In this document: positions 1 through 64,000 of the stretch, piece after piece
How positions within the stretch are numbered: the stretch's first letter is position 1
How the letters are laid out: each line of letters opens with the position of its first letter
NCBI RefSeq assembly: GCF_022846255.1
Contig: NZ_AP025682.1
Length of the DNA stretch: 64,000 nucleotides
Reading direction: 5' to 3' (one strand)
Source of the DNA: Escherichia coli
Lineage (GTDB): Bacteria > Pseudomonadota > Gammaproteobacteria > Enterobacterales > Enterobacteriaceae
The notes under the pieces: generated by a model
What the model was told of the DNA's origin: nothing
The model's input: only the letters and a program-made list of their open reading frames with translations
Database searches by the model: none
Position numbers and translations under genes: made by a program

Positions 1-1
1 G

Positions 2-229
2 GCGATAAGCGCGATGTATGAGTTAATCGAGTGGTGGGCAGCGCTGGCAATGGGCCAGGGCGCAGATGATTTTCTCGGTACTCAAGGCGACCCGTGGGAT
101 ACGCAATCCGATATGTTCTGCGCACTACTGGGCGCATTAACGACGGTGATATTCCTCGCCCGCTTTCATTGCCGCCAGCTACGGCGCTTTGGCTTAATCA
201 CCAGAGCGCCGGAAGCGATTACCCCTTAA
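2..229 (+). CDS. C-terminal part of a membrane-type protein, open to the window start; possibly YjdF-like inner membrane protein
   Basis: ORF track 14..229, frame open back to position 2; hydrophobic stretches; stop TAA 227..229 overlaps the melA stop (226..228) on the opposite strand; identity not verified. Confidence 0.45.
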   Translation, partial: AISAMYELIEWWAALAMGQGADDFLGTQGDPWDTQSDMFCALLGALTTVIFLARFHCRQLRRFGLITRAPEAITP

Positions 230-1581
230 CGGTGCAACCAGCCTGGCAGCCAGTCGCCGTGGGCGGCAATCAGGTCGTCAACAAGAGCATATATTTCGTC
301 AATGCCCAGCACGGCGGCAGTATGCGGGTCCATCATCGCGGCGTGGTAAACACGGTCGCGGTTTTCCGTAAGAATGGCTTCGGTCAGCAGCGTCTGTACG
401 TTGATGTTGGTTTGCATCAGAGCGGCCAGATGCGAAGGTAGCGTACCGACTTTGGTCGGCTGAATGCCATTAGCATCAACCAGACAGGCTACTTCCACGC
501 AACATCCTTGTGGCAGGTTATCAATCAATCCATCGTTACGGACGTTGCCGTAAATCACACTCGGCTCGCCAGTCCAGATAGCGTTCATGATTGTGCTGGC
601 ATATTCCCGTGACGGTTTAATATCAATCCGGGAGGCGTTCTTATACTCCTCCAGCTCTTTATGCCAGTTCGCCAGCTGCTCGACGCAGCGTTTCGGGTAC
701 TCATCCAGCGGTACTTTATAACGCTCAATCAAATCCTCACGACCTGGCTTAATAAACCACGGCGTGTACTCAGCAAAATGTTCTGACGATTCCGTGACGA
801 AGTAGCCCAGCTTTTTGAACATTTCGTAGCGCACAATATTCTGGCAGCGAGTATTGCCATGAATATTCGGCTTCGGTGCCTGCCCTGCTTCATAAGCCGC
901 CAGCAGTTCCGGGTAGAGATTCACGTAACTGCCGTCGGCGGTTTTGCGCTCCAGTTCCAGGTAAAACGCCATATGGTTGATACCTGCGCAACGGTAACGC
1001 AGCGTAGCCGGATCGATATTGAGGTCACGCGCCAGCTCTTCCGCCGTTCCCTGCACCGAATGGCACAGCCCTACCTGCTTGATATGCGGATAGCGGGCAT
1101 ACATCGCCCAGGTATTCATCGCCATTGGGTTAACGTAGTTGAGCATGGTGGCATCGGGGCAGACTTCCGTCATGTCCTCGCAAATTTGCCACAGGTGCGG
1201 AATGGTACGTAGCGCGCGCATAATACCGCCCGGCCCCAACGTATCGGCAATGGTTTGTTCCAGACCATGCCGCTTACAGACCTCGAAATCAGTCACCGTG
1301 CAAGGTTCATAACCGCCAATCTGAAATGCCACCACCACAAAATCAGCATCCTGTAAGGCTTCTTTCTGTTGGGTGTGGCAGGTGATTTTGCCGCTGGCCC
1401 CTGCTGAATCCATCAGCTTACGCACCACAATGTGCGACTCTTCCAGGCGGGTGGGATCAATGTCCATCAGGGCAATATGCGCCGTTTTCAGCGCCTCGCG
1501 ATGGAACACATCACCAAGAATATTTTTAACGAAAATCGTCGAACCAGCGCCGATAAATGTAATTTTAGGTGCAGACATCAT
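226..1581 (-). CDS. melA: alpha-galactosidase (melibiase), GH4 family
   Basis: ORF track 451 aa; translation recognised as E. coli MelA; divergent from an AraC-type regulator as in the mel locus. Confidence 0.9.
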   Translation of the reverse strand: MMSAPKITFIGAGSTIFVKNILGDVFHREALKTAHIALMDIDPTRLEESHIVVRKLMDSAGASGKITCHTQQKEALQDADFVVVAFQIGGYEPCTVTDFEVCKRHGLEQTIADTLGPGGIMRALRTIPHLWQICEDMTEVCPDATMLNYVNPMAMNTWAMYARYPHIKQVGLCHSVQGTAEELARDLNIDPATLRYRCAGINHMAFYLELERKTADGSYVNLYPELLAAYEAGQAPKPNIHGNTRCQNIVRYEMFKKLGYFVTESSEHFAEYTPWFIKPGREDLIERYKVPLDEYPKRCVEQLANWHKELEEYKNASRIDIKPSREYASTIMNAIWTGEPSVIYGNVRNDGLIDNLPQGCCVEVACLVDANGIQPTKVGTLPSHLAALMQTNINVQTLLTEAILTENRDRVYHAAMMDPHTAAVLGIDEIYALVDDLIAAHGDWLPGWLHR

Positions 1582-1863
1582 GCAGATCTCCTGGCTTGCT
1601 TGAATGACTTCATCATGGCAGGCGATATCGCAGAAAACCTCCGGTTTCCCGGTTGAGCATTCCCAAAAACTCAGATCCTAAGTGGCACATCAATAGATCT
1701 GAGTTTATGGGAATAAATTACCTGAAAAGCTGAATAATCGACCCCAGTCTTCTCATCCGCTCTCCTCGCACCTCCAGGGAGAGAAATAAAACCGTGCGCC
1801 TGTTCGCAGTCATCCTCCCTCACTCCTGCCATAATTCTGATATTCCAGGAAAGAGAGTCATCC
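1582..1863. promoter_or_regulatory. melR / melA divergent promoter region with repeated MelR-type operator-like sequences
   Basis: Intergenic between divergent melA and melR; related ~18-nt elements in both orientations (about 1631..1653, 1661..1678, 1697..1712); SD-like AGGAG just upstream of the melA start. Confidence 0.5.
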
Positions 1864-2772
1864 ATGAATACAGATACGTTTATGTGCAGCAGCGACGAAA
1901 AGCAGACCCGTAGCCCACTGTCGCTGTATTCAGAATACCAGCGGATGGAAATTGAGTTTCGCGCACCGCATATCATGCCCACCAGCCACTGGCATGGTCA
2001 GGTCGAAGTGAATGTGCCTTTCGATGGCGATGTGGAATACCTGATCAACAATGAAAAAGTGAATATCAATCAGGGTCATATCACGCTGTTCTGGGCCTGT
2101 ACACCGCACCAACTAACAGATACCGGAACCTGTCAGAGCATGGCGATTTTTAATCTGCCGATGCATCTGTTTCTCTCCTGGCCGCTGGATAAAGACCTGA
2201 TTAACCACGTTACTCACGGCATGGTGATCAAATCACTGGCGACACAGCAACTTAGCCCGTTTGAAGTGCGCCGCTGGCAGCAGGAATTAAACAGTCCGAA
2301 CGAGCAAATTCGCCAGCTCGCCATTGATGAAATTGGCCTGATGCTCAAGCGATTTAGCCTCTCTGGCTGGGAACCGATTCTGGTCAATAAAACCTCGCGC
2401 ACACACAAAAACAGCGTCTCGCGCCATGCGCAATTTTATGTCAGCCAGATGCTGGGCTTTATTGCCGAAAACTATGATCAGGCGCTGACCATCAACGATG
2501 TGGCTGAGCACGTCAAACTTAACGCCAACTATGCAATGGGGATATTCCAGCGGGTCATGCAATTGACGATGAAACAGTACATAACCGCGATGCGCATCAA
2601 CCACGTTCGCGCGTTACTGAGCGATACCGATAAAAGTATTCTCGATATTGCCCTGACGGCAGGCTTTCGTTCGAGTAGCCGTTTTTACAGCACGTTCGGC
2701 AAATATGTCGACATGTCGCCGCAACAATACCGCAAACTTAGCCAACAGCGCCGCCAGACGTTTCCCGGCTAA
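1864..2772 (+). CDS. melR: AraC-family melibiose operon activator
   Basis: ORF track 302 aa; C-terminal AraC-type HTH region; position divergent from melA. Confidence 0.9.
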   Translation: MNTDTFMCSSDEKQTRSPLSLYSEYQRMEIEFRAPHIMPTSHWHGQVEVNVPFDGDVEYLINNEKVNINQGHITLFWACTPHQLTDTGTCQSMAIFNLPMHLFLSWPLDKDLINHVTHGMVIKSLATQQLSPFEVRRWQQELNSPNEQIRQLAIDEIGLMLKRFSLSGWEPILVNKTSRTHKNSVSRHAQFYVSQMLGFIAENYDQALTINDVAEHVKLNANYAMGIFQRVMQLTMKQYITAMRINHVRALLSDTDKSILDIALTAGFRSSSRFYSTFGKYVDMSPQQYRKLSQQRRQTFPG

Positions 2773-2967
2773 AGACGATATCAGTATCAGCCAAAAAAAT
2801 AGTTTAGCCGTCGATAATAAGCAGTGAAAATAATTTAAAATAATCACATAACGTGTTGTTTATAAAAATAAATATTTCAAAAATGTTTGTTTTTCACGCG
2901 CTTTACAGCCCGAAAAGGCCGGAAGATACTTGCCCGCAACGAAGATTCCTTCATAACCGGGTAAGCA

Positions 2968-5238
2968 ATGATGAAAGTATTAATTGTTGAAAGCGAGTTT
3001 CTCCATCAAGACACCTGGGTCGGTAACGCCGTTGAGCGTCTGGCAGATGCTTTAAGCCAGCAAAATGTTACCGTGATTAAATCCACCTCCTTTGATGATG
3101 GTTTTGCCATTCTCTCTTCAAACGAAGCCATTGACTGCCTGATGTTCAGCTATCAAATGGAACATCCGGACGAACATCAAAACGTCAGACAATTGATCGG
3201 TAAGCTTCATGAGCGCCAACAAAACGTGCCGGTCTTCCTGTTGGGCGATCGGGAAAAAGCCCTCGCCGCAATGGACCGGGATCTGCTGGAGCTTGTCGAT
3301 GAATTCGCCTGGATTCTGGAAGATACTGCCGACTTTATCGCCGGACGCGCCGTTGCCGCGATGACCCGCTACCGCCAGCAGCTGTTGCCGCCACTGTTCA
3401 GCGCGCTGATGAAATATAGCGACATCCATGAATATTCCTGGGCAGCGCCAGGCCACCAGGGCGGCGTTGGTTTTACTAAAACACCCGCCGGACGTTTCTA
3501 CCATGACTACTATGGTGAAAATCTGTTCCGCACCGACATGGGCATCGAACGCACTTCCCTCGGTTCTTTGCTTGACCATACTGGCGCATTTGGCGAAAGC
3601 GAAAAATATGCCGCACGCGTATTTGGTGCCGATCGCTCCTGGTCGGTAGTCGTCGGTACTTCCGGCTCTAACCGCACCATCATGCAGGCTTGCATGACCG
3701 ATAACGATGTCGTGGTCGTTGACCGTAACTGCCATAAATCCATCGAACAAGGCTTGATGCTGACAGGCGCGAAACCGGTCTACATGGTGCCAAGCCGCAA
3801 CCGCTACGGCATTATCGGGCCAATCTATCCGCAGGAAATGCAACCTGAAACCTTGCAGAAGAAAATCAGTGAAAGCCCGCTGACCAAAGACAAAGCCGGG
3901 CAAAAACCGTCTTACTGCGTGGTGACCAACTGCACCTATGACGGCGTGTGTTATAACGCTAGAGAAGCACAGGATCTGCTGGAAAAAACCTCCGATCGTC
4001 TGCACTTTGACGAAGCCTGGTACGGCTATGCACGTTTCAACCCGATCTATGCCGATCACTATGCCATGCGCGGCGAACCTGGCGATCACAACGGTCCTAC
4101 CGTTTTCGCCACCCACTCCACCCACAAACTGCTGAATGCGCTGTCCCAGGCCTCTTATATTCATGTACGTGAAGGTCGTGGGGCGATTAACTTCTCCCGC
4201 TTCAACCAGGCCTACATGATGCATGCCACCACCTCCCCGCTGTATGCCATCTGCGCATCCAACGACGTGGCGGTGTCGATGATGGACGGCAACAGCGGCC
4301 TGTCACTGACCCAGGAAGTGATCGACGAAGCGGTTGATTTCCGTCAGGCGATGGCGCGGCTATATAAAGAGTTCACCGCTGACGGTAGCTGGTTCTTCAA
4401 ACCGTGGAACAAAGAAGTCGTCACCGACCCACAAACCGGCAAAACCTATGACTTTGCTGACGCACCAACCAAACTGCTGACCACCGTTCAGGACTGCTGG
4501 GTCATGCATCCGGGCGAAAGCTGGCACGGCTTCAAAGATATTCCGGATAACTGGAGTATGCTCGACCCAATTAAAGTCAGCATCCTTGCTCCGGGAATGG
4601 GTGAAGATGGTGAACTGGAAGAAACCGGTGTTCCGGCGGCGCTGGTCACTGCCTGGCTTGGTCGCCACGGCATTGTGCCTACCCGCACCACTGACTTCCA
4701 AATTATGTTCCTGTTCTCTATGGGCGTAACCCGTGGGAAATGGGGGACTCTGGTTAACACCCTTTGCTCCTTCAAACGCCACTATGACGCCAACACACCG
4801 CTGGCGCAGGTGATGCCGGAACTTGTTGAACAATATCCTGACACTTACGCGAACATGGGGATTCACGATCTGGGTGACACCATGTTTGCCTGGCTGAAAG
4901 AAAACAACCCTGGCGCACGGTTGAACGAAGCCTATTCCGGCCTGCCGGTGGCGGAAATCACCCCGCGTGAAGCGTACAACGCGATTGTCGACAACAATGT
5001 CGAACTGGTATCCATTGAAAACCTGCCAGGACGCATCGCGGCAAACTCAGTTATCCCGTATCCGCCAGGAATCCCGATGCTGCTGTCTGGTGAAAACTTC
5101 GGCGATAAAAACAGTCCGCAAGTAAGTTATTTACGCTCGCTGCAATCCTGGGACCATCATTTCCCTGGATTTGAACACGAAACAGAAGGGACAGAAATTA
5201 TTGATGGTATTTACCACGTTATGTGTGTGAAAGCGTAA
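2968..5238 (+). CDS. adiA: biodegradative (acid-inducible) arginine decarboxylase
   Basis: ORF track 756 aa; recognised as AdiA (PLP-dependent Orn/Lys/Arg decarboxylase fold); the start may be the second ATG at 2971. Confidence 0.9.
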   Translation: MMKVLIVESEFLHQDTWVGNAVERLADALSQQNVTVIKSTSFDDGFAILSSNEAIDCLMFSYQMEHPDEHQNVRQLIGKLHERQQNVPVFLLGDREKALAAMDRDLLELVDEFAWILEDTADFIAGRAVAAMTRYRQQLLPPLFSALMKYSDIHEYSWAAPGHQGGVGFTKTPAGRFYHDYYGENLFRTDMGIERTSLGSLLDHTGAFGESEKYAARVFGADRSWSVVVGTSGSNRTIMQACMTDNDVVVVDRNCHKSIEQGLMLTGAKPVYMVPSRNRYGIIGPIYPQEMQPETLQKKISESPLTKDKAGQKPSYCVVTNCTYDGVCYNAREAQDLLEKTSDRLHFDEAWYGYARFNPIYADHYAMRGEPGDHNGPTVFATHSTHKLLNALSQASYIHVREGRGAINFSRFNQAYMMHATTSPLYAICASNDVAVSMMDGNSGLSLTQEVIDEAVDFRQAMARLYKEFTADGSWFFKPWNKEVVTDPQTGKTYDFADAPTKLLTTVQDCWVMHPGESWHGFKDIPDNWSMLDPIKVSILAPGMGEDGELEETGVPAALVTAWLGRHGIVPTRTTDFQIMFLFSMGVTRGKWGTLVNTLCSFKRHYDANTPLAQVMPELVEQYPDTYANMGIHDLGDTMFAWLKENNPGARLNEAYSGLPVAEITPREAYNAIVDNNVELVSIENLPGRIAANSVIPYPPGIPMLLSGENFGDKNSPQVSYLRSLQSWDHHFPGFEHETEGTEIIDGIYHVMCVKA

Positions 5239-5355
5239 CCACTATTCCGCTGAAGGCGTAATTGTTAAATAACATTACGCCGCCTGGCTTGAGGCCTTTT
5301 AAGTATGGCAACGTTTTCATAAAAATTGCTGCAAACAAAAAATGTCATGCTTTTT

Positions 5356-5382
5356 GCGCGGTCCCACCCCGCGCTTTTTTTT
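5356..5382 (+). terminator. intrinsic terminator downstream of adiA
   Basis: GC hairpin gcgcgg-tcccacc-ccgcgc followed by a run of 8 T; an A-run upstream gives a bidirectional look. Confidence 0.6.
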
Positions 5383-5573
5383 GCCTGTTATTTATCCTTT
5401 TTTTAGCCTGTAAAAAAATATGTACATGAGAAATTACTATAAAAATTTGTAATATTAGTAAAACTCGTTATTTTTATGCATGTTTATATTCATCATACAA
5501 TTATATAACCATTTCCCGGTATCGCTTTGCTTTAGCGAGAACTGGTCTTTTATTCGCACTCAGGAGTACATGT

Positions 5574-6335
5574 ATGAGGATTTGCAGCGACCAACCTTGT
5601 ATTGTTTTATTGACTGAAAAAGATGTCTGGATAAGGGTGAATGGGAAAGAACCTATTAGCCTTAAAGCTAACCATATGGCGTTATTAAATTGTGAAAATA
5701 ATATTATCGACGTCTCCTCTCTTAATAACACTTTGGTTGCTCATATTAGTCACGACATCATCAAAGATTACCTCCGGTTTCTGAATAAAGATCTCTCGCA
5801 AATACCAGTATGGCAACGTAGCGCTACGCCCATCCTCACCCTGCCATGCCTGACGCCAGACGTCTTTCGCGTTGCCGCGCAACATAGCATGATGCCCGCT
5901 GAAACTGAGTCAGAAAAGGAACGAACACGTGCATTATTATTCACTGTGCTATCCCGTTTTCTCGACAGTAAAAAATTCCTTTCACTAATGATGTATATGT
6001 TACGTAATTGTGTAAGTGACAGCGTTTATCAAATTATTGAAAGCGATATCCACAAAGACTGGAATCTTAGTATGGTAGCCAGTTGTTTATGTCTTAGCCC
6101 AAGTCTGTTAAAGAAAAAGCTGAAAAGCGAAAACACCAGTTATAGCCAAATAATCACCACCTGCCGCATGCGTTATGCCGTAAATGAATTAATGATGGAC
6201 GGTAAAAATATCTCTCAGGTATCACAGTCCTGCGGCTACAACAGTACGTCGTACTTTATTTCTGTCTTTAAAGACTTCTACGGTATGACGCCGCTGCATT
6301 ATGTTAGTCAGCACAGAGAACGCACTGTCGCCTGA
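5574..6335 (+). CDS. adiY: AraC-family regulator of the arginine-dependent acid resistance genes
   Basis: ORF track 253 aa; AraC-type C-terminus; sits between adiA and adiC. Confidence 0.85.
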   Translation: MRICSDQPCIVLLTEKDVWIRVNGKEPISLKANHMALLNCENNIIDVSSLNNTLVAHISHDIIKDYLRFLNKDLSQIPVWQRSATPILTLPCLTPDVFRVAAQHSMMPAETESEKERTRALLFTVLSRFLDSKKFLSLMMYMLRNCVSDSVYQIIESDIHKDWNLSMVASCLCLSPSLLKKKLKSENTSYSQIITTCRMRYAVNELMMDGKNISQVSQSCGYNSTSYFISVFKDFYGMTPLHYVSQHRERTVA

Positions 6336-6471
6336 TTTTTAACCTTAACGAAGAGCTATATTAATAACGGCATCAGCGATAACCCGGCCGATAATAATTC
6401 AACTATCGAATGCAGGCGTATGATATGACGTAATTTATTGTCACGAAGCTCGCCTTCGCAGGAGTTTAATT

Positions 6472-7809
6472 ATGTCTTCGGATGCTGATGCTCACAAAGT
6501 GGGCTTAATCCCCGTCACCCTGATGGTGTCGGGGAATATTATGGGGTCAGGTGTTTTTCTGTTACCTGCAAACCTGGCCTCCACTGGCGGGATTGCCATT
6601 TATGGATGGTTGGTGACGATTATCGGTGCGCTGGGGCTCTCGATGGTATACGCCAAAATGTCGTTCCTCGACCCAAGTCCTGGTGGTTCTTACGCTTACG
6701 CCCGCCGCTGCTTTGGCCCGTTTCTCGGTTATCAAACCAACGTCCTCTACTGGCTGGCCTGCTGGATCGGCAATATCGCCATGGTGGTCATTGGCGTAGG
6801 ATATTTAAGTTACTTCTTCCCGATTCTGAAAGATCCACTGGTATTAACCATTACCTGCGTCGTGGTGCTATGGATCTTCGTCCTGCTGAATATTGTCGGT
6901 CCGAAAATGATCACCCGCGTGCAGGCCGTTGCCACCGTGCTGGCGCTGATCCCCATCGTCGGGATTGCCGTATTTGGCTGGTTCTGGTTCCGTGGTGAAA
7001 CCTATATGGCGGCATGGAACGTCAGCGGCCTGGGCACCTTCGGCGCGATTCAAAGTACCCTTAACGTTACGCTGTGGTCGTTCATCGGTGTGGAAAGTGC
7101 CTCCGTTGCCGCTGGTGTGGTGAAAAACCCGAAACGCAACGTCCCTATCGCCACCATTGGTGGGGTATTGATTGCCGCCGTTTGCTATGTACTCTCCACC
7201 ACCGCGATTATGGGGATGATCCCTAATGCCGCACTGCGCGTTTCTGCCTCGCCATTCGGTGATGCCGCACGGATGGCGTTGGGTGACACCGCCGGGGCCA
7301 TTGTTTCCTTCTGCGCAGCTGCGGGTTGCTTAGGTTCACTGGGCGGCTGGACGTTGCTGGCGGGTCAAACGGCGAAAGCCGCTGCCGATGACGGACTGTT
7401 CCCACCGATTTTTGCCCGTGTAAATAAAGCGGGTACGCCAGTGGCGGGGCTGATTATCGTCGGTATTTTGATGACCATCTTCCAGCTCAGTAGCATTTCG
7501 CCAAACGCGACCAAAGAGTTCGGTCTGGTTTCTTCCGTCTCGGTCATCTTTACACTGGTGCCATATCTTTACACCTGTGCGGCGTTACTGCTGCTCGGCC
7601 ACGGTCACTTTGGTAAAGCACGCCCGGCATATCTGGCAGTTACTACCATTGCCTTCCTCTACTGCATCTGGGCCGTGGTGGGGTCCGGGACGAAAGAGGT
7701 TATGTGGTCATTTGTCACCCTGATGGTCATCACCGCCATGTATGCGCTGAATTACAACCGGCTGCATAAAAACCCGTATCCCTTAGATGCACCAATAAGC
7801 AAAGATTAA
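6472..7809 (+). CDS. adiC: arginine:agmatine antiporter (APC family)
   Basis: ORF track 445 aa; polytopic membrane protein recognised as AdiC. Confidence 0.9.
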
Positions 7810-7834
7810 TTCCCCTTAATCCAGCAAACATAAA

Positions 7835-7872
7835 AGCCAACCTTAAGAACTTAAGGTTGGCTTAATTTTGCT
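7835..7872 (+). terminator. adiC intrinsic terminator (long hairpin plus T-rich tail)
   Basis: Inverted repeat agccaaccttaag / cttaaggttggct followed by taattttgctttg. Confidence 0.6.
7850..7866 (+). promoter_or_regulatory. PmrA (BasR) box-like direct repeat CTTAAG-N5-CTTAAT upstream of eptA
   Basis: cttaag gttgg cttaat about 47 nt upstream of the eptA ATG; matches the PmrA half-site pattern; further CTTAAT/CTTAAG hexamers at 7815 and 7842. Confidence 0.55.
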
Positions 7873-7912
7873 TTGCGAGCATATGCGCACTTTGTTCGAT
7901 GGAAACACCGTG

Positions 7913-9556
7913 ATGTTGAAGCGCCTACTAAAAAGACCCTCTTTGAATTTACTCGCCTGGCTATTGTTAGCCGCTTTTTATATCTCTATCTGCCTGAATA
8001 TTGCCTTTTTTAAACAGGTGTTGCAGGCGCTGCCGCTGGACTCGCTGCATAACGTACTGGTTTTCTTGTCGATGCCGGTCGTCGCCTTCAGCGTGATTAA
8101 TATTGTCCTGACACTAAGCTCTTTCTTGTGGCTTAATCGACCGCTGGCCTGCCTGTTTATTCTGGTTGGCGCGGCTGCACAATATTTCATAATGACTTAC
8201 GGCATCGTCATCGACCGCTCGATGATTGCCAATATTATTGATACCACTCCGGCAGAAAGTTATGCGTTGATGACGCCGCAAATGTTATTAACGCTGGGAT
8301 TCAGCGGCGTGCTTGCTGCGCTGATTGCCTGCTGGATTAAAATCAAACCAGCCACCTCGCGCCTGCGCAGTGTTCTTTTCCGTGGAGCCAATATTCTGGT
8401 TTCTGTACTGCTGATTTTGCTGGTCGCCGCACTGTTTTATAAAGACTACGCCTCGTTGTTTCGCAATAACAAAGAGCTGGTGAAATCCTTAAGCCCCTCT
8501 AACAGCATTGTTGCCAGCTGGTCATGGTACTCCCATCAGCGACTGGCAAATCTGCCGCTGGTGCGAATTGGTGAAGACGCGCACCGCAACCCGTTAATGC
8601 AGAACGAAAAACGTAAAAATTTGACCATCCTGATTGTCGGCGAAACCTCGCGGGCGGAGAACTTCTCCCTCAACGGCTACCCGCGTGAAACTAACCCGCG
8701 GCTGGCAAAAGATAACGTGGTCTATTTTCCTAATACCGCATCTTGCGGCACGGCAACGGCAGTTTCAGTACCGTGCATGTTCTCGGATATGCCGCGTGAG
8801 CACTACAAAGAAGAGCTGGCACAGCACCAGGAAGGCGTGCTGGATATCATTCAGCGAGCGGGCATCAACGTGCTGTGGAATGACAACGATGGCGGCTGTA
8901 AAGGCGTTTGCGATCGCGTACCTCACCAGAACGTCACCGCGCTGAACCTGCCTGGTCAGTGCATCAACGGCGAGTGCTATGATGAAGTACTGTTCCACGG
9001 GCTGGAAGATTACATCAATAACCTGCAGGGTGATGGCGTGATTGTCTTACACACCATCGGCAGCCACGGCCCGACCTATTACAACCGCTATCCGCCGCAG
9101 TTCAGGAAATTTACCCCAACCTGCGACACTAACGAGATCCAGACCTGTACCCAAGAGCAACTGGTGAACACTTACGACAACACGCTGGTTTACGTCGACT
9201 ATATTGTTGATAAAGCGATTAATCTGCTGAAAGAACATCAGGATAAATTTACCACCAGCCTGGTTTATCTTTCTGACCACGGTGAATCGTTAGGTGAAAA
9301 TGGCATCTATCTGCACGGTCTGCCTTATGCCATCGCCCCGGATAGCCAAAAACAGGTGCCGATGCTGCTGTGGCTGTCGGAGGATTATCAAAAACGGTAT
9401 CAGGTTGACCAGAACTGCCTGCAAAAACAGGCGCAAACGCAACACTATTCACAAGACAATTTATTCTCAACCTTATTGGGCCTGACTGGCGTTGAGACGA
9501 AGTATTACCAGGCTGCGGATGATATTCTGCAAACTTGCAGGAGAGTGAGTGAATGA
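7913..9556 (+). CDS. eptA: lipid A phosphoethanolamine transferase
   Basis: ORF track 7868..9556 trimmed to the internal ATG giving 547 aa ([10 protein letters not shown]...); sulfatase-type C-terminal domain; stop overlaps the basR start. Confidence 0.88.
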
Positions 9557-10221
9557 AAATTCTGATTGTTGAAGACGATACGCTGTTATTGCAGGGATTG
9601 ATTCTGGCGGCGCAAACCGAAGGCTACGCGTGCGATGGCGTGACAACCGCGCGGATGGCGGAACAAAGCCTTGAGGCCGGTCATTACAGCCTGGTGGTAC
9701 TGGATTTAGGGTTACCCGACGAAGATGGACTGCATTTTCTCGCCCGTATCCGGCAGAAAAAATACACCCTGCCGGTACTGATCCTCACCGCTCGCGATAC
9801 GCTGACCGACAAAATCGCCGGGCTGGATGTCGGTGCCGATGACTATCTGGTGAAGCCTTTTGCGCTGGAAGAGTTACACGCCCGTATCCGCGCCCTGCTA
9901 CGACGCCATAATAATCAGGGCGAAAGTGAGCTGATTGTTGGCAATCTGACGCTGAATATGGGTCGCCGTCAGGTATGGATGGGCGGTGAAGAGTTGATTC
10001 TGACGCCCAAAGAATATGCTCTGCTGTCACGGTTAATGCTCAAAGCAGGCAGCCCGGTGCATCGGGAAATTCTCTACAACGACATCTATAACTGGGACAA
10101 TGAACCCTCGACCAACACCCTGGAAGTGCATATCCACAATCTGCGCGACAAAGTGGGCAAAGCCCGTATCCGCACCGTGCGCGGATTTGGCTATATGCTG
10201 GTCGCAAATGAGGAAAACTAA
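9553..10221 (+). CDS. basR: two-component response regulator (OmpR family) BasR/PmrA
   Basis: ORF track 222 aa; receiver domain plus winged-helix; ATGA overlap with eptA. Confidence 0.9.
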
Positions 10222-10230
10222 TTGAATCTG

Positions 10231-11322
10231 ATGCGTTTTCTGCGCCGACCAATATCGCTGCGCCAACGGCTGATATTGACCATCGGGGCCATTTTGTTGG
10301 TGTTTGAGCTGATCAGCGTCTTCTGGCTATGGCATGAAAGTACCGAGCAGATTCAGCTGTTTGAGCAGGCGCTACGCGACAATCGTAACAACGATCGCCA
10401 CATCATGCGTGAGATCCGCGAGGCGGTCGCCAGCCTGATTGTCCCCGGCGTCTTTATGGTCAGCCTGACGCTATTTATCTGCTATCAGGCGGTACGCCGC
10501 ATCACCCGCCCGCTGGCGGAGCTGCAAAAAGAGCTGGAAGCGCGCACCGCCGACAACTTAACGCCCATTGCCATTCACAGCGCCACCCTCGAAATCGAAG
10601 CGGTGGTTTCGGCGTTAAACGATCTGGTCAGTCGCCTGACCAGCACGCTGGATAACGAAAGGTTGTTTACCGCTGACGTCGCGCACGAACTGCGAACGCC
10701 ACTGGCGGGGGTGCGTTTGCATCTGGAACTGCTGGCGAAAACGCATCACATTGATGTAGCACCGTTAGTGGCACGACTTGATCAGATGATGGAGAGCGTC
10801 TCCCAGCTGCTGCAACTGGCGCGTGCCGGACAGTCATTTTCTTCCGGTAATTATCAACATGTAAAACTGCTGGAAGATGTCATTCTCCCCTCGTATGACG
10901 AACTTAGTACCATGCTCGACCAGCGCCAGCAAACCCTGCTATTGCCAGAGAGCGCCGCCGACATCACCGTTCAGGGTGATGCAACCCTGCTGCGGATGTT
11001 ATTGCGAAACCTGGTAGAAAACGCCCATCGTTATAGCCCACAAGGCAGCAACATTATGATTAAGCTGCAAGAAGATGGCGGAGCGGTCATGGCCGTTGAA
11101 GATGAAGGGCCGGGTATTGATGAGAGTAAATGCGGGGAGTTGAGTAAAGCGTTTGTACGAATGGACAGCCGTTATGGCGGAATTGGTCTGGGGTTAAGTA
11201 TTGTCAGCCGCATTACACAGTTGCATCACGGGCAGTTTTTCCTGCAAAACCGGCAAGAGACTTCCGGCACGCGGGCCTGGATACGGCTGAAAAAAGATCA
11301 GTACGTGGCAAACCAGATATAA
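10231..11322 (+). CDS. basS: sensor histidine kinase BasS/PmrB
   Basis: ORF track begins at TTG 10222; the ATG at 10231 gives 363 aa; HisKA H-box (ADVAHELRTPL) and ATPase domain. Confidence 0.88.
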   Translation: MRFLRRPISLRQRLILTIGAILLVFELISVFWLWHESTEQIQLFEQALRDNRNNDRHIMREIREAVASLIVPGVFMVSLTLFICYQAVRRITRPLAELQKELEARTADNLTPIAIHSATLEIEAVVSALNDLVSRLTSTLDNERLFTADVAHELRTPLAGVRLHLELLAKTHHIDVAPLVARLDQMMESVSQLLQLARAGQSFSSGNYQHVKLLEDVILPSYDELSTMLDQRQQTLLLPESAADITVQGDATLLRMLLRNLVENAHRYSPQGSNIMIKLQEDGGAVMAVEDEGPGIDESKCGELSKAFVRMDSRYGGIGLGLSIVSRITQLHHGQFFLQNRQETSGTRAWIRLKKDQYVANQI

Positions 11323-11387
11323 AGAAAGCTGCTGACCACCAGCACGCTGAACACGGTAGTTAAACTTTCATAAACACGGTTTTTCAT
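11298..11387 (-). CDS. pmrR: 29-aa membrane peptide PmrR (MKNRVYESLTTVFSVLVVSSFLYIWFATY)
   Basis: Hand-translated small ORF missing from the ORF track; strong SD GGAGGAGAG upstream; single hydrophobic helix; overlaps the last 25 nt of basS on the opposite strand. Confidence 0.75.
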   Translation of the reverse strand: MKNRVYESLTTVFSVLVVSSFLYIWFATY

Positions 11388-11431
11388 TGCACTCTCCTCC
11401 GTTAACCTGGAGGAGAGTATGCGCGTCAGAG

Positions 11432-11448
11432 ATTAAGTGAACCTTAAG
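11432..11448 (-). promoter_or_regulatory. PmrA box-like CTTAAG-N5-CTTAAT (minus-strand reading) upstream of pmrR
   Basis: Plus strand attaag tgaac cttaag; the reverse complement reproduces the same half-site arrangement seen upstream of eptA. Confidence 0.5.
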
Positions 11449-11498
11449 AGTTCAATTGACCTGATAAGACAGCGTCACATCAGGCCATCCGTTTCAGC

Positions 11499-13001
11499 TT
11501 ATTCATCAATTCGCGGATGTTGCTGCACCAGGCGGGTACGTTTCGCCTGCAAATCGGCAATCTCGTGGTCAATATCATCGATTTTCTGCTCGATATTATC
11601 GTAATGCTCGACGAGAATTTCCTTCGCTTCCTGTATATCTGACGCCGCTGGTGTCGCACCTTTCAACGGTCGATTCGCCGTCTCTTTCATGGTTACGCCG
11701 GTGATTAAACCAACCACCGCCACTACCATCAGGTAATAGGCAGGCATCATCAGATTCTGCGAGCTTTCGACCAGCCAGGCCGCCAGCGTTGGCGTCAGAC
11801 CGGCAACCAGCACCGAAATATTAAATGCCGCCGCCAGCGCGCTGTAACGGATATGCGTCGGGAACATCGCAGGCAAGGTAGAAGCCATAACGCCCGTAAA
11901 GCAGTTAAGGATCACCGCCAGCATCAATAAGCCGGCAAAAATCAGGCCGATGACGTTACTGTTAATCAGAATAAACGCCGGGATCGCCAACACAAACAGT
12001 GCAACACTACCAAGAAGCACAAACGGACGACGGCCAAAACGGTCACTCAGCAAGCCCATCACCGGTTGAACAAACAGCATACCGATCATAATGGCGATAA
12101 TAATCAGCACCCCGTGGTCTTCGGAGTAATGCAGGTTATGCGACAAATAACTCGGCATATAGGTCAGCAACATGTAGTAAGTCACGTTGGTGGCAATTAC
12201 CAGACCAATACATGTCAACAGGCTGCGCCAGTGTTTGGTGGCAATCTCTTTAAACGAGACTTTCGGGCCATCCTGCAAACCTTCGCGGTCGCCCTGTTCC
12301 AGTTTATCGACATGCTGCTGGAACGCCGGAGTCTCTTCCAGCGCATGGCGCAGGTAAAGCCCGATAATCCCTAACGGCAGAGCGATAAAGAACGGAATAC
12401 GCCAGCCCCAATCGAGGAAGTTCTCTTCGCCGACAATGGTCGAAATTAACACCACTACGCCAGCTCCCAGCACAAACCCGGCAATAGAACCAAAGTCCAG
12501 CCAGCTGCCCATAAAGCCACGTTTACGGTCAGGGGAGTATTCCGCAACAAATATTGACGCCCCGGTATATTCACCGCCGACCGAGAAACCTTGTGCCATC
12601 TTACAGATCAACAGCAGAATCGGTGCCCAAATACCAATCGTGTCGTAGGACGGTATTAAGCCAATACAGAACGTACTGATCGACATAATCACAATAGTGA
12701 TAGCGAGGATCTTCTGGCGACCATATTTATCGCCCAACATACCAAAGAAGAGCCCGCCAAGCGGTCGAATCAGAAAGGGAACGGAGAAAGTGGCGAGTGC
12801 AGCAACCATCTGCACGCTGGGGTCAGCCCCCGGGAAAAAAACTTTACCTAATGCGTAAGCAACAAAACCATAAACACCAAAATCGAACCATTCCATTGCA
12901 TTACCCAGTGATGCTGCGGTAATGGCTTTACGCAGTTTACCGTCATCAATAATGGTGACATCACGAAGGGTAATCGGTTTTACTTTTTTCCTTTTCAGCA
13001 T
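11499..13001 (-). CDS. proP: proline/glycine betaine:H+ symporter, osmosensing MFS transporter
   Basis: ORF track 11499..13034 trimmed to the start giving 500 aa (MLKRKKVKPITL...); MFS with C-terminal coiled-coil. Confidence 0.9.
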   Translation of the reverse strand: MLKRKKVKPITLRDVTIIDDGKLRKAITAASLGNAMEWFDFGVYGFVAYALGKVFFPGADPSVQMVAALATFSVPFLIRPLGGLFFGMLGDKYGRQKILAITIVIMSISTFCIGLIPSYDTIGIWAPILLLICKMAQGFSVGGEYTGASIFVAEYSPDRKRGFMGSWLDFGSIAGFVLGAGVVVLISTIVGEENFLDWGWRIPFFIALPLGIIGLYLRHALEETPAFQQHVDKLEQGDREGLQDGPKVSFKEIATKHWRSLLTCIGLVIATNVTYYMLLTYMPSYLSHNLHYSEDHGVLIIIAIMIGMLFVQPVMGLLSDRFGRRPFVLLGSVALFVLAIPAFILINSNVIGLIFAGLLMLAVILNCFTGVMASTLPAMFPTHIRYSALAAAFNISVLVAGLTPTLAAWLVESSQNLMMPAYYLMVVAVVGLITGVTMKETANRPLKGATPAASDIQEAKEILVEHYDNIEQKIDDIDHEIADLQAKRTRLVQQHPRIDE

Positions 13002-13264
13002 AGCTTTCCTCGCAGAGTTGGCCCATTTCCGCAAACGCCAGAAAAATCAGCGCGACGGCCGCAAAAGGGGAGCGGGAATTGCAGGATGCAATCTCTGTAA
13101 CAAGCGTAGCGGGTTTGCTTACACCCTCCGGTTAAGGAATGTACAATCAAACCAGTTGACGCCTGAATTGGGCAGTTAATGACCTTTTTACCCTACCAGT
13201 GTTTAAATTTGTGATCAACTTCACACATGTATTTCGTTTAGGACTCATTGGTGTAACTGATTAT

Positions 13265-14143
13265 TTACACCAAATTTACAGAGAAGATTTCCTCGACCAT
13301 TGCCCCCGCCAGACGCTGCGCTGAACAGAGTCGTGGCATCCCCAGCGCGACAGTTTGCCAACGTTGGGTCACTGACCAGCAAACGGGTTGTTTATCTGCC
13401 GTGGTCCACTTTCCCAGCCAACTTAAAAAATCAGCATGATCCCCGCCCGTCGGAATGGTCGAAGAGGCAAACCACTGATGGTAATAGTGACGCGTGGTCG
13501 GGGCCGCATTGATACTCTCTGCCAGATGTTGTGTCGCTTTCACGCGCAAATCACCCAGCAACAACGCCACCGCTTGCGGGCTTCCCAGACGAAAGGCATC
13601 GCCAAATGCACCCCAGCGCAACTCCTCCAGAACGATAAAACAGCGCCCAGGCAACGACCAGGCGTTATACGCCCCAGCACGCCAGCGGGTAAAAATTTGC
13701 TCGCTCTGATCACCTGCCTGCACCAGTAGGCCTCGTTGCGTTAACGCCTTTTCCTTCCAGCGACAACGGGCTGAAAACCACTCATACAAGGCGGCTATTT
13801 GCTGGGGGAGCTCAGGGAAAGCAGAGTGCTGGCGGTGATCCATTTTTTGCAGCAGCGCCAGATGTTGCGCGATCTGCGTCAGCGCCAGATGACCGGGATC
13901 CAGCATCGACGCCAGTTTTTCCACCAATGTCAGACGCAGGCTAAGCGGCGCATTTAACATCCCGCCGTTCGTCCATGCCTGAAGCTGCACACGCGCAAGA
14001 AGTTCCTGCATCAGTCGTTCACGAAACTGCTGCTGATGGGCTTGTGGATGGCGGGCATCATCGCCCTGCGCCAGATCCACTAAAAAGCGCGGATGAACCG
14101 ACTCCAGCACGCGACCGGGGCCGTCCAGTAACGTCTTGGTCAA
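13265..14143 (-). CDS. yjcZ: conserved protein YjcZ (CrfC partner)
   Basis: ORF track 292 aa; 4-nt overlap with the upstream crfC stop suggests co-translation. Confidence 0.8.
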   Translation of the reverse strand: MTKTLLDGPGRVLESVHPRFLVDLAQGDDARHPQAHQQQFRERLMQELLARVQLQAWTNGGMLNAPLSLRLTLVEKLASMLDPGHLALTQIAQHLALLQKMDHRQHSAFPELPQQIAALYEWFSARCRWKEKALTQRGLLVQAGDQSEQIFTRWRAGAYNAWSLPGRCFIVLEELRWGAFGDAFRLGSPQAVALLLGDLRVKATQHLAESINAAPTTRHYYHQWFASSTIPTGGDHADFLSWLGKWTTADKQPVCWSVTQRWQTVALGMPRLCSAQRLAGAMVEEIFSVNLV

Positions 14144-16368
14144 TATCGTTCTGCCGTGAAAAGTGTTTGAATATCATCGCGTAACAGCTGAGCGTCGGTG
14201 CAAATCCAGCTGTGAGTCATCACAGCCTGCTGCAATTGCTGCTGCATCAGCCTGACCACCGATTCATTTTGTTGACGCAGAGCCAGGCTTTCGCGTAAAC
14301 GCGTCTGTAATTCCGTCAAACATGAAGCGAACTCAGCGAAAAAAGTATTCATGCCTGCCGTAACAGATTCATCGACCTGCTCTGCCAGAACTTTAGCCAT
14401 TTGTTGGCAATAAAGATCGACTTCTGCGCTTAATGCTCGTTGCAACACACTGTAATCAACCGTCTCTGTCGGGGATTTCTCATTTCCCCGTCCCCAGTCG
14501 GGCTGATTCAACCAGCGCGAAAAAGTCTCACGCACAACGCCTAAACGCGTGCTCTGCTCGTCCGTTGCTTCCTGGCGCGAAATGACTTCACTGAACAGCT
14601 GGCGAGTGTTGAAGTGGGGAACTGCGCCGTGAAAAACAGGAAAATGAAACCCAGGACGAAACCCTGACTCGCTCAATTCCATTTTGATTTGTTGCTCAAT
14701 GGGGCGAATAACATCGGTTAACACCCGGCAAAGGGTAGATTCCAGCTCGGCAAAACGCAGCGTAAAGTCGCGACAGATGGTGTTCTGCGCCGTCTGTAAC
14801 AGTGTCTCACAGCGGGTACGAATCTCGCTTAACGGCTCCGAATCATCCTGAAACAACGCGGCTAACTGTGCATTCAGCGCATCTTGCTGTTGACGCAGAA
14901 AGTGGTTGGCGGAGGTCAGGGCCAGCTCGATTTCATGTTTAATCTCGCCGCTCACCTGCGCCTGATTGAGTTGAAATAGCTGCAAACTTTCTTCGACCTG
15001 ATGGATATTTTGCCGCAATTGTTCACAAGCGACGTTTAACCCGTGCGCACGAAAATCCAGGTATTCCCGCGCCTGCTGCGCGTAATTCAACAGTTTATGC
15101 ACGGCAGATCGCAGAGCATACAACGAGGCGTTAGCGTAAGCGGCATGAAGCAACGCCTGAATTGGCTGGGCGAACAGCGAATCTTCCCACAACTGATCGG
15201 CAGCATGACGAATATGTTCGAGGTCAGCCAGATCGGCATGACGCCAGCGCCTGCCGAGCGCGGCATGGGCAAAATCTTCCACCCAGCGTTGTTGTTGGGG
15301 GTCCGGCAGTCTGCCGCTGCTAGCTAACTCATGGCGAGCCCGATTCGCCAGATAGCCCCACATCGAAGATACCGGAAATATCTGCCCTGGCGTAACGCAG
15401 CCTTTCATCAACGTCCCGGAAATCAGCGCCCGCACCTGTTCGGCGTCGTCACTGTTACGATCCTGTTGATCGAACTTATTGACCAGCACATACAGCGGCA
15501 CCGATTGCCCCACCGCCAAAATCGCCTCACGGACCTCTTCATCGGAGATCGATTTCAGTTGCGTATAATCCAGCACCGCCAGTACCGCCGAGGCGCGTGC
15601 CAGCTGCTGGTTAAGCATTTTTTGCAGATGCGGTTGCCCGGCTTCATTTGGCCCGGGGGTATCCAGTAACGTCAATTGACCGGGATAACTCTCCAGCCCC
15701 GCCAGATGGACAAACTCCACTTCAATCACGGGAATATGCTCAATGGCGGCGTAAGCAGAAAAAGGAAAATCGACGTCCAGCGCCTTCGCCAGTCGCACCA
15801 AATCATTCAAACTTTTCAGACAATGAAAAATAGGCTGGGCACCCAGATAATATTTTTCGAAAGCGACGCCATTTTCGATCCGCTGCATAAGCGCACGCAT
15901 ATCTTTATCTATTTCCAGCACATCGGTCAGATGCTTAATATCGCAATCACGCAGGCGCTGTTGTAATTTTTGAATTAAACAATCGATTGGCGCGACATGT
16001 GAAAAATGCAGTACCGGTTCCTTTTGCCCGGGCGTATGGCGAATAAGCGTCGGCAGCGCAGTCATTGGGCGATTACGATTAGGCAAAACCTCCGTACCAA
16101 CAATGGCATTAATGGTGGTTGATTTCCCTGCTTTCATGGTACCGACAATCGCCAGCACCATTTCCAGTCGGGAAATTTTACGCAACTCATTATTCAGCAT
16201 CGCGTGACGTTCGGCGATATTAGGCTGACTCCAGGGTAAAGCCAGTTGTGGCGCATCGTCTCCTGGGACAGAGAGAGGCATTTTTTCCAGTAACTGCAAC
16301 TGTTGGCGAGAAAGCTGTAACAGGCGTTCAGCCTCCTGACTTAACTCATACAGGGTCTGTGTGTACAT
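14140..16368 (-). CDS. crfC: dynamin-like GTPase CrfC (YjdA)
   Basis: ORF track 742 aa; P-loop GTMKAGKST near the N-terminus; long coiled-coil regions. Confidence 0.85.
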   Translation of the reverse strand: MYTQTLYELSQEAERLLQLSRQQLQLLEKMPLSVPGDDAPQLALPWSQPNIAERHAMLNNELRKISRLEMVLAIVGTMKAGKSTTINAIVGTEVLPNRNRPMTALPTLIRHTPGQKEPVLHFSHVAPIDCLIQKLQQRLRDCDIKHLTDVLEIDKDMRALMQRIENGVAFEKYYLGAQPIFHCLKSLNDLVRLAKALDVDFPFSAYAAIEHIPVIEVEFVHLAGLESYPGQLTLLDTPGPNEAGQPHLQKMLNQQLARASAVLAVLDYTQLKSISDEEVREAILAVGQSVPLYVLVNKFDQQDRNSDDAEQVRALISGTLMKGCVTPGQIFPVSSMWGYLANRARHELASSGRLPDPQQQRWVEDFAHAALGRRWRHADLADLEHIRHAADQLWEDSLFAQPIQALLHAAYANASLYALRSAVHKLLNYAQQAREYLDFRAHGLNVACEQLRQNIHQVEESLQLFQLNQAQVSGEIKHEIELALTSANHFLRQQQDALNAQLAALFQDDSEPLSEIRTRCETLLQTAQNTICRDFTLRFAELESTLCRVLTDVIRPIEQQIKMELSESGFRPGFHFPVFHGAVPHFNTRQLFSEVISRQEATDEQSTRLGVVRETFSRWLNQPDWGRGNEKSPTETVDYSVLQRALSAEVDLYCQQMAKVLAEQVDESVTAGMNTFFAEFASCLTELQTRLRESLALRQQNESVVRLMQQQLQQAVMTHSWICTDAQLLRDDIQTLFTAERY

Positions 16369-16769
16369 AGAAAATTCTTCCTTAAAGCAAATTTTGTTAC
16401 TTTTATTTAGCCAGATTGTTTTTGAGTTCTGTTTTCGGCTTTTATAATTACTGCAAGAAATAATTTTATATTTAGAGTGTTGTTTTTTATTAGAATAAAT
16501 AATGTCTTCCGATACGTTTAAAACGTCAGAAAGATAAAAATATCATTTGAATTAAAAAAAGAACAAGTAGAGCATTAACCTTATCTTAAATAATAAATGG
16601 AGGCAAAAAGATTATTTTCTTTTTGCGTTTCCTTTCAAATGAAAACGATCGTCGTCTAAAATCAGCAGTACCCCCGACAAACTCAGGGATTTTGTGTATA
16701 ATTGCGGCCTTTTTCGGCAATCTGCCGTTTTTTGGCGCTTTTGCCCTGCTGACTTTTGAGGAAATCCAC

Positions 16770-17105
16770 ATGTCATTACCACACTGCCCAAAATGCAACT
16801 CCGAATACACCTACGAAGATAACGGCATGTACATCTGCCCGGAATGTGCCTACGAATGGAACGACGCAGAACCTGCACAGGAAAGCGACGAGCTGATCGT
16901 TAAAGATGCTAACGGCAATCTGCTGGCTGACGGCGACAGCGTTACCATCATTAAAGATCTGAAGGTGAAAGGTAGCTCTTCGATGCTGAAAATTGGCACC
17001 AAAGTGAAAAACATCCGCCTGGTTGAAGGCGACCATAACATCGATTGCAAAATCGACGGTTTTGGTCCGATGAAACTGAAATCTGAGTTTGTGAAAAAGA
17101 ACTGA
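16770..17105 (+). CDS. yjdM: zinc-ribbon protein YjdM (PhnA)
   Basis: ORF track 16623..17105 trimmed to ATG 16770 (111 aa, [19 protein letters not shown]...); CxxC...CxxC zinc ribbon. Confidence 0.85.
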
Positions 17106-17123
17106 TTGTATTGTGATCGGTAA

Positions 17124-17199
17124 GCCGGATAAGGCGCTCGCGCCGCATCCGGCAACGATGCCGACAGCCTGATGCGACGCTGACCGCGTCTTATCAGGC
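17124..17199. repeat. REP (repetitive extragenic palindrome) pair
   Basis: gccggataaggcgctcgcgccgcatccggc and gcctgatgcgacgctgaccgcgtcttatcaggc; typical REP stem-loops. Confidence 0.75.
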
Positions 17200-17264
17200 T
17201 TCCCTCTCATCTGTATAAATTTCGAACTACACTTAACTGGCTTCTCTTAACTGAGGTCACCATC

Positions 17265-17708
17265 ATGCCGTTAAGTCCCTACCTCTCTTTTGCCGGTAAC
17301 TGTGCCGACGCAATTGCTTATTATCAACGTACGTTGGGCGCTGAACTGCTCTATAAAATCAGCTTCGGCGAAATGCCAAAATCAGCGCAGGACAGCGCCG
17401 AGAACTGCCCTTCCGGAATGCAATTTCCCGATACCGCCATCGCCCACGCCAATGTGCGCATTGCCGGAAGCGATATCATGATGAGCGATGCTATACCGTC
17501 AGGAAAAGCCAGCTACTCCGGCTTTACGCTGGTGCTCGATTCGCAACAGGTCGAAGAAGGAAAACGCTGGTTTGACAACCTTGCCGCTAACGGAAAAATC
17601 GAAATGGCCTGGCAGGAAACTTTCTGGGCGCATGGCTTCGGCAAAGTCACCGATAAATTTGGCGTACCGTGGATGATTAATGTCGTCAAACAACAACCAA
17701 CGCACTAA
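17265..17708 (+). CDS. yjdN: glyoxalase/bleomycin-resistance-fold protein YjdN (PhnB)
   Basis: ORF track 147 aa. Confidence 0.8.
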   Translation: MPLSPYLSFAGNCADAIAYYQRTLGAELLYKISFGEMPKSAQDSAENCPSGMQFPDTAIAHANVRIAGSDIMMSDAIPSGKASYSGFTLVLDSQQVEEGKRWFDNLAANGKIEMAWQETFWAHGFGKVTDKFGVPWMINVVKQQPTH

Positions 17709-17763
17709 CCCGCCGGGAGGGCCGCCCTCCCGCACTGTCATCGAATTCCCGTTAACTCTTCAT

Positions 17764-17796
17764 CTGTTAGTCACTTTTAATTAACCAAATCGTCAC
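17764..17796 (+). promoter_or_regulatory. putative Pho box (PhoB-binding direct repeats) of the phnC promoter
   Basis: ctgttagtcac ttttaattaac caaatcgtcac, 11-nt phased repeats with TGTYA/GTCAC cores about 45 to 75 nt upstream of the phnC ATG; another CTGTCAT at 17735. Confidence 0.5.
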
Positions 17797-17840
17797 AATA
17801 ATCCGCCACGATGGAGCCACTTTTTTAGGGAGGCTGCATC

Positions 17841-18629
17841 ATGCAAACGATTATCCGTGTCGAGAAGCTCGCCAAAACCTTCAATCAGCATCAGGCGCTG
17901 CACGCGGTTGATCTGAACATTCATCACGGTGAAATGGTGGCTCTGCTTGGGCCGTCGGGTTCCGGCAAATCCACCCTTTTACGTCACTTAAGCGGTTTGA
18001 TTACCGGCGATAAATCTGCCGGTAGCCATATCGAGCTGCTGGGCCGCACAGTCCAGCGCGAAGGCCGCCTGGCCCGCGATATCCGCAAAAGCCGCGCCAA
18101 CACCGGCTACATCTTCCAACAATTCAACCTGGTGAATCGCCTGAGCGTACTGGAGAACGTGCTGATTGGCGCGCTCGGCAGCACGCCATTCTGGCGCACC
18201 TGTTTTAGCTACTTCACCCGCGAGCAGAAACAGCGCGCGTTACAGGCGCTGACCCGCGTTGGCATGGTGCACTTTGCCCATCAGCGCGTTTCCACACTCT
18301 CCGGCGGCCAGCAACAGCGTGTGGCGATTGCCCGCGCGCTGATGCAGCAGGCGAAGGTGATTCTGGCCGATGAACCCATCGCCTCGCTGGACCCGGAATC
18401 AGCGCGCATCGTGATGGACACCCTGCGCGACATCAACCAGAACGACGGCATTACCGTGGTCGTCACGCTGCATCAGGTGGATTACGCCCTGCGCTACTGC
18501 GAACGCATCGTCGCCCTGCGCCAGGGGCACGTCTTCTACGACGGCAGCAGCCAACAGTTTGATAACGAACGTTTTGACCATCTCTACCGCAGCATTAACC
18601 GCGTCGAAGAGAACGCGAAAGCTGCCTGA
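17841..18629 (+). CDS. phnC: phosphonate ABC transporter ATP-binding protein
   Basis: ORF track 262 aa; Walker [13 protein letters not shown] signature LSGGQQQR. Confidence 0.9.
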
Positions 18630-18653
18630 CATCCCCATCATTGAGGAAAACGA

Positions 18654-19670
18654 ATGAACGCTAAGATAATTGCCTCGCTGGCCTTCACCAGCATGTTCAG
18701 CCTCAGCACCCTGTTAAGCCCGGCGCACGCCGAAGAGCAGGAAAAGGCGCTGAATTTCGGCATTATTTCAACGGAATCACAGCAAAACCTGAAACCGCAA
18801 TGGACGCCGTTCTTACAGGATATGGAAAAGAAGCTGGGCGTGAAAGTGAACGCCTTCTTTGCCCCGGACTACGCGGGCATTATCCAGGGAATGCGTTTTA
18901 ATAAAGTGGATATCGCCTGGTACGGCAACCTGTCGGCAATGGAAGCGGTGGATCGCGCCAACGGTCAGGTCTTCGCCCAGACGGTCGCGGCAGATGGATC
19001 GCCGGGTTACTGGAGCGTGTTGATCGTCAACAAAGATAGTCCGATCAACAACCTGAACGATCTGCTGGCGAAGCGGAAAGATCTCACCTTCGGCAATGGC
19101 GATCCTAACTCTACCTCCGGCTTCCTCGTCCCCGGTTACTACGTCTTCGCTAAAAACAATATCTCCGCCAGCGACTTTAAGCGCACCGTCAACGCCGGGC
19201 ATGAAACCAACGCCCTCGCCGTCGCTAACAAGCAAGTGGATGTCGCCACCAACAACACCGAAAACCTCGACAAGCTGAAAACCTCCGCGCCGGAGAAGCT
19301 GAAAGAACTGAAGGTGATCTGGAAATCACCGCTGATCCCTGGCGATCCGATCGTCTGGCGCAAAAATCTTTCCGAAACCACTAAAGACAAGATCTACGAC
19401 TTCTTTATGAATTACGGCAAAACGCCGGAAGAGAAAGCGGTGCTGGAACGCCTGGGCTGGGCCCCGTTCCGCGCCTCCAGCGACCTGCAACTGGTGCCGA
19501 TTCGCCAGCTCGCACTGTTTAAAGAGATGCAAAGCGTGAAGGACAACAAAGGGCTGAACGAACAGGACAAGCTGGCAAAAACCACTGCCATTCAGGTGCA
19601 ACTGGATGATTTGGACCGCCTGAACAACGCGTTAAGCGCAATGAGTTCGGTGAGTAAAGCGGTGCAGTAA
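18654..19670 (+). CDS. phnD: phosphonate ABC transporter periplasmic binding protein
   Basis: ORF track 338 aa; N-terminal signal peptide. Confidence 0.9.
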
Positions 19671-19673
19671 ATC

Positions 19674-19759
19674 GTAGGTCGGATAAGACGCCCGGCGTCG
19701 CATCCGACAATGTGCAGACGTTGATGCCGGATGCGGTGCAAGCACCTTATCCGGCCTAC
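19674..19759. repeat. REP pair between phnD and phnE
   Basis: gtaggtcggataagacgcccggcgtcgcatccgaca and gatgccggatgcggtgcaagcaccttatccggcctac. Confidence 0.75.
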
Positions 19760-19774
19760 AGACCGGAGCCAAAC

Positions 19775-20554
19775 ATGCAAACCATCACCATCGCCCCACC
19801 CAAGCGCAGCTGGTTCTCGCTTCTGAGCTGGGCCGTTGTTATCGCCGTGCTGGTCGTCTCGTGGCAGGGCGCGGAAATGGCCCCGCTTACGCTGATTAAA
19901 GATGGCGGCAACATGGCGACGTTCGCCGCCGACTTCTTCCCGCCCGATTTCAGCCAGTGGCAGGATTACCTCACCGAAATGGCCGTCACGCTGCAAATCG
20001 CCGTCTGGGGCACCGCGCTGGCGGTGGTTCTCTCCATCCCCTTCGGCCTGATGAGCGCTGAAAACCTGGTACCGTGGTGGGTCTACCAACCTGTACGCCG
20101 CCTGATGGACGCCTGCCGCGCCATTAACGAAATGGTCTTCGCCATGCTGTTCGTGGTCGCCGTCGGCCTCGGCCCGTTCGCTGGCGTGCTGGCGCTGTTT
20201 ATCCACACCACCGGCGTACTTTCCAAACTGCTTTCCGAAGCGGTAGAAGCGATTGAACCCGGCCCGGTGGAGGGCATTCGCGCCACTGGTGCCAACAAGC
20301 TGGAAGAGATCCTCTACGGCGTACTACCGCAGGTCATGCCGCTGCTGATTTCCTACTCTCTCTATCGCTTCGAATCCAACGTCCGCTCGGCGACCGTCGT
20401 CGGTATGGTTGGCGCGGGCGGAATTGGCGTCACGCTGTGGGAAGCGATTCGCGGTTTCCAGTTCCAGCAAACCTGCGCCCTGATGGTGCTCATCATCGTC
20501 ACGGTCAGCCTGCTGGATTTCCTCTCTCAACGGTTGCGTAAGCACTTTATCTGA
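19775..20554 (+). CDS. phnE: phosphonate ABC transporter permease (intact reading frame)
   Basis: ORF track 19712..20554 starts inside the REP; ATG 19775 with SD GGAG gives 259 aa (MQTITIAPP...); no frameshift. Confidence 0.85.
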
Positions 20555-20574
20555 TAAGCGAGGCATTGATATCT

Positions 20575-21300
20575 ATGCACTTGTCTACACATCCGACCAG
20601 CTACCCAACACGCTATCAGGAGATAGCCGCAAAACTTGAGCAGGAGCTTCGTCAACACTACCGCTGCGGCGACTATCTTCCCGCCGAGCAGCAACTGGCG
20701 GCGCGCTTTGAGGTGAACCGCCACACCCTGCGCCGCGCCATCGACCAACTGGTGGAAAAAGGCTGGGTACAGCGCCGTCAGGGCGTCGGCGTACTGGTGC
20801 TGATGCGCCCGTTCGATTACCCGCTCAATGCCCAGGCGCGTTTTAGCCAGAACCTGCTGGACCAGGGCAGCCATCCCACCAGCGAAAAATTGCTATCGGT
20901 GCTGCGCCCCGCCTCCGGTCACGTCGCTGACGCGCTGGGGATAACCGAGGGGGAGAACGTTATCCACCTGCGCACCCTGCGTCGGGTCAACGGCGTCGCG
21001 CTCTGTTTAATCGACCACTACTTTGCGGACCTCACCCTCTGGCCGACGCTTCAATGCTTTGACAGCGGTTCGCTACACGATTTTCTGCGCGAGCAAACGG
21101 GGATTACGCTACGACGCAGTCAGACGCGGATCAGCGCCCGCCGCGCCCAGGCCAAAGAGTGCCAGCGTCTTGAAATTCCGAATATGTCGCCGCTGCTGTG
21201 CGTGCGCACCCTTAACCACCGTGACGGTGAAAGCAGCCCGGCGGAATACTCCGTCAGCCTGACACGCGCCGACATGATTGAATTCACTATGGAGCACTGA
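20575..21300 (+). CDS. phnF: GntR-family repressor of the phn operon
   Basis: ORF track begins at TTG 20566; ATG 20575 gives 241 aa; GntR HTH plus UTRA domain. Confidence 0.85.
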   Translation: MHLSTHPTSYPTRYQEIAAKLEQELRQHYRCGDYLPAEQQLAARFEVNRHTLRRAIDQLVEKGWVQRRQGVGVLVLMRPFDYPLNAQARFSQNLLDQGSHPTSEKLLSVLRPASGHVADALGITEGENVIHLRTLRRVNGVALCLIDHYFADLTLWPTLQCFDSGSLHDFLREQTGITLRRSQTRISARRAQAKECQRLEIPNMSPLLCVRTLNHRDGESSPAEYSVSLTRADMIEFTMEH

Positions 21301-21753
21301 ATGCACGCAGATACCGCGACCCGCCAGCACTGGATGTCCGTGCTGGCGCACAGCCAACCGGCTGAACTGGCAGCCCGCCTGAACGCGCTGAACATCACCG
21401 CCGACTATGAAGTAATCCGCGCCGCTGAAACCGGCCTGGTGCAGATTCAGGCGCGGATGGGTGGCACCGGCGAACGCTTTTTTGCTGGCGACGCCACGCT
21501 CACCCGCGCCGCCGTACGCCTGACTGACGGCACGCTCGGCTACAGCTGGGTGCTGGGGCGCGACAAACAGCACGCCGAACGCTGCGCGCTGATCGACGCG
21601 CTGATGCAGCAAACCCGCCATTTTCAAAACTTATCAGAAACTCTTATTGCCCCGCTGAACGCTGACCGTATGGCACGCATTGCCGCACGCCAGGCCGAAG
21701 TAAACGCCAGCCGGGTCGACTTCTTTACGATGGTTCGCGGAGATAACGCATGA
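21301..21753 (+). CDS. phnG: C-P lyase complex subunit
   Basis: ORF track 150 aa; operon position. Confidence 0.85.
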
Positions 21754-22334
21754 CCCTGGAAACCGCTTTTATGCTTCCCGTGCAGGATGCCCAGCACAGT
21801 TTTCGTCGCCTGTTAAAGGCCATGAGCGAGCCGGGCGTGATTGTCGCCCTGCATCAGCTCAAACGCGGCTGGCAGCCGCTGAATATCGCCACCACCAGCG
21901 TGCTGCTGACGCTGGCCGATAACGACACGCCGGTGTGGCTTTCTGCGCCATTAAGTAACGATATCGTCAGCCAGAGCCTGCGTTTTCATACCAACGCGCC
22001 GCTGGTCAATCAGCCGGAACTGGCGACCTTCGCGGTAACGGATGAGGCGATTTCCAGCGAACAGCTTAACGCCCTTTCCAGCGGCACCGCTGTTGCGCCA
22101 GAAGCGGGCGCGACGCTGATTTTACAGGTCGTCAGCCTGAGCGGCGGGCGCATGCTGCGCCTTACTGGCGCGGGTATTGCCGAAGAACGAATGATCGCCC
22201 CGCAGCTGCCGGAGTGCATTCTGCACGAACTTACCGAGCGCCCGCACCCGTTCCCGCTCGGCATCGACCTGATCCTGACCTGCGGCGAGCGCCTGCTGGC
22301 TATCCCGCGAACCACTCATGTGGAGGTGTGCTGA
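21750..22334 (+). CDS. phnH: C-P lyase complex subunit
   Basis: ORF track 194 aa; 4-nt overlap with phnG. Confidence 0.85.
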
Positions 22335-23398
22335 TGTACGTTGCCGTGAAAGGGGGCGAGAAGGCGATCGACGCCGCCCACGCCCTGCAAGAGAGCCGAC
22401 GCCGGGGCAATACCGATTTGCCTGAACTGAGCGTCGCCCAGATTGAACAGCAGCTTAATCTTGCAGTAGATCGCGTGATGACCGAAGGCGGCATTGCCGA
22501 CCGCGAACTGGCGGCGCTGGCGCTGAAACAGGCCAGCGGCGATAACGTCGAAGCGATTTTCCTGCTACGCGCCTACCGCACCACGCTGGCGAAGCTTGCG
22601 GTGAGCGAGCCGCTCGACACCACGGAGATGCGTCTCGAACGGCGTATTTCAGCGGTTTATAAAGATATTCCCGGCGGCCAGCTGCTTGGCCCAACCTACG
22701 ACTACACCCATCGCCTGCTCAATTTCACCCTGCTGGCAAACGGCGAAGCGCCGACGCTGACCACCGCCGACAGCGAACAACAGCCGTCGCCGCACGTTTT
22801 CAGCCTGCTGGCGCGTCAGGGGCTGGCGAAGTTTGAAGAAGATAGCGGCGCACAGCCGGACGACATCACCCGCACGCCGCCGGTTTACCCCTGCTCACGC
22901 TCCTCCCGCCTGCAACAATTAATGCGCGGCGACGAAGGCTATTTGCTGGCGCTGGCCTACTCCACCCAGCGTGGTTACGGACGCAATCATCCGTTCGCAG
23001 GCGAAATCCGCAGCGGCTATATCGACGTGTCGATTGTGCCGGAAGAGCTGGGATTTGCGGTGAACGTCGGCGAACTGCTGATGACCGAATGTGAAATGGT
23101 CAACGGTTTTATCGACCCGCCGGATGAGCCGCCGCACTTCACGCGCGGCTACGGGCTGGTGTTCGGCATGAGCGAGCGCAAAGCGATGGCGATGGCGCTG
23201 GTTGACCGCGCTCTACAAGCCCCGGAGTACGGCGAGCACGCGACAGGCCCGGCGCAGGATGAAGAGTTCGTGCTGGCGCATGCCGACAACGTCGAAGCCG
23301 CAGGCTTTGTCTCGCACCTTAAACTCCCGCACTACGTCGATTTCCAGGCCGAACTGGAGCTACTCAAACGTCTGCAACAGGAGCAGAACCATGGCTAA
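22334..23398 (+). CDS. phnI: C-P lyase complex subunit (nucleosidase-like)
   Basis: ORF track 22214..23398 trimmed to ATG 22334 (354 aa, [13 protein letters not shown]...), which overlaps the phnH stop. Confidence 0.85.
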   Translation: MYVAVKGGEKAIDAAHALQESRRRGNTDLPELSVAQIEQQLNLAVDRVMTEGGIADRELAALALKQASGDNVEAIFLLRAYRTTLAKLAVSEPLDTTEMRLERRISAVYKDIPGGQLLGPTYDYTHRLLNFTLLANGEAPTLTTADSEQQPSPHVFSLLARQGLAKFEEDSGAQPDDITRTPPVYPCSRSSRLQQLMRGDEGYLLALAYSTQRGYGRNHPFAGEIRSGYIDVSIVPEELGFAVNVGELLMTECEMVNGFIDPPDEPPHFTRGYGLVFGMSERKAMAMALVDRALQAPEYGEHATGPAQDEEFVLAHADNVEAAGFVSHLKLPHYVDFQAELELLKRLQQEQNHG

Positions 23399-24236
23399 TC
23401 TGAGCGGCTACAACTTTGCCTACCTCGACGAGCAGACCAAACGCATGATCCGCCGCGCCATCTTAAAAGCGGTGGCGATCCCCGGTTATCAGGTGCCGTT
23501 TGGCGGGCGCGAGATGCCGATGCCGTACGGCTGGGGAACTGGTGGTATCCAGCTTACCGCCAGCGTGATTGGCGAAAGCGATGTGCTGAAGGTGATTGAC
23601 CAGGGCGCGGACGACACCACCAACGCGGTGTCGATCCGTAACTTCTTTAAGCGCGTGACCGGGGTAAACACTACCGAACGCACGGACGATGCGACGCTTA
23701 TCCAGACGCGCCATCGCATCCCCGAAACGCCGCTCACCGAAGATCAGATCATTATTTTCCAGGTGCCGATCCCCGAACCGCTGCGCTTTATCGAGCCGCG
23801 CGAAACGGAAACCCGCACCATGCACGCGCTGGAGGAGTACGGCGTGATGCAGGTGAAACTGTATGAAGATATCGCCCGCTTCGGTCATATCGCCACCACC
23901 TATGCCTATCCGGTGAAGGTGAACGGGCGCTACGTGATGGACCCGTCGCCGATCCCGAAATTCGATAACCCGAAAATGGACATGATGCCCGCCCTGCAGC
24001 TGTTCGGCGCAGGGCGCGAGAAGCGCATCTATGCGGTGCCGCCGTTTACCCGCGTGGAAAGTCTCGATTTCGACGATCACCCGTTCACCGTTCAGCAGTG
24101 GGATGAGCCATGCGCCATCTGCGGATCGACCCACAGCTATCTCGACGAAGTGGTGCTGGATGACGCCGGAAACCGCATGTTTGTCTGCTCCGATACCGAT
24201 TATTGCCGCCAACAGAGCGAGGCAAAAAACCAATGA
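23391..24236 (+). CDS. phnJ: C-P lyase catalytic subunit (radical SAM-related, Cys-rich C-terminus)
   Basis: ORF track 23202..24236 trimmed to ATG 23391 (281 aa, MANLSGYNFAYLDEQTKR...); CxxCxxxxxC cluster. Confidence 0.85.
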   Translation: MANLSGYNFAYLDEQTKRMIRRAILKAVAIPGYQVPFGGREMPMPYGWGTGGIQLTASVIGESDVLKVIDQGADDTTNAVSIRNFFKRVTGVNTTERTDDATLIQTRHRIPETPLTEDQIIIFQVPIPEPLRFIEPRETETRTMHALEEYGVMQVKLYEDIARFGHIATTYAYPVKVNGRYVMDPSPIPKFDNPKMDMMPALQLFGAGREKRIYAVPPFTRVESLDFDDHPFTVQQWDEPCAICGSTHSYLDEVVLDDAGNRMFVCSDTDYCRQQSEAKNQ

Positions 24237-24991
24237 ATCAACCGTTACTTTCGGTCAATAACCTGACCCACCTTTACGCGCCGGGCAAAGGCTTTAGCGA
24301 TGTCTCTTTTGATTTATGGCCGGGGGAAGTGCTGGGCATCGTCGGGGAATCCGGCTCCGGGAAGACCACGCTGCTGAAGTCGATCTCCGCGCGCCTGACG
24401 CCGCAGCAGGGGGAAATTCGCTATGAAAACCGTTCCCTCTATGGCATGAGCGAGGCCGACCGCCGTCGCCTGCTGCGCACCGAATGGGGCGTGGTGCATC
24501 AGCATCCACTCGACGGCCTGCGCCGCCAGGTGTCGGCAGGCGGCAATATCGGCGAGCGGCTGATGGCGACCGGGGCGCGTCATTACGGCGATATTCGTGC
24601 CACCGCGCAGAAGTGGCTGGAAGAGGTGGAAATTCCCGCCAACCGGATCGACGACCTGCCGACCACCTTTTCCGGCGGTATGCAGCAGCGTTTGCAGATT
24701 GCCCGCAACCTGGTGACGCATCCGAAGCTGGTATTTATGGACGAGCCAACCGGCGGGCTGGATGTATCTGTGCAGGCGCGCCTGCTCGACCTGCTGCGCG
24801 GCCTGGTGGTGGAGCTGAACCTGGCGGTGGTGATTGTCACCCACGATTTAGGCGTCGCCCGCCTGCTGGCGGACCGTTTGCTGGTGATGAAGCAGGGGCA
24901 AGTAGTGGAGAGTGGGTTAACCGACCGCGTGCTCGACGACCCGCATCACCCGTATACCCAGCTGCTGGTGTCATCTGTTTTGCAGAATTGA
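24233..24991 (+). CDS. phnK: C-P lyase-associated ABC-type ATPase
   Basis: ORF track trimmed to ATG 24233 (252 aa); Walker [10 protein letters not shown]. Confidence 0.85.
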
Positions 24992-25082
<91 letters not shown>

Positions 25083-25101
25083 CCGAACCACGAGGCGAAA
25101 A

Positions 25102-25782
25102 ATGATTAACGTACAAAACGTCAGTAAAACCTTCATCCTGCATCAGCAAAACGGCGTGCGCCTGCCCGTATTACAACGTGCCTCGCTCACCGTCAACGCA
25201 GGCGAATGCGTGGTGCTTCACGGCCACTCCGGCAGCGGAAAATCAACCCTGCTGCGCTCGCTGTACGCCAACTATCTGCCCGACGAAGGGCAAATCCAGA
25301 TCAAACACGGTGAGGAATGGGTAGACCTGGTCACCGCGCCAGCCCGCAAAGTGGTGGAGATCCGCAAAACCACCATCGGCTGGGTGAGCCAGTTTCTGCG
25401 CGTCATCCCGCGTATTTCGGCACTGGAAGTGGTGATGCAGCCTCTGCTCGATACCGGCGTACCGCGTGAAGCCTGCGCCGCTAAAGCCGCCCGATTACTG
25501 ACGCGCCTGAACGTGCCTGAACGCCTGTGGCACCTGGCACCATCGACCTTCTCCGGCGGCGAACAGCAGCGCGTCAACATCGCCCGTGGCTTTATCGTCG
25601 ACTATCCGATTCTGCTGCTGGATGAACCCACCGCCTCGCTGGACGCTAAAAACAGCGCCGCGGTGGTGGAATTAATTCGCGAAGCCAAAGCCCGTGGCGC
25701 GGCCATCGTCGGTATCTTCCATGACGAAGCCGTACGCAATGACGTCGCCGACCGCCTGCACCCAATGGGAGTCTCTTCATGA
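25102..25782 (+). CDS. phnL: C-P lyase-associated ABC-type ATPase
   Basis: ORF track 24484..25782 is an over-extension through the REP; ATG 25102 gives 226 aa ([11 protein letters not shown]...); Walker [10 protein letters not shown]. Confidence 0.85.
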
Positions 25783-26915
25783 TTATCAATAACGTCAAAC
25801 TGGTGCTGGAAAACGAAGTGGTGCACGGTTCACTGGAAGTACAGGATGGCAAAATTCGCGCCTTTGCCGAAAGCCAGAGCCGCCAGCCGGAAGCGATGGA
25901 CGGCGAAGGTGGCTGGCTGCTGCCGGGGCTGATTGAGCTGCATACCGATAATCTGGATAAATTCTTCACCCCGCGTCCAAAAGTGGACTGGCCCGCCCAC
26001 TCGGCAATGAGTAGCCACGACGCGCTGATGGTGGCGAGCGGCATCACCACCGTGCTGGACGCGGTGGCGATTGGCGACGTGCGCGACGGCGGCGATCGGC
26101 TGGAGAATCTGGAGAAGATGATCAACGCCATCGAAGAGACGCAGAAACGCGGCGTCAACCGCGCCGAGCACCGCCTGCACCTGCGCTGCGAACTGCCGCA
26201 CCACACCACGTTGCCGCTGTTTGAAAAACTGGTGCAGCGCGAACCGGTGACGCTGGTATCGCTGATGGACCACTCGCCAGGCCAGCGCCAGTTCGCCAAT
26301 CGCGAGAAGTATCGCGAATATTATCAGGGCAAATATTCCCTCACCGATGCGCAGATGCAGCAGTACGAAGAGGAACAGCTGGCGCTTGCCGCACGCTGGT
26401 CACAGCCTAATCGCGAAACTATCGCCGCAATGTGCCGCGCGCGACACATTGCCCTCGCCAGCCACGATGACGCCACGCACGCCCACGTTGCCGAATCCCA
26501 CCAGCTTGGCAGCGTGATCGCCGAATTTCCCACCACGTTCGAAGCGGCAGAAGCCTCGCGCAAGCATGGCATGAACGTGCTGATGGGCGCGCCGAATATC
26601 GTGCGCGGCGGTTCGCACTCCGGCAACGTGGCGGCCAGTGAACTGGCGCAGCTTGGCCTGCTGGATATCCTCTCTTCCGATTACTACCCCGCCAGCCTGC
26701 TCGATGCGGCATTTCGCGTCGCCGATGACGAGATCAACCGCTTTACGCTGCCGCAGGCGGTGAAGCTGGTGACTAAAAATCCGGCGCAGGCGCTTAATCT
26801 TCAGGATCGCGGGGTGATTGGCGAGGGCAAACGCGCCGACCTGGTGCTGGCGCATCGCAAGGGCAACCACATTCATATCGACCACGTCTGGCGTCAGGGT
26901 AAAAGGGTGTTCTGA
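25779..26915 (+). CDS. phnM: amidohydrolase-family ribose-triphosphate phosphonate diphosphohydrolase
   Basis: ORF track 378 aa. Confidence 0.85.
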
Positions 26916-27472
26916 TGACGGGAAAACTGATTTGGTTAATGGGGGCCTCTGGCTCCGGAAAAGACAGTCTGTTGACGGAACTCCGCCAGCGGGAACAAAC
27001 TCAGCTACTGGTAGCGCATCGCTACATCACGCGTGATGCCAGCGCCGGAAGTGAAAATCATATCGCCTTAAGCGAGCGGGAGTTTTTTACCCGCGCGGGG
27101 CAAAATCTGTTGGCCCTGAGCTGGCATGCTAATGGTTTGTATTACGGTGTCGGCATTGAGATCGACCTCTGGCTGCACGCCGGATTCGACGTCGTGGTTA
27201 ACGGCTCACGCGCCCACCTGCCGCAGGCGCGGGCGCGTTATCAATCGGCGCTGCTGCCCATCTGTTTACAGGTTTCGCCGGAGATCCTGCGCCAGCGCCT
27301 GGAAAACCGTGGCCGCGAAAACGCCAGTGAAATTAATGCCCGGCTGGCGCGCGCCGCCCGCTATACTCCTCAGGATTGCCATACACTCAATAATGACGGC
27401 AGCCTGCGCCAGTCGGTCGACACGCTGCTGACGCTGATTCATCAGAAGGAGAAACACCATGCCTGCTTGTGA
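26915..27472 (+). CDS. phnN: ribose 1,5-bisphosphate phosphokinase
   Basis: ORF track 185 aa; P-loop GASGSGKDS; 1-nt overlap with phnM. Confidence 0.85.
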
Positions 27473-27893
27473 ACTTCGCCCGGCAACGCAGTACGACACC
27501 GACGCGGTTTACGCGCTGATTTGTGAGCTAAAACAAGCGGAGTTTGACCACCAGGCGTTTCGCGTGGGCTTTAACGCCAACCTGCGCGACCCGAACATGC
27601 GCTACCATCTGGCGCTGTTGGATGGCGAGGTTGTCGGCATGATCGGCCTGCATTTGCAGTTTCATCTGCATCATGTCAACTGGATCGGCGAAATTCAGGA
27701 ACTGGTGGTGATGCCGCAGGCGCGCGGTCTGAACGTCGGCAGTAAATTACTGGCATGGGCAGAAGAAGAAGCCCGCCAGGCTGGGGCCGAAATGATCGAG
27801 CTTTCCACCAACGTGAAGCGCCACGACGCGCACCGTTTTTACCTGCGTGAAGGCTACGAGCAGAGCCACTTCCGCTTCACCAAGGAGCTGTAA
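27459..27893 (+). CDS. phnO: GNAT aminoalkylphosphonate N-acetyltransferase
   Basis: ORF track 144 aa. Confidence 0.85.
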
Positions 27894-27894
27894 T

Positions 27895-28653
27895 ATGAGC
27901 CTGACCCTCACGCTCACCGGCACCGGCTGCGCACAGGGCGTTCCGGCATGGGGCTGCGAGTGCGTAGCCTGCGCCAGAGCGCGGCGCTCACCGCAGTATC
28001 GCCGCCAGCCGTGCAGCGGCGTAGTGAAGTTTAACGAGGCGATCACCCTGATCGACGCCGGGCTGCACGATCTCGCCGATCGCTGGTCGCCCGGATCGTT
28101 CCAGCAGTTTTTACTGACGCACTACCATATGGATCACGTCCAGGGGCTGTTTCCGCTGCGCTGGGGCGTGGGCAATCAGATCCCGGTCTACGGTCCACCG
28201 GATGAGCAGGGCTGCGACGATCTGTTTAAACATCCGGGCCTGCTTGATTTCAGCCACACGGTGGAGCCGTTTGTGGTGTTTGATTTGCAGGGGTTGCAGG
28301 TCACGCCGCTGCCGCTTAACCATTCGAAACTCACTTTCGGCTATTTACTGGAAACGGCGCACAGCCGGGTGGCGTGGCTATCTGACACCGCAGGCCTGCC
28401 GGAAAAAACGCTGAAATTTTTACGCAATAATCAGCCGCAGGTAATGGTGATTGATTGCAGCCACCCGCCGCGCGAGGATGCACCGCGTAATCACTGTGAT
28501 TTAAATACCGTGCTGGCGCTGAATGAGGTTATCCGCTCGCCGCGCGTGATTCTGACCCATATCAGCCACCGGTTTGATGCGTGGCTGATGGAAAACGCGC
28601 TACCATCGGGGTTTGAGGCGGGGTTTGATGGGATGGAGATTGAGGTGGCGTGA
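27895..28653 (+). CDS. phnP: metallo-beta-lactamase-fold phosphodiesterase
   Basis: ORF track 27847..28653 trimmed to ATG 27895 (252 aa, [11 protein letters not shown]...); HYHMDH motif. Confidence 0.85.
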
Positions 28654-28680
28654 GGGAAAATACCCGCGCCGGCCCCTATA

Positions 28681-29010
28681 TCAACGCCCATACTCATCTT
28701 CCATTCTCCGCTCTTCATCTTCCAGTTGCCGACGCTCCTGATCAAGCTGGCGCTGGCGATCGTCCAGCTGCCTGCGGCGATCTTCAAACTGGCGGCGGCG
28801 GTCATCATATTGTCTGCGCCGATCGTCGCTCACTTCACGCTGCCAGCCGTCGTCGCGCGAATCTTCATAGTCTCGCCCACGGTCAGGGTTATAAGCGTCG
28901 TTAATCGCCTGCTGAATATTGCCAATGGTGTCGTCGATAATATCGGCCTGGGCCGGAACGGTGGACAGCGTGAGCAGGGTGAATAAAAGAAATAGCGGAA
29001 AGCGTTTCAT
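28681..29010 (-). CDS. yjdP: secreted protein YjdP with charged heptad-like repeats
   Basis: ORF track 109 aa; signal peptide then reiterated RRRQxDD-type units. Confidence 0.8.
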   Translation of the reverse strand: MKRFPLFLLFTLLTLSTVPAQADIIDDTIGNIQQAINDAYNPDRGRDYEDSRDDGWQREVSDDRRRQYDDRRRQFEDRRRQLDDRQRQLDQERRQLEDEERRMEDEYGR

Positions 29011-29078
29011 TAGCCAACCTCAAAAAGAAACTCTATCCACATTAGTCATTACTCATCCATGCAAGTAGTGGATGAATC

Positions 29079-29528
29079 TCAATTTCTCCGCTGCTCTATT
29101 GCCGTAATCGCCTCCACGCGTTGTTGATGACGACCGCCTTCGTACTGTGCGCCCAGCCACGCATCGACAATCATTTTTGCCAGTTCGAGGCCAACCACTC
29201 GTGAACCAAAAGCCAGCACGTTGGTATCGTTATGCTGCCGCGAAAGTTGCGCGGAATAAGGTTCGCTACAAACGACCGCGCGAATTCCGGCAAACTTGTT
29301 CGCCGCTATCGAAATACCGACGCCAGTGCCACAAATCAAAATCCCGCCATCAGCCTCTCCGCCAGCAACGGCCAGTGCGACTTGACTGGCGTAATGCGGA
29401 TAATCAGTACGCTCTGACGACCAGGTTCCTTTATCAATCACTTCAACGCCACGCTCAACTAAATGTGCCACTATTTCATGTTTTAAAATGAAACCGACAT
29501 GATCACAGCCAAATGCAATCTTTTTCAT
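29079..29528 (-). CDS. rpiB: ribose-5-phosphate isomerase B / allose-6-phosphate isomerase
   Basis: ORF track 149 aa; RpiB/LacAB family. Confidence 0.9.
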   Translation of the reverse strand: MKKIAFGCDHVGFILKHEIVAHLVERGVEVIDKGTWSSERTDYPHYASQVALAVAGGEADGGILICGTGVGISIAANKFAGIRAVVCSEPYSAQLSRQHNDTNVLAFGSRVVGLELAKMIVDAWLGAQYEGGRHQQRVEAITAIEQRRN

Positions 29529-29886
29529 TCATCTTCCCCGCCCGTGCAAAACTTCACAATCAAAAAACATTTGTGATGTAAATGAATTAAAAACATCCAA
29601 AATCGATGAAATCCGCCTTCCCGATCTGTTTTACAGAGTTACATCTGGCAGCGCAATAGCGTTAAAGACACTCACTATCCAGCAACATCTATCATCTAAT
29701 AAACCAGGAAGACAAATAACATCATGTTTTTAAAGTGATTAAATGAAATAAAATTTTAAGCTACTCTCCATTATTCACAACAAAACAAACTTTATAAATT
29801 TTATTTTTTTGTGAAGTTACCAGCATCTTTTCTGTTCTTGCTGTGGTGATATAGTGGCGTCTTCAATTCAAGGACAAGAGAACGTG

Positions 29887-30777
29887 ATGAGCCAGTCAGA
29901 GTTTGATTCAGCGCTTCCGAACGGTATCGGGTTAGCGCCTTACCTGCGAATGAAGCAGGAAGGAATGACAGAAAACGAAAGCCGCATCGTGGAGTGGTTA
30001 CTCAAACCCGGTAACCTGAGTTGTGCACCCGCAATTAAAGATGTCGCAGAAGCTCTGGCGGTATCTGAAGCGATGATCGTTAAGGTATCAAAGCTGCTGG
30101 GGTTTAGCGGCTTTCGTAACTTACGCAGTGCGCTGGAAGATTATTTTTCTCAGTCAGAACAAGTATTGCCTTCCGAGTTGGCTTTTGATGAAGCGCCGCA
30201 GGATGTGGTGAATAAGGTATTTAACATCACTTTACGCACCATTATGGAAGGTCAGTCGATCGTCAACGTTGATGAGATCCACCGTGCCGCCCGCTTTTTC
30301 TATCAGGCCAGACAGCGGGATTTGTACGGTGCCGGAGGATCAAATGCTATCTGTGCTGATGTACAGCACAAGTTTTTGCGCATTGGCGTACGCTGCCAGG
30401 CCTATCCGGACGCTCACATCATGATGATGTCTGCTTCGTTGTTACAGGAAGGAGATGTGGTGCTGGTGGTGACTCATTCCGGGCGGACCAGTGATGTAAA
30501 AGCGGCTGTAGAACTGGCAAAAAAGAACGGGGCAAAGATTATTTGTATAACGCATAGCTATCATTCACCAATAGCGAAGCTGGCCGATTATATTATTTGC
30601 TCACCGGCCCCGGAAACACCGTTATTAGGTCGTAATGCCTCGGCAAGAATATTACAACTGACTTTGCTGGACGCGTTTTTTGTCTCTGTCGCCCAGCTCA
30701 ACATTGAACAAGCTAATATTAATATGCAAAAAACCGGCGCAATTGTTGATTTCTTCTCACCAGGCGCGCTGAAATAA
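29887..30777 (+). CDS. rpiR: RpiR/AlsR family repressor (HTH plus SIS domain)
   Basis: ORF track 29854..30777 trimmed to ATG 29887 (296 aa, MSQSEFDSALPNG...). Confidence 0.85.
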   Translation: MSQSEFDSALPNGIGLAPYLRMKQEGMTENESRIVEWLLKPGNLSCAPAIKDVAEALAVSEAMIVKVSKLLGFSGFRNLRSALEDYFSQSEQVLPSELAFDEAPQDVVNKVFNITLRTIMEGQSIVNVDEIHRAARFFYQARQRDLYGAGGSNAICADVQHKFLRIGVRCQAYPDAHIMMMSASLLQEGDVVLVVTHSGRTSDVKAAVELAKKNGAKIICITHSYHSPIAKLADYIICSPAPETPLLGRNASARILQLTLLDAFFVSVAQLNIEQANINMQKTGAIVDFFSPGALK

Positions 30778-30835
30778 GAAAAAGGTAATTCCGCCATCGC
30801 GGAGTTACCTCTCCCCTTACCGTGAGAACATGATT

Positions 30836-31771
30836 ATGAATAAATATCTGAAATATTTCAGCGGCACACTCGTGGGCTTAATGTTGTCAACCAGCGCTTT
30901 TGCTGCCGCCGAATATGCCGTCGTATTGAAAACACTCTCCAATCCATTTTGGGTAGATATGAAAAAAGGCATTGAAGATGAAGCAAAAACGCTGGGCGTC
31001 AGCGTTGATATTTTTGCCTCTCCTTCAGAAGGCGATTTTCAATCTCAATTGCAGTTATTTGAAGATCTCAGTAATAAAAATTACAAAGGTATCGCCTTCG
31101 CACCATTATCCTCAGTGAACCTGGTCATGCCTGTTGCCCGCGCATGGAAAAAAGGCATTTATCTGGTCAATCTCGATGAAAAAATCGACATGGATAATCT
31201 GAAAAAAGCAGGCGGTAATGTGGAAGGTTTTGTCACCACCGATAATGTTGCCGTCGGGGCGAAAGGCGCGTCATTCATTATTGACAAGCTGGGTGCCGAA
31301 GGGGGTGAAGTCGCAATCATTGAGGGTAAAGCCGGTAACGCCTCCGGTGAAGCGCGTCGTAATGGTGCCACCGAAGCCTTCAAAAAAGCAAGCCAGATCA
31401 AGCTTGTCGCCAGCCAGCCTGCCGACTGGGACCGTATTAAAGCACTGGATGTCGCCACTAACGTGTTGCAACGTAATCCGAATATTAAAGCGATCTATTG
31501 CGCGAATGACACGATGGCAATGGGTGTTGCTCAGGCAGTCGCAAACGCTGGAAAAACGGGCAAAGTGTTGGTCGTCGGTACAGATGGCATTCCGGAAGCC
31601 CGCAAAATGGTGGAAGCCGGACAAATGACCGCGACGGTTGCCCAGAACCCGGCGGATATCGGTGCAACGGGTCTGAAGCTGATGGTTGACGCTGAGAAAT
31701 CCGGCAAGGTTATCCCGCTGGATAAAGCACCGGAATTTAAACTGGTCGATTCAATCCTGGTCACTCAATAA
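30836..31771 (+). CDS. alsB: D-allose ABC transporter periplasmic binding protein
   Basis: ORF track begins 30830; ATG 30836 gives 311 aa with a signal peptide. Confidence 0.88.
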   Translation: MNKYLKYFSGTLVGLMLSTSAFAAAEYAVVLKTLSNPFWVDMKKGIEDEAKTLGVSVDIFASPSEGDFQSQLQLFEDLSNKNYKGIAFAPLSSVNLVMPVARAWKKGIYLVNLDEKIDMDNLKKAGGNVEGFVTTDNVAVGAKGASFIIDKLGAEGGEVAIIEGKAGNASGEARRNGATEAFKKASQIKLVASQPADWDRIKALDVATNVLQRNPNIKAIYCANDTMAMGVAQAVANAGKTGKVLVVGTDGIPEARKMVEAGQMTATVAQNPADIGATGLKLMVDAEKSGKVIPLDKAPEFKLVDSILVTQ

Positions 31772-31780
31772 AACTGAATG

Positions 31781-31865
31781 ATGCCGGATGATGATGCTAA
31801 TGAAGTGTCTTATCCGGCCAACAAAATAACCTGAACGTAGACCTGATAAACGTAGCCATCAGGCA
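31781..31865. repeat. REP-like palindromic elements between alsB and alsA
   Basis: gatgccggatg...cttatccggcc and gacctgataaacgtagccatcaggc. Confidence 0.6.
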
Positions 31866-31897
31866 ATAATACGATATTTCGTGCAGAGAGGTTATTT

Positions 31898-33430
31898 ATG
31901 GCCACGCCATATATATCGATGGCGGGGATCGGCAAGTCCTTTGGTCCGGTTCACGCATTAAGGTCGGTTAATTTAACGGTTTATCCTGGTGAAATACATG
32001 CATTACTAGGAGAAAATGGTGCAGGTAAATCTACGCTAATGAAAGTGTTATCCGGAATACATGAGCCGACCAAAGGCACCATTACCATTAATAACATTAA
32101 CTATAACAAACTGGATCATAAATTAGCGGCACAACTCGGTATCGGGATTATTTATCAGGAACTCAGCGTTATTGATGAATTAACCGTACTGGAAAATTTA
32201 TATATTGGTCGTCATCTGACGAAAAAAATCTGCGGTGTCAATATTATCGACTGGCGAGAAATGCGTGTCCGCGCCGCCATGATGTTATTACGCGTGGGCT
32301 TGAAAGTTGATTTAGATGAGAAAGTGGCGAACTTATCTATCAGCCACAAGCAGATGCTGGAAATTGCCAAAACGCTGATGCTCGACGCCAAAGTCATCAT
32401 CATGGATGAACCCACCTCCTCACTCACCAATAAAGAGGTGGACTATTTGTTTCTGATCATGAATCAGTTGCGTAAGGAGGGTACGGCCATCGTCTATATC
32501 TCGCATAAATTGGCGGAAATTCGCCGTATTTGCGACCGCTATACGGTGATGAAAGACGGCAGCAGCGTTTGCAGCGGCATGGTGAGCGATGTGTCAAATG
32601 ACGATATCGTCCGTCTGATGGTAGGCCGCGAACTGCAAAACCGTTTTAACGCGATGAAGGAGAATGTCAGCAACCTTGCGCACGATACGGTTTTTGAGGT
32701 GCGCAACGTCACCAGCCGTGACAGAAAAAAGGTCCGGGATATCTCATTTAGCGTCTGCCGGGGAGAAATATTAGGCTTTGCCGGACTGGTCGGTTCCGGA
32801 CGTACTGAACTGATGAACTGCCTGTTTGGCGTTGATAAACGCGCTGGCGGAGAAATCCGTCTTAATGGTAAAGATATCTCTCCACGTTCTCCCCTGGATG
32901 CCGTGAAAAAAGGGATGGCTTACATCACTGAAAGCCGCCGGGATAACGGCTTTTTCCCCAACTTTTCTATCGCTCAGAACATAGCTATCAGCCGCAGTCT
33001 GAAAGACGGCGGCTATAAAGGCGCGATGGGGTTGTTTCATGAAGTTGACGAGCAACGTACCGCTGAAGCCCAGCGCGAACTGCTGGCGCTGAAATGTCAT
33101 TCGGTAAACCAGAACATCACTGAACTCTCCGGCGGTAACCAGCAGAAAGTCCTGATCTCCAAATGGCTGTGCTGTCGCCCGGAAGTGATCATTTTCGATG
33201 AACCTACCCGTGGCATCGATGTTGGCGCGAAAGCCGAAATTTACAAAGTGATGCGCCAACTGGCGGACGACGGAAAAGTCATCCTGATGGTGTCATCTGA
33301 ACTACCTGAAATTATCACCGTCTGCGACCGCATCGCCGTGTTCTGCGAAGGACGACTGACGCAAATCCTGACGAATCGCGATGACATGAGCGAAGAGGAG
33401 ATTATGGCATGGGCTTTACCACAAGAGTAA
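31898..33430 (+). CDS. alsA: D-allose ABC transporter ATPase (duplicated ABC domains)
   Basis: ORF track 510 aa; two Walker A motifs. Confidence 0.9.
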   Translation: MATPYISMAGIGKSFGPVHALRSVNLTVYPGEIHALLGENGAGKSTLMKVLSGIHEPTKGTITINNINYNKLDHKLAAQLGIGIIYQELSVIDELTVLENLYIGRHLTKKICGVNIIDWREMRVRAAMMLLRVGLKVDLDEKVANLSISHKQMLEIAKTLMLDAKVIIMDEPTSSLTNKEVDYLFLIMNQLRKEGTAIVYISHKLAEIRRICDRYTVMKDGSSVCSGMVSDVSNDDIVRLMVGRELQNRFNAMKENVSNLAHDTVFEVRNVTSRDRKKVRDISFSVCRGEILGFAGLVGSGRTELMNCLFGVDKRAGGEIRLNGKDISPRSPLDAVKKGMAYITESRRDNGFFPNFSIAQNIAISRSLKDGGYKGAMGLFHEVDEQRTAEAQRELLALKCHSVNQNITELSGGNQQKVLISKWLCCRPEVIIFDEPTRGIDVGAKAEIYKVMRQLADDGKVILMVSSELPEIITVCDRIAVFCEGRLTQILTNRDDMSEEEIMAWALPQE

Positions 33431-34389
33431 AAAGCGAAGCGAGCGAGAAGAAACCGTTCAACTTTGCGCTGTTCTGGGATAAATACGGTACTTTTTTTAT
33501 CCTGGCGATCATCGTCGCCATTTTTGGTTCGCTGTCGTCAGAATATTTTCTGACCACCAATAATATTACCCAGATTTTTGTGCAAAGCTCCGTGACGGTA
33601 CTGATCGGCATGGGGGAATTCTTCGCTATCCTGGTCGCCGGTATCGACCTTTCGGTTGGCGCGATTCTGGCGCTTTCCGGTATGGTGACCGCTAAACTGA
33701 TGTTGGCAGGTATTGATCCGTTTCTCGCGGCGCTAATTGGCGGTGTACTGGTTGGCGGCGCACTGGGGGCGATCAACGGCTGCCTGGTCAACTGGACGGG
33801 ACTACACCCGTTCATTATCACCCTTGGCACCAACGCTATTTTCCGTGGGATCACGCTGGTGATCTCCGATGCCAACTCGGTATACGGCTTCTCATTTGAC
33901 TTCGTGAACTTCTTTGCCGCCAGCGTAATTGGGATACCTGTCCCCGTTATCTTCTCGCTAATTGTCGCGCTCATCCTTTGGTTTCTGACAACGCGTATGC
34001 GGCTCGGGCGCAACATCTACGCACTGGGCGGCAACAAAAACTCGGCGTTCTATTCCGGGATTGACGTGAAATTCCACATCCTGGTGGTGTTTATCATCTC
34101 CGGTGTTTGTGCAGGTCTGGCAGGCGTCGTCTCAACTGCACGACTCGGTGCCGCAGAACCGCTTGCCGGTATGGGTTTTGAAACCTATGCCATTGCCAGC
34201 GCTATCATTGGCGGCACCAGTTTCTTCGGCGGCAAGGGGCGCATTTTCTCTGTGGTGATTGGCGGGTTGATCATCGGCACCATCAACAACGGTCTGAATA
34301 TTTTGCAGGTACAAACCTATTACCAACTGGTGGTGATGGGCGGATTAATTATCGCGGCTGTCGCCCTTGACCGTCTTATCAGTAAGTAA
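33409..34389 (+). CDS. alsC: D-allose ABC transporter permease
   Basis: ORF track 326 aa; overlaps the alsA end. Confidence 0.9.
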   Translation: MGFTTRVKSEASEKKPFNFALFWDKYGTFFILAIIVAIFGSLSSEYFLTTNNITQIFVQSSVTVLIGMGEFFAILVAGIDLSVGAILALSGMVTAKLMLAGIDPFLAALIGGVLVGGALGAINGCLVNWTGLHPFIITLGTNAIFRGITLVISDANSVYGFSFDFVNFFAASVIGIPVPVIFSLIVALILWFLTTRMRLGRNIYALGGNKNSAFYSGIDVKFHILVVFIISGVCAGLAGVVSTARLGAAEPLAGMGFETYAIASAIIGGTSFFGGKGRIFSVVIGGLIIGTINNGLNILQVQTYYQLVVMGGLIIAAVALDRLISK

Positions 34390-34399
34390 GGAATTGAAC

Positions 34400-36008
<1,609 letters not shown>

Positions 36009-36014
36009 GTAAAG

Positions 36015-36051
36015 CGTTGGCACAGTAGCGCAATATCCCGCTGTGCCAACG
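36015..36051 (+). terminator. hairpin downstream of alsK (probable als operon terminator)
   Basis: 11-nt inverted repeat cgttggcacag / ctgtgccaacg; no clean T-run. Confidence 0.4.
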
Positions 36052-36280
36052 ACAGGTACAATATATATAATAATTACATAAAACAGCCCATATTATTCCC
36101 AGCAATGATAGTTCTACTGTAATTTTCCCTCTTCAGCACAAATGCCTAATAAAATGGCTCGTTCCGCTCACACTTCCACTTATTAAATTCGCAAATTCCC
36201 AATTATGATAACGCCAGCTTTAAATGACGTATTTTGCATGGATTACATATTTACGACATAAATGATAAATGGAGATTTAT

Positions 36281-38266
36281 ATGAATAACTCTCGGTTATT
36301 CCGTTTGAGCAGGATTGTTATTGCGTTCACTGCCGCCAGCGGCATGATGATAAATACCGCTTACGCAACAGATGAAGCGAAAGCTGCCACTCAATATACC
36401 CAACAGGTTAATCAGAATTACGCCAAATCATTACCGTTTAGCGATCGTCAGGATTTTGACGATGCTCAGCGTGGATTTATCGCTCCGCTGCTGGATGAAG
36501 GTATTCTGCGTGATGCGAACGGTAAAATTTACTACCGCGCGAATGATTACAAATTTGATATTAATGCCGCTGCGCCGGAAACCGTAAACCCCAGCCTGTG
36601 GCGTCAGTCGCAGATCAACGGCATTTCAGGCCTGTTCAAAGTCACCGATAAAATGTATCAGGTGCGCGGCCAGGATATCTCTAACATTACGTTCGTTGAG
36701 GGCGAGAAAGGCATTATTGTTATTGACCCACTGGTGACGCCACCTGCCGCAAAAGCCGCACTTGACCTTTACTTCCAGCATCGTCCGCAAAAACCGATTG
36801 TTGCCGTTATCTACACTCACAGCCACGCCGACCACTATGGCGGCGTGAAAGGCATCATCTCTGAAGCCGATGTTAAATCCGGCAAAGTTCAGGTGATTGC
36901 TCCAGCTGGCTTTATGGACGAAGCCATCAGCGAAAACGTGCTGGCGGGTAACATCATGAGCCGCCGTGCGCTCTACTCTTACGGTCTGTTACTGCCGCGT
37001 AACACGCAAGGCAATGTGGGTAATGGCCTTGGCGTGACGCTGGCAACGGGCGACCCGAGCATTATTGCACCGACTAAAACTATCGTCAGAACTGGCGAGA
37101 AGATGATTATCGACGGCCTGGAGTTTGACTTCCTGATGACCCCAGGTAGCGAAGCGCCAGCCGAAATGCACTTCTATATTCCGGCCCTGAAAGCCCTGTG
37201 TACCGCCGAGAACGCCACGCATACCCTGCACAACTTCTACACTCTGCGCGGCGCGAAAACCCGCGACACCAGCAAGTGGACCGAGTATCTGAACGAAACG
37301 TTGGATATGTGGGGTAACGACGCGGAAGTACTGTTTATGCCGCACACCTGGCCGGTCTGGGGCAATAAGCATATCAATGATTATATTGGTAAATATCGCG
37401 ATACTATCAAGTACATTCACGACCAGACCCTGCACCTGGCGAACCAGGGCTACACCATGAATGAAATCGGCGACATGATTAAGCTGCCGCCTGCGCTTGC
37501 CAATAACTGGGCCAGCCGCGGCTATTACGGTTCTGTCAGCCACAACGCCCGCGCGGTATATAACTTCTATCTTGGCTATTACGACGGTAACCCGGCTAAC
37601 CTGCATCCGTATGGTCAGGTGGAGATGGGTAAACGTTACGTGCAGGCGCTGGGCGGTTCTGCCCGCGTCATCAACCTGGCGCAAGAAGCGAACAAGCAAG
37701 GTGATTATCGCTGGTCGGCAGAACTGCTGAAACAGGTGATTGCCGCCAACCCGGGTGACCAGGTCGCGAAGAATCTGCAAGCGAATAACTTTGAACAGCT
37801 GGGCTATCAGGCCGAGTCCGCCACATGGCGCGGTTTCTACCTGACCGGCGCGAAAGAGCTGCGCGAAGGGGTGCATAAGTTCAGCCACGGCACCACCGGT
37901 TCCCCGGACACCATTCGTGGGATGTCGGTCGAAATGCTGTTCGACTTTATGGCCGTTCGCCTCGATAGCACGAAAGCCGCAGGTAAAAATATCAGCCTGA
38001 ACTTCAATATGAGCAACGGCGATAACCTCAACCTGATGCTGAACGATAGCGTGCTTAACTACCGTAAAACGCTGCAATCGCAAGCCGACGCCTCTTTCTA
38101 CATTAGCCGTGAAGATCTGCACGCCGTGCTGACCGGACAGGCTAAAATGGCCGATCTGGTGAAAGCGAAGAAAGCCAAAATTATTGGCAATGGCGCGAAA
38201 CTGGAAGAAATTATCGCCTGTCTGGATAATTTCGATTTGTGGGTGAATATCGTAACCCCAAATTAA
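36281..38266 (+). CDS. yjcS: alkyl/aryl sulfatase, metallo-beta-lactamase fold
   Basis: ORF track 36269..38266 trimmed to ATG 36281 (661 aa); signal peptide; [10 protein letters not shown] zinc-binding motif. Confidence 0.85.
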
Positions 38267-38473
38267 TGTCACTCGCTTTTGGGGGCGCTGAAGCCCCCAA
38301 AGCATTTGCTTTAAAAATATATACAGCCAATTAATAAATAAAATATATAAGTTATGAATGCGGTGGCTGAATAAAGCTATTTTTATTCATCGAGAAAATA
38401 GCCATACTGACGCCTTCAATGGATATTGATATTCACTACAGATATTGTTCGCAGCAGACAGGATGTATTTAAT

Positions 38474-38749
38474 ATGCCAACAGTTCTCTCTCGCATGGCG
38501 ATGCAACTCAAAAAAACAGCCTGGATAATTCCCGTCTTCATGGTTTCGGGATGCTCATTATCTCCGGCAATCCCGGTGATCGGCGCTTATTATCCCGGCT
38601 GGTTTTTCTGCGCCATTGCCAGCCTTATTTTGACGCTCATCACGAGGCGAATTATTCAGCGGACAAATATCAATCTGGCATTTGTCGGAATTATTTATAC
38701 CGCCCTTTTTGCTCTCTACGCCATGCTGTTCTGGCTGGCATTTTTCTAA
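38474..38749 (+). CDS. ytcA: small lipoprotein YtcA
   Basis: ORF track 38426..38749 trimmed to ATG 38474 (91 aa); lipobox MVSGC; just upstream of mdtN. Confidence 0.75.
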   Translation: MPTVLSRMAMQLKKTAWIIPVFMVSGCSLSPAIPVIGAYYPGWFFCAIASLILTLITRRIIQRTNINLAFVGIIYTALFALYAMLFWLAFF

Positions 38750-38767
38750 TCTATTTGAGACGCGCTC

Positions 38768-39799
38768 ATGGAAAGTACGCCGAAAAAAGCTCCTCGCAGT
38801 AAATTCCCTGCTCTGTTAGTGGTTGCGTTGGCGCTGGTTGCCCTTGTTTTCGTTATCTGGCGCGTAGACAGTGCGCCATCAACTAATGACGCTTACGCGT
38901 CAGCAGATACCATTGATGTGGTGCCGGAAGTCAGCGGTCGCATTGTAGAACTGGCGGTCACCGACAACCAGGCGGTGAAACAGGGCGATTTGCTGTTCCG
39001 CATTGACCCGCGCCCGTACGAAGCCAATCTGGCGAAAGCTGAAGCCTCCCTCGCGGCGCTGGATAAGCAAATTATGCTCACCCAGCGTAGCGTTGACGCA
39101 CAACAGTTTGGTGCCGACTCGGTTAATGCCACGGTAGAAAAAGCCCGTGCCGCCGCGAAACAAGCCAGCGATACGTTACGCCGTACCGAACCGCTACTGC
39201 GAGAAGGTTTTGTTTCTGCGGAAGAGGTTGACCGTGCAAGAACCGCACAGCGTGCGGCAGAAGCGGACCTTAATGCCGTATTGTTGCAGGCGCAGTCAGC
39301 CGCCAGCTCCGTCAGCGGCGTGGATGCGCTGGTGGCGCAACGTGCGGCAGTCGAAGCGGATATTGCGTTGACGAAACTGCATCTGGAAATGGCGACCGTT
39401 CGCGCGCCGTTTGATGGCCGGGTCATTTCCCTCAAAACCTCCGTCGGGCAGTTTGCATCTGCGATGCGCCCTATTTTCACTCTAATCGACACTCGTCACT
39501 GGTACGTGATTGCCAACTTCCGCGAAACCGATCTGAAAAATATTCGCTCGGGTACACTCGCAACCATTCGCCTGATGAGCGACAGCGGCAAAACCTTCGA
39601 GGGTAAAGTGGATTCGATTAGCTACGGCGTGCTACCGGATGACGGCGGCCTGGTGCTGGGCGGCCTGCCGAAAGTGTCACGGTCTATTAACTGGGTCCGC
39701 GTTGCCCAGCGTTTTCCGGTCAAAATCATGGTTGATAAACCTGACCCGGAAATGTTCCGCATCGGCGCTTCGGCAGTCGCTAATCTTGAGCCACAATAA
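38768..39799 (+). CDS. mdtN: multidrug efflux membrane fusion protein
   Basis: ORF track 343 aa; HlyD-type periplasmic adaptor. Confidence 0.88.
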   Translation: MESTPKKAPRSKFPALLVVALALVALVFVIWRVDSAPSTNDAYASADTIDVVPEVSGRIVELAVTDNQAVKQGDLLFRIDPRPYEANLAKAEASLAALDKQIMLTQRSVDAQQFGADSVNATVEKARAAAKQASDTLRRTEPLLREGFVSAEEVDRARTAQRAAEADLNAVLLQAQSAASSVSGVDALVAQRAAVEADIALTKLHLEMATVRAPFDGRVISLKTSVGQFASAMRPIFTLIDTRHWYVIANFRETDLKNIRSGTLATIRLMSDSGKTFEGKVDSISYGVLPDDGGLVLGGLPKVSRSINWVRVAQRFPVKIMVDKPDPEMFRIGASAVANLEPQ

Positions 39800-41850
39800 T
39801 GAGCGCGCTCAACTCCCTGCCATTACCGGTGGTCAGGCTGCTGGCGTTCTTTCATGAAGAGTTAAGCGAGCGGCGACCAGGGCGCGTGCCACAGACGATG
39901 CAACTCTGGGTAGGTTGCCTGCTGGTGATTCTGATCTCGATGACTTTTGAGATCCCTTTTGTGGCGTTATCACTGGCAGTGCTGTTTTACGGTATTCAGT
40001 CGAACGCGTTTTACACCAAATTTGTCGCGATCTTGTTTGTGGTTGCCACGGTGCTGGAGATCGCCAGCCTGTTTTTGATCTACAAATGGTCATATGGCGA
40101 ACCGTTGATCCGATTGATCATCGCCGGGCCGATCCTGATGGGCTGCATGTTTTTGATGCGCACCCATCGGCTGGGACTGGTCTTTTTCGCCGTCGCCATT
40201 GTCGCTATTTACGGGCAAACCTTCCCCGCTATGCTCGACTATCCGGAAGCGGTCGTGCGCTTAACGCTGTGGTGTATCGTTGTTGGCCTCTATCCAACCT
40301 TGCTGATGACGTTAATCGGCGTGCTGTGGTTTCCCAGTCGTGCCATTACGCAGATGCATCAGGCGCTTAATGATCGGCTTGATGATGCCATTAGCCACCT
40401 GACGGACAGCCTCGCACCGCTACCCGAAACGCGGATTGAAAGAGAGGCGCTGGCGCTGCAAAAACTCAATGTCTTTTGCCTCGCGGATGATGCCAACTGG
40501 CGAACCCAGAGCGCATGGTGGCAAAGCTGCGTGGCAACGGTAACCTACATTTACTCGACGCTGAATCGCTACGATCCCACCTCTTTTGCTGATTCTCAGG
40601 CAATTATTGAATTCCGACAAAAATTAGCTTCAGAAATCAACAAGCTGCAGCATTCCATTACCGAAGGTCAGTGCTGGCAAAGCGACTGGCGGATCAGTGA
40701 AAGTGAAGCGATGACGGCACGGGAATGTAACCTGGAGAATATCTGCCAGACGCTGTTACAGCTTGGTCAGATGGACCCGAATACGCCGCCAACGCCCGCA
40801 GCCAAACCGCCATCAATGGTCGCCGATGCTTTTACCAATCCAGACTATATGCGCTACGCGGTAAAAACGCTGCTCGCCTGTTTGATCTGTTACACCTTCT
40901 ACAGCGGCGTGGACTGGGAAGGCATTCATACCTGTATGCTGACCTGCGTGATCGTCGCTAATCCAAATGTCGGTTCGTCGTACCAGAAGATGGTGCTGCG
41001 TTTTGGTGGGGCCTTTTGCGGCGCGATTCTGGCGCTGTTATTCACGCTACTGGTCATGCCCTGGCTGGACAATATTGTCGAATTGCTGTTTGTGCTGGCA
41101 CCGATTTTCCTGTTGGGCGCATGGATTGCCACCAGCTCTGAACGCTCTTCTTATATCGGCACACAGATGGTGGTCACCTTCGCGCTCGCCACGCTCGAAA
41201 ACGTTTTTGGCCCGGTGTACGACCTGGTGGAAATTCGCGATCGCGCTCTGGGTATCATCATTGGTACCGTGGTGTCGGCGGTGATTTACACCTTTGTCTG
41301 GGCTGAAAGCGAAGCGCGCACGCTGCCGCAAAAACTGGCTGGCGCGCTGGGTATGTTGAGTAAAGTAATGCGGATCCCACGCCAGCAGGAAGTCACGGCT
41401 CTGCGCACTTATCTGCACATTCGCATAGGTCTGCATGCGGCGTTTAATGCCTGTGAAGAGATGTGCCAACGCGTGGTGCTGGAGCGTCAACTGGACAGCG
41501 AAGAACGCGCATTACTGATTGAACGTTCGCAAACGGTTATTCGTCAGGGCCGCGATATTCTTCACGCCTGGGATGCCACCTGGAACTCGGCGCAGGCGCT
41601 GGATAACGCACTACAGCCGGACAGAGCAGGTCAGTTTGCCGACGCCCTGGAGAAATACGCTGCCGGTGTGGCTACCGCACTCAGTCATTCTCCTCAAATA
41701 ACGTTAGAAGAGACATCCGCCTCGCAGGCCATTCTGCCCACCTTATTAAAACAGGAGCAACACGTCTGCCAGCTTTTCGCCCGCTTGCCAGACTGGACAG
41801 CCCCGGCATTAACGCCCGCCACGGAACAGGCACAAGGAGCCACGCAATGA
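39799..41850 (+). CDS. mdtO: multidrug efflux inner-membrane component
   Basis: ORF track 683 aa; 1-nt overlap with mdtN. Confidence 0.88.
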   Translation: MSALNSLPLPVVRLLAFFHEELSERRPGRVPQTMQLWVGCLLVILISMTFEIPFVALSLAVLFYGIQSNAFYTKFVAILFVVATVLEIASLFLIYKWSYGEPLIRLIIAGPILMGCMFLMRTHRLGLVFFAVAIVAIYGQTFPAMLDYPEAVVRLTLWCIVVGLYPTLLMTLIGVLWFPSRAITQMHQALNDRLDDAISHLTDSLAPLPETRIEREALALQKLNVFCLADDANWRTQSAWWQSCVATVTYIYSTLNRYDPTSFADSQAIIEFRQKLASEINKLQHSITEGQCWQSDWRISESEAMTARECNLENICQTLLQLGQMDPNTPPTPAAKPPSMVADAFTNPDYMRYAVKTLLACLICYTFYSGVDWEGIHTCMLTCVIVANPNVGSSYQKMVLRFGGAFCGAILALLFTLLVMPWLDNIVELLFVLAPIFLLGAWIATSSERSSYIGTQMVVTFALATLENVFGPVYDLVEIRDRALGIIIGTVVSAVIYTFVWAESEARTLPQKLAGALGMLSKVMRIPRQQEVTALRTYLHIRIGLHAAFNACEEMCQRVVLERQLDSEERALLIERSQTVIRQGRDILHAWDATWNSAQALDNALQPDRAGQFADALEKYAAGVATALSHSPQITLEETSASQAILPTLLKQEQHVCQLFARLPDWTAPALTPATEQAQGATQ

Positions 41851-43313
41851 TCAATCGTCAACTTTCACGTCTGCTGTTGTGCAGCATTCTCGGCAGCACG
41901 ACGCTGATTTCCGGCTGTGCCCTGGTACGTAAGGATTCTGCGCCTCATCAACAGCTCAAACCGGAGCAAATCAAACTGGCCGATGATATTCATCTTGCCA
42001 GCTCCGGCTGGCCGCAGGCGCAGTGGTGGAAACAACTCAATGACCCGCAGCTGGATTCGCTGATCCAACGGACGCTAAGTGGTTCACACCCCCTCGCCGA
42101 AGCGAAACTGCGGGAAGAAAAAGCGCAGTCCCAGGCCGATTTGTTAGATGCCGGTTCACAATTACAGGTCGCAGCGTTAGGGATGCTCAACCGCCAACGC
42201 GTCTCGGCGAACGGCTTTTTAAGCCCTTATGCGATGGATGCGCCAGCACTGGGTATGGACGGGCCGTACTATACGGAAGCCACAGTCGGTTTGTTTGCCG
42301 GACTGGATCTCGATTTGTGGGGTGTGCATCGCTCAGCGGTTGCTGCCGCCATTGGCGCGCATAATGCCGCGCTGGCAGAAACCGCAGCAGTAGAGCTATC
42401 GCTGACCACGGGCGTAGCGCAGCTTTATTACAGTATGCAGGCCAGCTATCAGATGCTCGATCTGTTAGAACAAACTCGCGATGTGATTGATTACGCGGTG
42501 AAAGCGCACCAGAGTAAAGTGGCGCACGGTCTGGAAGCGCAAGTGCCTTTCCACGGCGCGCGGGCACAGATTCTGGCGGTCGATAAACAAATTGCTGCCG
42601 TTAAAGGGCAAATCACCGAAACGAGAGAATCTCTGCGCGCATTGATTGGCGCGGGCGCCAGCGATATGCCGGAGATCAAACCGGTGGCATTACCGCGAGT
42701 CCAGACCGGCATTCCGGCAACGCTCTCTTATGAGTTGCTCGCCAGACGCCCGGATCTGCAAGCCATGCGCTGGTATGTTCAGGCGTCATTAGATCAGGTG
42801 GATTCCGCGCGGGCGTTGTTCTACCCGAGCTTTGATATCAAAGCGTTTTTCGGCCTGGATTCTATCCACCTGGATACCTTATTCAAAAAAACCAGTCGCC
42901 AGTTCAACTTCATCCCGGGTCTGAAATTGCCGCTGTTTGACGGTGGACGGTTGAATGCCAATCTCGAAGGCACGCGCGCCGCCAGCAACATGATGATTGA
43001 ACGTTACAACCAGTCAGTACTGAACGCGGTGCGCGACGTTGCCGTCAACGGCACGCGTCTGCAAACGCTTAACGACGAGCGAGAGATGCAGGCTGAACGC
43101 GTGGAAGCAACGCGCTTCACCCAGCGCGCTGCCGAGGCCGCCTACCAGCGCGGCTTAACCAGCCGCTTACAGGCCACCGAAGCCCGGTTGCCAGTGCTTG
43201 CCGAGGAGATGTCATTACTGATGCTGGACAGCCGCCGGGTGATCCAAAGCATTCAGTTGATGAAATCGCTGGGCGGCGGGTATCAGGCGGCTCCCGTCGT
43301 CGAGAAAAAATAA
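41847..43313 (+). CDS. mdtP: multidrug efflux outer-membrane factor lipoprotein
   Basis: ORF track 488 aa; lipobox LISGC; overlaps the mdtO end. Confidence 0.88.
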   Translation: MINRQLSRLLLCSILGSTTLISGCALVRKDSAPHQQLKPEQIKLADDIHLASSGWPQAQWWKQLNDPQLDSLIQRTLSGSHPLAEAKLREEKAQSQADLLDAGSQLQVAALGMLNRQRVSANGFLSPYAMDAPALGMDGPYYTEATVGLFAGLDLDLWGVHRSAVAAAIGAHNAALAETAAVELSLTTGVAQLYYSMQASYQMLDLLEQTRDVIDYAVKAHQSKVAHGLEAQVPFHGARAQILAVDKQIAAVKGQITETRESLRALIGAGASDMPEIKPVALPRVQTGIPATLSYELLARRPDLQAMRWYVQASLDQVDSARALFYPSFDIKAFFGLDSIHLDTLFKKTSRQFNFIPGLKLPLFDGGRLNANLEGTRAASNMMIERYNQSVLNAVRDVAVNGTRLQTLNDEREMQAERVEATRFTQRAAEAAYQRGLTSRLQATEARLPVLAEEMSLLMLDSRRVIQSIQLMKSLGGGYQAAPVVEKK

Positions 43314-43320
43314 AATGTCT

Positions 43321-43355
43321 ACCGCGTGATGGCTGTCACGCGGTATTTCGTTTCG
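43321..43355 (+). terminator. mdtP terminator hairpin
   Basis: accgcgtga-tggctg-tcacgcggt followed by atttcgtttcg. Confidence 0.55.
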
Positions 43356-43400
43356 TCACGTCAAAACTGACGACAGCCTGTTTTTCGTCAGAGTTTTGAA
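43355..43400 (+). promoter_or_regulatory. upstream activating palindromes (FhlA-type UAS) of the fdhF promoter
   Basis: Inverted repeats tcaaaactgacga / tcgtcagagttttga about 70 to 115 nt upstream of the sigma-54 element. Confidence 0.45.
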
Positions 43401-43443
43401 TAAATAGTGCCCGTAATATCAGGGAATGACCCCAAATAAAATG

Positions 43444-43460
43444 TGGCATAAAAGATGCAT
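43444..43460 (+). promoter_or_regulatory. sigma-54 (-24/-12) promoter of fdhF
   Basis: tGGcataaaagatGCa: GG at 43445..43446 and GC at 43457..43458 with the canonical 10-nt spacing. Confidence 0.65.
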
Positions 43461-43510
43461 ACTGTAGTCGAGAGCGCGTATGCGTGATTTGATTAACTGG
43501 AGCGAGACCG

Positions 43511-45658
43511 ATGAAAAAAGTCGTCACGGTTTGCCCCTATTGCGCGTCAGGTTGCAAAATCAACCTGGTCGTCGATAACGGCAAAATCGTCCGGGCGGAG
43601 GCAGCGCAGGGGAAAACCAACCAGGGTACCCTGTGTCTGAAGGGTTATTATGGCTGGGACTTCATTAACGATACCCAGATCCTGACCCCGCGCCTGAAAA
43701 CCCCCATGATCCGTCGCCAGCGTGGCGGCAAACTCGAACCTGTTTCCTGGGATGAGGCACTGAATTACGTTGCCGAGCGCCTGAGCGCCATCAAAGAGAA
43801 GTACGGTCCGGATGCCATCCAGACGACCGGCTCCTCGCGTGGTACGGGTAACGAAACCAACTATGTAATGCAAAAATTTGCGCGCGCCGTTATTGGTACC
43901 AATAACGTTGACTGCTGCGCTCGTGTCTGACACGGCCCATCGGTTGCAGGTCTGCACCAATCGGTCGGTAATGGCGCAATGAGCAATGCTATTAACGAAA
44001 TTGATAATACCGATTTAGTGTTCGTTTTCGGGTATAACCCGGCGGATTCCCACCCAATCGTGGCGAATCACGTAATTAACGCTAAACGTAACGGGGCGAA
44101 AATTATCGTCTGCGATCCGCGCAAAATTGAAACTGCGCGCATTGCTGACATGCACATTGCATTGAAAAACGGCTCGAACATCGCGCTGTTGAATGCGATG
44201 GGCCATGTCATTATTGAAGAAAATCTGTACGACAAAGCGTTCGTCGCTTCCCGTACAGAAGGCTTTGAAGAGTATCGTAAAATCGTTGAAGGCTACACGC
44301 CGGAGTCGGTTGAAGATATCACCGGCGTCAGCGCCAGTGAGATTCGTCAGGCGGCATGGATGTATGCCCAGGCGAAAAGCGCCGCCATCCTGTGGGGCAT
44401 GGGTGTAACCCAGTTCTACCAGGGCGTGGAAACCGTGCGTTCTCTGACCAGCCTCGCGATGCTGACCGGTAACCTCGGTAAGCCACATGCGGGTGTTAAC
44501 CCGGTTCGTGGTCAGAACAACGTACAGGGTGCCTGCGATATGGGCGCGCTGCCGGATACGTATCCGGGATACCAGTACGTGAAAGATCCGGCTAACCGCG
44601 AGAAATTCGCCAAAGCCTGGGGCGTGGAAAGCCTGCCCGCTCATACCGGTTATCGCATCAGCGAGCTGCCGCACCGCGCAGCGCATGGTGAAGTGCGTGC
44701 CGCGTACATTATGGGCGAAGATCCGCTACAAACTGACGCGGAGCTGTCGGCAGTACGTAAAGCCTTTGAAGATCTGGAACTGGTCATCGTTCAGGACATC
44801 TTTATGACCAAAACCGCGTCGGCGGCGGATGTCATTTTACCGTCAACGTCGTGGGGCGAGCATGAAGGCGTGTTTACTGCGGCTGACCGTGGCTTCCAGC
44901 GTTTCTTTAAAGCAGTTGAACCGAAATGGGATCTGAAAACGGACTGGCAGATTATCAGTGAAATCGCCACCCGTATGGGTTATCCGATGCACTACAACAA
45001 CACCCAGGAGATCTGGGATGAGTTGCGTCATCTGTGCCCGGATTTCTACGGTGCGACTTACGAGAAAATGGGCGAACTGGGCTTCATTCAGTGGCCTTGC
45101 CGCGATACTTCAGATGCCGATCAGGGGACTTCTTATCTGTTTAAAGAGAAGTTTGATACCCCGAACGGTCTGGCGCAGTTCTTCACCTGCGACTGGGTAG
45201 CGCCAATCGACAAACTCACCGACGAGTACCCGATGGTACTGTCAACGGTGCGTGAAGTTGGTCACTACTCTTGCCGTTCGATGACCGGTAACTGTGCGGC
45301 ACTGGCGGCGCTGGCTGATGAACCTGGCTACGCACAAATCAATACCGAAGACGCCAAACGTCTGGGTATTGAAGATGAGGCATTGGTTTGGGTGCACTCG
45401 CGTAAAGGCAAAATTATCACCCGTGCGCAGGTCAGCGATCGTCCGAACAAAGGGGCGATTTACATGACCTACCAGTGGTGGATTGGTGCCTGTAACGAGC
45501 TGGTTACCGAAAACTTAAGCCCGATTACGAAAACGCCGGAATACAAATACTGCGCCGTGCGCGTCGAGCCGATCGCCGATCAGCGCGCCGCCGAGCAGTA
45601 TGTGATTGACGAGTACAACAAGTTGAAAACTCGCCTGCGCGAAGCGGCACTGGCGTAA
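43511..45658 (+). CDS. fdhF: formate dehydrogenase H, selenocysteine-containing molybdoenzyme (in-frame UGA 43928..43930 read as Sec)
   Basis: ORF track splits it into 43511..43930 and 43979..45658, both in one frame; Cys-rich N-terminal Fe-S motif; SECIS hairpin directly after the UGA; total 715 codons. Confidence 0.9.
43931..43975 (+). other. SECIS stem-loop for selenocysteine insertion in fdhF mRNA
   Basis: cacggcccatcggttgcaggtctgcaccaatcggtcggtaatggc immediately 3' of the in-frame TGA. Confidence 0.75.
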
Positions 45659-45671
45659 TACAGTCCTTTCT

Positions 45672-45699
45672 ACAGCCTCCTTTCGGAGGCTGTTTTTTT
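45672..45699 (+). terminator. fdhF intrinsic terminator
   Basis: acagcctcc-tttc-ggaggctgt followed by a T-run. Confidence 0.8.
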
Positions 45700-45751
45700 A
45701 TCCATTCGAACTCTTTATACTGGTTACTCCCTACCCAATCGTATTATCAAA

Positions 45752-46441
45752 ATGAAAAAAATTATCGCATTGATGTTGTTTTTGACATTCTTTGCCCACG
45801 CGAACGACTCCGAGCCTGGCAGCCAGTATTTAAAGGCAGCAGAGGCCGGAGACCGACGCGCACAATATTTTCTTGCCGACAGCTGGTTTAGCTCCGGCGA
45901 TTTGAGCAAAGCCGAATATTGGGCACAGAAAGCCGCCGACAGCGGTGATGCCGATGCCTGCGCGCTGTTGGCGCAGATCAAAATCACCAATCCGGTCAGT
46001 CTGGACTATCCACAAGCAAAAGTTCTTGCAGAGAAAGCGGCGCAAGCGGGCAGTAAAGAAGGTGAAGTAACGCTGGCGCATATTCTGGTAAATACTCAAG
46101 CGGGTAAACCGGATTATCCAAAGGCAATTTCGCTGTTAGAAAACGCCTCGGAAGATCTGGAGAACGACTCTGCCGTCGATGCCCAAATGCTGCTTGGTTT
46201 GATTTACGCCAACGGCGTGGGCATTAAGGCCGACGATGACAAGGCAACCTGGTATTTCAAACGCAGCTCTGCGATTTCCCGAACCGGTTATTCCGAGTAC
46301 TGGGCGGGAATGATGTTCTTAAACGGTGAAGAAGGTTTTATCGAGAAGAACAAACAAAAGGCGCTGCACTGGTTAAATCTGAGCTGTATGGAAGGGTTTG
46401 ATACCGGGTGTGAAGAGTTTGAAAAATTAACTAACGGTTAA
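45752..46441 (+). CDS. yjcO: Sel1-repeat (TPR-like) periplasmic protein
   Basis: ORF track 229 aa; signal peptide and Sel1-like repeats. Confidence 0.8.
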   Translation: MKKIIALMLFLTFFAHANDSEPGSQYLKAAEAGDRRAQYFLADSWFSSGDLSKAEYWAQKAADSGDADACALLAQIKITNPVSLDYPQAKVLAEKAAQAGSKEGEVTLAHILVNTQAGKPDYPKAISLLENASEDLENDSAVDAQMLLGLIYANGVGIKADDDKATWYFKRSSAISRTGYSEYWAGMMFLNGEEGFIEKNKQKALHWLNLSCMEGFDTGCEEFEKLTNG

Positions 46442-46443
46442 GG

Positions 46444-46481
46444 TAGGCCTGATAAGACGCGGTAAGCGTCGCATCAGGCAT
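46444..46481. repeat. REP element between yjcO and gltP
   Basis: gtaggcctgataagacgcggtaagcgtcgcatcaggca; adjacent GC hairpin gccggg...cccggc at 46491..46510. Confidence 0.7.
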
Positions 46482-46519
46482 CCACATATTGCCGGGTGGA
46501 TATCCCCGGCAATCTTCAA

Positions 46520-47833
46520 TTATTGATCCGCAGTTTTATCAAATTTGCCCAGCACTTCACGCTCATAAGCCAGCGCTTTCTTACGGTCAAATTTGTGTTC
46601 CCACTTGGCAATCACCAGCACCGCCAGCGCATTACCCACCACGTTCAGCGCAGTACGCGCCATATCGAGGATACGGTCAACACCGGCAATAAACGCCAGA
46701 CCTTCCAGCGGAATACCTACGCTACCCAGCGTTGCCAGCAGCACCACAAACGACACGCCCGGCACGCCAGCAATCCCTTTCGAGGTCACCATCAGCGTCA
46801 GCACCAGAATGATTTCCTGCCAGATGGACAGGTCAATGCCATACAGCTGAGCGATGAAAATAGCGGCAATACTTTGATACAGCGTCGAACCATCAAGGTT
46901 AAAAGAGTAACCGGTCGGCACCACGAAACTGGTGATCGACGCCGGTGCACCGTAGGCTTCCATCTTCTCAATAATTCGCGGCAGCACGCTTTCAGAACTG
47001 GCAGTGGAGTACGCCAGAATCAGCTCATCTTTCAGAATACGAATCAGGATCCAGACACTTAACCCGCACAGGCGCGCCACAATTCCCAGTACGACCAGCG
47101 CGAAGAACAGAATGGCGAAATGCACCAACAGCACCAGTTTCGCCAGTGGCCACAGAGACGAGAAACCAAAGTTAGCCACCGTCACCGCAATCAGCGCAAA
47201 CACACCCACCGGCGCATAACGCATCACCATGTGAGTCACTTTAAACATGGTTTCAGAGATGGAGCGGAAAACGGTCACCAGCGGTTCACGATGCGTCGCG
47301 GGCAGGGATGAAAGCCCCAGACCAAACAGCACCGAGAAGAAGATGATCGGCAGCATTTCGCCTTTCGCCATCGACGCCACGATGTTCGTCGGCACCAGCG
47401 ACAAAATCGTGCCCATAATGCCGTGGGAACTGCTTTGTACCGCTTCCGTGGTGCTCTGATATTTCGAGATATCGACGGTCGCCAGCTGCGACATATCCAC
47501 CCCGGCACCGGGCTGGAAGACGTTCGCCAGAGTGATCCCCAAAATGATGGCGACGGTGGTGATCACCTCGAAGTAGATAATGGTTTTCGCACCAATACGC
47601 CCGAGCTGTTTGGCATCACCAACACCCGCGATACCCACCACCAGCGTGGAGATCACAATCGGCACAACAATCATTTTGATCAGATGGATGAAGATATCAC
47701 CCGCCGGAGAGAGCAAATTGACGACCAGCCAGTCGCGGCTGTCGCTATGGTAGTGCAGGTAGCTTCCCAGGAGAATGCCCAGCACCATAGCAAACAGAAT
47801 CTGCCAGGCCAGGCTGAATTTTATATTTTTCAT
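46520..47833 (-). CDS. gltP: glutamate/aspartate:proton symporter (DAACS family)
   Basis: ORF track 437 aa. Confidence 0.9.
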   Translation of the reverse strand: MKNIKFSLAWQILFAMVLGILLGSYLHYHSDSRDWLVVNLLSPAGDIFIHLIKMIVVPIVISTLVVGIAGVGDAKQLGRIGAKTIIYFEVITTVAIILGITLANVFQPGAGVDMSQLATVDISKYQSTTEAVQSSSHGIMGTILSLVPTNIVASMAKGEMLPIIFFSVLFGLGLSSLPATHREPLVTVFRSISETMFKVTHMVMRYAPVGVFALIAVTVANFGFSSLWPLAKLVLLVHFAILFFALVVLGIVARLCGLSVWILIRILKDELILAYSTASSESVLPRIIEKMEAYGAPASITSFVVPTGYSFNLDGSTLYQSIAAIFIAQLYGIDLSIWQEIILVLTLMVTSKGIAGVPGVSFVVLLATLGSVGIPLEGLAFIAGVDRILDMARTALNVVGNALAVLVIAKWEHKFDRKKALAYEREVLGKFDKTADQ

Positions 47834-48175
47834 CAGAATAACTTCCTCAATGGAGCGCCGTTCCCCGTTCAGAAACGCGAGAACGTGACATACTGCCAGG
47901 GCATGAATTGTGTTGCGTTGGTTTGTAGATTTTTTTAACGCTTATGATCAGTATCATTTGCGCGGTATGTTGCGCAACCCTTTAACAACAGAGCTTTTCG
48001 CTGCATTAATGCATAATAACGCGAGTTTATGGCAGGATTAATGAATAACCATTTGTTATAGAAGGATTTTTATTTGTTTAATCTGCAATAATACTGATTG
48101 GTGATTATTTTTGATTATATGTTCATTCGATTATTTTTTATGCAGCTCAATAACATAATCTTCATCACCAGATGA

Positions 48176-48772
48176 TTAATCTGATTTCCGCTGCAACAAT
48201 TTCGCCATATTAATCGACTCGACCAGCTGTGTCCGGTTGATCCGGGGTGAGTTGAGATCCATCACTTTTTGCCATAGTTCGATGGCTTGCGCGTAGTTCG
48301 CCTGCATAAACGCATCGGAAGCCAGCAGCATCAGAGCGGTGATTTCGTTAGAGTCCAGCGCGAGGGCTCTGTCGATCATTGCGCGAGCCTGGACGGTCAT
48401 ATGTTGGCTGGCCTGGTAATACAGCACCGTCGCCAGCGCCGCATACAGTTCAGCGTTCTCACCACGTAGTTGCAACGCCTGACGGTACGCCAGCAGCGAA
48501 TTGCTGTAATCGTTTTGCCACAGATAATACTCGCCCAGTAACGCCCACTGTTCGCTGTTTTGTGGATTAGCACGGATTTTATCCTGCAATGCCTGAAGCT
48601 GCGCTTCCGGGGTTTGCTGGCTGGCAAACTGATGCAGCGGATCGCGCTGACGCTGATACTCCGCACGTACCGCCTGCCATTTTGGACTTAACAGATAACT
48701 GCCGACACAGAGAAATACCATCAAAATCGTGAGTGTTGTCAGCATTTTCACCGGTATTTGGGGCTGTTTCAT
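48176..48772 (-). CDS. nrfG: TPR protein for heme attachment to NrfA
   Basis: ORF track 48176..48838 trimmed to the start giving 198 aa ([13 protein letters not shown]...). Confidence 0.8.
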
Positions 48773-49152
48773 CGCTTCGCCCTCACTCGCCAGAGGATCA
48801 GTGCCATCAGCAGTAACAACACTACTGGCAGCGCCCACAACACCAGCGTCTGACCCGTTAACGGTGGGTTATAGCGAACAAAATCTCCGTAGCGTTCGGT
48901 CATCCAGCCAATGATTTCGACTTCACTTTTCCCCTCTTCCACCATGGTGTAAACCTGATGGCGCATACTGACTGCCACCGGCGCATTGGATTCCAGTAAG
49001 TTCTGATTCTGGCACTGCGGACAACGTAACTGGCTGGCAATATTTAACGCCTGTTCCTGTTGTTGCGGATTGGCGAATTGCCAGGTGTCTACAACCTGAG
49101 CGCGCGCAAAACAGGTAAATAACAGCAGTAGCGTGAGAAGCCCTTTATTCAT
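48769..49152 (-). CDS. nrfF: thiol-disulfide/heme lyase component
   Basis: ORF track 127 aa; CxxC...CQNQ motif; overlaps its neighbours. Confidence 0.85.
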
Positions 49153-50827
49153 CGCGCTTCCTTCCCCACCATCCGCTTAACAATGCGCCCGAAATCATCA
49201 ACAATCCTCCCCCCCAGATCCAGCGCACACCGCTTTGTACATACAAACGAAATGCGTAACGATCCGCTCCGGTTTTCTCTCCCATGACCGCATACCAGTC
49301 ATGGATGCCGTTCCAGCGAATTGACGGTTCCATCATTTGCTGACGACGTGCTTCGTAAAAACGCCGCTCCGGCGTTAATTCACCAATGCGTTGCTGATGG
49401 TCAAACAGTGCCACTATCGCTTTTTCGCTGGTGTAATTGCCTTTGGCTTGCAGATCGAGGCGCTCAAAACGGAAGGTGTATCCTGCCAGCGTCACCTGCT
49501 GACCCGGCTGTAAATTCAGGCTGATCTCCTGACGGCTGACGCTGGAAACCACAATCCCCGCGGCAAATAACAGCACGCCCGCATGCGCCAGCAGCGCCGG
49601 AAGCTGAGCACGTTTGCCAGAGACAAACGTCGCCAGCACAATCACCACCAGCATCAACAGAGCAAACGGTAACGTCGCGCGGTTAAAATACGGCGCGCCA
49701 ACGGAGAGGCGTCCCCAGCCCAGCAGGCCGTAAATCATCGGATAAAGCGTTCCCACCAGCACGATCAGTAGCACTGCGCAAAACAGCAACAGCGTAGCGA
49801 GGATTAACATTTCCCGCGATAACCCCGAAAAACGCACCGCCGGGCCACCGTCCCGCGCTCGCCAGCCATACAGAGCCAGAGACGCAAGGCTAATCAGTGC
49901 AAACAGGCTGAACAACGGCACGGCGCGGACGTTATCCAGCGCGAACGCATGAACCGAAACCAGAATGCCAGAACGGACAATTAAGGTGCCCAGCAGCGAC
50001 AGCATCAGAGTTACTATCGCCAGCAACAGCGACCAGTGGCGGAAAATCCCCCGCTGGCGTGTCAGGGATAAACTGTGCAGCAGCGCTGTGGCAGAAAGCC
50101 AGGGTAATAACGACGCGTTTTCCACCGGATCCCAGAACCACCAGCCGCCCCAGCCCAGTTCGCAATAGGCCCACCAGGAACCGAGGATGATCCCCGCCGT
50201 TAATGCGCTCCAGCCAGGTAGTGCCCAACGCCAGCAAATTCGGGCGCTGGCACCATCAAGCTCGCCGCGCAGTAAACTCGCCAGTGCCACGCTCGCCGCC
50301 ACCATCAAACCGCCGTAGCCGAGATAAAGCAGCGGTGGATGAAAGATAAGACCGGGATGTTGCAGCATCGGATTGAGATCGCGGCCTTCGATTGCTGGTG
50401 GAAATATCCGCACGAAGGGATCGGACCACAGCACCACAAACAGTAGCAGTGTGGCGAGCATGAGAGATAAAACGGCTAGCGTCAGCGGAAATAGCGGATC
50501 GGTTTGCTGTCGATAATGCCAGGCAAACAGCGCGCTCCAGGCGGAAAGCAGCAGCACCCAAAGCAGCAGCGAACCTTCATGACCGCCCCACACCGCCGCC
50601 AGTTTGAGTTCCCACGACAGCAGGCTATAGCTATGTTGGGCGACATAAATGACCGAGAAATCGCTGATGAGAAAACAATACGTCAGTACGCCAAAGGCGA
50701 GCAGCAGGAGCGCGAACTGCGCCAGAATGCCGATGCAAGTGAGTCGCATCATGGCAGGCCAGCGCAACCGCACTCCCGCGAAGGCCGTCAACGGGGTCAA
50801 CACGTTGACCCCGAGACTTAACAACAA
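49145..50827 (-). CDS. nrfE: CcmF-like heme lyase for the nitrite reductase
   Basis: ORF track 560 aa; the true start may be a few codons downstream; polytopic membrane protein. Confidence 0.8.
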   Translation of the reverse strand: MLLSLGVNVLTPLTAFAGVRLRWPAMMRLTCIGILAQFALLLLAFGVLTYCFLISDFSVIYVAQHSYSLLSWELKLAAVWGGHEGSLLLWVLLLSAWSALFAWHYRQQTDPLFPLTLAVLSLMLATLLLFVVLWSDPFVRIFPPAIEGRDLNPMLQHPGLIFHPPLLYLGYGGLMVAASVALASLLRGELDGASARICWRWALPGWSALTAGIILGSWWAYCELGWGGWWFWDPVENASLLPWLSATALLHSLSLTRQRGIFRHWSLLLAIVTLMLSLLGTLIVRSGILVSVHAFALDNVRAVPLFSLFALISLASLALYGWRARDGGPAVRFSGLSREMLILATLLLFCAVLLIVLVGTLYPMIYGLLGWGRLSVGAPYFNRATLPFALLMLVVIVLATFVSGKRAQLPALLAHAGVLLFAAGIVVSSVSRQEISLNLQPGQQVTLAGYTFRFERLDLQAKGNYTSEKAIVALFDHQQRIGELTPERRFYEARRQQMMEPSIRWNGIHDWYAVMGEKTGADRYAFRLYVQSGVRWIWGGGLLMISGALLSGWWGRKRDE

Positions 50828-50882
50828 CGCCAGAAAACTGACTTCAGGAAGGAATACGTCCAGAAACCACCTCTGTTCTGGC

Positions 50883-51839
50883 TTACGCCACCGTTAACTG
50901 CCCGGCGTAGAGAATGAAAAAGCGCAGCATCAACACGCCGACCAGGCTGGCCCCACATGCCGCCAGCACGGCAGGAATGCCGGAACTGCGATTGACCCAC
51001 GGTTTGAGCAACATTGGCACAATCAGCCCCAGCCCGGCGACACCAAGCCAGAACCACCACGTCCAGAAACCGCCGCCCAATGCCGCCACCAGCGCACGCA
51101 CTTTACCGTCATCGCCCAGCGCCAGACCGACAAAAAACGCCACCAGCAGGAAGATTTCACCCCATACCACGGGGATTTCCATACGGTGTACAAAGTGCGC
51201 TTCCGTGGAATGCGGGTTACTGCGTTGCCGTATCGCCATGGCGATCAGCGCCACCGCCGCACCAGACGAGATGCCGGAGAAGAGGAACAGCACCGGCAGG
51301 ATCGGGTTATTGAGGAACGGATACGATTTCAGCGCCGACAGCAGAAAGCCGGTATAAGCCCCCAACAACACCGCCAGCACCAGCATCAATGTTTCCAGTC
51401 CGCGATGAACGGGCGTCAGCAGGCTCAAGACCTTTTGCACGATCCCCAGCTTCGGCAACCAGCGTTGTTGCAGGGCAAGCAAATCATGTTCAAAGATTTT
51501 CGCCAGCCACAGCACCAGCACCACCATGTAAAGCTGAAACAGCATCACCCCCATCGACATCACCGAGGTAAAACTGTAGTGGAACATCAGCTTCCAGAAG
51601 GTCCACGGTCTTGTCAGGTGGAAGACGAGGATCAACAGACCGAGGATCACCGCGCCAGGCCCGACAATCAGCGTGGTGCGCAACAACGTACTGTCTGCAC
51701 CGCCCGCCTGCGGGTAGACACGACGTAACAGCACGGCCAGCGTCACCAGACCGGCAGAAATACCAATCAAAAACAGGTAGATGGCAATCGGCCAGTCCCA
51801 CACCAGCGATTCAAAATGAAATGCGGAAGTCTGCGTCAT
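50883..51839 (-). CDS. nrfD: nitrite reductase membrane quinol-oxidising subunit (NrfD/PsrC family)
   Basis: ORF track 318 aa. Confidence 0.88.
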   Translation of the reverse strand: MTQTSAFHFESLVWDWPIAIYLFLIGISAGLVTLAVLLRRVYPQAGGADSTLLRTTLIVGPGAVILGLLILVFHLTRPWTFWKLMFHYSFTSVMSMGVMLFQLYMVVLVLWLAKIFEHDLLALQQRWLPKLGIVQKVLSLLTPVHRGLETLMLVLAVLLGAYTGFLLSALKSYPFLNNPILPVLFLFSGISSGAAVALIAMAIRQRSNPHSTEAHFVHRMEIPVVWGEIFLLVAFFVGLALGDDGKVRALVAALGGGFWTWWFWLGVAGLGLIVPMLLKPWVNRSSGIPAVLAACGASLVGVLMLRFFILYAGQLTVA

Positions 51840-52507
51840 TGGCTCACCTCCCCGTATTTAAACGGTACGCGGTACAGCTTCGGTTTGGTTCCCAGCGCCA
51901 GCTTGTAGCGGTAAGTGGGCTTCTGGCGCAGCAGTTGCGAAATCTCACTGCTGGGATCGTCCAGATTGCCAAACGTCAGCGCCTTCGTCGGGCAAGCCTC
52001 AACGCACGCGGGCAGCTTACCGGCCTGCAAATGGGTCTTACGGCAGAAATCGCATTTGTCCGCCGTCTTCGTGACCGGATGGATAAAGCGCACGCGGTAC
52101 GGACAGGCGGCGATGCAGTACTGACAACCGACACAGAGATCCGGATTAACATCGACAATCCCACTGGCAGCGTCGCGAAAAGACGCACCGGTCGGGCAAA
52201 CGTCAACGCACGGCGCATGATCGCAGTGCTGGCAAGACTTACGGAAGAAGCGATATTTCACATCAGGAAATTCGCCCTGCGGCTCGCTACGAATAATCGT
52301 CAGGCGCGAGACGCCTTCCGGCACCTTGTTCACTTCCCGACAAGCATCCATACAGGCGGTACAGCCGATGCATAACGACTCGTCATGCACCATGCCGTAA
52401 CGCACCCCATTGATATTCAACGTTTTCGCCACCACGCGTCCTGCGGTGCCGCTGACGGCGGCCAGCACGCCGACGCCGGTGAGAAACTGGCGACGAGACC
52501 AGGTCAT
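51836..52507 (-). CDS. nrfC: 4Fe-4S ferredoxin-type subunit
   Basis: ORF track 223 aa; Tat-type signal; several CxxCxxCxxxCP motifs. Confidence 0.88.
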
Positions 52508-53070
52508 GGCTGCTCCTTAAGCAACGGAACAGACGCCGGGTTAAAGTTCGGATTGGTGCGCTGATCGCTGTGGCAATCGACGCAAATCTTAATCCGTCCT
52601 TTGTCACTTAACGTCTGCATCGTATCTTGCTGTGGATGCAGGGAATGGCAGCTGGCGCACGCCACTTTGGTTACGTGGACATCGTGCGGCCAGAACGCTT
52701 TTTGCAACTGTTCCGGCAGATGGCAGGACATACAGACGCTGTTCTGCTCTCCAACCTTGTACATCGGCTCGTTAAAGCGCATCACATCCTTCACCCCTTC
52801 GCGGTGTTGCGGTGATGGCTGACCGTGGCAGTTGGTGCAGGTGACCGGCAGTTTGTTATTCGGGTTGATAACAGAAGCATGTTTGCCATGCATACCTTCG
52901 GTATCTGGCTTATGACAGTCCAGACAGGCGGCATCCGGGTTACGCTGCTGGGTAACTTCGTAGCGATCACCAGATGCCTGCGCCGCAGGGGTAGCGGTAA
53001 TTCCGTTCAGGCTCCACAACATGCCCGACGCCAGCACCCCGGCAGTTAATAACGAACGTAATACGCTCAT
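52504..53070 (-). CDS. nrfB: pentaheme cytochrome c
   Basis: ORF track trimmed to 188 aa (MSVLRSLL...); five CxxCH motifs. Confidence 0.88.
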
Positions 53071-53114
53071 ATTCACTCCATTGTGTTTTCCGCCCCTTGC
53101 GAGGCGGAACGGGG

Positions 53115-54942
<1,828 letters not shown>

Positions 54943-56901
54943 ATGAGTCAAATTCACAAACACACCATTCCTGCCAACATCGCAGACCGTTGCCTGATAA
55001 ACCCTCAGCAGTACGAGGCGATGTATCAACAATCTATTAACGCACCTGATACCTTCTGGGGCGAACAGGGAAAAATTCTCGACTGGATCAAACCGTACCA
55101 GAAGGTGAAAAACACCTCCTTTGCCCCCGGTAATGTGTCCATTAAATGGTACGAGGACGGCACGCTGAATCTGGCGGCAAACTGCCTTGACCGCCATCTG
55201 CAAGAAAACGGCGCTCGTACCGCCATCATCTGGGAAGGCGACGACGCCAGCCAGAGCAAACATATCAGCTATAAAGAGCTGCACCGCGACGTCTGCCGCT
55301 TCGCCAATACCCTGCTCGAGCTGGGCATTAAAAAAGGTGATGTGGTGGCGATTTATATGCCGATGGTGCCGGAAGCCGCGGTCGCGATGCTGGCCTGCGC
55401 CCGCATTGGCGCGGTGCATTCGGTAATTTTCGGCGGCTTCTCGCCGGAAGCCGTTGCCGGGCGCATTATCGATTCTAACTCACGGTTGGTGATCACTTCC
55501 GACGAAGGCGTGCGCGCCGGGCGTAGTATTCCGCTGAAGAAAAACGTTGATGACGCGCTGAAAAACCCGAACGTCACCAGCGTAGAGCATGTGGTGGTAC
55601 TGAAGCGTACTGGCGGAAAAATCGACTGGCAGGAAGGGCGCGACCTGTGGTGGCACGACCTGGTTGAGCAAGCCAGCGATCAGCACCAGGCGGAAGAGAT
55701 GAACGCCGAAGATCCGCTGTTTATTCTCTACACCTCCGGTTCTACCGGGAAGCCGAAAGGCGTGCTGCACACTACCGGCGGTTATCTGGTGTACGCGGCG
55801 CTGACCTTTAAATATGTCTTTGATTATCATCCGGGTGATATCTACTGGTGCACCGCCGATGTGGGCTGGGTTACCGGACACAGTTATTTGCTGTACGGCC
55901 CGCTGGCCTGCGGCGCGACCACGCTGATGTTTGAAGGCGTACCGAACTGGCCGACGCCTGCCCGTATGGCGCAGGTGGTGGACAAGCATCAGGTCAATAT
56001 TCTCTATACCGCGCCCACGGCGATTCGTGCGCTGATGGCGGAAGGTGATAAAGCGATCGAAGGTACTGACCGTTCGTCGCTGCGCATTCTCGGTTCTGTG
56101 GGCGAGCCAATTAACCCGGAAGCGTGGGAGTGGTACTGGAAAAAAATCGGCAACGAGAAATGCCCGGTGGTCGACACCTGGTGGCAGACAGAAACTGGCG
56201 GTTTCATGATCACCCCGCTGCCTGGCGCTACCGAGCTAAAAGCCGGTTCGGCAACACGTCCGTTCTTCGGCGTGCAACCGGCGCTGGTCGATAACGAAGG
56301 TCACCCGCTGGAAGGGGCCACCGAAGGCAGCCTGGTGATTACTGACTCCTGGCCGGGTCAGGCGCGTACGCTGTTTGGCGATCACGAACGTTTTGAGCAG
56401 ACCTACTTCTCCACCTTCAAAAATATGTATTTCAGCGGCGACGGCGCGCGTCGCGATGAAGATGGCTATTACTGGATCACCGGGCGCGTGGACGACGTGC
56501 TGAACGTCTCCGGTCACCGCCTGGGGACGGCAGAGATTGAGTCGGCGCTGGTGGCGCATCCGAAAATTGCCGAAGCCGCTGTGGTCGGTATTCCGCACAA
56601 TATTAAAGGTCAGGCGATCTACGCCTACGTCACGCTTAATCACGGGGAGGAACCGTCACCAGAACTGTACGCAGAAGTCCGCAACTGGGTGCGTAAAGAG
56701 ATTGGCCCGCTGGCGACGCCAGACGTGCTGCACTGGACCGACTCCCTGCCTAAAACCCGCTCCGGCAAAATTATGCGCCGTATTCTGCGCAAAATTGCGG
56801 CGGGCGATACCAGCAACCTGGGCGATACCTCGACGCTTGCCGATCCTGGCGTAGTCGAGAAGCTGCTTGAAGAGAAGCAGGCCATCGCGATGCCATCGTA
56901 A
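54943..56901 (+). CDS. acs: acetyl-CoA synthetase
   Basis: ORF track 652 aa; AMP-binding motif [11 protein letters not shown]. Confidence 0.92.
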
Positions 56902-56910
56902 CCCACAATT

Positions 56911-57025
56911 GCCGGATGCGCTCCGGGCAACAAGTCGGAAACGATTTGTAGGCCTGATAAGACGCGACAGCGTCGCATCAGGCGTTGATTGCCGGATGCG
57001 GCGTGAATGCCTTATCCGGCCTACA
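56911..57025. repeat. REP cluster downstream of acs
   Basis: Three REP-like units with the gccggatgcg... and gcctgataagacgcg... cores. Confidence 0.7.
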
Positions 57026-57112
57026 TTCGGCAAGGGTTACCCAAGCGTTAACCTTCTCCCATAAGGGAGCGGGAATTAAAACAATCCCTACATTACCTCT
57101 GGAGAATCTGTG

Positions 57113-59073
<1,961 letters not shown>

Positions 59074-59082
59074 TCTCTCCCC

Positions 59083-59113
59083 TTCCCCGGTCGCTTGATC
59101 GGGGAATTTCTTC
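59083..59113 (+). terminator. actP intrinsic terminator, shared with the convergent LrgB-like gene
   Basis: ttccccg-gtcgcttgat-cggggaa followed by tttcttc; the LrgB-like stop codon lies in the T-tail. Confidence 0.6.

Positions 59114-64000: not shown

Follow-up and report, generated by a model that had tools for sequence, protein, structure and literature searches.

The left end of the window (the whole stretch of DNA that was analysed, 64,000 nt of Escherichia coli contig NZ_AP025682.1, assembly GCF_022846255.1) is very probably a common and old allele of the Escherichia mel locus from which melB has been deleted; in carriers of this allele, melibiose would enter the cell through the lactose permease, LacY, instead of through MelB. 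The source genome is represented by these 64 kb, and its lacY status and presumed lack of melB or rafB elsewhere are taken from its relatives.

Absence of melB at this position is an already known, widespread lineage allele. The gene was listed among the functions specifically absent from phylogroup B2 (Touchon et al. 2009, PMC2617782, Table 5), and B2 was later found to be negatively associated with melibiose degradation (Touchon et al. 2020, PMC7314097). The absence is a textbook-level lineage marker and contributes to the metabolic profile that sets B2 strains, a group rich in ExPEC, apart. A trough in the diversity of melB relative to its flanking genes, described below, may be new.

Structure of the yjdF-melA junction

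The mel locus of K-12 (a derivative was used for comparison) runs from yjdF on the plus strand through a 138-nt spacer to melB (1,422 nt, minus strand), a 102-nt spacer and melA (minus strand), followed by melR on the plus strand; this layout agrees with the order that a preliminary description of the window had given for K-12, with melB after melA and yjdF convergent. In the window, melA (226..1581, minus strand) and a plus-strand frame open from the window edge (2..229) terminate on the same four nucleotides, as that description had noted. Positions 226-229 read TTAA and hold both convergent stop codons, that of the plus-strand frame being TAA at 227-229 and that of melA the complement of 226-228, and the resulting 4-nt overlap of coding sequences recurs in the RefSeq annotation of other genomes.

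The convergent frame had been described as a membrane-protein ORF, which is correct, but the gene is already known: the frame forms the 3′ end of yjdF (1..229, plus strand), which encodes a DUF2238 inner-membrane protein, and it covers residues 142-216 of a 216-aa "long" form before running off the left window edge. Translated, window positions 2..202 are 98.5% identical to residues 142-208 of K-12 YjdF (tblastn). RefSeq names the same ORF yjdF (651 nt, DUF2238) in A37, UTI89, FDAARGOS_536, and others, and in relatives with the same arrangement the 651-nt yjdF is preceded by fumB. The identity of the ORF rules out a novel membrane-protein gene.

What distinguishes this yjdF is its end. At 203..229 (plus strand) an allele-specific tail of eight codons, RAPEAITP, plus a stop replaces the Gly209 codon and stop of K-12, and the C-terminus accordingly reads ...LITRAPEAITP in the window and ...RRFGLITG, ending at residue 209, in K-12. 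The 216-aa protein ends in RRFGLITRAPEAIT followed by P or S in the window and in every examined melB-less genome with an intact yjdF. The gene is annotated as frameshifted, and thus as a pseudogene, in the B2 genomes CFT073 (L011 8043-8685) and SSGw2 (L005 2448-3090), and is intact in UTI89, A37, and others. In annotation, the melB-less junction is not to be taken for a mistake, and a YjdF of 216 aa counts as a normal allele.

From yjdF codon 209 to the melA stop codon there are 1,665 nt in K-12 and 20 nt in the window, a net loss of 1,645 bp. Gone are the stop codon of yjdF, the spacer between yjdF and melB, melB itself, and the greater part of the spacer between melB and melA; melA, the regulatory region, and melR are unaffected. 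The same 1,645-bp difference appears in genomes that carry melB, which span 13,645 nt for 12,000 nt of query. The 20 nt that remain (206..225) are a spacer remnant. A hairpin in the K-12 melA-melB spacer has as its left arm the same 9 nt with which the remnant begins, GCGCCGGAA (206-214), and this K-12 copy (L002 3958) lies 34 nt from the melA stop; the chance expectation of such a match in a 102-nt spacer is 0.0004. Because these 9 nt match that spacer, the main deletion is placed from the yjdF stop codon into the melB-melA spacer, a block of ~1,622 bp. Beside this block, ~23 further bases next to melA are missing or differ, and positions 215-225, the 11 nt that close the remnant, align only loosely to the K-12 spacer.

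The absence of melB, claimed earlier, holds against both the ORF list and a search by translation. Stop codons interrupt all three minus-strand frames of 1..225, in line with the stops previously noted on that strand, and tblastn with K-12 MelB, a Na+/melibiose symporter of the GPH family, found no MelB-like coding sequence in the 64-kb window (best E = 0.37, over 13 residues). Together these results rule out that melB lies unrecognized in 1..225 or at another place in the window.

The deletion leaves no spacer and no obvious terminator between the convergent genes, which makes antisense read-through plausible, and transcripts of melA would probably run into yjdF on its antisense strand. A simple scan found no obvious terminator-like site on the melA strand where it crosses yjdF beyond the end of melA, and the site count (5, against 2.4 ± 1.4 in shuffled sequences) was not clearly above that of the shuffles.

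Distribution and age of the melB-less allele

Of 5,426 complete E. coli genomes, 1,264 (~23%) contain an uninterrupted match to a 171-nt probe that spans the junction (window 140-310), and in the others the probe was split between two places; in several complete genomes the match was 100% identical. K-12 melB was found in 4,136 of the 5,426 (76%). The two counts add up to 5,400, compared with 5,401 genomes that gave any probe match, and since the two sets are near-exact complements, melB-less genomes carry essentially no melB at a second site, a possibility that the counts rule out. On plasmids, melB was found in only 2 places.

The archetypal B2 genomes UTI89 and CFT073 both have the order melR-melA-yjdF with the 4-nt overlap. 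A 71-nt string spanning the junction occurs exactly in UTI89, A37, and FDAARGOS_536; over window positions 1-2800, CFT073 is collinear with 0 gaps. The junction is also carried by FUJ80154, assigned to ST648 and phylogroup F by its authors' typing (PMC8694128). Two haplotypes of the junction, GATTACCCC and GATAACCTC, have identical breakpoints; for the GATAACCTC haplotype, the phylogroup is known for FUJ80154 only (F).

The window itself contains no Clermont markers, and its 30-55 kb segment is best matched by ST73-type B2 strains (CFT073, Nissle, and ABU 83972), at only 99.1%. Positions 1-2800 form a mosaic, in which the 3′ end of yjdF is identical to those of UTI89 and A37, melR is identical at synonymous sites to those of FDAARGOS_536 and CMZE087, and melA differs by 13-34 synonymous changes from each of UTI89, A37, FDAARGOS_536, and CMZE087.

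These comparisons bear on the earlier statement that this strain had lost the permease gene, and on the accompanying caveat that the contig might be chimeric or misassembled at the junction. That the deletion is private and recent, or that the contig end is a chimera of assembly, in an isolate that would be melibiose-negative, is extremely improbable. The junction does lie near the edge of the window, and the region has no near-identical counterpart among complete genomes, none of which exceeds ~99.4% identity over the first 2.8 kb; nevertheless, the exact string in three other genomes and the gapless collinearity of CFT073 refute a private event, and a junction that is contiguous in 1,264 independent complete genomes excludes misassembly. 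The melB-less allele was inherited by the source strain, not created in it. Speaking of a loss in this strain is misleading, as the allele is old and widespread: 23% of complete E. coli genomes carry it, B2 reference strains and an ST648 strain of phylogroup F have it, and it extends to other Escherichia species.

The distribution beyond E. coli was surveyed by a scan of one genome per species, which used the C-terminal decapeptide of MelA as a strict degenerate DNA pattern, returned six loci, and covered species other than E. albertii, E. fergusonii, and Salmonella, and strains other than the E. marmotae type strain. Three species representatives, namely E. whittamii, Escherichia sp. E1V33, and "E. 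coli" SCPM-O-B-8794, have the same succession of yjdF, remnant, and melA, and each has substitutions of its own in the remnant. The melA genes of these three differ by 7-8.5% from that of E. coli and by 3-6% from each other. Diverged flanks together with private substitutions in the remnant point to long vertical descent and not to recent transfer. On this sequence evidence, the melB-less allele is old.

A divergent strain classified as E. coli, 19KM2326N (NZ_CP151038.1), whose yjdF is 87% identical to that of K-12, also keeps the junction, with a YjdF that ends in ...RAPEALNL. There, a second deletion (at L024 5560-5900) has joined ~33 nt of the melA 3′ end to the final ~12 nt of melR, with adiA next, which shows that the locus has decayed step by step in this divergent branch of Escherichia.

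Other events at the same locus are of different kinds. Citrobacter sp. MGH106 (L015 385-1075) has convergent yjdF and melA without melB, separated by an unrelated 66-nt spacer with a hairpin-like repeat, and may have lost melB from between these genes independently. In three E. coli genomes (hits H71, H81, and H109), melB is interrupted by insertion sequences (ISEc35, IS1A, and IS1B), which are independent inactivations of the permease in lineages that carry melB. In WP5-S18-ESBL-07 (NZ_AP022159.1; hits H30/H70/H110), only the 3′-terminal 165 nt of melB stand beside yjdF and the next annotated gene is crfC, which suggests a much larger deletion that would have taken melA, melR, the adi genes, and more.

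Maintenance of melA and melR and use of melibiose

Retention of melA and melR, also claimed earlier, is confirmed by intact ORFs of 451 and 302 aa. The alpha-galactosidase (GH4) encoded by melA is 99.6% identical to K-12 MelA over all 451 residues, and the gene has no internal stops and a dN/dS of 0.026 relative to K-12. A divergent regulatory region of 282 nt (1582..1863), of the same length as in K-12, separates it from melR (1864..2772, plus strand), which encodes an AraC-family activator 99.7% identical to K-12 MelR, with one nonsynonymous difference and no internal stops. Downstream of melR lies adiA (2968..5238, plus strand). RefSeq gives melR a length of 933 nt, from an upstream start, in A37, CFT073, and UTI89 (L001 5840-6772, L011 10296-11228, and L012 24474-25406) and of 909 nt in K-12 and in a number of further genomes without melB, which is a difference of annotation.

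Both genes are full-length in 11 of 11 E. coli alleles (the window, eight other melB-less genomes, and two with melB), with dN/dS values relative to K-12 of 0.015-0.067 for melA, at dS up to 0.16, and of 0-0.10 for melR. They are also full-length in the melB-less E. whittamii and SCPM-O-B-8794. To judge by these ratios, melA and melR are under strong purifying selection and have been for a long time without melB. In an alignment of the window, K-12, UTI89, CFT073, and E. whittamii, the inverted repeat AAACTCAGAT...ATCTGAGTTT, which we take to be the MelR/CRP site region, and the melA-proximal part of the regulatory region are conserved. Approximately 60 nt in the middle of this region exist as two deeply different haplotypes, one shared by the window, UTI89, and CFT073, and the other found in K-12, which resembles E. 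whittamii. Constraint on melA and melR without their permease raises an evolutionary question, for which LacY offers a possible reason.

Transport of melibiose by LacY is classical knowledge. In a Biolog screen of UTI89, which carries the same junction as the window, utilization of only two substrates besides lactose, melibiose and methyl-alpha-galactoside, required functional lacY (bioRxiv 10.64898/2025.12.03.691977). The preliminary description had predicted a transport deficiency unless another permease compensates, and it is this proviso that stands, with compensation documented as lacY-dependent melibiose use in UTI89. In melB-less strains, LacY probably substitutes for MelB. Melibiose would enter through LacY, activate MelR, and be split by MelA, and its use would depend on LacY and probably be weaker or conditional rather than absent.

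How effective this route may be can be gauged from routine phenotyping. The standard figure for E. coli is that 75% of strains are melibiose-positive (quoted in PMC11546641), and isolates of E. ruysiae are melibiose-negative in API 20E. Compared as totals and not strain by strain, 75% fermenters and 76% melB-bearing genomes suggest that melB-less strains are often negative in routine tests. In view of these nearly equal figures and the negative E. ruysiae isolates, compensation by LacY may be weak or condition-dependent. Absence of melB probably underlies part of the ~25% of E. coli that score melibiose-negative.

It could be argued instead that melA and melR are functionless leftovers heading to decay, and that melB-less strains do not use alpha-galactosides. 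The deletion of both genes after melB loss in 19KM2326N, the melibiose-negative E. ruysiae, and the closeness of the share of fermenters to that of melB-bearing genomes would all fit this account. It is nonetheless improbable, given that no sampled melB-less E. coli has a truncated melA or melR, that both genes are also full-length in E. whittamii and SCPM-O-B-8794, that dN/dS stays at 0.015-0.10 while dS reaches 0.12-0.16, that the repeat at the presumed MelR site is conserved, and that UTI89 grows on melibiose when lacY is functional. For activity of MelA in a melB-less background, the lacY-dependent growth of UTI89 gives indirect support.

Diversity of melB and comparison with known mel loci

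Where melB is present, it is far more uniform than the genes on either side. Identity to K-12 of at least 99% was found for melB in 4,127 of 4,136 genomes, for yjdF in 1,637 of 5,413, and for melA in 2,875 of 5,399. Eight alleles with melB, picked partly as those most distant from K-12 (L002 2477-3898 and its homologues in L008, L016, and L019-L023), gave nucleotide diversities (pi) of 0.034 for yjdF, 0.007 for melB, 0.000 for the melB-melA spacer, and 0.0175 for melA, and mean dS values of 0.109, 0.024, and 0.068 for yjdF, melB, and melA, respectively. Escherichia sp. MOD1-EC7003, in which melB adjoins melA as it does in Kosakonia, differs from K-12 by a dS of 0.13 in yjdF, 0.015 in melB, and 0.14 in melA.

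One tentative interpretation, which we consider possible but unlikely, is that the deletion arose before E. coli separated from several cryptic lineages of Escherichia and that the melB of most E. coli is a young segment, re-introduced or swept, which spread by recombination into non-B2 backgrounds and into MOD1-EC7003. If true, this would account for the 3-5 times lower diversity of melB relative to both of its neighbors. Put in terms of ancestry, the melB-less state would be the older one in the radiation of E. coli and the cryptic clades, K-12-type melAB would have been re-introduced, or kept in one lineage, and recently spread by recombination, and B2 would never have "lost" melB within E. 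coli, a history that is likewise doubtful. The deletion junction on flanks diverged at species level, in the three other species representatives and in 19KM2326N, speaks for it, as do the fraction of melB genes at or above 99% identity to K-12, far above those of melA and yjdF, the low pi and dS of melB relative to both flanks, and the MOD1-EC7003 melB, at a dS of 0.015 between flanks of ~0.13. However, a selective sweep on a melB that was always present gives the same trough and explains it equally well; within E. coli, the melA alleles of melB-bearing and melB-less genomes are interspersed, and recombination has therefore erased most of the history; and melB adjoins melA in other enterobacteria, here Kosakonia, so melAB is ancestral at a deeper level. 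The detailed analysis comprises eight melB-bearing alleles only, within a sample that lies outside E. albertii, E. fergusonii, the E. marmotae type strain, and Salmonella.

Elsewhere in the window, two further differences were observed. At ~45661-46474 the window is without a 5.5-kb island that is present between fdhF and yjcO in CFT073, Nissle 1917, and ABU 83972 and that carries five ABC-transporter genes (for a substrate-binding protein, two permeases, and two ATPases), and it is also without ~1 kb between yjcO and gltP.

At the mel locus, the B2 reference genomes UTI89 and CFT073 are like the window in the order melR-melA-yjdF, the absence of melB, the 4-nt overlap, and the 216-aa YjdF, whereas the melA of the window is a different mosaic, with 18-34 mismatches in 2.8 kb relative to CFT073 and UTI89. 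The K-12 locus has melR, regulatory region, and melA orthologous to those of the window, with an intergenic length of 282 nt common to both, but it contains 1,645 bp more, made up of the yjdF stop, the 138-nt spacer, melB (1,422 nt), and most of the 102-nt spacer, and its YjdF has 209 aa. Strain 19KM2326N shares with the window the junction of yjdF, remnant, and melA end, but most of its melA and melR are deleted and yjdF is followed by adiA. In O80:H2 E. coli, melR, melA, and melB are all gone, a 70-bp fragment termed "70mel" stands in their place, and melibiose fermentation is affected (PMC11945584). Both that locus and the one described here are natural structural variants of the mel locus; the window is without melB only, and its remnant comes from the operon's own spacer.

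Follow-up and report, generated by a model that had tools for sequence, protein, structure and literature searches.

The 335-nt spacer between adiA and adiY of Escherichia coli is best read as three parts: an ortholog of the Salmonella small RNA AdiZ (5292–5382), a separate upstream stem-loop, hairpin 1 (5255–5281), and the promoter and 5′UTR of adiY (5383–5573). We put the probability of this reading at about three in four. The anatomy is mostly known biology; the AdiZ locus and its Hfq-type terminator were published in December 2025. The homology, structural conservation and anatomy described here come from our analysis. RNase E processing, Hfq dependence and targets were established in Salmonella, and we infer the same for E. 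coli.

The adiA–adiY locus

Positions are those of the window, the whole 64-kb (64,000-nt) stretch of E. coli DNA analysed. It holds the melA/melR–adiA–adiY–adiC region of E. coli, with adiA, adiY and adiC all on the + strand in the list of open reading frames (ORFs).

2968–5238, + strand: adiA coding sequence, arginine decarboxylase, 756 aa, TAA stop at 5236–5238 (ORF list and RefSeq annotation); its mRNA is the parent of the 3′UTR elements
5239–5254, + strand: linker from the stop codon to hairpin 1, with a CTATTCCG core (5242–5249) common to the Citrobacter amalonaticus/sedlakii group (alignments A2 and A3)
5574–6335, + strand: adiY coding sequence (ORF list, identity confirmed)
6472–7809, + strand: adiC coding sequence (ORF list, identity confirmed)

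A 535-nt query spanning the spacer found matches in 5416 of 5426 complete E. coli genomes, every time between annotated adiA and adiY. The allele in the window is that of strains such as NC101, of phylogroup B2. For comparison, 80 adiA loci were taken from reference genomes, and the 3′UTR alignment A2 was built from 25 Escherichia, Citrobacter and Salmonella sequences.

Further along the window, a weak full-length match to the Rfam family STnc630, an enterobacterial sRNA, lies just 3′ of adiC (7842–8011; 24.3 bits, where the gathering threshold is 55; E 0.29). It is probably a chance match.

An AdiZ ortholog at the end of the adiA transcript

AdiZ (STnc1180) of Salmonella is a 95-nt sRNA from the adiA 3′UTR, renamed by Kanda et al. 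(NAR 2025, PMC12746102). According to that paper, it is made from the adiA promoter, cut by RNase E at a U-rich site shortly after the stop codon and stabilised by Hfq, and uses three seeds to repress pykF, ptsG and dmsA; deleting U8 lowered its level. RNase E release, Hfq-dependent stability and induction by acid and anaerobiosis are presented there as shown for Salmonella AdiZ, partly in E. coli hosts. In that work E. coli serves only as a host (a delta-adiZ strain) and AdiZ is described as absent from normoxic interactome studies. Homologs form Escherichia-Shigella, Citrobacter and Salmonella clusters, in which the Hfq-binding module, a U-rich sequence plus the intrinsic terminator, is described as near-perfectly conserved.

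5292–5382, + strand: AdiZ (STnc1180) ortholog, sRNA body and terminator; the sole match in the window to covariance model R1, 78% identical to Salmonella AdiZ over aligned positions
5296–5300, + strand: C-UUUU segment, presumed RNase E site; lies opposite C-U8, where Salmonella AdiZ begins (A2 and the model R1 alignment), and is unpaired in the fold
5301–5352, + strand: predicted AdiZ stem-loop with arms AAGUAUGGCA (5301–5310) and UGUCAUGCUU (5343–5352), from folds; counterpart of the probed Salmonella stem-loop
5350–5382, + strand: Hfq-binding-type 3′ module and adiA intrinsic terminator, CUUUUU, a GCGCGG/CCGCGC stem with loop UCCCACC, then U8 (terminator scan and conservation)

Model R1 was built from 15 Citrobacter and Salmonella AdiZ sequences and included no Escherichia. 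Searched against the whole 64-kb window, it gave a single match, at 5292–5382 on the + strand, covering model positions 1–106, its full length (49.9 bits, E 8.9e-12). The equivalent place was matched in five other Escherichia loci (44–48 bits); scores were lower in Kluyvera and Yokenella (28–38 bits) and weaker still in Hafnia and some unclassified Enterobacteriaceae. In pairwise comparison, 63 of 81 aligned positions are identical between the window sequence and Salmonella AdiZ. The location agrees as well: adiA stops at 5238, the element shares the strand of adiA and runs to the end of its terminator, and adiY begins at 5574. We conclude that 5292–5382 is the Escherichia ortholog of Salmonella AdiZ, as recognised by sequence. 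Rfam 15 has no AdiZ family, and a scan of 2500–8500 at a permissive E-value gave no real match at the adiA–adiY spacer. The ncS54 match from that scan (19 bits, E 0.77) was rejected as chance-level, as it merely tracks the terminator.

The likeness to Salmonella AdiZ goes beyond locus, strand and endpoint. Both have the 3′ module UGUCAUAC, a U-rich stretch, GCGCGG...CCGCGC and U7/8, and the stem-loop predicted here is arranged as in Salmonella; the UUGCUGCAAA(A)CAA segment is kept, and a U-rich segment stands at the aligned 5′ end. There are also differences. The 3′UTR is about 107 nt in Salmonella and 144 nt in Escherichia, which carries the 57 nt of 5239–5295, with hairpin 1 and a tentative hairpin 2, where in Salmonella 12 nt separate the stop codon from AdiZ. 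At the presumed cleavage site Salmonella has U8 and the window U4, and seed 1 reads GAGGAUGGCA in Salmonella and AAGUAUGGCA here.

The predicted E. coli AdiZ, 5297–5382, consists of a 10-bp stem with a 32-nt interior, CUUUUU, the terminator hairpin and U8 (–20.2 kcal/mol, z –1.9). The interior is A/U-rich, with a conserved UUGCUGCAAAC and an Escherichia-specific CGUUUUCAUAAAAA. When the whole 3′UTR is folded, 5296–5300 lies unpaired between hairpin 2 and the AdiZ stem, and by analogy RNase E may process the transcript here in E. coli too. The shorter U4, compared with U8 in Salmonella, may count against such processing. No promoter-like site was found on the + strand in a scan of 4900–5900, which fits AdiZ as a processed rather than a primary transcript.

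In the core of the AdiZ stem (RNAalifold) only one-sided A-U/G.U changes occur; these keep pairing in the + strand RNA but not in its complement, which speaks for selection on the RNA. The fold of 5286–5385 is no more stable than its shuffles (z –0.67). The one-sidedness and the unremarkable folding energy both count against our main reading.

The stem also varies at single positions. Position 5301, the first base of its 5′ arm, is polymorphic in E. coli (A in the window, G in K-12, T in EC42405). The K-12 form UGAGUAUGG is complementary over 9 nt to the ptsG site CCAUACUCA, and the window allele makes one pair fewer. A private G at 5349 in the window gives a U.G pair.

Conservation is uneven along the element. 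The 3′ module 5343–5382, comprising the 3′ arm of the stem, the U-rich linker, the terminator and the U run, is 84–90% identical to Salmonella and Citrobacter, compared with 60–63% at adiA third codon positions, whereas the body 5297–5342 is only 43–55% identical, against the same 60–63%. Within Escherichia the picture is different: the whole 3′UTR is about 92% identical to that of E. albertii (counted by eye in alignment A6), against 76.5% at third codon positions.

The terminator and its U-rich flanks

The sequence-only reading had placed a canonical terminator at 5356–5382, and this is borne out: GCGCGG (5356–5361), loop TCCCACC and CCGCGC (5369–5374) are followed by T8 (5375–5382). The hairpin has six G-C pairs and a 7-nt loop (–11.5 kcal/mol), as expected of an intrinsic terminator. 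The terminator scan alone is not significant, because shuffled sequences give the same number of sites per kb (1 found, 1.0 expected). What distinguishes this site is its conservation, with no variation in stem or T run among the 25 Escherichia, Citrobacter and Salmonella sequences.

The same reading had described the terminator as flanked by A and T runs. The T run is there, but the 5′ flank is CTTTTT (5350–5355), and the A-rich stretch at 5333–5342 lies within the sRNA body, 13 nt 5′ of the terminator stem. A bidirectional A-tract/U-tract terminator was ruled out by this flank, by the nearest A run ending 13 nt upstream and by the co-directional genes. CUUUUU, hairpin and U8 follow one another in the same order in all clusters and correspond to the Hfq-binding module as defined by Ishikawa et al. 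(2012), cited in PMC12746102. By analogy, the terminator, its U-rich 5′ flank and its U8 tail probably also form an Hfq-binding module in E. coli. PMC12746102 calls the adiA mRNA monocistronic and, citing Brenneman 2013, describes the Salmonella adiA terminator as attenuating downstream genes.

Hairpin 1

5255–5281, + strand: hairpin 1, 8-bp stem GGCGUAAU/AUUACGCC plus 3 inner pairs, no U tail; lineage-restricted, upstream of AdiZ
5282–5295, + strand: tentative hairpin 2, GCCU/AGGC, 4 bp; predicted in folds, with a one-sided U.G change in E. albertii and one broken cell; the evidence is weak

Hairpin 1 starts 17 nt after the stop codon and lies outside and upstream of the match to the AdiZ model. 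Its arms are GGCGTAAT (5255–5262) and ATTACGCC (5274–5281), and the inner pairs join 5264–5266 to 5271–5273. An 8-nt-stem hairpin lacking a T run had already been noted at 5255–5281 from the sequence, and both its coordinates and the missing T run were confirmed. The RNA folds at –12.1 kcal/mol (z = –2.9), with 2 of 200 shuffles as good. In a sensitive blastn search, 5412 of 5426 E. coli genomes had it, each at a single place and without annotation.

Within Escherichia all 11 pairs are invariant in 13 sequences, drawn from six species-level lineages and divergent E. coli alleles, while substitutions and an indel are confined to the loop, the bulge and the flanks. As the stems are essentially invariant, covariation within the genus is uninformative. 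In the Citrobacter amalonaticus/sedlakii group (Citrobacter_A) a hairpin with an unrelated loop occupies the corresponding position, bordered by CTATTCCG and CCTGG, which are conserved. Two pairs are changed on both sides relative to hairpin 1, from G-C to U-A and from A-U to C-G. In this comparison, 90% of cells are paired, compared with 19–59% when the partner is slid by 1–3 columns. These compensatory changes, in two pairs and two clades, are real but thin support for hairpin 1 as an RNA structure.

In one member of the Citrobacter group, C. amalonaticus (locus L011, 5272–5345), the minimum-energy fold does not form hairpin 1; instead the 5′ arm of its counterpart, GCGUCAUGA, pairs with UUAUGACG, which is the 5′ arm in the AdiZ stem. 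The RNA of that lineage may thus take up alternative structures, whereas E. coli has no such alternative.

Among the adiA 3′UTRs compared, no comparable hairpin was found in Salmonella, the C. freundii group or several other genera. As Salmonella and the C. freundii group do without it, AdiZ biogenesis does not generally depend on hairpin 1. The idea that adiA 3′UTRs commonly carry a hairpin close to the stop codon was rejected: Yokenella and Kluyvera cryocrescens have one, but Kluyvera genomosp. 1, Hafnia and Citrobacter NCU1/R56 do not. Hairpin 1 is a lineage-restricted, apparently undescribed conserved structure that separates the stop codon from AdiZ.

Two other identities were tried and rejected. 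Hairpin 1 is not an intrinsic terminator: it has no U run, being followed by GCCUGGCUUGAGG, and the terminator scan did not call it. Nor is it a REP/BIME-type repeat, with a single place per genome in the 5412 genomes and no REP consensus.

Seeds and targets

PMC12746102 places the Salmonella seeds at G10-A19 (seed 1, pykF), C28-U36 (seed 2, ptsG) and G37-U60 (seed 3, dmsA). The window AdiZ does not carry this full set of three. Seed 1 matches at 8 of 10 positions. The seed 3 region is largely kept, in the UUGCUGCAAAC region and UUGCUGCAAA(A)CAA. Seed 2 is not at its aligned position, where the window has CAUAAAAAU and Salmonella CUGAGUAUU (A2). The SgrS-like ptsG seed CCUGAGUAU has become CAUAAAAAU in all Escherichia aligned, through a cluster of substitutions that turns CCUGAGU into CAUAAAA. 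The same paper states that the ptsG seed of AdiZ is not conserved in Escherichia.

Windowed duplex folding of the window AdiZ with the 5′ regions of E. coli dmsA, ptsG, pykF and adiY (those of dmsA, ptsG and pykF from K-12) gave no pairing better than chance, with 11–30 of 60 dinucleotide shuffles as good. K-12 AdiZ with ptsG was marginal (–17.1 kcal/mol, 6/60 shuffles as good). The only duplex to stand out, at –22.9 kcal/mol with 0/60 shuffles as good, was between Salmonella AdiZ and E. coli adiY, a cross-species pair that has no direct biological meaning. One lead is that the Escherichia-specific loop CGUUUUCAU (5312–5320) could pair without mismatch over 9 nt with the start of dmsA, AUGAAAACG. 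The duplex energy is no better than that of shuffles, and with so A/U-rich a composition the probability of finding such a match among these targets by chance is, by our estimate, about 0.1 or more.

A related system is SgrS, whose core seed is carried by Salmonella and Citrobacter AdiZ and which targets the same ptsG site. It differs in being a primary transcript from a separate locus, and at the aligned position the window AdiZ has no SgrS seed. SgrS has also been reported to target the adiY mRNA of E. coli.

An exact complement of the lost CCUGAGU seed, ACUCAGG (5558–5564), is present in the ribosome-binding region of E. coli adiY, where Salmonella has UUCCAGG. It probably marks the SgrS site on adiY, as judged from the SgrS seed. 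By losing the ptsG seed, Escherichia AdiZ may also escape pairing with its own neighbour adiY, since that seed is complementary to the ribosome-binding region ACUCAGGAG of E. coli adiY and would make it a self-target.

It is conceivable, though we would not favour it, that Escherichia AdiZ has been rewired and not simply inherited, losing the ptsG seed, gaining the dmsA-complementary loop and acquiring a clade-specific hairpin that alters processing or stability of the adiA mRNA.

The adiY promoter region

5396–5406, + strand: 11-nt segment CCTTTTTTTAG between CCT direct repeats; present in the window and other Escherichia species, deleted in K-12-like E. coli (A1, A4)
5410–5426, no strand assigned: conserved block GTAAAAAAATATGTACA upstream of adiY (A4); the Salmonella form is a 7-2-7 palindrome, GTACAAA-TT-TTTGTAC
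5488–5501, + strand: ATTCATCATACAAT, conserved (A4), with TACAAT (5496–5501) as the best –10 candidate of a weak adiY promoter
5558–5576, + strand: adiY translation initiation region, with ACUCAGG (5558–5564), Shine-Dalgarno AGGAG (5562–5566) and ATG at 5574 (sequence and ORF)

The AT-rich stretch seen ahead of adiY in the sequence-only reading is real, with 29% GC over 5383–5573 compared with 53% in adiA. Within it, past the AdiZ terminator and ahead of the conserved block GTAAAAAAATATGTACA, lies the segment CCTTTTTTTAG, which supplies a second T run (5398–5404). The 95–99% identity band to which K-12 belongs holds about 70% of complete genomes, and these may share the CCTTTTTTTAG deletion. 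Together with A7 at 5412–5418, the T run of CCTTTTTTTAG makes a T7/A7 inverted repeat that K-12 lacks.

The GTAAAAAAATATGTACA block is probably a regulator site, and the Salmonella palindrome suggests that the regulator is dimeric. According to PMC12746102, the regulator that acts on adiY under anaerobiosis has yet to be identified. TTGTAAT (5447–5453), GTTATTTTTATGC (5467–5479) and the region around the adiY Shine-Dalgarno are also conserved from Escherichia to Salmonella (A4). A hexamer scan scored the –10 candidate at 5/6 and the –35 at only 3/6. Neither the hexamer nor the promoter scan found a good –35. This agrees with the weak reporter expression that a K-12 fragment running from hairpin 1 to the adiY ATG gave on a plasmid (PMC12826058).

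The forward primer of the PadiY-lux and PadiY SPR fragments in PMC12826058 is hairpin 1 itself (K-12 locus L001, 1617–1642; window 5255–5279). The published 'adiY promoter' fragments therefore include the entire AdiZ and the adiA terminator. Further downstream, a possible stem in the adiY 5′UTR (5516–5520/5541–5545, CCGGU/ACUGG) shows a two-sided change from G.U to C-G in Escherichia sp. E1V33 and E. whittamii (A4).

We conclude that adiY has a weak promoter region of its own, with conservation that reaches from Escherichia to Salmonella, so that read-through need not determine the adiA:adiY ratio. As blocks of 5383–5573 are conserved as far as Salmonella, adiY would be transcribed mainly on its own, with read-through of the terminator at most a minor input. 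A literature search gave nothing usable on E. coli 3′-end mapping or the adiY transcription start.

Discussion

The picture that best fits these data begins at the acid- and anaerobiosis-induced adiA promoter, from which transcription would halt at the GC-rich hairpin and U8 (5356–5382). By analogy with Salmonella, RNase E would cut the single-stranded C-UUUU at about 5296–5300. This would release a product of about 86 nt, made up of the stem-loop 5301–5352 and the terminator, which would be stabilised by Hfq and base-pair with target mRNAs. The adiA mRNA would then be left with hairpins 1 and 2 as a structured 3′ end, where they could slow 3′-to-5′ exonucleases and keep the cleavage segment single-stranded.

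Several enterobacterial sRNAs arise in a similar way. CpxQ, SdhX, GlnZ, NarS and MalH are processed by RNase E. Their sequences are unrelated to that of AdiZ. The likeness lies in release from a parental mRNA whose terminator serves as the Hfq module, and in an operon function tied to other pathways (PMC12746102).

The spacer could instead be terminator and nothing more, with the hairpin and U8 ending adiA, partial read-through tuning adiY and the body drifting without function, so that there would be no trans-acting role in E. coli. Much of the sequence divergence is what this would predict: the body 5297–5342 is at or under the synonymous-site level of identity to Salmonella and Citrobacter (43–55%), the ptsG seed is lost in Escherichia, and pairing with the known targets is not above shuffles. 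A literature search found no expression, 5′-end, Hfq-binding or target data for E. coli AdiZ, and the attenuation of downstream genes described for the Salmonella terminator in PMC12746102 would suit a read-through role. However, within Escherichia the 3′UTR is conserved far above synonymous sites (about 92% against 76.5% for E. albertii), all changes in the AdiZ stem keep + strand pairing, the invariant U-rich 5′ flank is needed for Hfq binding and not for termination alone, and adiY has its own conserved promoter region. On balance we regard the terminator-only explanation as unlikely and retain that of an AdiZ ortholog.

It is less clear what hairpin 1 does. Our best guess is that it acts as a barrier to 3′ exonucleases or as a structural insulator beside the presumed RNase E site. 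Stem-loops at the 3′ ends of mRNAs, REP elements among them, are known to act as exonuclease barriers. Hairpin 1 resembles the REP-type stabilising stem-loops in being stable, without a U tail and just 3′ of a coding sequence, but differs in being single-copy and without the REP consensus. The main rival to this role is that hairpin 1 belongs to the sRNA, as the 5′ stem-loop of a longer E. coli AdiZ of about 125–140 nt, cut near the stop codon and protected against 5′-end-dependent RNase E decay. Such an isoform would account for the conservation of hairpin 1 only 17 nt past the stop codon and for the short U run (U4) at the Salmonella-equivalent site, and the linker 5239–5254 contains A and U and is predicted to be unpaired. 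Homology to the mapped Salmonella 5′ end nevertheless begins at about 5296, and no U-rich stretch is more exposed in the fold than 5296–5300; we think the longer isoform improbable. We consider it highly unlikely that hairpin 1 works as DNA, either as a palindromic protein-binding site or as a decayed repeated extragenic palindrome, even though its DNA forms an inverted repeat that is perfect over 8 bp. It occurs at one place per genome, and the lack of other copies means that it is not a REP-type repeat. In Citrobacter_A both half-sites have changed and the spacer is of a different length (11–12 versus 13 nt), yet pairing is kept, which fits an RNA stem and not a fixed protein site; C. sedlakii also has one U.G pair, and the opposite strand would have an A.C mismatch there. 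The interpretation in the sequence-only reading is partly supported: hairpin 1 is not a terminator, and it adjoins the presumed RNase E site.

In the literature searched E. coli AdiZ is uncharacterised, and we recognise it here by its sequence. What this analysis adds is small, the anatomy of E. coli AdiZ and an undescribed hairpin 1, and it leaves the current picture of the adi locus unchanged. For E. coli, the sRNA gains a predicted 5′ end, a stem-loop, and a division of its seeds into those that have diverged and those that are retained.

Follow-up and report, generated by a model that had tools for sequence, protein, structure and literature searches.

In Escherichia, the eptA PmrA box supplies one arm of the sole hairpin in the adiC-eptA spacer

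In Escherichia, including E. coli, we found that the PmrA/BasR box of the eptA promoter is also half of the only hairpin in the spacer between adiC and eptA, an arrangement that is real and conserved within the genus Escherichia. The box and its role in the eptA promoter are already known, and full-text literature searches returned no description of an inverted repeat at the PmrA box or of a link between adiC, eptA and a terminator. The genes downstream, eptA-basRS, govern lipid A modification and polymyxin/colistin resistance. If the hairpin insulates or leaks, PmrAB expression would depend in part on transcription of the neighbouring acid-resistance locus, and how strongly the upstream terminator works would be determined by the promoter's own activator site, a compact case of a single sequence with one reading in DNA and another in RNA. 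If neither a terminator role nor a role for the third TTAA hexamer described below holds, what is left is merely a terminator-like hairpin that overlaps a known binding site.

The window, which is the whole 64-kb stretch of DNA that we analysed, contains the E. coli region adiA-adiY-adiC-eptA-basR-basS (Table 1). A 301-nt stretch around the hairpin is present in 5412 of the 5426 complete E. coli genomes, annotated with adiC on one side and eptA on the other. The adiC-eptA spacer is 103 nt long, counted from the end of the adiC stop codon to the eptA ATG, and positions 7835-7872 read AGCCAACCTTAAG-AA-CTTAAGGTTGGCT-TAATTTTGCT. The T-rich tract that follows the hairpin does double duty in this spacer, as the end of half-site 2 and as the 10-nt interval between the box and the -10 hexamer.

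Table 1. Features of the adiC-eptA-basRS region, in coordinates of the 64-kb window
Feature	Position	Strand	Basis
adiC, arginine/agmatine antiporter CDS	6472..7809	+	ORF list, translation, RefSeq annotation of identical E. coli DNA
Left (5') arm, inverted repeat of PmrA box nt 1-14, AAGCCAACCTTAAG	7834..7847	+	100% complementary
Hexamer 0, CTTAAG, third TTAA-core hexamer, 2 nt 5' of half-site 1	7842..7847		alignment
PmrA/BasR box, CTTAAGGTTGGCTTAAT	7850..7866	+	consensus match, pattern search
Half-site 1 of the PmrA box	7850-7855		
Spacer of the PmrA box	7856-7860		
Half-site 2 of the PmrA box	7861-7866		
T-rich tract TTAATTTTGCTTTG, candidate terminator U-tract	7862..7875	+	sequence
Predicted -10 hexamer GAGCAT of the eptA-basRS promoter	7877..7882	+	48-locus conservation
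eptA, phosphoethanolamine transferase, first gene of eptA-basR-basS	7913..9556	+	ORFs, RefSeq, relatives
basR	9553-10221		ORF list / RefSeq annotation
basS	ends 11322		ORF list / RefSeq annotation

The box takes the place of the -35 element in a conserved promoter

The initial annotation had read the direct repeat CTTAAG-N5-CTTAAT as the PmrA box of eptA, about 47 nt upstream of the ATG, and our analysis agrees on each point. The repeat is present with GTTGG as its spacer, 46 nt separate the end of the box from the ATG, and the box is genuine: it matches the consensus, it occupies a conserved position in the promoter, and a published upstream fragment of eptA is PmrA-dependent. The match to the reported consensus, CTTAAG-N5-XTTAAT (PMC3973317), is perfect, and the 300-bp E. 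coli eptA upstream fragment behaves as a PmrA-dependent promoter that is induced 7-fold by Fe3+ and 12-fold at pH 5.8 (PMC2904496). The pattern YTTAAK-N5-YTTAAK occurs twice in the 64-kb window where 0.14 occurrences are expected, and the second copy is at the pmrR promoter.

To compare the promoter across species, we anchored 60 loci encoding EptA relatives from species-representative genomes on half-site 1, and we aligned 48 eptA loci of Enterobacteriaceae, which represent at least 8 genera, without gaps. The distance from box to ATG, counted from this anchor, is 63 nt in essentially all loci. The columns that are invariant in the 48 loci include the TTAA of both half-sites, the GTT after half-site 1 and the CTTAA of half-site 2, and exactly 10 nt 3' of half-site 2 there is an nAnnAT hexamer whose A2, A5 and T6 are invariant. 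A sigma-70 consensus scan found no promoter at the eptA box region, as expected for an activator-dependent promoter that has no -35 element, and the pmra-box is reported to overlap the -35 in pbgP, ugd and pmrCAB (PMC10570014). It is close to certain that the 17 nt of the box replace the -35 of the eptA-basRS promoter. Phosphorylated PmrA would bind the two direct half-sites and recruit RNA polymerase to the -10 hexamer, and the eptA start site is predicted near 7889 (+/- 2), about 23 nt downstream of the box. A start at that distance is what any box-dependent promoter would be expected to have, and it falls outside 7840-7870 in either case; the initial annotation's criterion, by which an eptA start and PmrA footprint beyond that range would count against its proposal, is therefore ill-posed. 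Relative to this predicted start the hairpin lies at about -56 to -27, and it would therefore exist only in RNA arriving from adiC.

Closer to the gene, a conserved GATGGA motif lies 10-15 nt before the eptA ATG (window 7899-7913). It gives rise to a mini-ORF of four codons, METP, which ends in a stop that overlaps the start of eptA (UGAUG). The mini-ORF ATG is present in 26 of the 28 loci of the Escherichia/Citrobacter/Salmonella clade, with varying frame and length. Because neither frame nor length is conserved, we disfavour an upstream mini-ORF and judge the sequence more likely to be a Shine-Dalgarno-like GATGGA motif.

The palindrome is the longest of its kind in the window

A repeat search found two arms of 14 nt that are 100% complementary and separated by 2 nt; arms of 13 nt had been described initially, and these are present as described and lengthen by one base. 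The palindrome starts 24-27 nt 3' of the adiC stop codon, and positions 7850-7863 of the box make up the 3' arm of the hairpin. No other perfect inverted repeat in the 64-kb window with at most 10 nt between its arms is as long, and among 60 first-order Markov sequences that served as a random control the longest arm was 12, seen once. Folded as a local RNA segment, the hairpin has 13 pairs, a 4-nt loop and a stability of about -18.8 kcal/mol, and the whole adiC-eptA spacer folds to -31 kcal/mol (z = -3.7). The stem is A/U-rich in its upper half, with 5-6 G-C pairs among its 13-14 pairs.

Across E. coli genomes the hairpin is found at a median of 1 place per genome and at 2 at the highest. Because it is single-copy, we rejected the idea that it is a repeated element of the REP/BIME type. 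A 69-nt segment is at least 99% identical in 4803 of 5411 E. coli genomes. Rfam covariance models gave only a sub-threshold match at the palindrome, to STnc630 (24 bits, gathering score 55, E = 0.34).

In two E. coli strains, IS1 insertions with adjacent deletions break at the edges of the palindrome. In strain 1506 (L061) the IS1 breakpoint comes after window position 7871 and the 5' end of eptA is deleted, and in strain GN04171 (L062) it comes after 7838 and the deletion runs from eptA-basRS through to alsA.

The hairpin has marks of an intrinsic terminator and a borderline score

In a transcript coming from adiC, box nucleotides 1-14 would pair with their inverted copy to form a hairpin of 13-14 bp, followed by UUAAUUUUGCUUUG. 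The initial annotation had taken the hairpin and its T-rich tail for the intrinsic terminator of adiC, and this claim stands in part. There is a stable stem-loop near a co-directional stop codon and a T-rich tract after it; however, the U-tract is interrupted by AA and GC and the score is borderline. A specific assignment to adiC is likewise not secured: palindromes also precede eptA behind genes other than adiC.

A consensus scan found the site terminator-like on both strands. To place it among the other hairpins, we applied a discriminant that combines stem energy with the T-tract to every hairpin in the window; its values are only relative. The plus-strand hairpin ranks 13 of the 2589 candidates on its strand (d = -9.5, top 0.5%), and the tail after its 12-bp stem has a T-score of 2.78 as compared to 4.9-5.3 in the three top-ranked gene-end terminators of the window. 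Candidates at ranks 1, 2, 3, 5 and 7 lie just 3' of stop codons, with the adiA terminator among them, those at ranks 6, 8 and 10-12 are intragenic, and five of the eight candidates neighbouring rank 13 are intragenic false positives. Since intragenic hairpins occur at similar ranks, we regard the score by itself as borderline. On the minus strand (window 7836-7861), UUUUAUGUUUG comes after the hairpin and the terminator score is higher than on the plus strand (rank 4, d = +12.9); no minus-strand gene runs into the hairpin, and we therefore set this candidate aside as a by-product of the A-rich 5' flank. The supplements of an E. coli 3'-end mapping study hold no entry for adiC or eptA.

The tract that would serve as the U-tract is also the promoter spacer, and this spacer has 4-7 T in 10 nt in the Escherichia/Citrobacter/Salmonella clade, which is the clade with the long palindrome. 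It is not T-rich at eptA of the Klebsiella/Kluyvera clade nor at pmrR, and T-richness is therefore unnecessary for promoter function. Compared with E. coli intrinsic terminators, the structure is alike in having a stem-loop soon after a co-directional stop and then a T-rich tract, whereas here the stem is long with an A/U-rich upper half, the U-tract is interrupted, and polymerase release would fall inside the next promoter. From the sequence, a role as the adiC terminator is plausible. For adiC, the hairpin would most likely be a leaky intrinsic terminator or a structure that protects the 3' end, and it would thereby insulate the eptA promoter from upstream transcription; we put the chances that it has a terminator or insulator function at about even.

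Elsewhere in the window, 118 nt past the adiA stop (5356-5374, plus strand), there is a strong intrinsic terminator, GCGCGG...CCGCGC and then T8. Its counterpart in Salmonella is the terminator described for AdiZ/STnc1180, an sRNA derived from the adiA 3'UTR (AdiZ paper).

Stability of the box hairpin varies with the hairpins around it

Among the loci compared, adiC lies upstream of eptA only in Escherichia, Salmonella and most Citrobacter (26 loci). Elsewhere the co-directional upstream gene encodes a CofD-family protein (Klebsiella, Kluyvera, Raoultella), a DUF2238 protein (Intestinirhabdus) or fumarase (C. koseri), and in Pantoea and Tatumella the upstream gene is mostly divergent. We found that the stability of the box hairpin is -17 to -20 kcal/mol in Escherichia, -3.5 to -22 kcal/mol in Citrobacter, -2 to -4 kcal/mol in Salmonella and -2 to -10 kcal/mol in the Klebsiella clade. 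It is -17 kcal/mol in Intestinirhabdus, which has no adiC and carries the extended palindrome behind the DUF2238 gene, and -12 to -16 kcal/mol in three further Enterobacteriaceae that have no U-tract; shorter versions of the palindrome lie behind CofD-family or fumarase genes. At the level of single loci, extended palindromes occur without a U-tract in L025, L026 and L042 and without adiC in L021.

In all six Escherichia loci, and in three C. amalonaticus loci, the box hairpin is the sole hairpin in the spacer. The six Escherichia loci have the same left arm, next to a spacer that varies. Salmonella and the C. braakii group retain the left-arm sequence AACATTAAG, but little of the hairpin is left there (-2 to -4 kcal/mol). 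Of the 27 adiC-linked loci, those with short spacers (35-42 nt) have the box hairpin only, and it is strong. GC-rich REP-like hairpins without U-tracts (GGCCGGATAG...TTATCCGGCC; GCCCGATG...CATCGGGC) lie between adiC and the box in Salmonella (L006, L007) and in Citrobacter (L010-L014, L017, L052, L053), where the spacer grows from about 40 nt to 68-84 nt, and loci with such an insert tend toward a weak box hairpin. The stabilities of the two kinds of hairpin are anticorrelated (Spearman -0.76 over the 27 adiC-linked loci, which represent about 9 lineages and are taken with kinship ignored). That the box hairpin is weak where a GC-rich hairpin is present suggests that the two are interchangeable 3'-end structures. 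Unlike the REP/BIME-like hairpins that lie at the 3' ends of genes, the one in E. coli has a single copy, is A/T-rich and is built from a regulatory site.

Covariation in the 48 loci is weak: pairing is kept in 80% of cells, and changes on both sides are found in 2 of the 13 pairs. A compensatory change that preserves pairing, AACATTAAG / CTTAATGTT, is present in L012, L014 and L052, and in L009, L016, L022 and L023 C is replaced by T in the left arm, with G-U pairs on the plus strand as a result. We read the history of the palindrome as follows. Its short core, TTAA-N4-TTAA, would already have been present in the ancestral eptA promoter of the Enterobacteriaceae. The lengthening to 13-17 bp would be lineage-specific, and it would tend to erode wherever an insertion has placed another GC-rich hairpin between the box and adiC.

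A third TTAA hexamer is invariant at eptA and absent from pmrR

All 48 aligned eptA loci of Enterobacteriaceae share the TTAA core of hexamer 0 (7843-7846, alignment columns 18-21). This core is as invariant as both half-sites of the box regardless of hairpin strength, it is kept with any upstream gene, and it is kept where the stem is limited to 5-7 bp of A/U pairs, where a role at the level of DNA fits at least as well as pairing. On the minus strand, hexamer 0 and its flank read TTAAGGTT, an inverted half-site. This third hexamer is an uncharacterised part of the eptA promoter that the standard description of the 'PmrA box' omits.

A rival reading is that the palindrome acts in the DNA, as an operator feature confined to the eptA promoter, and that the RNA hairpin is a by-product. 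The left arm, at about -47 to -42, would then be either a third, inverted PmrA/BasR half-site or a site contacted by the C-terminal domain of the polymerase alpha subunit or by another regulator, and adiC transcription would end in some other way or read through. The left arm keeps AAnnTTAA throughout the adiC-linked clade, even where the outer stem is lost (Salmonella, C. braakii group), and in some Citrobacter (L005, L008, L016) the minus strand has a whole mirrored box. PmrA footprints may also reach far upstream, from -22 to -91 at K. pneumoniae pbgP (PMC2565834), and the PmrA activation complex moves its DNA-binding domains upstream and uses an upstream AT-rich segment (PMC10570014). However, the centre-to-centre spacing of 8 bp would place the third hexamer on another face of the helix, probably overlapping the footprint of half-site 1, and a DNA contact leaves unexplained both the outer 6-8 bp of complementarity (AGCCAA / TTGGCT) and the anticorrelation with alternative hairpins.

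The window holds an internal control for this reading. A second perfect PmrA box, CTTAAGGTTCACTTAAT, lies at 11432-11448 on the minus strand, followed after 10 nt by CATACT, upstream of pmrR, a small PmrA-activated ORF (11298-11387, minus strand, 29 aa, MKNRVYESLTTVFSVLVVSSFLYIWFATY) that overlaps the 3' end of basS by 25 nt. The same layout of box, 10 nt and -10 hexamer is found at about 50 orthologous pmrR promoters. At these roughly 50 boxes we found no conserved sequence upstream of half-site 1, no hexamer 0 and no counterpart of the left arm. Hexamer 0 is thus specific to eptA and is not a generic PmrA requirement, and we rejected the upstream hexamer as a general part of PmrA promoters. 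Promoters of the PmrA/BasR box type (OmpR/PhoB-type class; pbgP/arnB, ugd, pmrCAB, pmrR) share two TTAA-core hexamers 11 bp apart that replace the -35 and a weak -10 hexamer 10 nt downstream, and in this the eptA layout is identical to that of pmrR. In contrast, the third TTAA hexamer 2 nt upstream is found, invariant, only at eptA, to which Escherichia adds the 14-nt inverted copy of the box.

That hexamer 0 does not vary even without adiC and is missing from pmrR makes a DNA-level role a serious rival, one that we nevertheless hold to be somewhat unlikely as the explanation of the palindrome as a whole. The hexamer could be an inverted third half-site, another kind of DNA contact or a sequence kept by pairing. 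As a further and very doubtful possibility, an inverted third half-site would give the autoregulated eptA-basRS a response to PmrA unlike that of other regulon members.

Two further features were seen at pmrR. An Rfam match to the 'sRNA' STnc630 (11291-11456, 182 bits) spans the pmrR promoter and mRNA. The pmrR leader (window 11391-11418, read as minus-strand RNA) contains an inverted repeat with 10-nt arms, ACTCTCCTCC...GGAGGAGAGT, that would sequester the Shine-Dalgarno sequence, and its arms CTCCTCC...GGAGGAG are conserved across genera.

Possible neutral growth of the repeat and possible coupling to eptA initiation

A stem at this site could also be extended without any selected function, if two adjacent self-complementary CTTAAG hexamers were lengthened by template switching (quasi-palindrome correction). 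CTTAAG is its own reverse complement, so a 6-bp inverted repeat is automatic and a stem arises for free. Such growth would fit the arm lengths of 13, 14, 15, 16 and 17 bp among close relatives, the long palindrome that lacks a U-tract in L025, and the compensatory-looking changes (the L012 group; GACAACC / GGTTGTC in L025), which are expected from one-step template switching. Against it stand the left arm, which is identical across Escherichia species next to a diverged spacer, the near-identity of the 69-nt segment in E. coli genomes and the anticorrelation of stability with alternative hairpins. Perfect palindromes are usually unstable, and that this one persists suggests constraint. We consider neutral extension quite unlikely.

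The initial annotation went on to propose that read-through from adiC into eptA-basRS and PmrA-dependent initiation may be coupled, and this part remains speculation, a pure inference. If it were true, polymerases transcribing adiC under extreme-acid, anaerobic conditions would have to cross the box and would stop between it and the -10 or leak into eptA-basRS, and occupancy of the box by PmrA~P would change termination. In its favour, polymerase is predicted to be released at about 7866-7875, past the box and short of the -10 hexamer, and to terminate there it must travel across the box and sit over the promoter, although this is geometry only; the mediocre U-tract predicts leakiness; and adiC and eptA are both acid-responsive. 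Against this, acid induction of eptA is PmrA-dependent on the isolated 300-bp fragment (PMC2904496), and read-through is therefore not needed for it. Expression of adiC requires anaerobiosis and low pH, unlike the Fe3+ or mild-acid signals of PmrB, and Salmonella, with its weak hairpin, does not share the arrangement. That the adiC terminator and the eptA-basRS promoter are the same physical element, each process tuning the other, seems very doubtful to us, and mutual effects of termination and initiation, whether by read-through, promoter occlusion or altered termination by PmrA~P, are very improbable.

Three assemblies in the comparison have locus sequences at odds with their titles. L025, titled Chryseobacterium sp., carries a CofD-eptA locus of Enterobacteriaceae type (72% identity), and L059 (Comamonadaceae) and L060 (Methylobacterium) are contigs of 230-250 nt that are 100% identical to E. 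coli eptA. All three are probably cases of contamination or mislabelling in public assemblies.

Follow-up and report, generated by a model that had tools for sequence, protein, structure and literature searches.

A helix joining the -10 region and the Shine-Dalgarno sequence of pmrR in Enterobacteriaceae, and its possible role in masking read-through RNA

Transcripts of the IS10 and IS50 transposase genes that are initiated outside the element are reportedly inhibited by fold-back of the RNA. The promoters of these elements start between or inside the arms of an inverted repeat, so that only read-through RNA folds and is translationally silent. RNA thermometers and translational riboswitches likewise pair an anti-Shine-Dalgarno-like stretch with the Shine-Dalgarno (SD) sequence, and carry both arms inside the gene's own 5′ UTR. 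The gene examined here, pmrR, encodes a PmrA-activated membrane peptide that is reported to bind and inhibit LpxT in Salmonella (Kato et al. 2012; E. coli gene b4703). PmrR sets the balance between phosphorylation of lipid A by LpxT and its decoration with phosphoethanolamine, and polymyxin and bile-salt resistance are affected as a result. Ectopic PmrR harms growth in the absence of stress (PMC11429745); growth suffers from PmrR excess as well as from PmrR shortage. The pmrR-basS pair has been catalogued as a convergent excludon (PMC12288877) and has a Rho termination region antisense to basS, although a 25-nt coding overlap alone is no proof of regulation.

The window analyzed here is a stretch of 64,000 nucleotides of Escherichia coli (assembly GCF_022846255.1, contig NZ_AP025682.1). 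At the level of the gene, this pmrR does not differ from the one described in Salmonella and as E. coli b4703: it is the same gene, in the same position overlapping pmrB and with the same PmrA box. Because pmrR, its box and the overlap are established biology, the advance is incremental. The hairpin is contained in the consensus of Rfam RF02052. What appears to be new, judging from sequence comparison, is that the helix is preserved by compensatory changes in ~50 Enterobacteriaceae species and that its 5′ arm lies on a -10-like hexamer; the accessible PmrR papers make no mention of a hairpin in the leader or of how it lies relative to the start of transcription.

As in IS10 and IS50, the 3′ arm of the inverted repeat lies over the ribosome binding site, the gene's own start (here predicted) falls inside or after the 5′ arm, and read-through occurs on the strand of the gene. 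Unlike those transposase genes, pmrR is a chromosomal gene for a stress-regulon peptide. Its promoter depends on an activator, and the 5′ arm falls on the -10 hexamer of that promoter; an upstream mRNA also appears to end at the helix, and the translational silence is predicted. It differs from thermometers and riboswitches in the predicted position of the anti-SD arm, upstream of +1; by promoter geometry, pmrR's own transcript would not hold both arms of the SD helix.

The pmrR locus and its leader hairpin

Coordinates of the features are collected in Table 1. Translation of 11387..11298 (-) gave MKNRVYESLTTVFSVLVVSSFLYIWFATY, which aligned over residues 1-29 of 29 with the NCBIfam PmrR model NF033224 (74.2 bits, cutoff 30); PGAP annotates pmrR in essentially all of 5,412 matching E. 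coli genomes. A sequence-only reading of the window had called this 29-codon minus-strand ORF pmrR and had placed it antisense to the last 25 nt of basS. The model score and the RefSeq E. coli annotation bear out the first assignment and the end of basS at 11322 the second: the two convergent genes share 11298..11322, and the layout in K-12 is identical.

Table 1. Features of the pmrR region, in window coordinates
Feature	Coordinates	Strand	Evidence
basS/pmrB, sensor kinase gene	10231..11322	+	NCBIfam NF008025, 644 bits; K-12 annotation
pmrR CDS, 29 codons and stop, LpxT activity modulator PmrR	11387..11298	-	Translation; NCBIfam NF033224
Terminator-like stem TGCTGGTGGTCAGCA, then GCTTTCTTTA, within the pmrR CDS	11320..11344	-	Terminator scan; Rfam STnc630 consensus structure
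Term-seq RNA 3′ end, 4 nt past the 10-bp stem	11387	-	K-12 4332116, plus strand, LB OD 2.0; bioRxiv 10.1101/2020.07.18.207399
3′ arm of helix, GGAGGAGAGT; holds the pmrR SD, stops 3 nt short of ATG	11391..11400	-	Sequence, fold
Loop, 8 nt, AGGTTAAC; first base A11408 is one of two predicted start positions	11401..11408	-	Sequence
5′ arm of helix, ACTCTCCTCC, anti-SD-like; predicted promoter positions ~-9 to +1	11418..11409	-	Sequence, fold
CATACT, -10-like hexamer, 10 nt past the end of the PmrA box	11421..11416	-	Conserved hexamer and spacing
PmrA (BasR) box CTTAAGGTTCACTTAAT, substituting for a -35 element at pmrR	11448..11432	-	Motif match
proP, same-strand gene upstream of pmrR, likely source of read-through RNA carrying both arms	11499..13001	-	NCBIfam NF007927, 1089.8 bits; K-12 annotation

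Upstream of the start codon, CTCTCCTCC (11417..11409) is perfectly complementary to GGAGGAGAG (11400..11392). The earlier description of a perfect 9-bp inverted repeat over the SD was right about the perfect pairing and one pair short in length, the full helix being 10 bp (ACTCTCCTCC/GGAGGAGAGT, 11418..11391). In RNA structure prediction, which the same reading had proposed as a check, the leader helix folded at -19.9 kcal/mol (z = -3.55), a value equalled by 0 of 200 shuffles. The 64-kb window has four places where a perfect stem of 10 bp or more encloses a loop of 3-10 nt, against 0.5 expected from dinucleotide shuffles.

The hairpin was also considered as an intrinsic (Rho-independent) terminator and rejected: the helix is directly followed by UGCAAUGAAAAACC (pmrR sense) or UAUGCGCGUCAG (basS sense), with no U-tract on either strand, and the terminator scan made no call at it. 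For the short mRNA, the SD was also predicted to pair over a long range with sequence beyond the pmrR stop codon; this was set aside since its z of -0.78 was no better than that of shuffles.

The region matched Rfam RF02052 (STnc630) over its full length at 11456..11291 (-), with 182 bits against a gathering threshold of 55, and the STnc630 consensus structure already includes both this helix and the stem within the CDS. STnc630 is filed as a small RNA candidate, whereas the region is the pmrR mRNA with its promoter, and model positions 9-25 are the PmrA box, a DNA rather than an RNA signal; Rfam STnc630 is thus promoter plus mRNA, not a small RNA. The term "STnc630" was absent from the searchable main texts. 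The model starts 8 nt upstream of the PmrA box; a 5′ end at that point may have been visible to those who built it, although the reads could equally have come from read-through RNA.

Conservation and covariation of the helix

A PmrA box, a helix and a small hydrophobic ORF were found in the same order downstream of pmrB in ~50 other Enterobacteriaceae species, a recurrence that, judged from the sequences, is well beyond chance. The box was kept in 55 of 80 pmrB loci; a hexamer of the form (G/C/T)A(C/T/A)ACT stood at a constant distance of 10 nt from it in nearly all loci, and an A was found 7 nt past the hexamer in 29 of 43 distinct loci. Among the 44 distinct hairpins that were recovered, ~36 had a 5′ arm running from within this -10-like hexamer to 3-7 nt past it, and the rest lacked a convincing stem in that register. 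The 3′ arm in other genera always had a GGAG/GAGG core and ended 0-7 nt ahead of the start codon, which the extended stem entered in four loci. The loop is free to change in sequence: in E. albertii it differs between identical arms. Loop length ranges from 4 to 12 nt. Stems are weakened in several genera, and where uvrB directly adjoins pmrB the helix is lost along with pmrR. The BasS genome scan gave no Salmonella locus, and Salmonella is represented through the Rfam consensus only.

In an unguided MAFFT alignment from box to ATG, gaps fell in the 5′ arm, so RNAalifold recovered the helix with only 5 pairs. For the covariation count, the arms of 39 distinct sequences were re-anchored on the conserved ACT and AG columns, with pairing information unused; five Phytobacter-type rows, in which ACT is shifted by 2 nt and each of which has a perfect stem of 8-10 bp, were omitted from the formal count. 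Among the 39 sequences, 81.5% of cells were paired, compared with 36-50% when the 3′ partners were slid, and cells changed on both sides numbered 40 against 14.7 in shuffles, with 0 of 500 shuffles as high (kinship ignored). At pair 7-20, for example, AU occurred 13 times, CG 8, GC 6 and GU 6. These comparisons indicate that the helix is real and under selection, preserved by compensatory changes.

A perfect palindrome over a core promoter could also be a DNA operator for a dimeric repressor acting on the -10/+1 region of pmrR. Arms that covary between genera instead of conserving their sequence, with complementarity kept and G·U-type mismatches tolerated, and loops of such variable length form a pattern typical of RNA helices and not of protein operators, so this candidate was rejected as very improbable.

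The inverted repeat also folds in basS-sense RNA and might act mainly on the plus strand, as a 3′ stem-loop of the eptA-basRS (pmrCAB) mRNA that sets the level of pmrB mRNA or the stability of its 3′ end, its overlap with the pmrR SD being incidental. The deletion series of Xu et al. 2021 is consistent with such a role: the +86 construct, which ends at 11408 and lacks one arm, gave no colistin resistance from plasmid-borne pmrB, and its pmrB mRNA was ~315-fold lower than with +126, while +103, with the whole hairpin, gave partial resistance. The +103 construct stops at 11425 and +126 exactly at 11448, so the series also removes the pmrR -10 hexamer and the PmrA box. It therefore cannot separate the models, and its authors report an unaffected mRNA half-life. 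Wobble favors the other strand: read in the pmrR sense, stem mismatches comprised 29 G·U against 13 A·C (kinship ignored). Of 43 distinct loci, 30 had the more stable fold in the pmrR sense (Wilcoxon p = 0.001, mean -1.5 kcal/mol, kinship ignored). Term-seq, moreover, reported no basS-sense 3′ end at the hairpin. We regard a primarily plus-strand role as unlikely.

Promoter geometry and the transcripts that carry both arms

The PmrA box CTTAAGGTTCACTTAAT consists of two YTTAAK hexamers 5 nt apart with 0 mismatches. The pattern had 2 matches in the window against 0.37 expected, the other being at 7850..7866 (+), just upstream of eptA, so that CTTAAG-N5-CTTAAT, with half-sites arranged as at eptA, is present as the sequence-only reading had stated. 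Deletion of the box in E. coli gave the expected LpxT-dependent polymyxin phenotype, and the box is required for PmrR function (PMC8129183). PmrA boxes substitute for the -35 element, and the pbgP box spans ~-37..-21 (PMC10570014). The pmrR promoter matches this type, its box being followed by CATACT after 10 nt (expected ~8-10 nt). Since the box replaces the -35 element and ends at ~-21 in pbgP, we infer that pmrR transcription starts at ~11411..11408, with 11409 or 11408, 7-8 nt past CATACT, as the best positions. A sigma-70 consensus scan of 11200..11700 called no promoter; because the promoter is activator-dependent and lacks a -35 element, the scan was counted as evidence neither way. The Cappable-seq supplement had no entry around K-12 43320xx, and no STnc630 or pmrR entry was found in the searchable parts of the Salmonella supplements.

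The 5′ arm (11418..11409) overlaps CATACT and the next 7 nt, and a start at ~11411..11408 would leave just 0-3 nt of it in the PmrA-activated transcript. With the 5′ arm present, the SD had a predicted mean P(unpaired) of 0.00; the value rose to 0.55-0.71 if transcription began at 11409 or 11408. The sequence-only reading had the SD locked within the pmrR mRNA and suggested extra post-transcriptional control inside the regulon. Neither proposal agrees with this geometry, from which the start is derived: the hairpin would need an RNA initiated before the promoter in order to form, and so would not be an extra layer of control on the PmrA-induced message.

That the PmrA-induced mRNA itself nevertheless holds the whole hairpin, with the SD opened by something further (temperature, a helicase or a small RNA, for example), is suggested by the strength and conservation of the helix and by the STnc630 model, which covers both arms and begins upstream of the box. 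A start at 11412 would still permit a weak 4-bp CUCC/GGAG stem (mean P(unpaired) 0.34). However, the 5′ arm sits on the conserved -10-like hexamer and the following 6-7 nt in nearly all genera, a -35-replacing box that ends at ~-21 to -25 cannot give a start upstream of 11418, and Ribo-RET detects PmrR initiation at low Mg without any known extra factor. On this evidence a hairpin within the induced message is decidedly unlikely.

Upstream genes, RNA 3′ ends and read-through

Of the 55 loci with a box, 53 have a same-strand ORF upstream of pmrR. The seven loci from Escherichia and C. amalonaticus have proP there, and in most other loci the ORF is of uvrB size (~673 aa), with the uvrB identity confirmed for K. 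pneumoniae only. The gene proP responds to osmotic stress or RpoS, and uvrB to SOS. Because the upstream gene varies between genera, the helix goes with pmrR and not with any one upstream gene.

Read-through RNA on the pmrR strand exists, according to published 3′ ends and termination sites. A Term-seq 3′ end from Supplementary file 1 of bioRxiv 10.1101/2020.07.18.207399, mapped onto the window through the K-12 annotation, lies directly past the hairpin (Table 1). By SEnd-seq, transcription of the upstream gene terminates within pmrR (PMC10687069). Published Term-seq data show Rho-dependent termination antisense to basS, in a region at K-12 4332468, and pmrR-sense RNA therefore extends ~260 nt beyond the pmrR stop codon.

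From these observations we lean slightly towards the reading that the hairpin keeps read-through RNA from being translated, that it also serves the upstream mRNA as a 3′-end cap, and that it is not a switch on pmrR's own message. With phosphorylated PmrA on the box, RNA polymerase would use CATACT and start at ~11409/11408, giving an mRNA with a leader of ~22 nt that lacks the 5′ arm, so that the strong SD GGAGGAGAG would be free and PmrR made. Both arms would be present only in transcripts that start upstream, from proP in Escherichia, from uvrB in most other Enterobacteriaceae and sometimes from another gene. In such read-through RNA the -20 kcal/mol helix would hide the SD, leaving PmrR untranslated unless PmrA is active, and the upstream mRNA, once processed or terminated, would have its 3′ end at this same stable helix. 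Since half of the hairpin is promoter DNA, it probably silences only stray transcripts from the upstream gene.

Masking need not be the selected function, because only ~30-45 nt separate the -10 hexamer from the ATG and any stable stem there would overlap the SD. The helix might serve only proP or uvrB upstream, protecting or terminating the 3′ end of their transcripts, and the block on pmrR translation would not be selected. The Term-seq end 4 nt past the stem was seen in stationary phase, when proP P2 is active, and in several genera the upstream stop codon is only a few nt from the box, which makes this the first site possible for a stem. Against such a function, the helix stays by pmrR while the neighbor changes from proP to uvrB or others, it vanishes with pmrR where uvrB abuts pmrB, its 5′ arm is anti-SD-like in all genera, and the stem lacks a U-tract while a separate terminator-like stem lies further downstream. 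A role confined to the upstream 3′ end therefore seems improbable.

Read as masking of read-through RNA, the arrangement would form a promoter-embedded anti-SD conserved in Enterobacteriaceae: the -10-to-+1 DNA of the pmrR promoter would double as the anti-SD arm, so that PmrR translation would be licensed only by starts there, while read-through from proP or uvrB would be silenced and capped at its 3′ end. We advance this general form tentatively, giving it somewhat less than an even chance. If true, a single 26-nt element would both shield the output of the PmrA regulon against unrelated stress regulons and fix the 3′ end of a neighboring mRNA. Insulation from proP or uvrB read-through would keep PmrR strictly PmrA-dependent, although pmrR occupies the 3′ tail of a gene with high expression.

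The pmrR-like genes of Klebsiella, Raoultella, Kluyvera, Kosakonia and Phytobacter scored under the annotation cutoff, and may be missed as PmrR.

The pmrR locus and its established features

The features of the locus were confirmed in every detail as the sequence-only reading had described them. The ORF at 11387..11298 (-) translates to the same 29-residue peptide and is PmrR (NCBIfam NF033224, 74.2 bits, cutoff 30), an already known protein; its antisense overlap with the coding sequence of basS, the plus-strand ORF for PmrB/BasS that ends at 11322, is 25 nt; the inverted repeat over the Shine-Dalgarno sequence (SD) is perfect, with 10 bp against the 9 of that reading; and the PmrA box pattern occurs at two sites in the window, pmrR and just upstream of eptA, versus 0.37 expected. 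Upstream of pmrR is the 500-codon minus-strand gene for ProP. The REP-like palindrome forms a long stem in folded read-through RNA, that is, pmrR-sense RNA starting upstream (at proP in Escherichia), and is specific to Escherichia, since uvrB lies upstream in other genera.

Features of the pmrR and eptA regions (window positions; pmrR region in pmrR-sense order)
Feature	Position	Strand	Sequence or remark
proP stop	11499	-	
REP-like palindrome	11455..11487	-	GGCCTGATGTGACGCTGTCTTATCAGGTC; between proP stop codon and PmrA box
PmrA box	11448..11432	-	CTTAAGGTTCACTTAAT
Spacer	between PmrA box and CATACT	-	ctctgacgcg
Hexamer	11421..11416	-	CATACT
5′ arm	11418..11409	-	ACTCTCCTCC; begins within CATACT
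Loop	between the two arms	-	aggttaac
3′ arm	11400..11391	-	GGAGGAGAGT; then gca, then ATG
pmrR ATG	11387	-	start of the ORF
Terminator-like stem	11344..11320	-	TGCTGGTGGTCAGCA, then GCTTTCTTTA (T-tract); within pmrR coding sequence
Rho-dependent termination region	~11035	-	K-12 4332468 (+); antisense to basS
Perfect palindrome, 13 bp	7834..7875	+	AGCCAACCTTAAG-AA-CTTAAGGTTGGCT, then TAATTTTGCTTT
eptA PmrA box	7850..7866	+	within the palindrome

A 501-nt query was 100% identical to Nissle 1917, and pmrR was annotated at the locus in 12/12 sampled records (out of 5,412 matching genomes); the K-12 annotation is b4703. The span 11456..11291 is a 182-bit match to Rfam RF02052 (STnc630), a family whose consensus structure already includes the helix. 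Deletion of only the pmrR-promoter PmrA box made pmrA-constitutive E. coli polymyxin-susceptible, which lpxT deletion reversed (PMC8129183). E. coli PmrR is produced under low Mg and is membrane-associated, as determined by Ribo-RET and western blots, and growth is impaired by pmrR deletion and by ectopic PmrR alike (PMC11429745). The pmrR-basS pair is a listed convergent excludon (PMC12288877). Thus gene, box and overlap are not new; only the role of the hairpin goes beyond what was known.

Fold and conservation of the helix

The RNA structure prediction proposed in the earlier reading gave a minus-strand fold of -19.9 kcal/mol (z = -3.55) with 10 perfect bp; perfect stems of at least 10 bp occur at 4 places in the window versus 0.5 expected. 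For comparison, scanning one genome per species with BasS as the seed yielded 80 pmrB loci, of which 55 have a PmrA box on the opposite strand, ~95-160 nt past the pmrB stop. At ~49 of these 55 a 28-32 codon hydrophobic ORF follows, with a common layout of box, 10-nt gap, hexamer [G/C/T]A[C/T/A]ACT (CATACT, GACACT, GATACT, GATAAT and similar) and helix. The 5′ arm starts within the hexamer and stops 3-7 nt past it, the loop is 4-12 nt, and the 3′ arm carries the SD and stops no more than a few nt from the start codon.

Arm sequences vary by genus yet remain complementary (5′ and 3′ arms, respectively: Escherichia, as tabulated; Raoultella, GACACTATCCTCAT and ATGAGGATAGTGTC; Phytobacter, ACTCTCCTGA and TCAGGAGAGT; Kosakonia, ACACTGCCC and GGGCAGTGT; an Erwinia-labelled MAG, ACACTCTCCCA and TGGGAGAGTGT). 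Among Escherichia loci the arm sequences do not vary; the loop and the box-hexamer spacer do. In an alignment anchored at two conserved motifs, ACT and AG, with pairing information unused, 81.5% of cells were paired versus 36-50% with partners slid, and both sides had changed in 40 cells versus 14.7 in shuffles (observed value reached by 0/500); one helix pair was seen as AU 13, CG 8, GC 6 and GU 6. RNAalifold, run on an unguided MAFFT alignment, recovered the basal part of this helix and its covariation. Since the arms covary and the loop differs in length, a DNA operator is a very improbable reading of the palindrome.

The inverted repeat folds as RNA on both strands. Among transition-type mismatches in 44 distinct hairpins, 29 were G.U in the pmrR sense and 13 were A.C (G.U in the basS sense), and the pmrR-sense RNA was more stable in 30/43 distinct loci (mean difference -1.5 kcal/mol, Wilcoxon p = 0.001). 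Both tests favour selection on the pmrR-sense strand and both ignore phylogeny, which makes them supportive rather than conclusive.

Klebsiella, Raoultella, Kluyvera, Kosakonia and Phytobacter (loci L020, L012, L042, L061, L027 and others) have a positional pmrR counterpart of 28-32 aa on the opposite strand just past the pmrB stop, behind the same box and helix and ending H-x-W-V/L-L-T/S-F/Y. These score 0-22.5 bits against the NCBIfam PmrR model (cutoff 30), and so may remain unannotated as PmrR.

Predicted transcription start and SD accessibility

In the pbgP promoter, the PmrA box is at ~-37..-21 and the -10 element at -12..-7 (PMC10570014). The pmrR box ends at 11432, which would place +1 at ~11409 if CATACT is the -10 element (box end then at -23), or at 11411 by the -21 geometry of pbgP. 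An A is located 7 nt past the hexamer in 29/43 distinct loci, and the purine nearest the predicted +1 in E. coli is A11408. This predicted start is the pivotal point: with +1 at ~11409-11411 the 5′ arm would belong to promoter DNA. A start upstream of 11418 cannot be driven by a box in the -35 position.

The SD, which the sequence-only reading had taken to be sequestered by the hairpin, is so in any folded RNA that includes the arm (mean P(unpaired) 0.00) and would be more accessible in the predicted PmrA-driven mRNA (0.55 and 0.71 for starts at 11409 and 11408; 0.34 and 0.47 at 11412 and 11411). That the SD is locked within pmrR's own mRNA is improbable, because transcription would then have to begin before the -10 hexamer, which promoter geometry disfavours; the idea that the message induced by PmrA is under "extra post-transcriptional control" is probably wrong as stated, the same geometry placing the 5′ arm in the promoter. 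Long-range SD pairing predicted in the full-length short mRNA was no better than in shuffles (z = -0.78) and was rejected.

Upstream transcripts and the proposed role of the helix

Same-strand ORFs of at least 120 codons were present upstream of the box at 53/55 loci: proP in the loci of Escherichia and Citrobacter amalonaticus (seven in all), a uvrB-sized ORF (~673 aa; uvrB identity confirmed for K. pneumoniae only) in most other genera, and other genes at two single loci. Since the upstream gene differs outside Escherichia and C. amalonaticus, the eptA-pmrAB-pmrR module occupies another chromosomal location there, yet box, helix and ORF have moved as a unit. The stop codon of the upstream gene in several genera overlaps the box or is within a few nt of it, leaving no room for a terminator ahead of the pmrR promoter.

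Term-seq detected an RNA 3′ end at K-12 4332116 (plus strand, LB, OD 2.0), and a Rho-dependent termination region (Rho score 8.6) is published beyond pmrR (bioRxiv 10.1101/2020.07.18.207399). By K-12 coordinate mapping the 3′ end falls on the first base of the pmrR start codon (A), 4 nt past the stem, the pattern expected of 3′ exonucleases trimming to a stable stem, and the Rho region implies that pmrR-sense RNA extends ~260 nt past the pmrR stop into basS. Growth in LB to OD 2.0 fits stationary-phase proP expression. By SEnd-seq, the upstream gene reportedly terminates within the pmrR coding sequence (PMC10687069), which the terminator-like stem there matches; this stem is part of the STnc630 consensus structure and would act on pmrR's own mRNA too. 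Together, the 3′ ends and downstream termination sites indicate that hairpin-bearing pmrR-sense RNA exists in vivo.

The best-supported model, which we favour by a little, assigns the helix a function in read-through RNA, where it would bury the pmrR SD so that PmrR synthesis still requires transcription to start at the PmrA promoter, and would double as the 3′-terminal stem of the upstream mRNA. That it is purely a 3′ cap, with SD masking not selected, is unlikely; in its favour, the pmrR leader is too short for any stem to miss the SD. Similarly doubtful is a role in the pmrB 3′-UTR. Xu et al. found that plasmid-borne colistin resistance requires the region downstream of pmrB, in which they noted stem-loops and pmrR; their +86 construct ends at 11408 and lacks one arm, and +103 ends at 11425 with the helix complete. 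However, these end-points fit stepwise restoration of the pmrR promoter equally (11425 adds the -10 hexamer; +126 is the box end, 11448), PmrR production alone could account for the resistance gradient with a constitutively active plasmid PmrB, and the authors saw mRNA half-life unchanged.

The evidence thus supports a conserved insulating hairpin with a promoter-embedded anti-SD arm. Its nearest parallel is fold-back inhibition in IS10 and IS50, which shields their transposase genes from outside promoters; the pmrR helix would be a further example of this known mechanism, of modest interest. Pantoea sp. A4 (L058, 3560..3660 (-)) has a box, a -10-like GAAAAT, SD GAGGAGAG and a PmrR-like ORF, with neither an anti-SD arm or helix nor a large same-strand upstream gene, a single anecdotal case that fits read-through insulation. 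At six Enterobacteriaceae loci where the uvrB 3′ end directly abuts the pmrB 3′ end (L008, L011, L016, L033, L046, L080), PmrA box, helix and small ORF are absent together; pmrR is therefore absent there and patchy within the family, and the joint absence fits the model, again anecdotally.

At eptA, the palindrome containing the PmrA box looks like an intrinsic terminator for adiC, the gene upstream, and the 3′ arm of this palindrome would also supply the first box half-site. If this reading is true, both PmrA promoters in the window overlap DNA that specifies a hairpin in the RNA coming from upstream.

Follow-up and report, generated by a model that had tools for sequence, protein, structure and literature searches.

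The AT-rich spacer between crfC and yjdM of Escherichia coli is probably an ordinary divergent promoter and leader region

The spacer separating crfC (minus strand, starting at 16368) from yjdM (plus strand, starting at 16770) is probably an ordinary divergent promoter and leader region, serving yjdM on one side and rdcA-rdcB (crfC-yjcZ) on the other. There is no good evidence for a hidden gene, a small RNA or a special silencing site within it. The initial annotation of this DNA had already pointed to promoter DNA between two divergent genes, and this agrees with what we found: promoter-like sites are enriched in the spacer (5, against 1.2 +/- 1.2 in shuffled sequences), the yjdM promoter is conserved, and ChIP-chip regions for RNA polymerase (RNAP), sigma70 and sigmaS lie on it. 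The only mildly new item is a covarying stem-loop in the yjdM leader.

All positions refer to the window, that is, the whole stretch of 64,000 nt that was analysed, in which the spacer occupies 16369-16769 (401 nt). The window belongs to an E. coli chromosome of a non-K-12 strain. It runs opposite to the MG1655 map, and the coordinates can be roughly converted as MG1655 v3 = 4343504 - window position. The equivalent spacer in MG1655 (4326735-4327134) is one nucleotide shorter, at 400 nt, owing to a 1-nt indel at 16400. The newer gene names rdcA and rdcB come from Pfiffer et al. 2019 (PMC6510439). As the initial annotation had stated, no annotated gene accounts for this region. No feature is annotated in the spacer in the MG1655 RefSeq record, and in the RefSeq E. 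coli records sampled among the 5,413 genomes with the region, only crfC and yjdM were found under the match, the sole exception being an IS1 insertion in the spacer of a single strain. The divergent crfC/yjdM pair was found in Escherichia, Citrobacter koseri, C. amalonaticus, Yokenella, Leclercia, Scandinavium, Cronobacter and Kosakonia. Klebsiella and Pluralibacter are without crfC, and there proP adjoins yjdM. In E. albertii, rdcAB is deleted and the spacer is retained.

Table 1. Genes, zones and sequence elements in and around the crfC/yjdM spacer (window positions; an arrow marks elements read on the minus strand in their 5' to 3' direction)
Feature	Position	Strand	Description
proP	11499-13034	minus	
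yjcZ/rdcB	13265-14143	minus	
crfC/yjdA/rdcA	14140-16368	minus	
yjdM/phnA	16770-17105	plus	followed by yjdN, phnC
Zone 1	~16630-16769		yjdM promoter and leader; almost invariant within Escherichia
Zone 2	16369-16455		crfC-proximal, conserved; ribosome-binding site and -10-like TATAAA
Zone 3	~16456-16630		AT-rich middle; most variable, indel-rich; weak promoter-like elements only
yjdM core promoter (predicted)	16674-16702	plus	-35 CCGACA 16674-16679, 17-nt spacer, -10 TATAAT 16697-16702
yjdM 5' leader (predicted)	16707-16769	plus	~62 nt; Shine-Dalgarno GAGGA 16758-16762
Leader outer helix P1	16704-16709 paired with 16734-16738	plus	
Leader stem-loop P2	16715-16727	plus	CGGCA-AUC-UGCCG, then U6 16728-16733
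crfC (rdcA) Shine-Dalgarno	16377-16383	minus	AAGGAAG, 8 nt before the ATG at 16368
crfC-proximal block	16451->16435	minus	GTAATTATAAAAGCCGA; -10-like TATAAA 16446->16441
Distal promoter-like block	16606->16578	minus	TTGCCT-17-TAAGGT; 7/12 matches, weak
Promoter-like site towards crfC	16638->16611	minus	TTGAAA-16-AATAAT; 10/12 matches
Promoter-like site	16517-16546	plus	TTTAAA-18-TATCAT; 9/12 matches, weak
Perfect 9-bp inverted repeat	16603-16626		GCAAAAAGA-N6-TCTTTTTGC; terminator-like on the plus strand
20-codon ORF	16597-16659	plus	not a gene; without Shine-Dalgarno

The AT-rich region had been delimited with correct coordinates in the initial annotation. Its GC content is 31.3% over the 401 nt, with 25.3% in 16369-16660 and 47.3% in 16661-16770, and the window mean is 53.1%. 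The lowest-GC stretches of 200, 300 and 400 nt in the 64-kb window all fall in this spacer; three other spacers of the window are nearly as AT-rich (28-30% GC). The long A and T tracts mentioned there are also present, with eight runs of at least 5 nt, which corresponds to about 20 per kb versus 3.4 per kb window-wide (~6x). The suggestion that the DNA is curved stood only for one part of the spacer. In a rough implementation of the Bolshoy-Trifonov wedge model, the AT-rich core is about average and has no predicted bend (end-to-end/contour ratio of 0.94-0.96 over 16380-16540 versus a window mean of 0.96), whereas a bend is predicted at 16650-16770, centred at 16709, on the yjdM promoter and leader. 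By the same rough model, only two other 120-bp segments of the window are more curved than the one centred at 16709, and T-tracts at about 16690, 16710, 16728, 16740 and 16754 are roughly phased within the predicted bend. Horizontal transfer was considered as a source of the AT-richness and rejected, since crfC has a GC content of 51.5% and crfC/yjdM are syntenic in at least 8 genera. With a normal GC content in crfC and conserved synteny, this is therefore not foreign-looking DNA.

Comparison across nine genera, based on six alignments and a further nine-sequence Escherichia alignment, revealed three zones in the spacer (Table 1). The number of variable columns per 50 nt is 27 and 23 in the centre (16469-16568) versus 0-2 near yjdM, and only 2 variable columns were found in 16669-16768 in the nine-sequence alignment. 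Immediately upstream of yjdM, 110 nt share 98% identity with E. albertii and 86% with C. koseri, the corresponding values for yjdM synonymous third positions being 83% and 75%. The middle zone differs widely in length among genera, and it is base composition rather than sequence that is maintained there. We suggest that this AT-rich middle would be promoter-upstream or 5'-UTR DNA, encoding no protein and no independent RNA gene.

On the yjdM side, transcription would start at about 16707-16709, judging from the position of the -10, under a sigma70 promoter close to the consensus (CCGACA-17-TATAAT, matching it at 10 of 12 positions). CCGACAA and TATAAT are retained from Escherichia to Klebsiella, Pluralibacter and Scandinavium, including genera devoid of crfC; the -35 and -10 are present in most of the 16 aligned sequences and unrecognisable in Proteus and Serratia. 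The putative leader would open with a small conserved stem-loop of two helices, P1 and P2, followed by six U residues. If transcription starts from G16707, P1 would pair the very first nucleotides of the mRNA. P2 with its U-tract (CGGCAAUCUGCCG plus U6) was flagged as terminator-like in our scan, and its stem is G+C-rich but consists of only 5 bp with a 3-nt loop. P2 alone has a calculated energy of -5.3 kcal/mol, and P1 and P2 together have one of -12.0 kcal/mol.

The pairing of P2 has been kept through sequence change. In 8 sequences from 8 genera, three of the five pairs are altered on both sides, with compensatory changes to CGACA/UGUCG in Leclercia, CGGCU/AGCCG in Klebsiella and AGGCA/UGCCU in Kosakonia. 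This level of covariation was attained by 2 of 500 shuffles, and slid controls stayed much lower. RNAalifold returned the inner four P2 pairs as the only consensus structure. Folded as a whole, the yjdM leader is not stabler than shuffled sequences (z = -0.7), and in one C. amalonaticus strain both the P2 stem and the U-tract are lost. To judge from these comparisons, the leader stem-loop is under selection. Its role would be the protection of the mRNA 5' end, or that of a weak pause or attenuator. Most likely the hairpin shields the 5' end or causes a pause; given its weak stem, and with no 3' end at this site among the Term-seq rows listed, a true attenuator is less likely. A possible anti-Shine-Dalgarno pairing (16652-16668 with 16746-16762) was discarded, as its upstream arm, situated ahead of the yjdM promoter, is not conserved in Citrobacter.

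On the opposite strand, rdcA would be translated from the conserved AAGGAAG ribosome-binding site. TTAAGG is invariant across 10 genera, and on the crfC strand of the proximal zone the TTAAGGAAG ribosome-binding site is invariant and AAAATTTGCG is also conserved. Transcription of rdcA may come from at least one weak promoter, the proximal and widely conserved TATAAA, and possibly also from distal sites at 16583->16578 and 16616->16611. The GTAATTATAAAAGCCGA block containing TATAAA is conserved in at least 5 genera: a pattern search located it in Escherichia, C. koseri, Leclercia and Kosakonia, and it is aligned in Cronobacter with 1 mismatch. It lies 60-70 nt upstream of the ATG where this was measured (E. 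coli, Leclercia and Kosakonia), its alignment in Citrobacter and Cronobacter falls in the corresponding position, and no recognisable -35 was found for it. Of the candidates for the rdcA core promoter, or for the 5' end of its leader, this block is the best conserved, and it would give a 5' UTR of ~65 nt.

The distal elements are restricted to fewer taxa. In TTGCCT-17-TAAGGT, found only in Escherichia and Citrobacter, the hexamers are conserved and the spacer between them is variable, the -10 appearing as TAATGT in K-12 and as TAATAT in E. albertii. The site TTGAAA-16-AATAAT is invariant in Escherichia and absent in Citrobacter, and it falls inside the sigmaS ChIP-chip region described below (16510-16759). 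These distal rdcA candidates agree slightly better with the sigmaS and RNAP regions, while the proximal block is the most widely conserved; the data are compatible with either. A FliA promoter upstream of crfC was also considered and rejected, since no -35 of the TAAAGTTT type is correctly spaced and the ChIP-seq site is inside the gene. Fitzgerald et al. 2014 (PMC4183435) placed the FliA promoter of this operon inside yjdA, where it drives yjcZ, and declared the upstream FliA promoter a wrong prediction; the position of their FliA motif corresponds to 14368-14395 in the window, within crfC.

Published occupancy data cover the spacer. In supplementary file 3 of Cho et al. 2014 (PMC3923258), which uses U00096.2 coordinates (the offset to v3 was measured as 1976), three ChIP-chip regions fall on it: RNAP_1973 (4324644-4324994, window 16534-16884, centred at ~16709), SigD_1665 (4324731-4325168, window 16360-16797) and SigS_912 (4324769-4325018, window 16510-16759). 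RNA polymerase with sigma70 and sigmaS is therefore bound to the spacer in vivo. The centre of RNAP_1973 coincides with the predicted yjdM start, at a ChIP-chip resolution of ~350 bp that does not separate individual promoters. No start site in the spacer was found among the listed entries in the supplements of Kim 2012, Cho 2014 and Ettwiller 2016, and the genomic-SELEX list of 'constitutive' RpoD promoters is without an entry for the yjdM/yjdA spacer. All start sites given here are predicted positions because the start-site supplements gave no entry for either gene. Among the Term-seq rows listed (Adams et al. 2021), there is no 3' end at 4326xxx/4327xxx, while neighbouring loci are present; the check for an unannotated transcript suggested in the initial annotation thus yielded no 3' end in the spacer among these rows.

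The idea of a small RNA in the spacer, also raised in the initial annotation, turned out to be weak. It would be an independent RNA on the yjdM strand, either similar to Ssr28 or of about 80 nt (from ~16553 to ~16636), and we consider it quite improbable. For Shigella flexneri 301, Wang et al. 2016 (PMC4782007) predicted Ssr28, a 328-nt RNA on the phnA strand of the yjdA/phnA spacer, from a promoter and a terminator, and a positive RT-PCR was the only test. However, that paper is without northern blot or 5'-RACE, and RT-PCR would equally pick up a long rdcA 5' UTR or the yjdM leader. At its predicted length, Ssr28 would cover most of the spacer and probably end at the yjdM leader hairpin, and it may therefore be no more than a signal from a 5' UTR or from read-through. 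The sole small-RNA-like arrangement that we found is the one of ~80 nt, with a plus-strand promoter-like site (16517-16546) and the terminator-like hairpin of the inverted repeat (16603-16626), and the 46-nt fold holding this palindrome (16595-16640, -13.6 kcal/mol) is stabler than shuffles (z = -3.6). Against it, the candidate -10 and the RNA body fall where the spacer varies most, TATCAT (16541-16546) varying within E. coli and among Escherichia species, and the hairpin is an A5/T5 palindrome. As the palindrome is confined to Escherichia, and as its pairs are broken without compensation in E. albertii and Escherichia sp. E1V33, it was rejected as a conserved RNA or operator. A scan against Rfam 15 (E-value cutoff of 10) gave only chance-level matches in the spacer, such as STnc410 (14 bits, threshold 50) and MIR529 (17 bits, threshold 75), and the Term-seq rows listed hold no 3' end there. 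A small protein gene in the 20-codon ORF (16597-16659) is extremely unlikely. The ORF had been described as the only one in the spacer and as lacking a convincing Shine-Dalgarno; it is present, and no Shine-Dalgarno precedes it, but the spacer fully contains two more ORFs of 20 codons or longer (16694-16759 on the plus strand and 16683-16769 on the minus strand), and several longer ORFs extend into it across its ends. It starts with ATG in the window strain, O157, ST131 and Seattle 1946, but with ATA in K-12 and O104:H4 and with CTG in E. whittamii and Escherichia sp. E1V33, and a 1-nt deletion causes a frameshift in E. albertii. We rejected it as a gene on account of this start codon, polymorphic within E. 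coli, and of the E. albertii frameshift; most of the ORF also coincides with the A/T palindrome and promoter-like sites.

Two further explanations ascribe a regulatory function to parts of the spacer. In one of them, the AT-rich core would be a platform for H-NS, possibly also for Fis or IHF, silencing or modulating the rdcA-rdcB promoter. We regard this as possible but doubtful, and it is compatible with a divergent promoter region. H-NS prefers AT-rich DNA, and some binding from AT-richness alone is plausible, the core having 25% GC over 290 nt, the AT-richest stretch of the window. Escherichia, Citrobacter and Yokenella have retained the composition but not the sequence (lowest 200-nt GC of 22-28%), and the rdcA promoter candidates are weak. 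However, the lowest 200-nt GC reaches 33-39% in the spacers of Leclercia, Kosakonia and Cronobacter, which also carry crfC. The H-NS motif prediction proposed in the initial annotation gave a negative result: from 77 window matches to TCGATAAATT with up to 2 mismatches, none is inside 16369-16769, and no IHF consensus WATCAANNNNTTR was found in the spacer with up to 1 mismatch. The lack of a bend in the core in our rough wedge model, the presence of RNAP, sigma70 and sigmaS on the spacer in vivo, and the old, conserved synteny of a crfC with normal GC content, which is not foreign DNA, also argue against a silencing platform, as does the expression of RdcA, whose protein was detected throughout growth (Pfiffer et al. 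2019, PMC6510439). The other explanation takes the yjdM leader stem-loop and its U-tract (16715-16733) as a working terminator or attenuator that aborts most transcripts about 25 nt from the start unless signalled otherwise, which we judge unlikely. The architecture is indeed terminator-like and the P2 stem covaries; Escherichia, Citrobacter, Yokenella and Leclercia have a U-rich run after the stem, different hairpin-plus-U elements occupy the same leader in other genera, and an alternative UGCC/GGCG pairing appears in the full-leader fold. Yet the stem is as short and weak as described above, with its 3-nt loop, and the whole leader is no stabler than shuffled sequences. No 3' end is found near 4326771 among the Term-seq rows listed, in which neighbouring loci are covered, no ligand-binding or leader-peptide feature was seen in the leader, and it has no Rfam match.

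Within the divergent promoter and leader region that we favour, a more specific joint reading can be put forward tentatively, in which the leader stem-loop and U-tract (16704-16738) would set yjdM mRNA stability or premature termination, together with a role for the distal rdcA promoter block. In its rdcA part, which is equally speculative, a start from 16606->16578 would produce an AU-rich leader of ~200 nt and allow post-transcriptional control of RdcA-RdcB. If true, the long rdcA leader would be a control point for the RdcA-RdcB activator of DgcE. The significance of these findings is small, and the understanding of such spacers is unchanged. The transcription of rdcA is nevertheless worth knowing because RdcA and RdcB activate DgcE, the diguanylate cyclase that tops the E. 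coli biofilm-matrix cascade. YjdM, in turn, is a highly conserved zinc-ribbon protein, and its conserved promoter and structured leader are an entry point to its regulation.

The elements of the spacer belong to familiar types, and the spacer is already included in published genome-wide data. As in FliA (sigma28) promoters, rdcA-rdcB are in the flagellar regulon and GCCGAAAA in the conserved block resembles the -10 GCCGATAA, but the spacer has no -35 at the correct spacing for TAAAGTTT-N11-GCCGATAA. It shares a very low GC content over ~290 nt with H-NS-silenced promoter regions and differs from them in having no high-affinity motif or core bend, in being bound by sigma factors and RNAP, and in its flanking genes, which are neither AT-rich nor recently acquired. 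With Ssr28 of S. flexneri 301 it has in common the same location, the yjdM strand, and promoter-like and terminator-like sites. Certain stem-loops at the 5' terminus stabilise mRNAs, as in the ompA 5' UTR, and such stabiliser hairpins do not need a U-run. The yjdM hairpin is likewise small and conserved, lies a few nt from the predicted 5' end and has kept its pairing, but differs from the ompA type in being followed by a U-run. Intrinsic-terminator attenuators in 5' UTRs are a class catalogued by Term-seq (Adams 2021, PMC7815308); a stem-loop with U6 inside a 5' leader is also what yjdM has, although its stem is short, weak and only ~10-25 nt from the start. Compared with the divergent sigma70 spacers of E. 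coli, the promoter on the rdcA side differs in having no recognisable -35, while the back-to-back genes, the near-consensus -35 and -10 of yjdM, the AT-rich DNA upstream and the occupancy by RNAP and sigma factors are those of this class.

In Escherichia albertii (L017, 2054-3000), rdcA-rdcB (crfC-yjcZ) is deleted, the remnants matching window positions 13035-13396, 13731-13824 and 16307-16368. This species still has, adjacent to yjdM, the AT-rich spacer together with the initial 62 nt of crfC. Outside the Escherichia-Klebsiella group, the contexts of yjdM are unrelated, the gene lying between miaB and ybeZ in Serratia (L020) and, in Proteus (L026), following a gene of the LacI family, and the CCGACA/TATAAT promoter was not recognisable at yjdM in either of these two loci. 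In Erwinia sp. CPCC 100877 (L025, 1-958), yjdM is divergent from a gene for a GGDEF-domain protein (diguanylate cyclase), a curious neighbour given that the one in E. coli encodes RdcA, which activates the diguanylate cyclase DgcE.

The database gene calls for YjdM are often N-terminally extended, with 133 to 168 aa, and these forms look like the product of mis-called start codons. The length of one 160-aa form (P0004) corresponds to a TTG-initiated ORF on the plus strand at window 16623-17105, which spans the conserved yjdM promoter and leader.

Two E. coli strains carry altered DNA upstream of these genes. In K_EC180 (NZ_CP062203), an IS1 insertion 28 nt ahead of the start codon of crfC, at the equivalent of window ~16396/16397, separates the crfC ribosome-binding site from all candidate promoters; rdcA should then no longer be driven by its own promoter. 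In AVS0747 (NZ_CP124467), the native sequence ahead of yjdM extends only to position -12; beyond this point its place is taken by a truncated cupin gene and by genes for electron-transfer flavoprotein, and the promoter and most of the leader of yjdM are gone. We also found CrfC and YjdM encoded on a 2-kb contig binned with a Chloroflexi MAG ('MAG: Leptolinea sp.', JALHEL010000372.1). Both proteins are 99% identical to those of E. coli, and the contig is almost certainly a contamination of the bin.

Two further features lie in the neighboring sequences (see table). A FliA promoter located within crfC is reported to drive yjcZ/rdcB (Fitzgerald 2014, PMC4183435), and an exact copy of its motif is present here.

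Features flanking the crfC/yjdM spacer, in window coordinates
Feature	Position	Strand	Location	Match
FliA (sigma28) promoter motif TAAAGTTCTGGCAGAGCAGGTCGATGAA	14368-14395	minus	within crfC	exact copy
REP/naRNA4, one unit	17123-17200		between yjdM and yjdN	Rfam RF02564, 85.5 bits

The yjdM-yjdN spacer has 159 nt in the window and 657 nt in MG1655, where REP325, described in the literature as a six-repeat cluster, occupies this site. With the single unit found here, the number of REP copies between yjdM and yjdN therefore varies from strain to strain.

Follow-up and report, generated by a model that had tools for sequence, protein, structure and literature searches.

Between yjdN and phnC of Escherichia coli, directly after the stop codon of the one gene and directly before the Pho boxes of the other, lies a short GC-rich hairpin that is not followed by a run of T residues. 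Does this hairpin belong to the transcript that ends there, to the promoter that begins there, or to neither of the two? Here we follow up this question for a stretch of 64,000 nucleotides of E. coli (NCBI RefSeq assembly GCF_022846255.1, contig NZ_AP025682.1), called the window below; all positions refer to the window, read 5' to 3'.

The hairpin and its surroundings in E. coli

The region 17560-17900 is 100% identical to E. coli 2017.09.02CC. Of 5,413 matching genomes, nearly all show 95-99% identity to it, and in their annotation the genes flanking the hairpin are yjdN and phnC. The features of the region are collected in Table 1.

Table 1. Features of the yjdN-phnC region and its upstream REP unit, in window coordinates
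Feature	Position	Strand	Basis or remark
REP unit (Rfam naRNA4) between yjdM and yjdN	17123..17200	+	85.5 bits, E 2.6e-15; only real Rfam match nearby
yjdN CDS	17265..17708	+	147 aa, VOC-family metalloprotein; ORF list and RefSeq annotation of identical or near-identical E. coli records
yjdN stop codon TAA	17706-17708	+	Sequence
Hairpin 5' arm CGGGAGGG	17714..17721	+	Sequence, fold, inverted-repeat finder
Polymorphic loop-closing position of the hairpin	17721	+	Alignments, haplotype counts
Hairpin loop CCG	17722..17724	+	Fold
Hairpin 3' arm CCCTCCCG	17725..17732	+	Sequence, fold
C-rich, G-poor untranslated tract, candidate rut region on read-through RNA	17733..17812	+	C 29%, G 10%; doubles as the phnC Pho-box array; rut function putative
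CTGTCAT, putative Pho half-site (perfect)	17735..17741	+	First of six heptamers and 3' limit of the hairpin slot; near-invariant across genera
PhoB-bound motif ATTAACCAAATCGTCACA of the phnC promoter	17780..17797	+	Fitzgerald et al. 2023 (PMC10294691), Table 1, matched to the window
phnC, first gene of the Pho-regulated phosphonate operon	17841..18629	+	ORF list, annotation; ATG at 17841

The hairpin (17714-17732) starts 5 nt past the yjdN TAA and ends 2 nt short of CTGTCAT, and the repeat finder recovers the same palindrome at these positions. Its 19-mer has a minimum free energy (MFE) of -14.7 kcal/mol, and 3 of 200 shuffles are equally stable. The MFE helix contains one extra G-C pair and thereby ends at 17733, the next 8 nt being ACTGTCAT. 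No T-run is present 3' of the hairpin, the terminator scan makes no plus-strand call at the site, the Rfam scan yields no family matching the hairpin, and the RefSeq records examined carry no annotation for it. A study of 2026 on REP325, an element of the same operon, leaves the hairpin unmentioned, and no discussion of it was found in the literature searched.

The preliminary description of the locus had reported an 8-bp hairpin without T-run between the yjdN stop and a putative Pho box, and sequence, fold, repeat finder and terminator scan all agree with it. The stem length of 8 bp holds for the window strain and fails for E. coli generally, as ~89% of genomes have a stem of 7 bp with a 5-nt loop. 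The difference is located at 17721, which is G in the window (giving the 8th pair and a 3-nt loop) and C in K-12 (giving the 7-bp stem and the loop CCCGC); the K-12-type allele is the one found in the ~89%, and G is the minority allele. The exact K-12 44-mer is present in 4,808 E. coli records and two G-allele haplotypes are found exactly in 296 and 6 records. A 44-mer containing the hairpin occurs at a median of one place per genome, in a search whose 28-base word would miss isolated 19-nt copies. In E. coli A32 (L078, aligned to window ~17684-17716) a deletion of ~20 bp takes away the yjdN stop together with the start of the 5' arm, and the annotated yjdN frame runs on through the remaining 6-bp hairpin.

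Taken by itself, the window sequence does not set the hairpin beyond chance. There are 37 clusters of 26-nt hairpins of -14 kcal/mol or lower on the plus strand of the 64-kb window, mostly intragenic, and the 33-nt segment that begins right after the stop codon and includes the whole half-site exceeds its dinucleotide shuffles in stability by only 1.85 sd (z -1.85). The core GGGAGG-N3-7-CCTCCC occurs in one copy in the window against 0.02 expected.

Two minus-strand features overlap the hairpin. The only nearby terminator call is a weak 6-bp stem on the minus strand (17716-17697), antisense to the end of yjdN, and was rejected as a candidate; no gene is present that would need a terminator there. 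An 80-codon minus-strand ORF (17499-17741) would start at the complement of the CAT in CTGTCAT; the turnover of stem sequences described below argues against a coding constraint from this frame.

Conservation across the Enterobacteriaceae

Orthologous loci were collected with a YjdN protein scan using one genome per species, which resulted in 69 loci, mostly from Enterobacteriaceae; Yokenella and Buttiauxella were added via PhnC homologues. Unless stated otherwise, the comparison concerns the 56 loci that have a REP-free short spacer and retain the half-site (the window, K-12 and 54 others, from ~20 named genera).

A stable hairpin lies between the yjdN stop and the CTGTCAT half-site in 56/56 of these loci. 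MFE values range from -11.1 to -23.8 kcal/mol with a mean of -17.1, and the mean z against dinucleotide shuffles is -3.45 (55 of the 56 loci folded). The stems measure 7-13 bp and start 1-9 nt past the stop codon, and their 3' ends range from 2 nt short of CTGTCAT to 6 nt within it. A hairpin is maintained at this position, while at least eight distinct stem sequences are found (Table 2).

Table 2. Stem types at the yjdN-phnC position
Lineage	5' arm	3' arm
Escherichia, Citrobacter, Salmonella arizonae/diarizonae, Kluyvera, Pseudocitrobacter (type A)	CGGGAGG	CCTCCCG
Enterobacter	GGCGGtGGGC	GCC(C/T)CCGCC
Lelliottia V86_10, RIT714	GGCGGAGG	CCTCCGCC
Leclercia, Silvania hatchlandensis	GACGGCGGGCG	CGCCTGCCTGTC
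Klebsiella, Pluralibacter	CAGGGCGG	CCGCCCTG
Trabulsiella	GCCTTCCCG	CGGGAAGGC
Trabulsiella odontotermitis strain 01	TGACGGGCAGGC	GCCTGTCCGTCA
Yokenella	GACGGGCC	GGCCCGTC

When the 5' half of one stem type is combined with the 3' half of another, the resulting chimeras fold at a mean of -11.4 kcal/mol against -17.1 for the native hairpins (a cost of 5.7), and 7.7% of them reach the native mean stability. The effect of the half-swap is moderate; in most types the 5' arm is rich in G and the 3' arm rich in C.

Within the type-A group (32 sequences from five named genera) the 14 arm columns have a majority base in 99%, against 61% for the loop and 56% for the 5' flank, which indicates strong purifying selection on both arms. 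The distance from arm to arm varies from 4 to 6 nt, which fits a loop rather than a rigid site for a dimeric protein. The 7-bp core is essentially invariant without double changes, variation being confined to the outer and loop-closing pairs, and the covariation score does not clearly stand out from shuffled alignments (50/500 reach it). Hence, within the group, the evidence consists of conservation and not of covariation. For all types together (55 sequences), MAFFT with RNAalifold gives no consensus structure and no pairs, because the stems of the different types are out of register. Folds, half-swaps and arm conservation together show that the hairpin structure is under selection across the Enterobacteriaceae; covariation between types has to be read as a structure-anchored comparison in which column homology is ambiguous.

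Most type-A stems are perfect palindromes and therefore uninformative about the strand on which the structure acts. Large energy gaps favour the plus strand in ~10 (a few independent lineages) and the minus strand in 2-3, so that G-U pairs and the fold energies of both strands lean weakly to the plus strand.

The hairpin follows the 3' end of yjdN

Natural variants of the locus bear on which neighbour the hairpin belongs to. Buttiauxella warmboldiae has a homologous promoter (CTGTCCT ... ACTCTTCAT ... TTAAC ... CGTCAC), yet its upstream neighbour is a divergent yjdM and yjdN is absent; no hairpin is found beside the distal heptamer (z -0.27). The reverse situation is seen in E. coli SCPM-O-B-8794 (L006 1818-1860) and E. 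whittamii (L007 2945-2995), where the phn operon has been lost by a deletion that starts inside the CTGTCAT heptamer and the hairpin after yjdN is intact. In Klebsiella, Pluralibacter and Trabulsiella, finally, phnF and not phnC is the first gene after the promoter, and both hairpin and promoter are still present.

In seven loci of Lelliottia, Enterobacter and Silvania the slot holds a doublet of palindromic units instead (-26 to -44 kcal/mol). Fuzzy matching finds these units again between yjdM and yjdN and between phnD and phnE in many loci, which identifies them as REP elements; Rfam recognises none of the Enterobacter and Lelliottia units. Given these four kinds of variants (Buttiauxella, phn loss, phnF and REP), the hairpin belongs to the 3' end of an upstream gene read in the same direction, and it is interchangeable with REPs.

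The same loci display further variation. In a second type of phn loss the deletion starts near codon 144 of yjdN and extends into phnN/phnO (seen in E. coli R32_14_1F, Escherichia sp. E1V33 and MOD1-EC7003; L005 1636-1716, L008 and L070 ~2930-2990). Losses of the phn operon are recurrent and independent, with two kinds of left end-point. In Trabulsiella, Pluralibacter and relatives (L053, L055, L057, L062-L064 and L074; ~2935-3200) the Pho-box promoter is followed by phnF, which encodes a GntR-type regulator, and not by phnCDE; some of these loci have extra repeat-rich insertions between promoter and phnF. In Escherichia albertii NBRC 107761 (L009 2945-2982) ~94 bp are deleted and the yjdN-phnC spacer is 38 nt long; the hairpin and all six Pho heptamers are gone, the -10/leader CCACGATGGAGCC is kept, and CCGCC-like repeats border the corresponding segment in E. 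coli. Here phnC would be transcriptionally fused to yjdN and lack PhoB sites.

Published expression data

A REP325 deletion in K-12 raises yjdN ~10-fold (log2FC +3.37, padj 1.8e-10) and leaves phnC without significant change (+0.65 +/- 0.55, p 0.23) in the RNA-seq table of a recent preprint (bioRxiv 10.64898/2026.03.23.713779), with a baseMean of 12 for phnC and 176 for yjdN. From these published K-12 data the RNA signal per nucleotide drops ~26-fold across the 132-nt yjdN-phnC intergenic region. The endogenous yjdM-yjdN transcript of the deletion strain forms a discrete band of operon length, while yjdN is very weakly expressed in wild-type K-12 (10.64898/2026.03.23.713779). Under phosphate limitation, phnC RNA drops from 32,470 in the wild type to 13 when phoB is deleted (Fitzgerald et al. 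2023, PMC10294691), with columns assigned from the text of that paper. It has thus been shown by others that there is little or no read-through from yjdN to phnC in K-12 RNA, which places insulation somewhere between the two genes and does not single out hairpin or Rho. The published Term-seq supplements that were searched contain no entry for yjdN and no nearby coordinate.

The REP325 element itself, located between yjdM and yjdN, is described as a stabiliser and a partial Rho-dependent terminator, and the bicyclomycin Northern blots of the preprint concern REP325 only (10.64898/2026.03.23.713779). By analogy, the REP unit of the window may be regarded as an upstream attenuator and stabiliser of the same operon, functionally similar to the hairpin. 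Copy number of REP325 varies strongly between E. coli strains, since the yjdM-yjdN intergenic region of the window (17106-17264) spans 159 bp with a single naRNA4-sized unit against 657 bp in K-12 MG1655 (yjdM end at 548, yjdN start at 1206 in L001); the K-12 element is described with 12 hairpins (10.64898/2026.03.23.713779).

A probable stem-loop at the end of the yjdM-yjdN transcript

On balance we favour, by a modest degree, an explanation in which transcripts of yjdM-yjdN end in this hairpin as a 3'-terminal stem-loop, of the class that lacks a U-tract and is linked to Rho, which would both stabilise the yjdN message and insulate the phn promoter. Dar and Sorek (2018, PMC6061677) described Rho-dependent E. 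coli transcripts which end in stable stem-loops without uridine tracts, have C over G downstream and are trimmed back to the stem-loop by PNPase/RNase II; a later preprint extended conserved 3' stem-loops to both modes of termination. The hairpin resembles this class in being a stable GC-rich stem-loop past a stop codon, without uridine-rich tail and with C over G downstream, its stem and energy being in the range of intrinsic terminators. It differs in that the C-rich tract is at the same time the activator-binding array of the next promoter, and its membership is a classification by sequence-level criteria.

The tract downstream of the hairpin has the composition expected of a rut region. 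In the 78-nt window 17720-17797 the C/G ratio is 2.6, which exceeds the 99th percentile of the 64-kb window, and in the orthologues the 80 nt past the stem contain 33% C and 13% G (median C/G 2.6). This skew would be equally expected from the orientation of the Pho heptamers alone and so does not count independently towards a rut site. Translation from the phnC ribosome-binding site, only ~95 nt downstream, could limit the access of Rho.

In the favoured explanation, ribosomes would leave at the yjdN stop codon, after which the nascent RNA would form the GC-rich hairpin. Rho would load on the next ~80 nt, which are untranslated, C-rich, G-poor and weakly structured, and would presumably terminate transcription in the phnC promoter/leader or the early phnC region; termination after yjdN is most likely Rho-dependent. 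PNPase and RNase II would then trim the RNA from 3' to 5' up to the base of the hairpin, where they are expected to be blocked. As an outcome, the yjdN mRNA would receive a defined and protected 3' end (at a presumed exact position), while yjdMN transcription would be kept off the PhoB sites and the phn genes would stay unexpressed from upstream at plentiful phosphate. The hairpin may also contribute weakly and directly to termination. The preliminary description had offered two roles, insulation of the phnC promoter or RNA stability. Both are consistent with the selected structure, the tie to the end of yjdN, the interchange with REPs, the K-12 RNA-seq and the near-zero phnC RNA of the phoB deletion strain, and a causal role of the hairpin itself in them is presumed.

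A direct role in termination could also be a larger one: the hairpin may act as a weak or atypical intrinsic terminator or as a pause site, perhaps aided by NusA/NusG. We consider this rather unlikely as the main function, and it could coexist with the Rho model. Like canonical intrinsic terminators the element is GC-rich, of terminator-like size and energy, and placed 1-9 nt past the stop of a co-directional gene; the sharp drop in RNA from yjdN to phnC in K-12 fits as well, and Dar and Sorek (PMC6061677) noted that hairpins with reduced U content may be inefficient intrinsic terminators with Rho as backup. What it lacks, in every orthologue examined, is the defining U-tract (a run of about 7-8 U): the 8 nt past the stem contain 1-4 T with a mean of 2.75 (56/56 orthologues), and the consensus terminator scan is silent at the site on the plus strand. 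That no lineage has evolved a U-tract might be explained, among other reasons, by the Pho half-site which occupies those bases.

Given the interchange described above, REP elements are the other obvious comparison. Both are extragenic palindromes after a stop codon without poly-U, they occur in the same operon, and in the seven Lelliottia, Enterobacter and Silvania loci REP doublets take the identical position. In contrast to REPs, the hairpin is single-copy, measures 19 nt, matches neither the REP consensus nor naRNA4, and is not dispersed.

The hairpin and the Pho-box array

Downstream of the hairpin, six heptamers follow at an exact spacing of 11 bp (17735-17800), in the order CTGTCAT (17735), TTCCCGT (17746), TCTTCAT (17757), TAGTCAC (17768), AATTAAC (17779) and TCGTCAC (17790), an arrangement which suggests three tandem Pho boxes. 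The motif of the ChIP-seq study covers the proximal heptamer pair only; the distal perfect heptamer is the one best conserved across genera. The hairpin is an inverted repeat and thereby differs from a Pho box, which consists of two direct 7-bp CTGTCAT-like repeats 11 bp apart. A direct repeat of another kind (AGTCACTTTT at 17769-17778 and AGCCACTTTT at 17815-17824, 46 bp apart) has one copy inside heptamer four of the Pho array and its second copy where the phnC leader is predicted to start, and is probably due to chance.

Since the spacer between stop codon and heptamer is only 24-29 nt long, with room for just one hairpin, simple compaction explains why the hairpin is adjacent to the Pho half-site. 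In Leclercia, Klebsiella, Yokenella and Trabulsiella the 3' arm takes in bases of the heptamer, which suggests a pressure to retain a stem in a slot that would be unable to grow.

The close packing of both elements allows a more specific proposal, which we put forward tentatively and with clearly less confidence than the explanation favoured above: hairpin and Pho-box array may form one compact insulator of dual use. The heptamer strand, when transcribed from upstream, would be the rut site that recruits Rho, and the hairpin would mark and protect the end of the upstream transcript. The main reason for keeping the hairpin against the half-site would then be protection of the activator sites from transcriptional interference, and not stabilisation of the yjdN mRNA.

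The adjacency could also point to an element that acts as DNA rather than RNA, either a palindromic site for a dimeric regulator or an architectural (cruciform) part of the phn promoter. In favour of this, the hairpin touches the distal Pho half-site or extends into it in every genus, with stem ends anywhere from 2 nt short of CTGTCAT to 6 nt within it; all 32 type-A sequences, from five named genera, share the same core, and perfect palindromes read alike on both strands. Against this, the arms differ wholly between genera with complementarity retained, the spacing of the type-A arms varies from 4 to 6 nt, and plus-strand G-U pairs are tolerated in several lineages. Moreover, the homologous promoter of Buttiauxella has no palindrome, the palindrome outlives the loss of the promoter in two Escherichia genomes, and REP elements are able to replace it, which altogether makes a role at the level of DNA improbable.

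A complementarity between the E. coli 3' arm (CCCUCCC) and the phnC ribosome-binding site (AGGGAGG) was considered as a possible anti-Shine-Dalgarno element; the two do not co-vary across genera. Kluyvera combines the type-A hairpin with ribosome-binding sites GAAGGGG or TGAGGGT, and in Enterobacter and Leclercia the match to the arm is partial or absent. On these sequences the complementarity was rejected as a probable coincidence between G-rich sequences.

Least probable of all is that the hairpin has no function and is a chance GC-rich palindrome or the decayed remnant of a REP or mobile element in a short spacer, as might be argued from the 37 comparable hairpins on one strand of the window, the segment z of -1.85 and the natural variants in which it is missing (the E. 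albertii deletion) or partly deleted (E. coli A32), because a stable hairpin persists in 56/56 REP-free loci of ~20 named genera through turnover of its stem (z about -3.5), the arms are 99% conserved against 56-61% in adjacent columns, and the element is unlike REPs, with the naRNA4 model matching 17123-17200 only and the core single-copy in the window.

Significance

Summarizing, the hairpin is real and evolutionarily maintained, though ordinary; it is most likely an element of transcript end formation and insulation, and it leaves the understanding of termination or Pho regulation unchanged. For E. coli it offers a concrete and testable dividing line between yjdMN, a constitutive unit, and the 14-gene phn operon, which is under tight Pho control. 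According to the published model, the copy number of REP325 should alter the transcription that reaches yjdN and the hairpin. Further downstream, the ORF at the phnE position of the window (19712-20554) is uninterrupted, with 280 codons from a GTG. In K-12, phnE is cryptic due to an 8-bp insertion, and the window strain may therefore have a functional phosphonate transporter.

Across the family, the locus represents a natural experiment in which a slot of ~25 nt carries one of at least eight different hairpins or else REPs, and is empty where there is no co-directional upstream gene. This comparison lends support to the general idea that REPs and 3' stem-loops without a U-tract can stand in for one another as transcript-end modules.

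Follow-up and report, generated by a model that had tools for sequence, protein, structure and literature searches.

A REP pair between phnD and phnE of Escherichia coli, counterpart of REP324, at a junction occupied by hairpins of several families

In 1987, Newbury and colleagues (Cell 48:297) reportedly found that intercistronic REPs at malE-malF and hisJ-hisQ protect the upstream mRNA. The order of elements in these two operons is the same as in the phn operon: a periplasmic binding-protein gene, one or more REP hairpins, then a gene for a membrane component. What sets phn apart from both of them is a REP placed very close to the stop codon, and protection there is something that we only infer. 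A closer relative is REP325, or naRNA4, located about 2.5 kb upstream between yjdM and yjdN, which is built from the same Y-linker-Z type of unit and also lies between co-oriented genes of one transcription unit. Experimentally, REP325 stabilises the upstream yjdM and attenuates the downstream yjdN by about 8-10 fold, partly through Rho. It is composed of 6 units (12 palindromes) in K-12 but of one unit in the DNA analysed here, a 64-kb stretch of E. coli DNA hereafter called the window. The phnD-phnE pair differs from it in being a single unit, in the opposite orientation to REP325 with respect to transcription, with a linker of 15 nt versus 11 nt. In the window, the single unit of the yjdM-yjdN slot lies at 17123-17200 and scores 85.5 bits against the Rfam family RF02564, compared with six units in K-12 REP325, and the intergenic gap measures about 160 nt versus 658 nt in K-12.

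The phnD-phnE locus itself is already described in K-12, where the supplement of Harris et al. (2026) lists REP324 (4323333-4323247) as a tandem pair at phnD/phnE. We have taken the name from this supplement because the MG1655 record that we used shows no repeat_region features. REP324 of K-12 MG1655 (4323247-4323333) and the pair in the window occupy the same locus and consist of the same two units, inverted Y and Z, with a short linker. The spacers, 104 nt in the window and 105 nt in K-12, differ by one substitution in the linker (A in the window, G in K-12, at 19718) and by an indel of one C, which is missing from the REP1 loop of the window; both sites are unpaired and nothing else of substance separates the two elements.

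The BoxC repeats, also called PIT or TMECO and described as intrastrand-triplex repeats (Holder et al. 2015, PMC4666352), occupy the same slot in about one quarter of E. coli genomes, and in several other genera too, e.g. Enterobacter, Leclercia, Lelliottia and Kluyvera. Like the REP pair, they are palindromic as inverted A+B pairs and form a strong hairpin; unlike it, they belong to an unrelated family of CCCTCNCCC/GGGNGAGGG blocks, are structurally unstable and are absent from the slot in the window. No terminator activity was reported for them (Holder et al. 2015, PMC4666352).

The REP pair in the phnD-phnE spacer

The 801 bases around the REP pair match 5,395 of the 5,426 complete E. coli genomes, with a best identity of 99.4%. 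The window contains phnC (17841-18629), phnD, phnE and phnF of the phosphonate operon phnC-P, which is silent unless the cell is starved for phosphate. The phnD gene, annotated as such in the matching E. coli genomes, ends with a TAA at 19668-19670. In K-12, phnE is a pseudogene, cryptic because of an 8-bp duplication and frameshift; here, phnE lacks this duplication and is intact. A repeat-prone site, GCTGGCGTGCTGGCG, is present in phnE at 20180-20194. The features of the region are as follows.

18654-19670, + strand: phnD, phosphonate ABC transporter periplasmic binding protein, 338 aa (TIGR03431, 376.5 bits)
19674-19759, strand undefined: whole REP pair, a BIME-type unit and counterpart of K-12 REP324 (repeats, fold, Rfam RF02564)
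19674-19709, - strand: REP1, Z-type unit (palindromes, tail motif, folding, alignment with the Z half of the naRNA4/REP325 unit)
19710-19724, + strand: linker ATGTGCAGACGTTGA, 15 nt, head-to-head between REP1 and REP2
19712-19714, + strand: GTG, start of the mechanical 280-aa ORF (19712-20554); false start without Shine-Dalgarno (SD) sequence, G19712/U19713 being paired in the predicted ensemble
19724-19726, + strand: ATG, equivalent of the legacy K-12 MG1655 phnE1 start (276-codon form); false start at the 5' edge of REP2
19725-19759, + strand: REP2, Y-type unit (palindromes, tail motif, folding, alignment to REP325 units)
19765-19768, + strand: SD sequence GGAG, 6 nt before ATG 19775 and 5 nt past the end of REP2
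19775-20554, + strand: phnE, phosphonate ABC transporter permease, 259 aa (PGAP start, TIGR01097 311 bits, conserved N-terminus)

The spacer (19671-19774) thus reads ATC, REP1, linker, REP2 and then AGACCGGAGCCAAAC up to the ATG. Two REP stem-loops had been placed by the initial annotation between the binding-protein and permease genes, and both are seen in the sequence and in the repeat search. REP1, GTAGGTCGGATAAGACGCCCGGCGTCGCATCCGACA on the + strand, has a local stem at 19678-19692/19694-19708 with the usual internal mismatch, as found by repeat search and folding, and REP2, TGCCGGATGCGGTGCAAGCACCTTATCCGGCCTAC, a stem at 19726-19739/19742-19755. The arms of the local palindromes measure 15 nt with 87% complementarity and 14 nt with 86%. 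The repeat search also detected pairing of REP1 with REP2 (19674-19687/19746-19759), and the outer ends of this cross-pairing coincide with the limits of the element as initially annotated. REP1 starts 3 nt after the phnD stop codon in the extended fold and 7 nt after it in the local fold.

The two units have the properties expected of REPs. They carry a sequence of the GCCGGATGCG...CTTATCCGGCCTAC type, shared by alignment with the other REPs of the window and with the REP325 units; their palindromes are imperfect, with an internal loop, and fold into hairpins of -19.2 and -19.8 kcal/mol for REP1 and REP2, respectively; and the pair is extragenic, with the phnD stop (19670) before it and the phnE start (19775) after it, so that it would overlap a CDS only if the legacy K-12 start were used. 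A search with the strict 36-nt REP consensus picked up neither unit, owing to the different lengths of their loops, and we therefore used the REP tail motif CTTATCMGRCCTAC in its place: it occurs 9 times in the window versus 0.02 times expected by shuffling, and is present in both units. A Z-type unit on the minus strand followed, after the 15-nt linker, by a Y-type unit on the plus strand corresponds to a BIME organisation. Folded as RNA, the region reaches -54.6 kcal/mol (z = -4.7) and none of 200 shuffled sequences was equally stable; the predicted energy is -41.8 kcal/mol for the two-hairpin state and about -51 kcal/mol for the extended single hairpin. The element is thus an ordinary E. 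coli REP pair, already catalogued as REP324 in K-12. Two other gathering-level Rfam matches of the window are unrelated to the REP pair: the enterobacterial sRNA STnc630 (182 bits, 11291-11456, - strand) and a SECIS_2 selenocysteine insertion element (87 bits, 43923-43977, + strand).

The start codon of phnE

The mechanical ORF starts phnE at 19712, and this start had initially been described as lying inside the REP. It is indeed within the pair, but the GTG is located in the linker between the two units and not in a stem. The linker contains this in-frame GTG, an in-frame TTG at 19721 and the A of the ATG at 19724; all these in-frame codons are by-products of the REP sequence. The real start of phnE is the ATG at 19775, behind the GGAG at 19765-19768, as the initial annotation had argued from the SD sequence, and several observations agree with it.

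We read the D-E spacers of 30 Enterobacteriaceae species, taken from a scan of genome contigs. These spacers range from 22 to 251 nt and are unrelated in sequence while the N-terminus of PhnE stays: the motif MQ(Q)TI..PPKRS, with its ATG and an SD-like motif, is kept in 30/30 of them, the SD region being (A/C/G/T)GGAG in all but one species (locus L009), which has AAGGAAC. The PhnE orthologues begin at the equivalent of 19775, with their N-termini in register. In E. coli, BoxC-type alleles have an in-frame TAA 15 nt before the phnE ATG, and strains 1919D62 (BoxC) and BL21 (REP pair) encode the same 259-aa PhnE, WP_001193500.1. The PGAP annotations of other E. coli genomes likewise give a 780-nt phnE with a 19775-type start. 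On the 280-aa ORF, position 8 of the TIGR01097 profile aligns to residue 37, and the 21-aa extension is therefore outside the PhnE family profile. Finally, a 2019 paper located the 8-bp insertion of K-12 at 407-414 of the phnE ORF, a numbering that fits a 19775-type start when compared with window positions 20180-20187.

A genuinely longer permease, of 280 or 276 aa and translated from GTG 19712 or ATG 19724, could be invoked since no stop interrupts the frame over the 39 codons that precede ATG 19775, and since NC_000913.3 does annotate phnE1 from the ATG equivalent to 19724. We nevertheless regard it as highly improbable: unlike ATG 19775, neither codon is preceded by an SD-like motif, and the first is partly paired in the predicted ensemble while the second sits at the edge of the REP2 stem. 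Moreover, BoxC-type E. coli either lack the extension or close it with a stop, other genera have nothing that corresponds to it, and it is left out both by the family profile and by PGAP.

In the MG1655 record NC_000913.3, the phnE1 pseudogene b4583 starts at 4323281, the equivalent of window position 19724, at an ATG inside REP324 (position 4282 of our K-12 locus L001, the ATG of TTGATGCCGGATG). About 35 nt of an "extragenic" palindrome are therefore included in the annotated CDS, and the conserved PGAP start is found 51 nt downstream of this ATG. The phn operon of the window contains a second REP pair, arranged tail to tail at 24998-25080 between phnK, which ends at 24991, and phnL. There, phnL has its ATG at 25103 behind a GAGG, and the mechanical ORF 24484-25782 reads through the REP pair in the phnL frame; this is the same false-start artefact as in phnE.

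Hairpins at the phnD-phnE junction in E. coli and other Proteobacteria

We compared the folding of the D-E spacer with that of the C-D junction of the same loci. A minimum free energy (MFE) of -15 kcal/mol or lower was observed for the D-E spacer in 28/29 enteric species and 36/47 other Proteobacteria (64/76 species), versus 1/28 and 4/46, respectively, for the C-D junction. The median MFE was -40.6 (enteric) and -24.4 kcal/mol (other) at D-E, and -2.2 and -3.6 kcal/mol at C-D, with spacer lengths that were comparable outside the enterics (median 66 nt for D-E versus 48.5 nt for C-D). The first D-E stem begins at a median of 7-8 nt past the phnD stop, and within 15 nt of it in 58/64 species. 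The junction is filled by REP-like units, by BoxC units or by hairpins matching neither of the motif sets that we scanned. For example, the Atlantibacter hairpin, GTCCTCACGGG-TTCG-CCCGTGAGGAC, shows no match to the REP or BoxC motifs, and Pseudomonas and others have GC-rich stems, some with T-rich tails (the Pseudomonas spacers were read by eye). One enteric genome (L035) has a D-E spacer of 22 nt without a hairpin. Since the junction hairpin is conserved across Proteobacteria whichever family provides its sequence, the REP pair is the form that this feature now takes in E. coli rather than a unique device. Judging from these sequence comparisons, the conservation of a hairpin across species supports a selected structural role for the D-E junction.

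Within E. coli the occupant varies. Over the 5,426 complete genomes, a 144-nt REP-spacer query was covered at at least 80% in 3,873, an alternative short-spacer query was covered in 1,331, which probably include long forms present as joined pieces, and a long-form query in 353; about 190 genomes stay unclassified. The slot is consequently filled by the REP pair in about 71% of complete E. coli genomes and by BoxC/TMECO in about 25%, some of the latter cut down to a short remnant. The consensus of this second occupant is CCCTCNCCC N3-6 GGGNGAGGG N3 GGGNGAGGG, and it appears either as an inverted pair of type A and type B, as at 164547-164631 in K-12, or as a deletion remnant reduced to the stem-loop. 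In the E. coli loci that we fetched, BoxC spacers measured 60, 61, 67, 125 and 139 nt: 125 nt corresponds to the inverted pair, 60-67 nt to remnants and 139 nt to a (GGGAGA)n expansion (examples are L003 1870-1994, L004 1872-1932 and L087 1521-1659). TRIP1 repeats, another candidate for the alternative spacer, were discarded, since their loci and lengths differ and BoxC/TMECO fits. Among the best 80 loci of the genome scan there was no Escherichia species other than E. coli.

The type of spacer does not track the flanking haplotype. Between BL21(DE3), which has the REP pair, and 1919D62, which has a BoxC remnant, we observed 0/1,871 nt differences upstream of the spacer and 2/1,826 downstream; the exchange of REP and BoxC was therefore precise and recent. 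Such polymorphism within one species also means that no particular element is required in the slot. The REP spacer itself is nearly invariant: two of its sites vary among haplotypes with differences at up to 69/1,290 flanking positions. Compared with K-12, the window has 2 changes in the 104 nt of the spacer; in phnD, by contrast, third positions diverge by 13.9% and the last 300 nt contain 25 changes. This low divergence could come from recent recombinational spread instead of constraint.

Outside E. coli, Pseudocitrobacter faecalis DSM 27453 (QNRL01000011.1) encodes PhnD and PhnE about 98% identical to those of E. coli, above any Citrobacter or Enterobacter, and its 251-nt spacer contains the E. 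coli BoxC allele in doubled form. Such a likeness suggests either that the locus was transferred horizontally or that the taxonomy or the assembly is at fault.

A tentative reading of these data is that the D-E junction may be a conserved structural slot, in which selection keeps a stable stem-loop about 7-8 nt past the stop codon across Proteobacteria while the occupants (unique hairpins, species-specific REPs, BoxC/TMECO) are freely replaced, REP and BoxC being an exchangeable polymorphism in E. coli; we hold it as a possibility, on the doubtful side. What the present work adds is the family-independent junction hairpin, the occurrence of REP and BoxC alleles on one and the same haplotype, and the position of the legacy K-12 start within REP324.

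Possible role of the REP pair in phn expression

The function that we favour, and consider fairly probable, is that this BIME-type Z+Y pair, the counterpart of REP324, would act in the phn mRNA to shield phnCD and to damp phnE. The pair would be transcribed within the phn mRNA and would fold either as two hairpins of about -19 kcal/mol each or as one of about -51 kcal/mol. Situated 3-7 nt past the phnD stop, the structure would block 3'-to-5' exonucleases, so that the phnCD segment would outlive the distal message. It would in addition partly attenuate transcription, in a Rho-dependent manner given that there is no T-run, and would uncouple translation into phnE; the expected net outcome would be an excess of binding protein over permease. 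After REP2 comes AGACCGGAGCC, without the T-run of an intrinsic terminator, and our scan detected no intrinsic-terminator-like or promoter-like site in the spacer 19671-19774; since this is so, an exonuclease barrier combined with partial attenuation and translational uncoupling would be the most likely mode of action. The initial annotation had proposed an exonuclease barrier, a lower downstream expression and a higher stoichiometry of PhnD, all of which are plausible by analogy with other REPs.

This role fits the published behaviour of REPs between tandem genes as well as the cross-species conservation of the hairpin. REP-separated tandem pairs have been reported to show a median log upstream/downstream ratio of 0.96 versus -0.09 for controls, and, genome-wide, RNA levels are on average higher for genes located upstream of REPs; REP effects are also reported to be context dependent, with a wide spread. 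A full-text literature search returned nothing specific on REPs in the phn operon. Two entries of the supplement of 10.64898/2026.03.23.713779 concern the neighbourhood: a "NusG plus" row for a feature antisense within phnD (K-12 4323405-4323494, plus strand), 72 nt from REP324, and, in a differential-expression table, listed log2FC values of 1.58 for phnE and 1.13 for phnK.

The pair could also be a dispersed repeat, spread by a REP-associated transposase or by recombination and lodged in a tolerant intercistronic gap, without any selected effect on phn expression; the spacer would then be long because of the repeat and not the reverse. The turnover of the occupant between species and within E. 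coli (REP pair, BoxC pair, remnant, (GGGAGA)n) speaks in this sense, as do the hairpin-less spacer of one enteric genome and the presence of REP and BoxC alleles on identical haplotypes, which makes this turnover recent; in earlier work, moreover, BoxC/PIT elements had neither promoter nor terminator activity. However, a neutral repeat would not readily account for a hairpin in 64/76 species, including taxa such as Atlantibacter and Pseudomonas whose hairpins are unique, when these operons have an unstructured C-D junction, of similar length in non-enterics. Deleted BoxC remnants still keep a stem-loop, and synonymous sites have diverged much more than the REP spacer. We therefore judge a purely neutral origin rather unlikely, though it is the alternative to which we give the most weight.

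An opposite effect on PhnD deserves mention, since the initial annotation leaves out the closeness of REP1 to the phnD stop. According to Liang, Rudd and Deutscher (2015), as related in PMC12306157, E. coli REPs located less than 16 nt from a stop codon cause ribosome stalling and reduce translation of the gene before them, and REP1, at 3-7 nt, falls within the distance given there. By this mechanism, REP1 would stall ribosomes before termination, the mRNA would be cleaved and nascent PhnD tagged by tmRNA, and PhnD output would be lowered, not raised; by analogy, such stalling would contradict the stoichiometry argument. D-E hairpins in general typically lie as close to the stop (58/64 species). 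On the other side, phnD is absent from the RepRanger supplementary text files, and the genome-wide average for genes upstream of REPs points to a higher RNA level. A brake on PhnD thus appears to us improbable as the main effect of the pair, although it may coexist with protection of the upstream message. Much less credible still is the idea that the pair encodes a naRNA4-like small RNA, or forms a DNA cruciform, acting with HU in chromosome organisation. It would draw on the sole Rfam match of the pair, RF02564 (naRNA4), which on the minus strand scores 65.3 bits, above the gathering threshold of 59.5, but on the plus strand, that of the phn mRNA, reaches 52.3 bits, below it. This family was built from REP325 units and also matches window positions 17123-17200 and 56951-57021 and the phnD-phnE pair of K-12; since other Y-Z REP pairs match it too, the match says only "REP pair", and we rejected naRNA4 as a distinct RNA gene at this locus. 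Besides, the better-scoring strand is antisense to the operon, and our scan gave no promoter-like site nearby. The nucleoid role proposed for naRNA4 is itself contested: REP325/naRNA4 produced no measurable nucleoid compaction and no stable HU-cruciform-RNA complex (Harris et al. 2026).

With protection of phnCD and damping of phnE as the favoured role, the phn REP pair adds one case to the known pattern of a REP hairpin placed after the binding-protein gene of an ABC importer. It also illustrates, together with the phnK-phnL pair of the window, that REP sequence, when in frame, repeatedly generates spurious N-terminal extensions. A natural experiment on the effects of such elements on intra-operon expression is provided by E. 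coli strains that share their flanks but carry either the REP pair or a BoxC remnant. If the D-E junction is indeed a structural slot, dispersed palindromic repeats would be interchangeable parts for tuning expression within operons.
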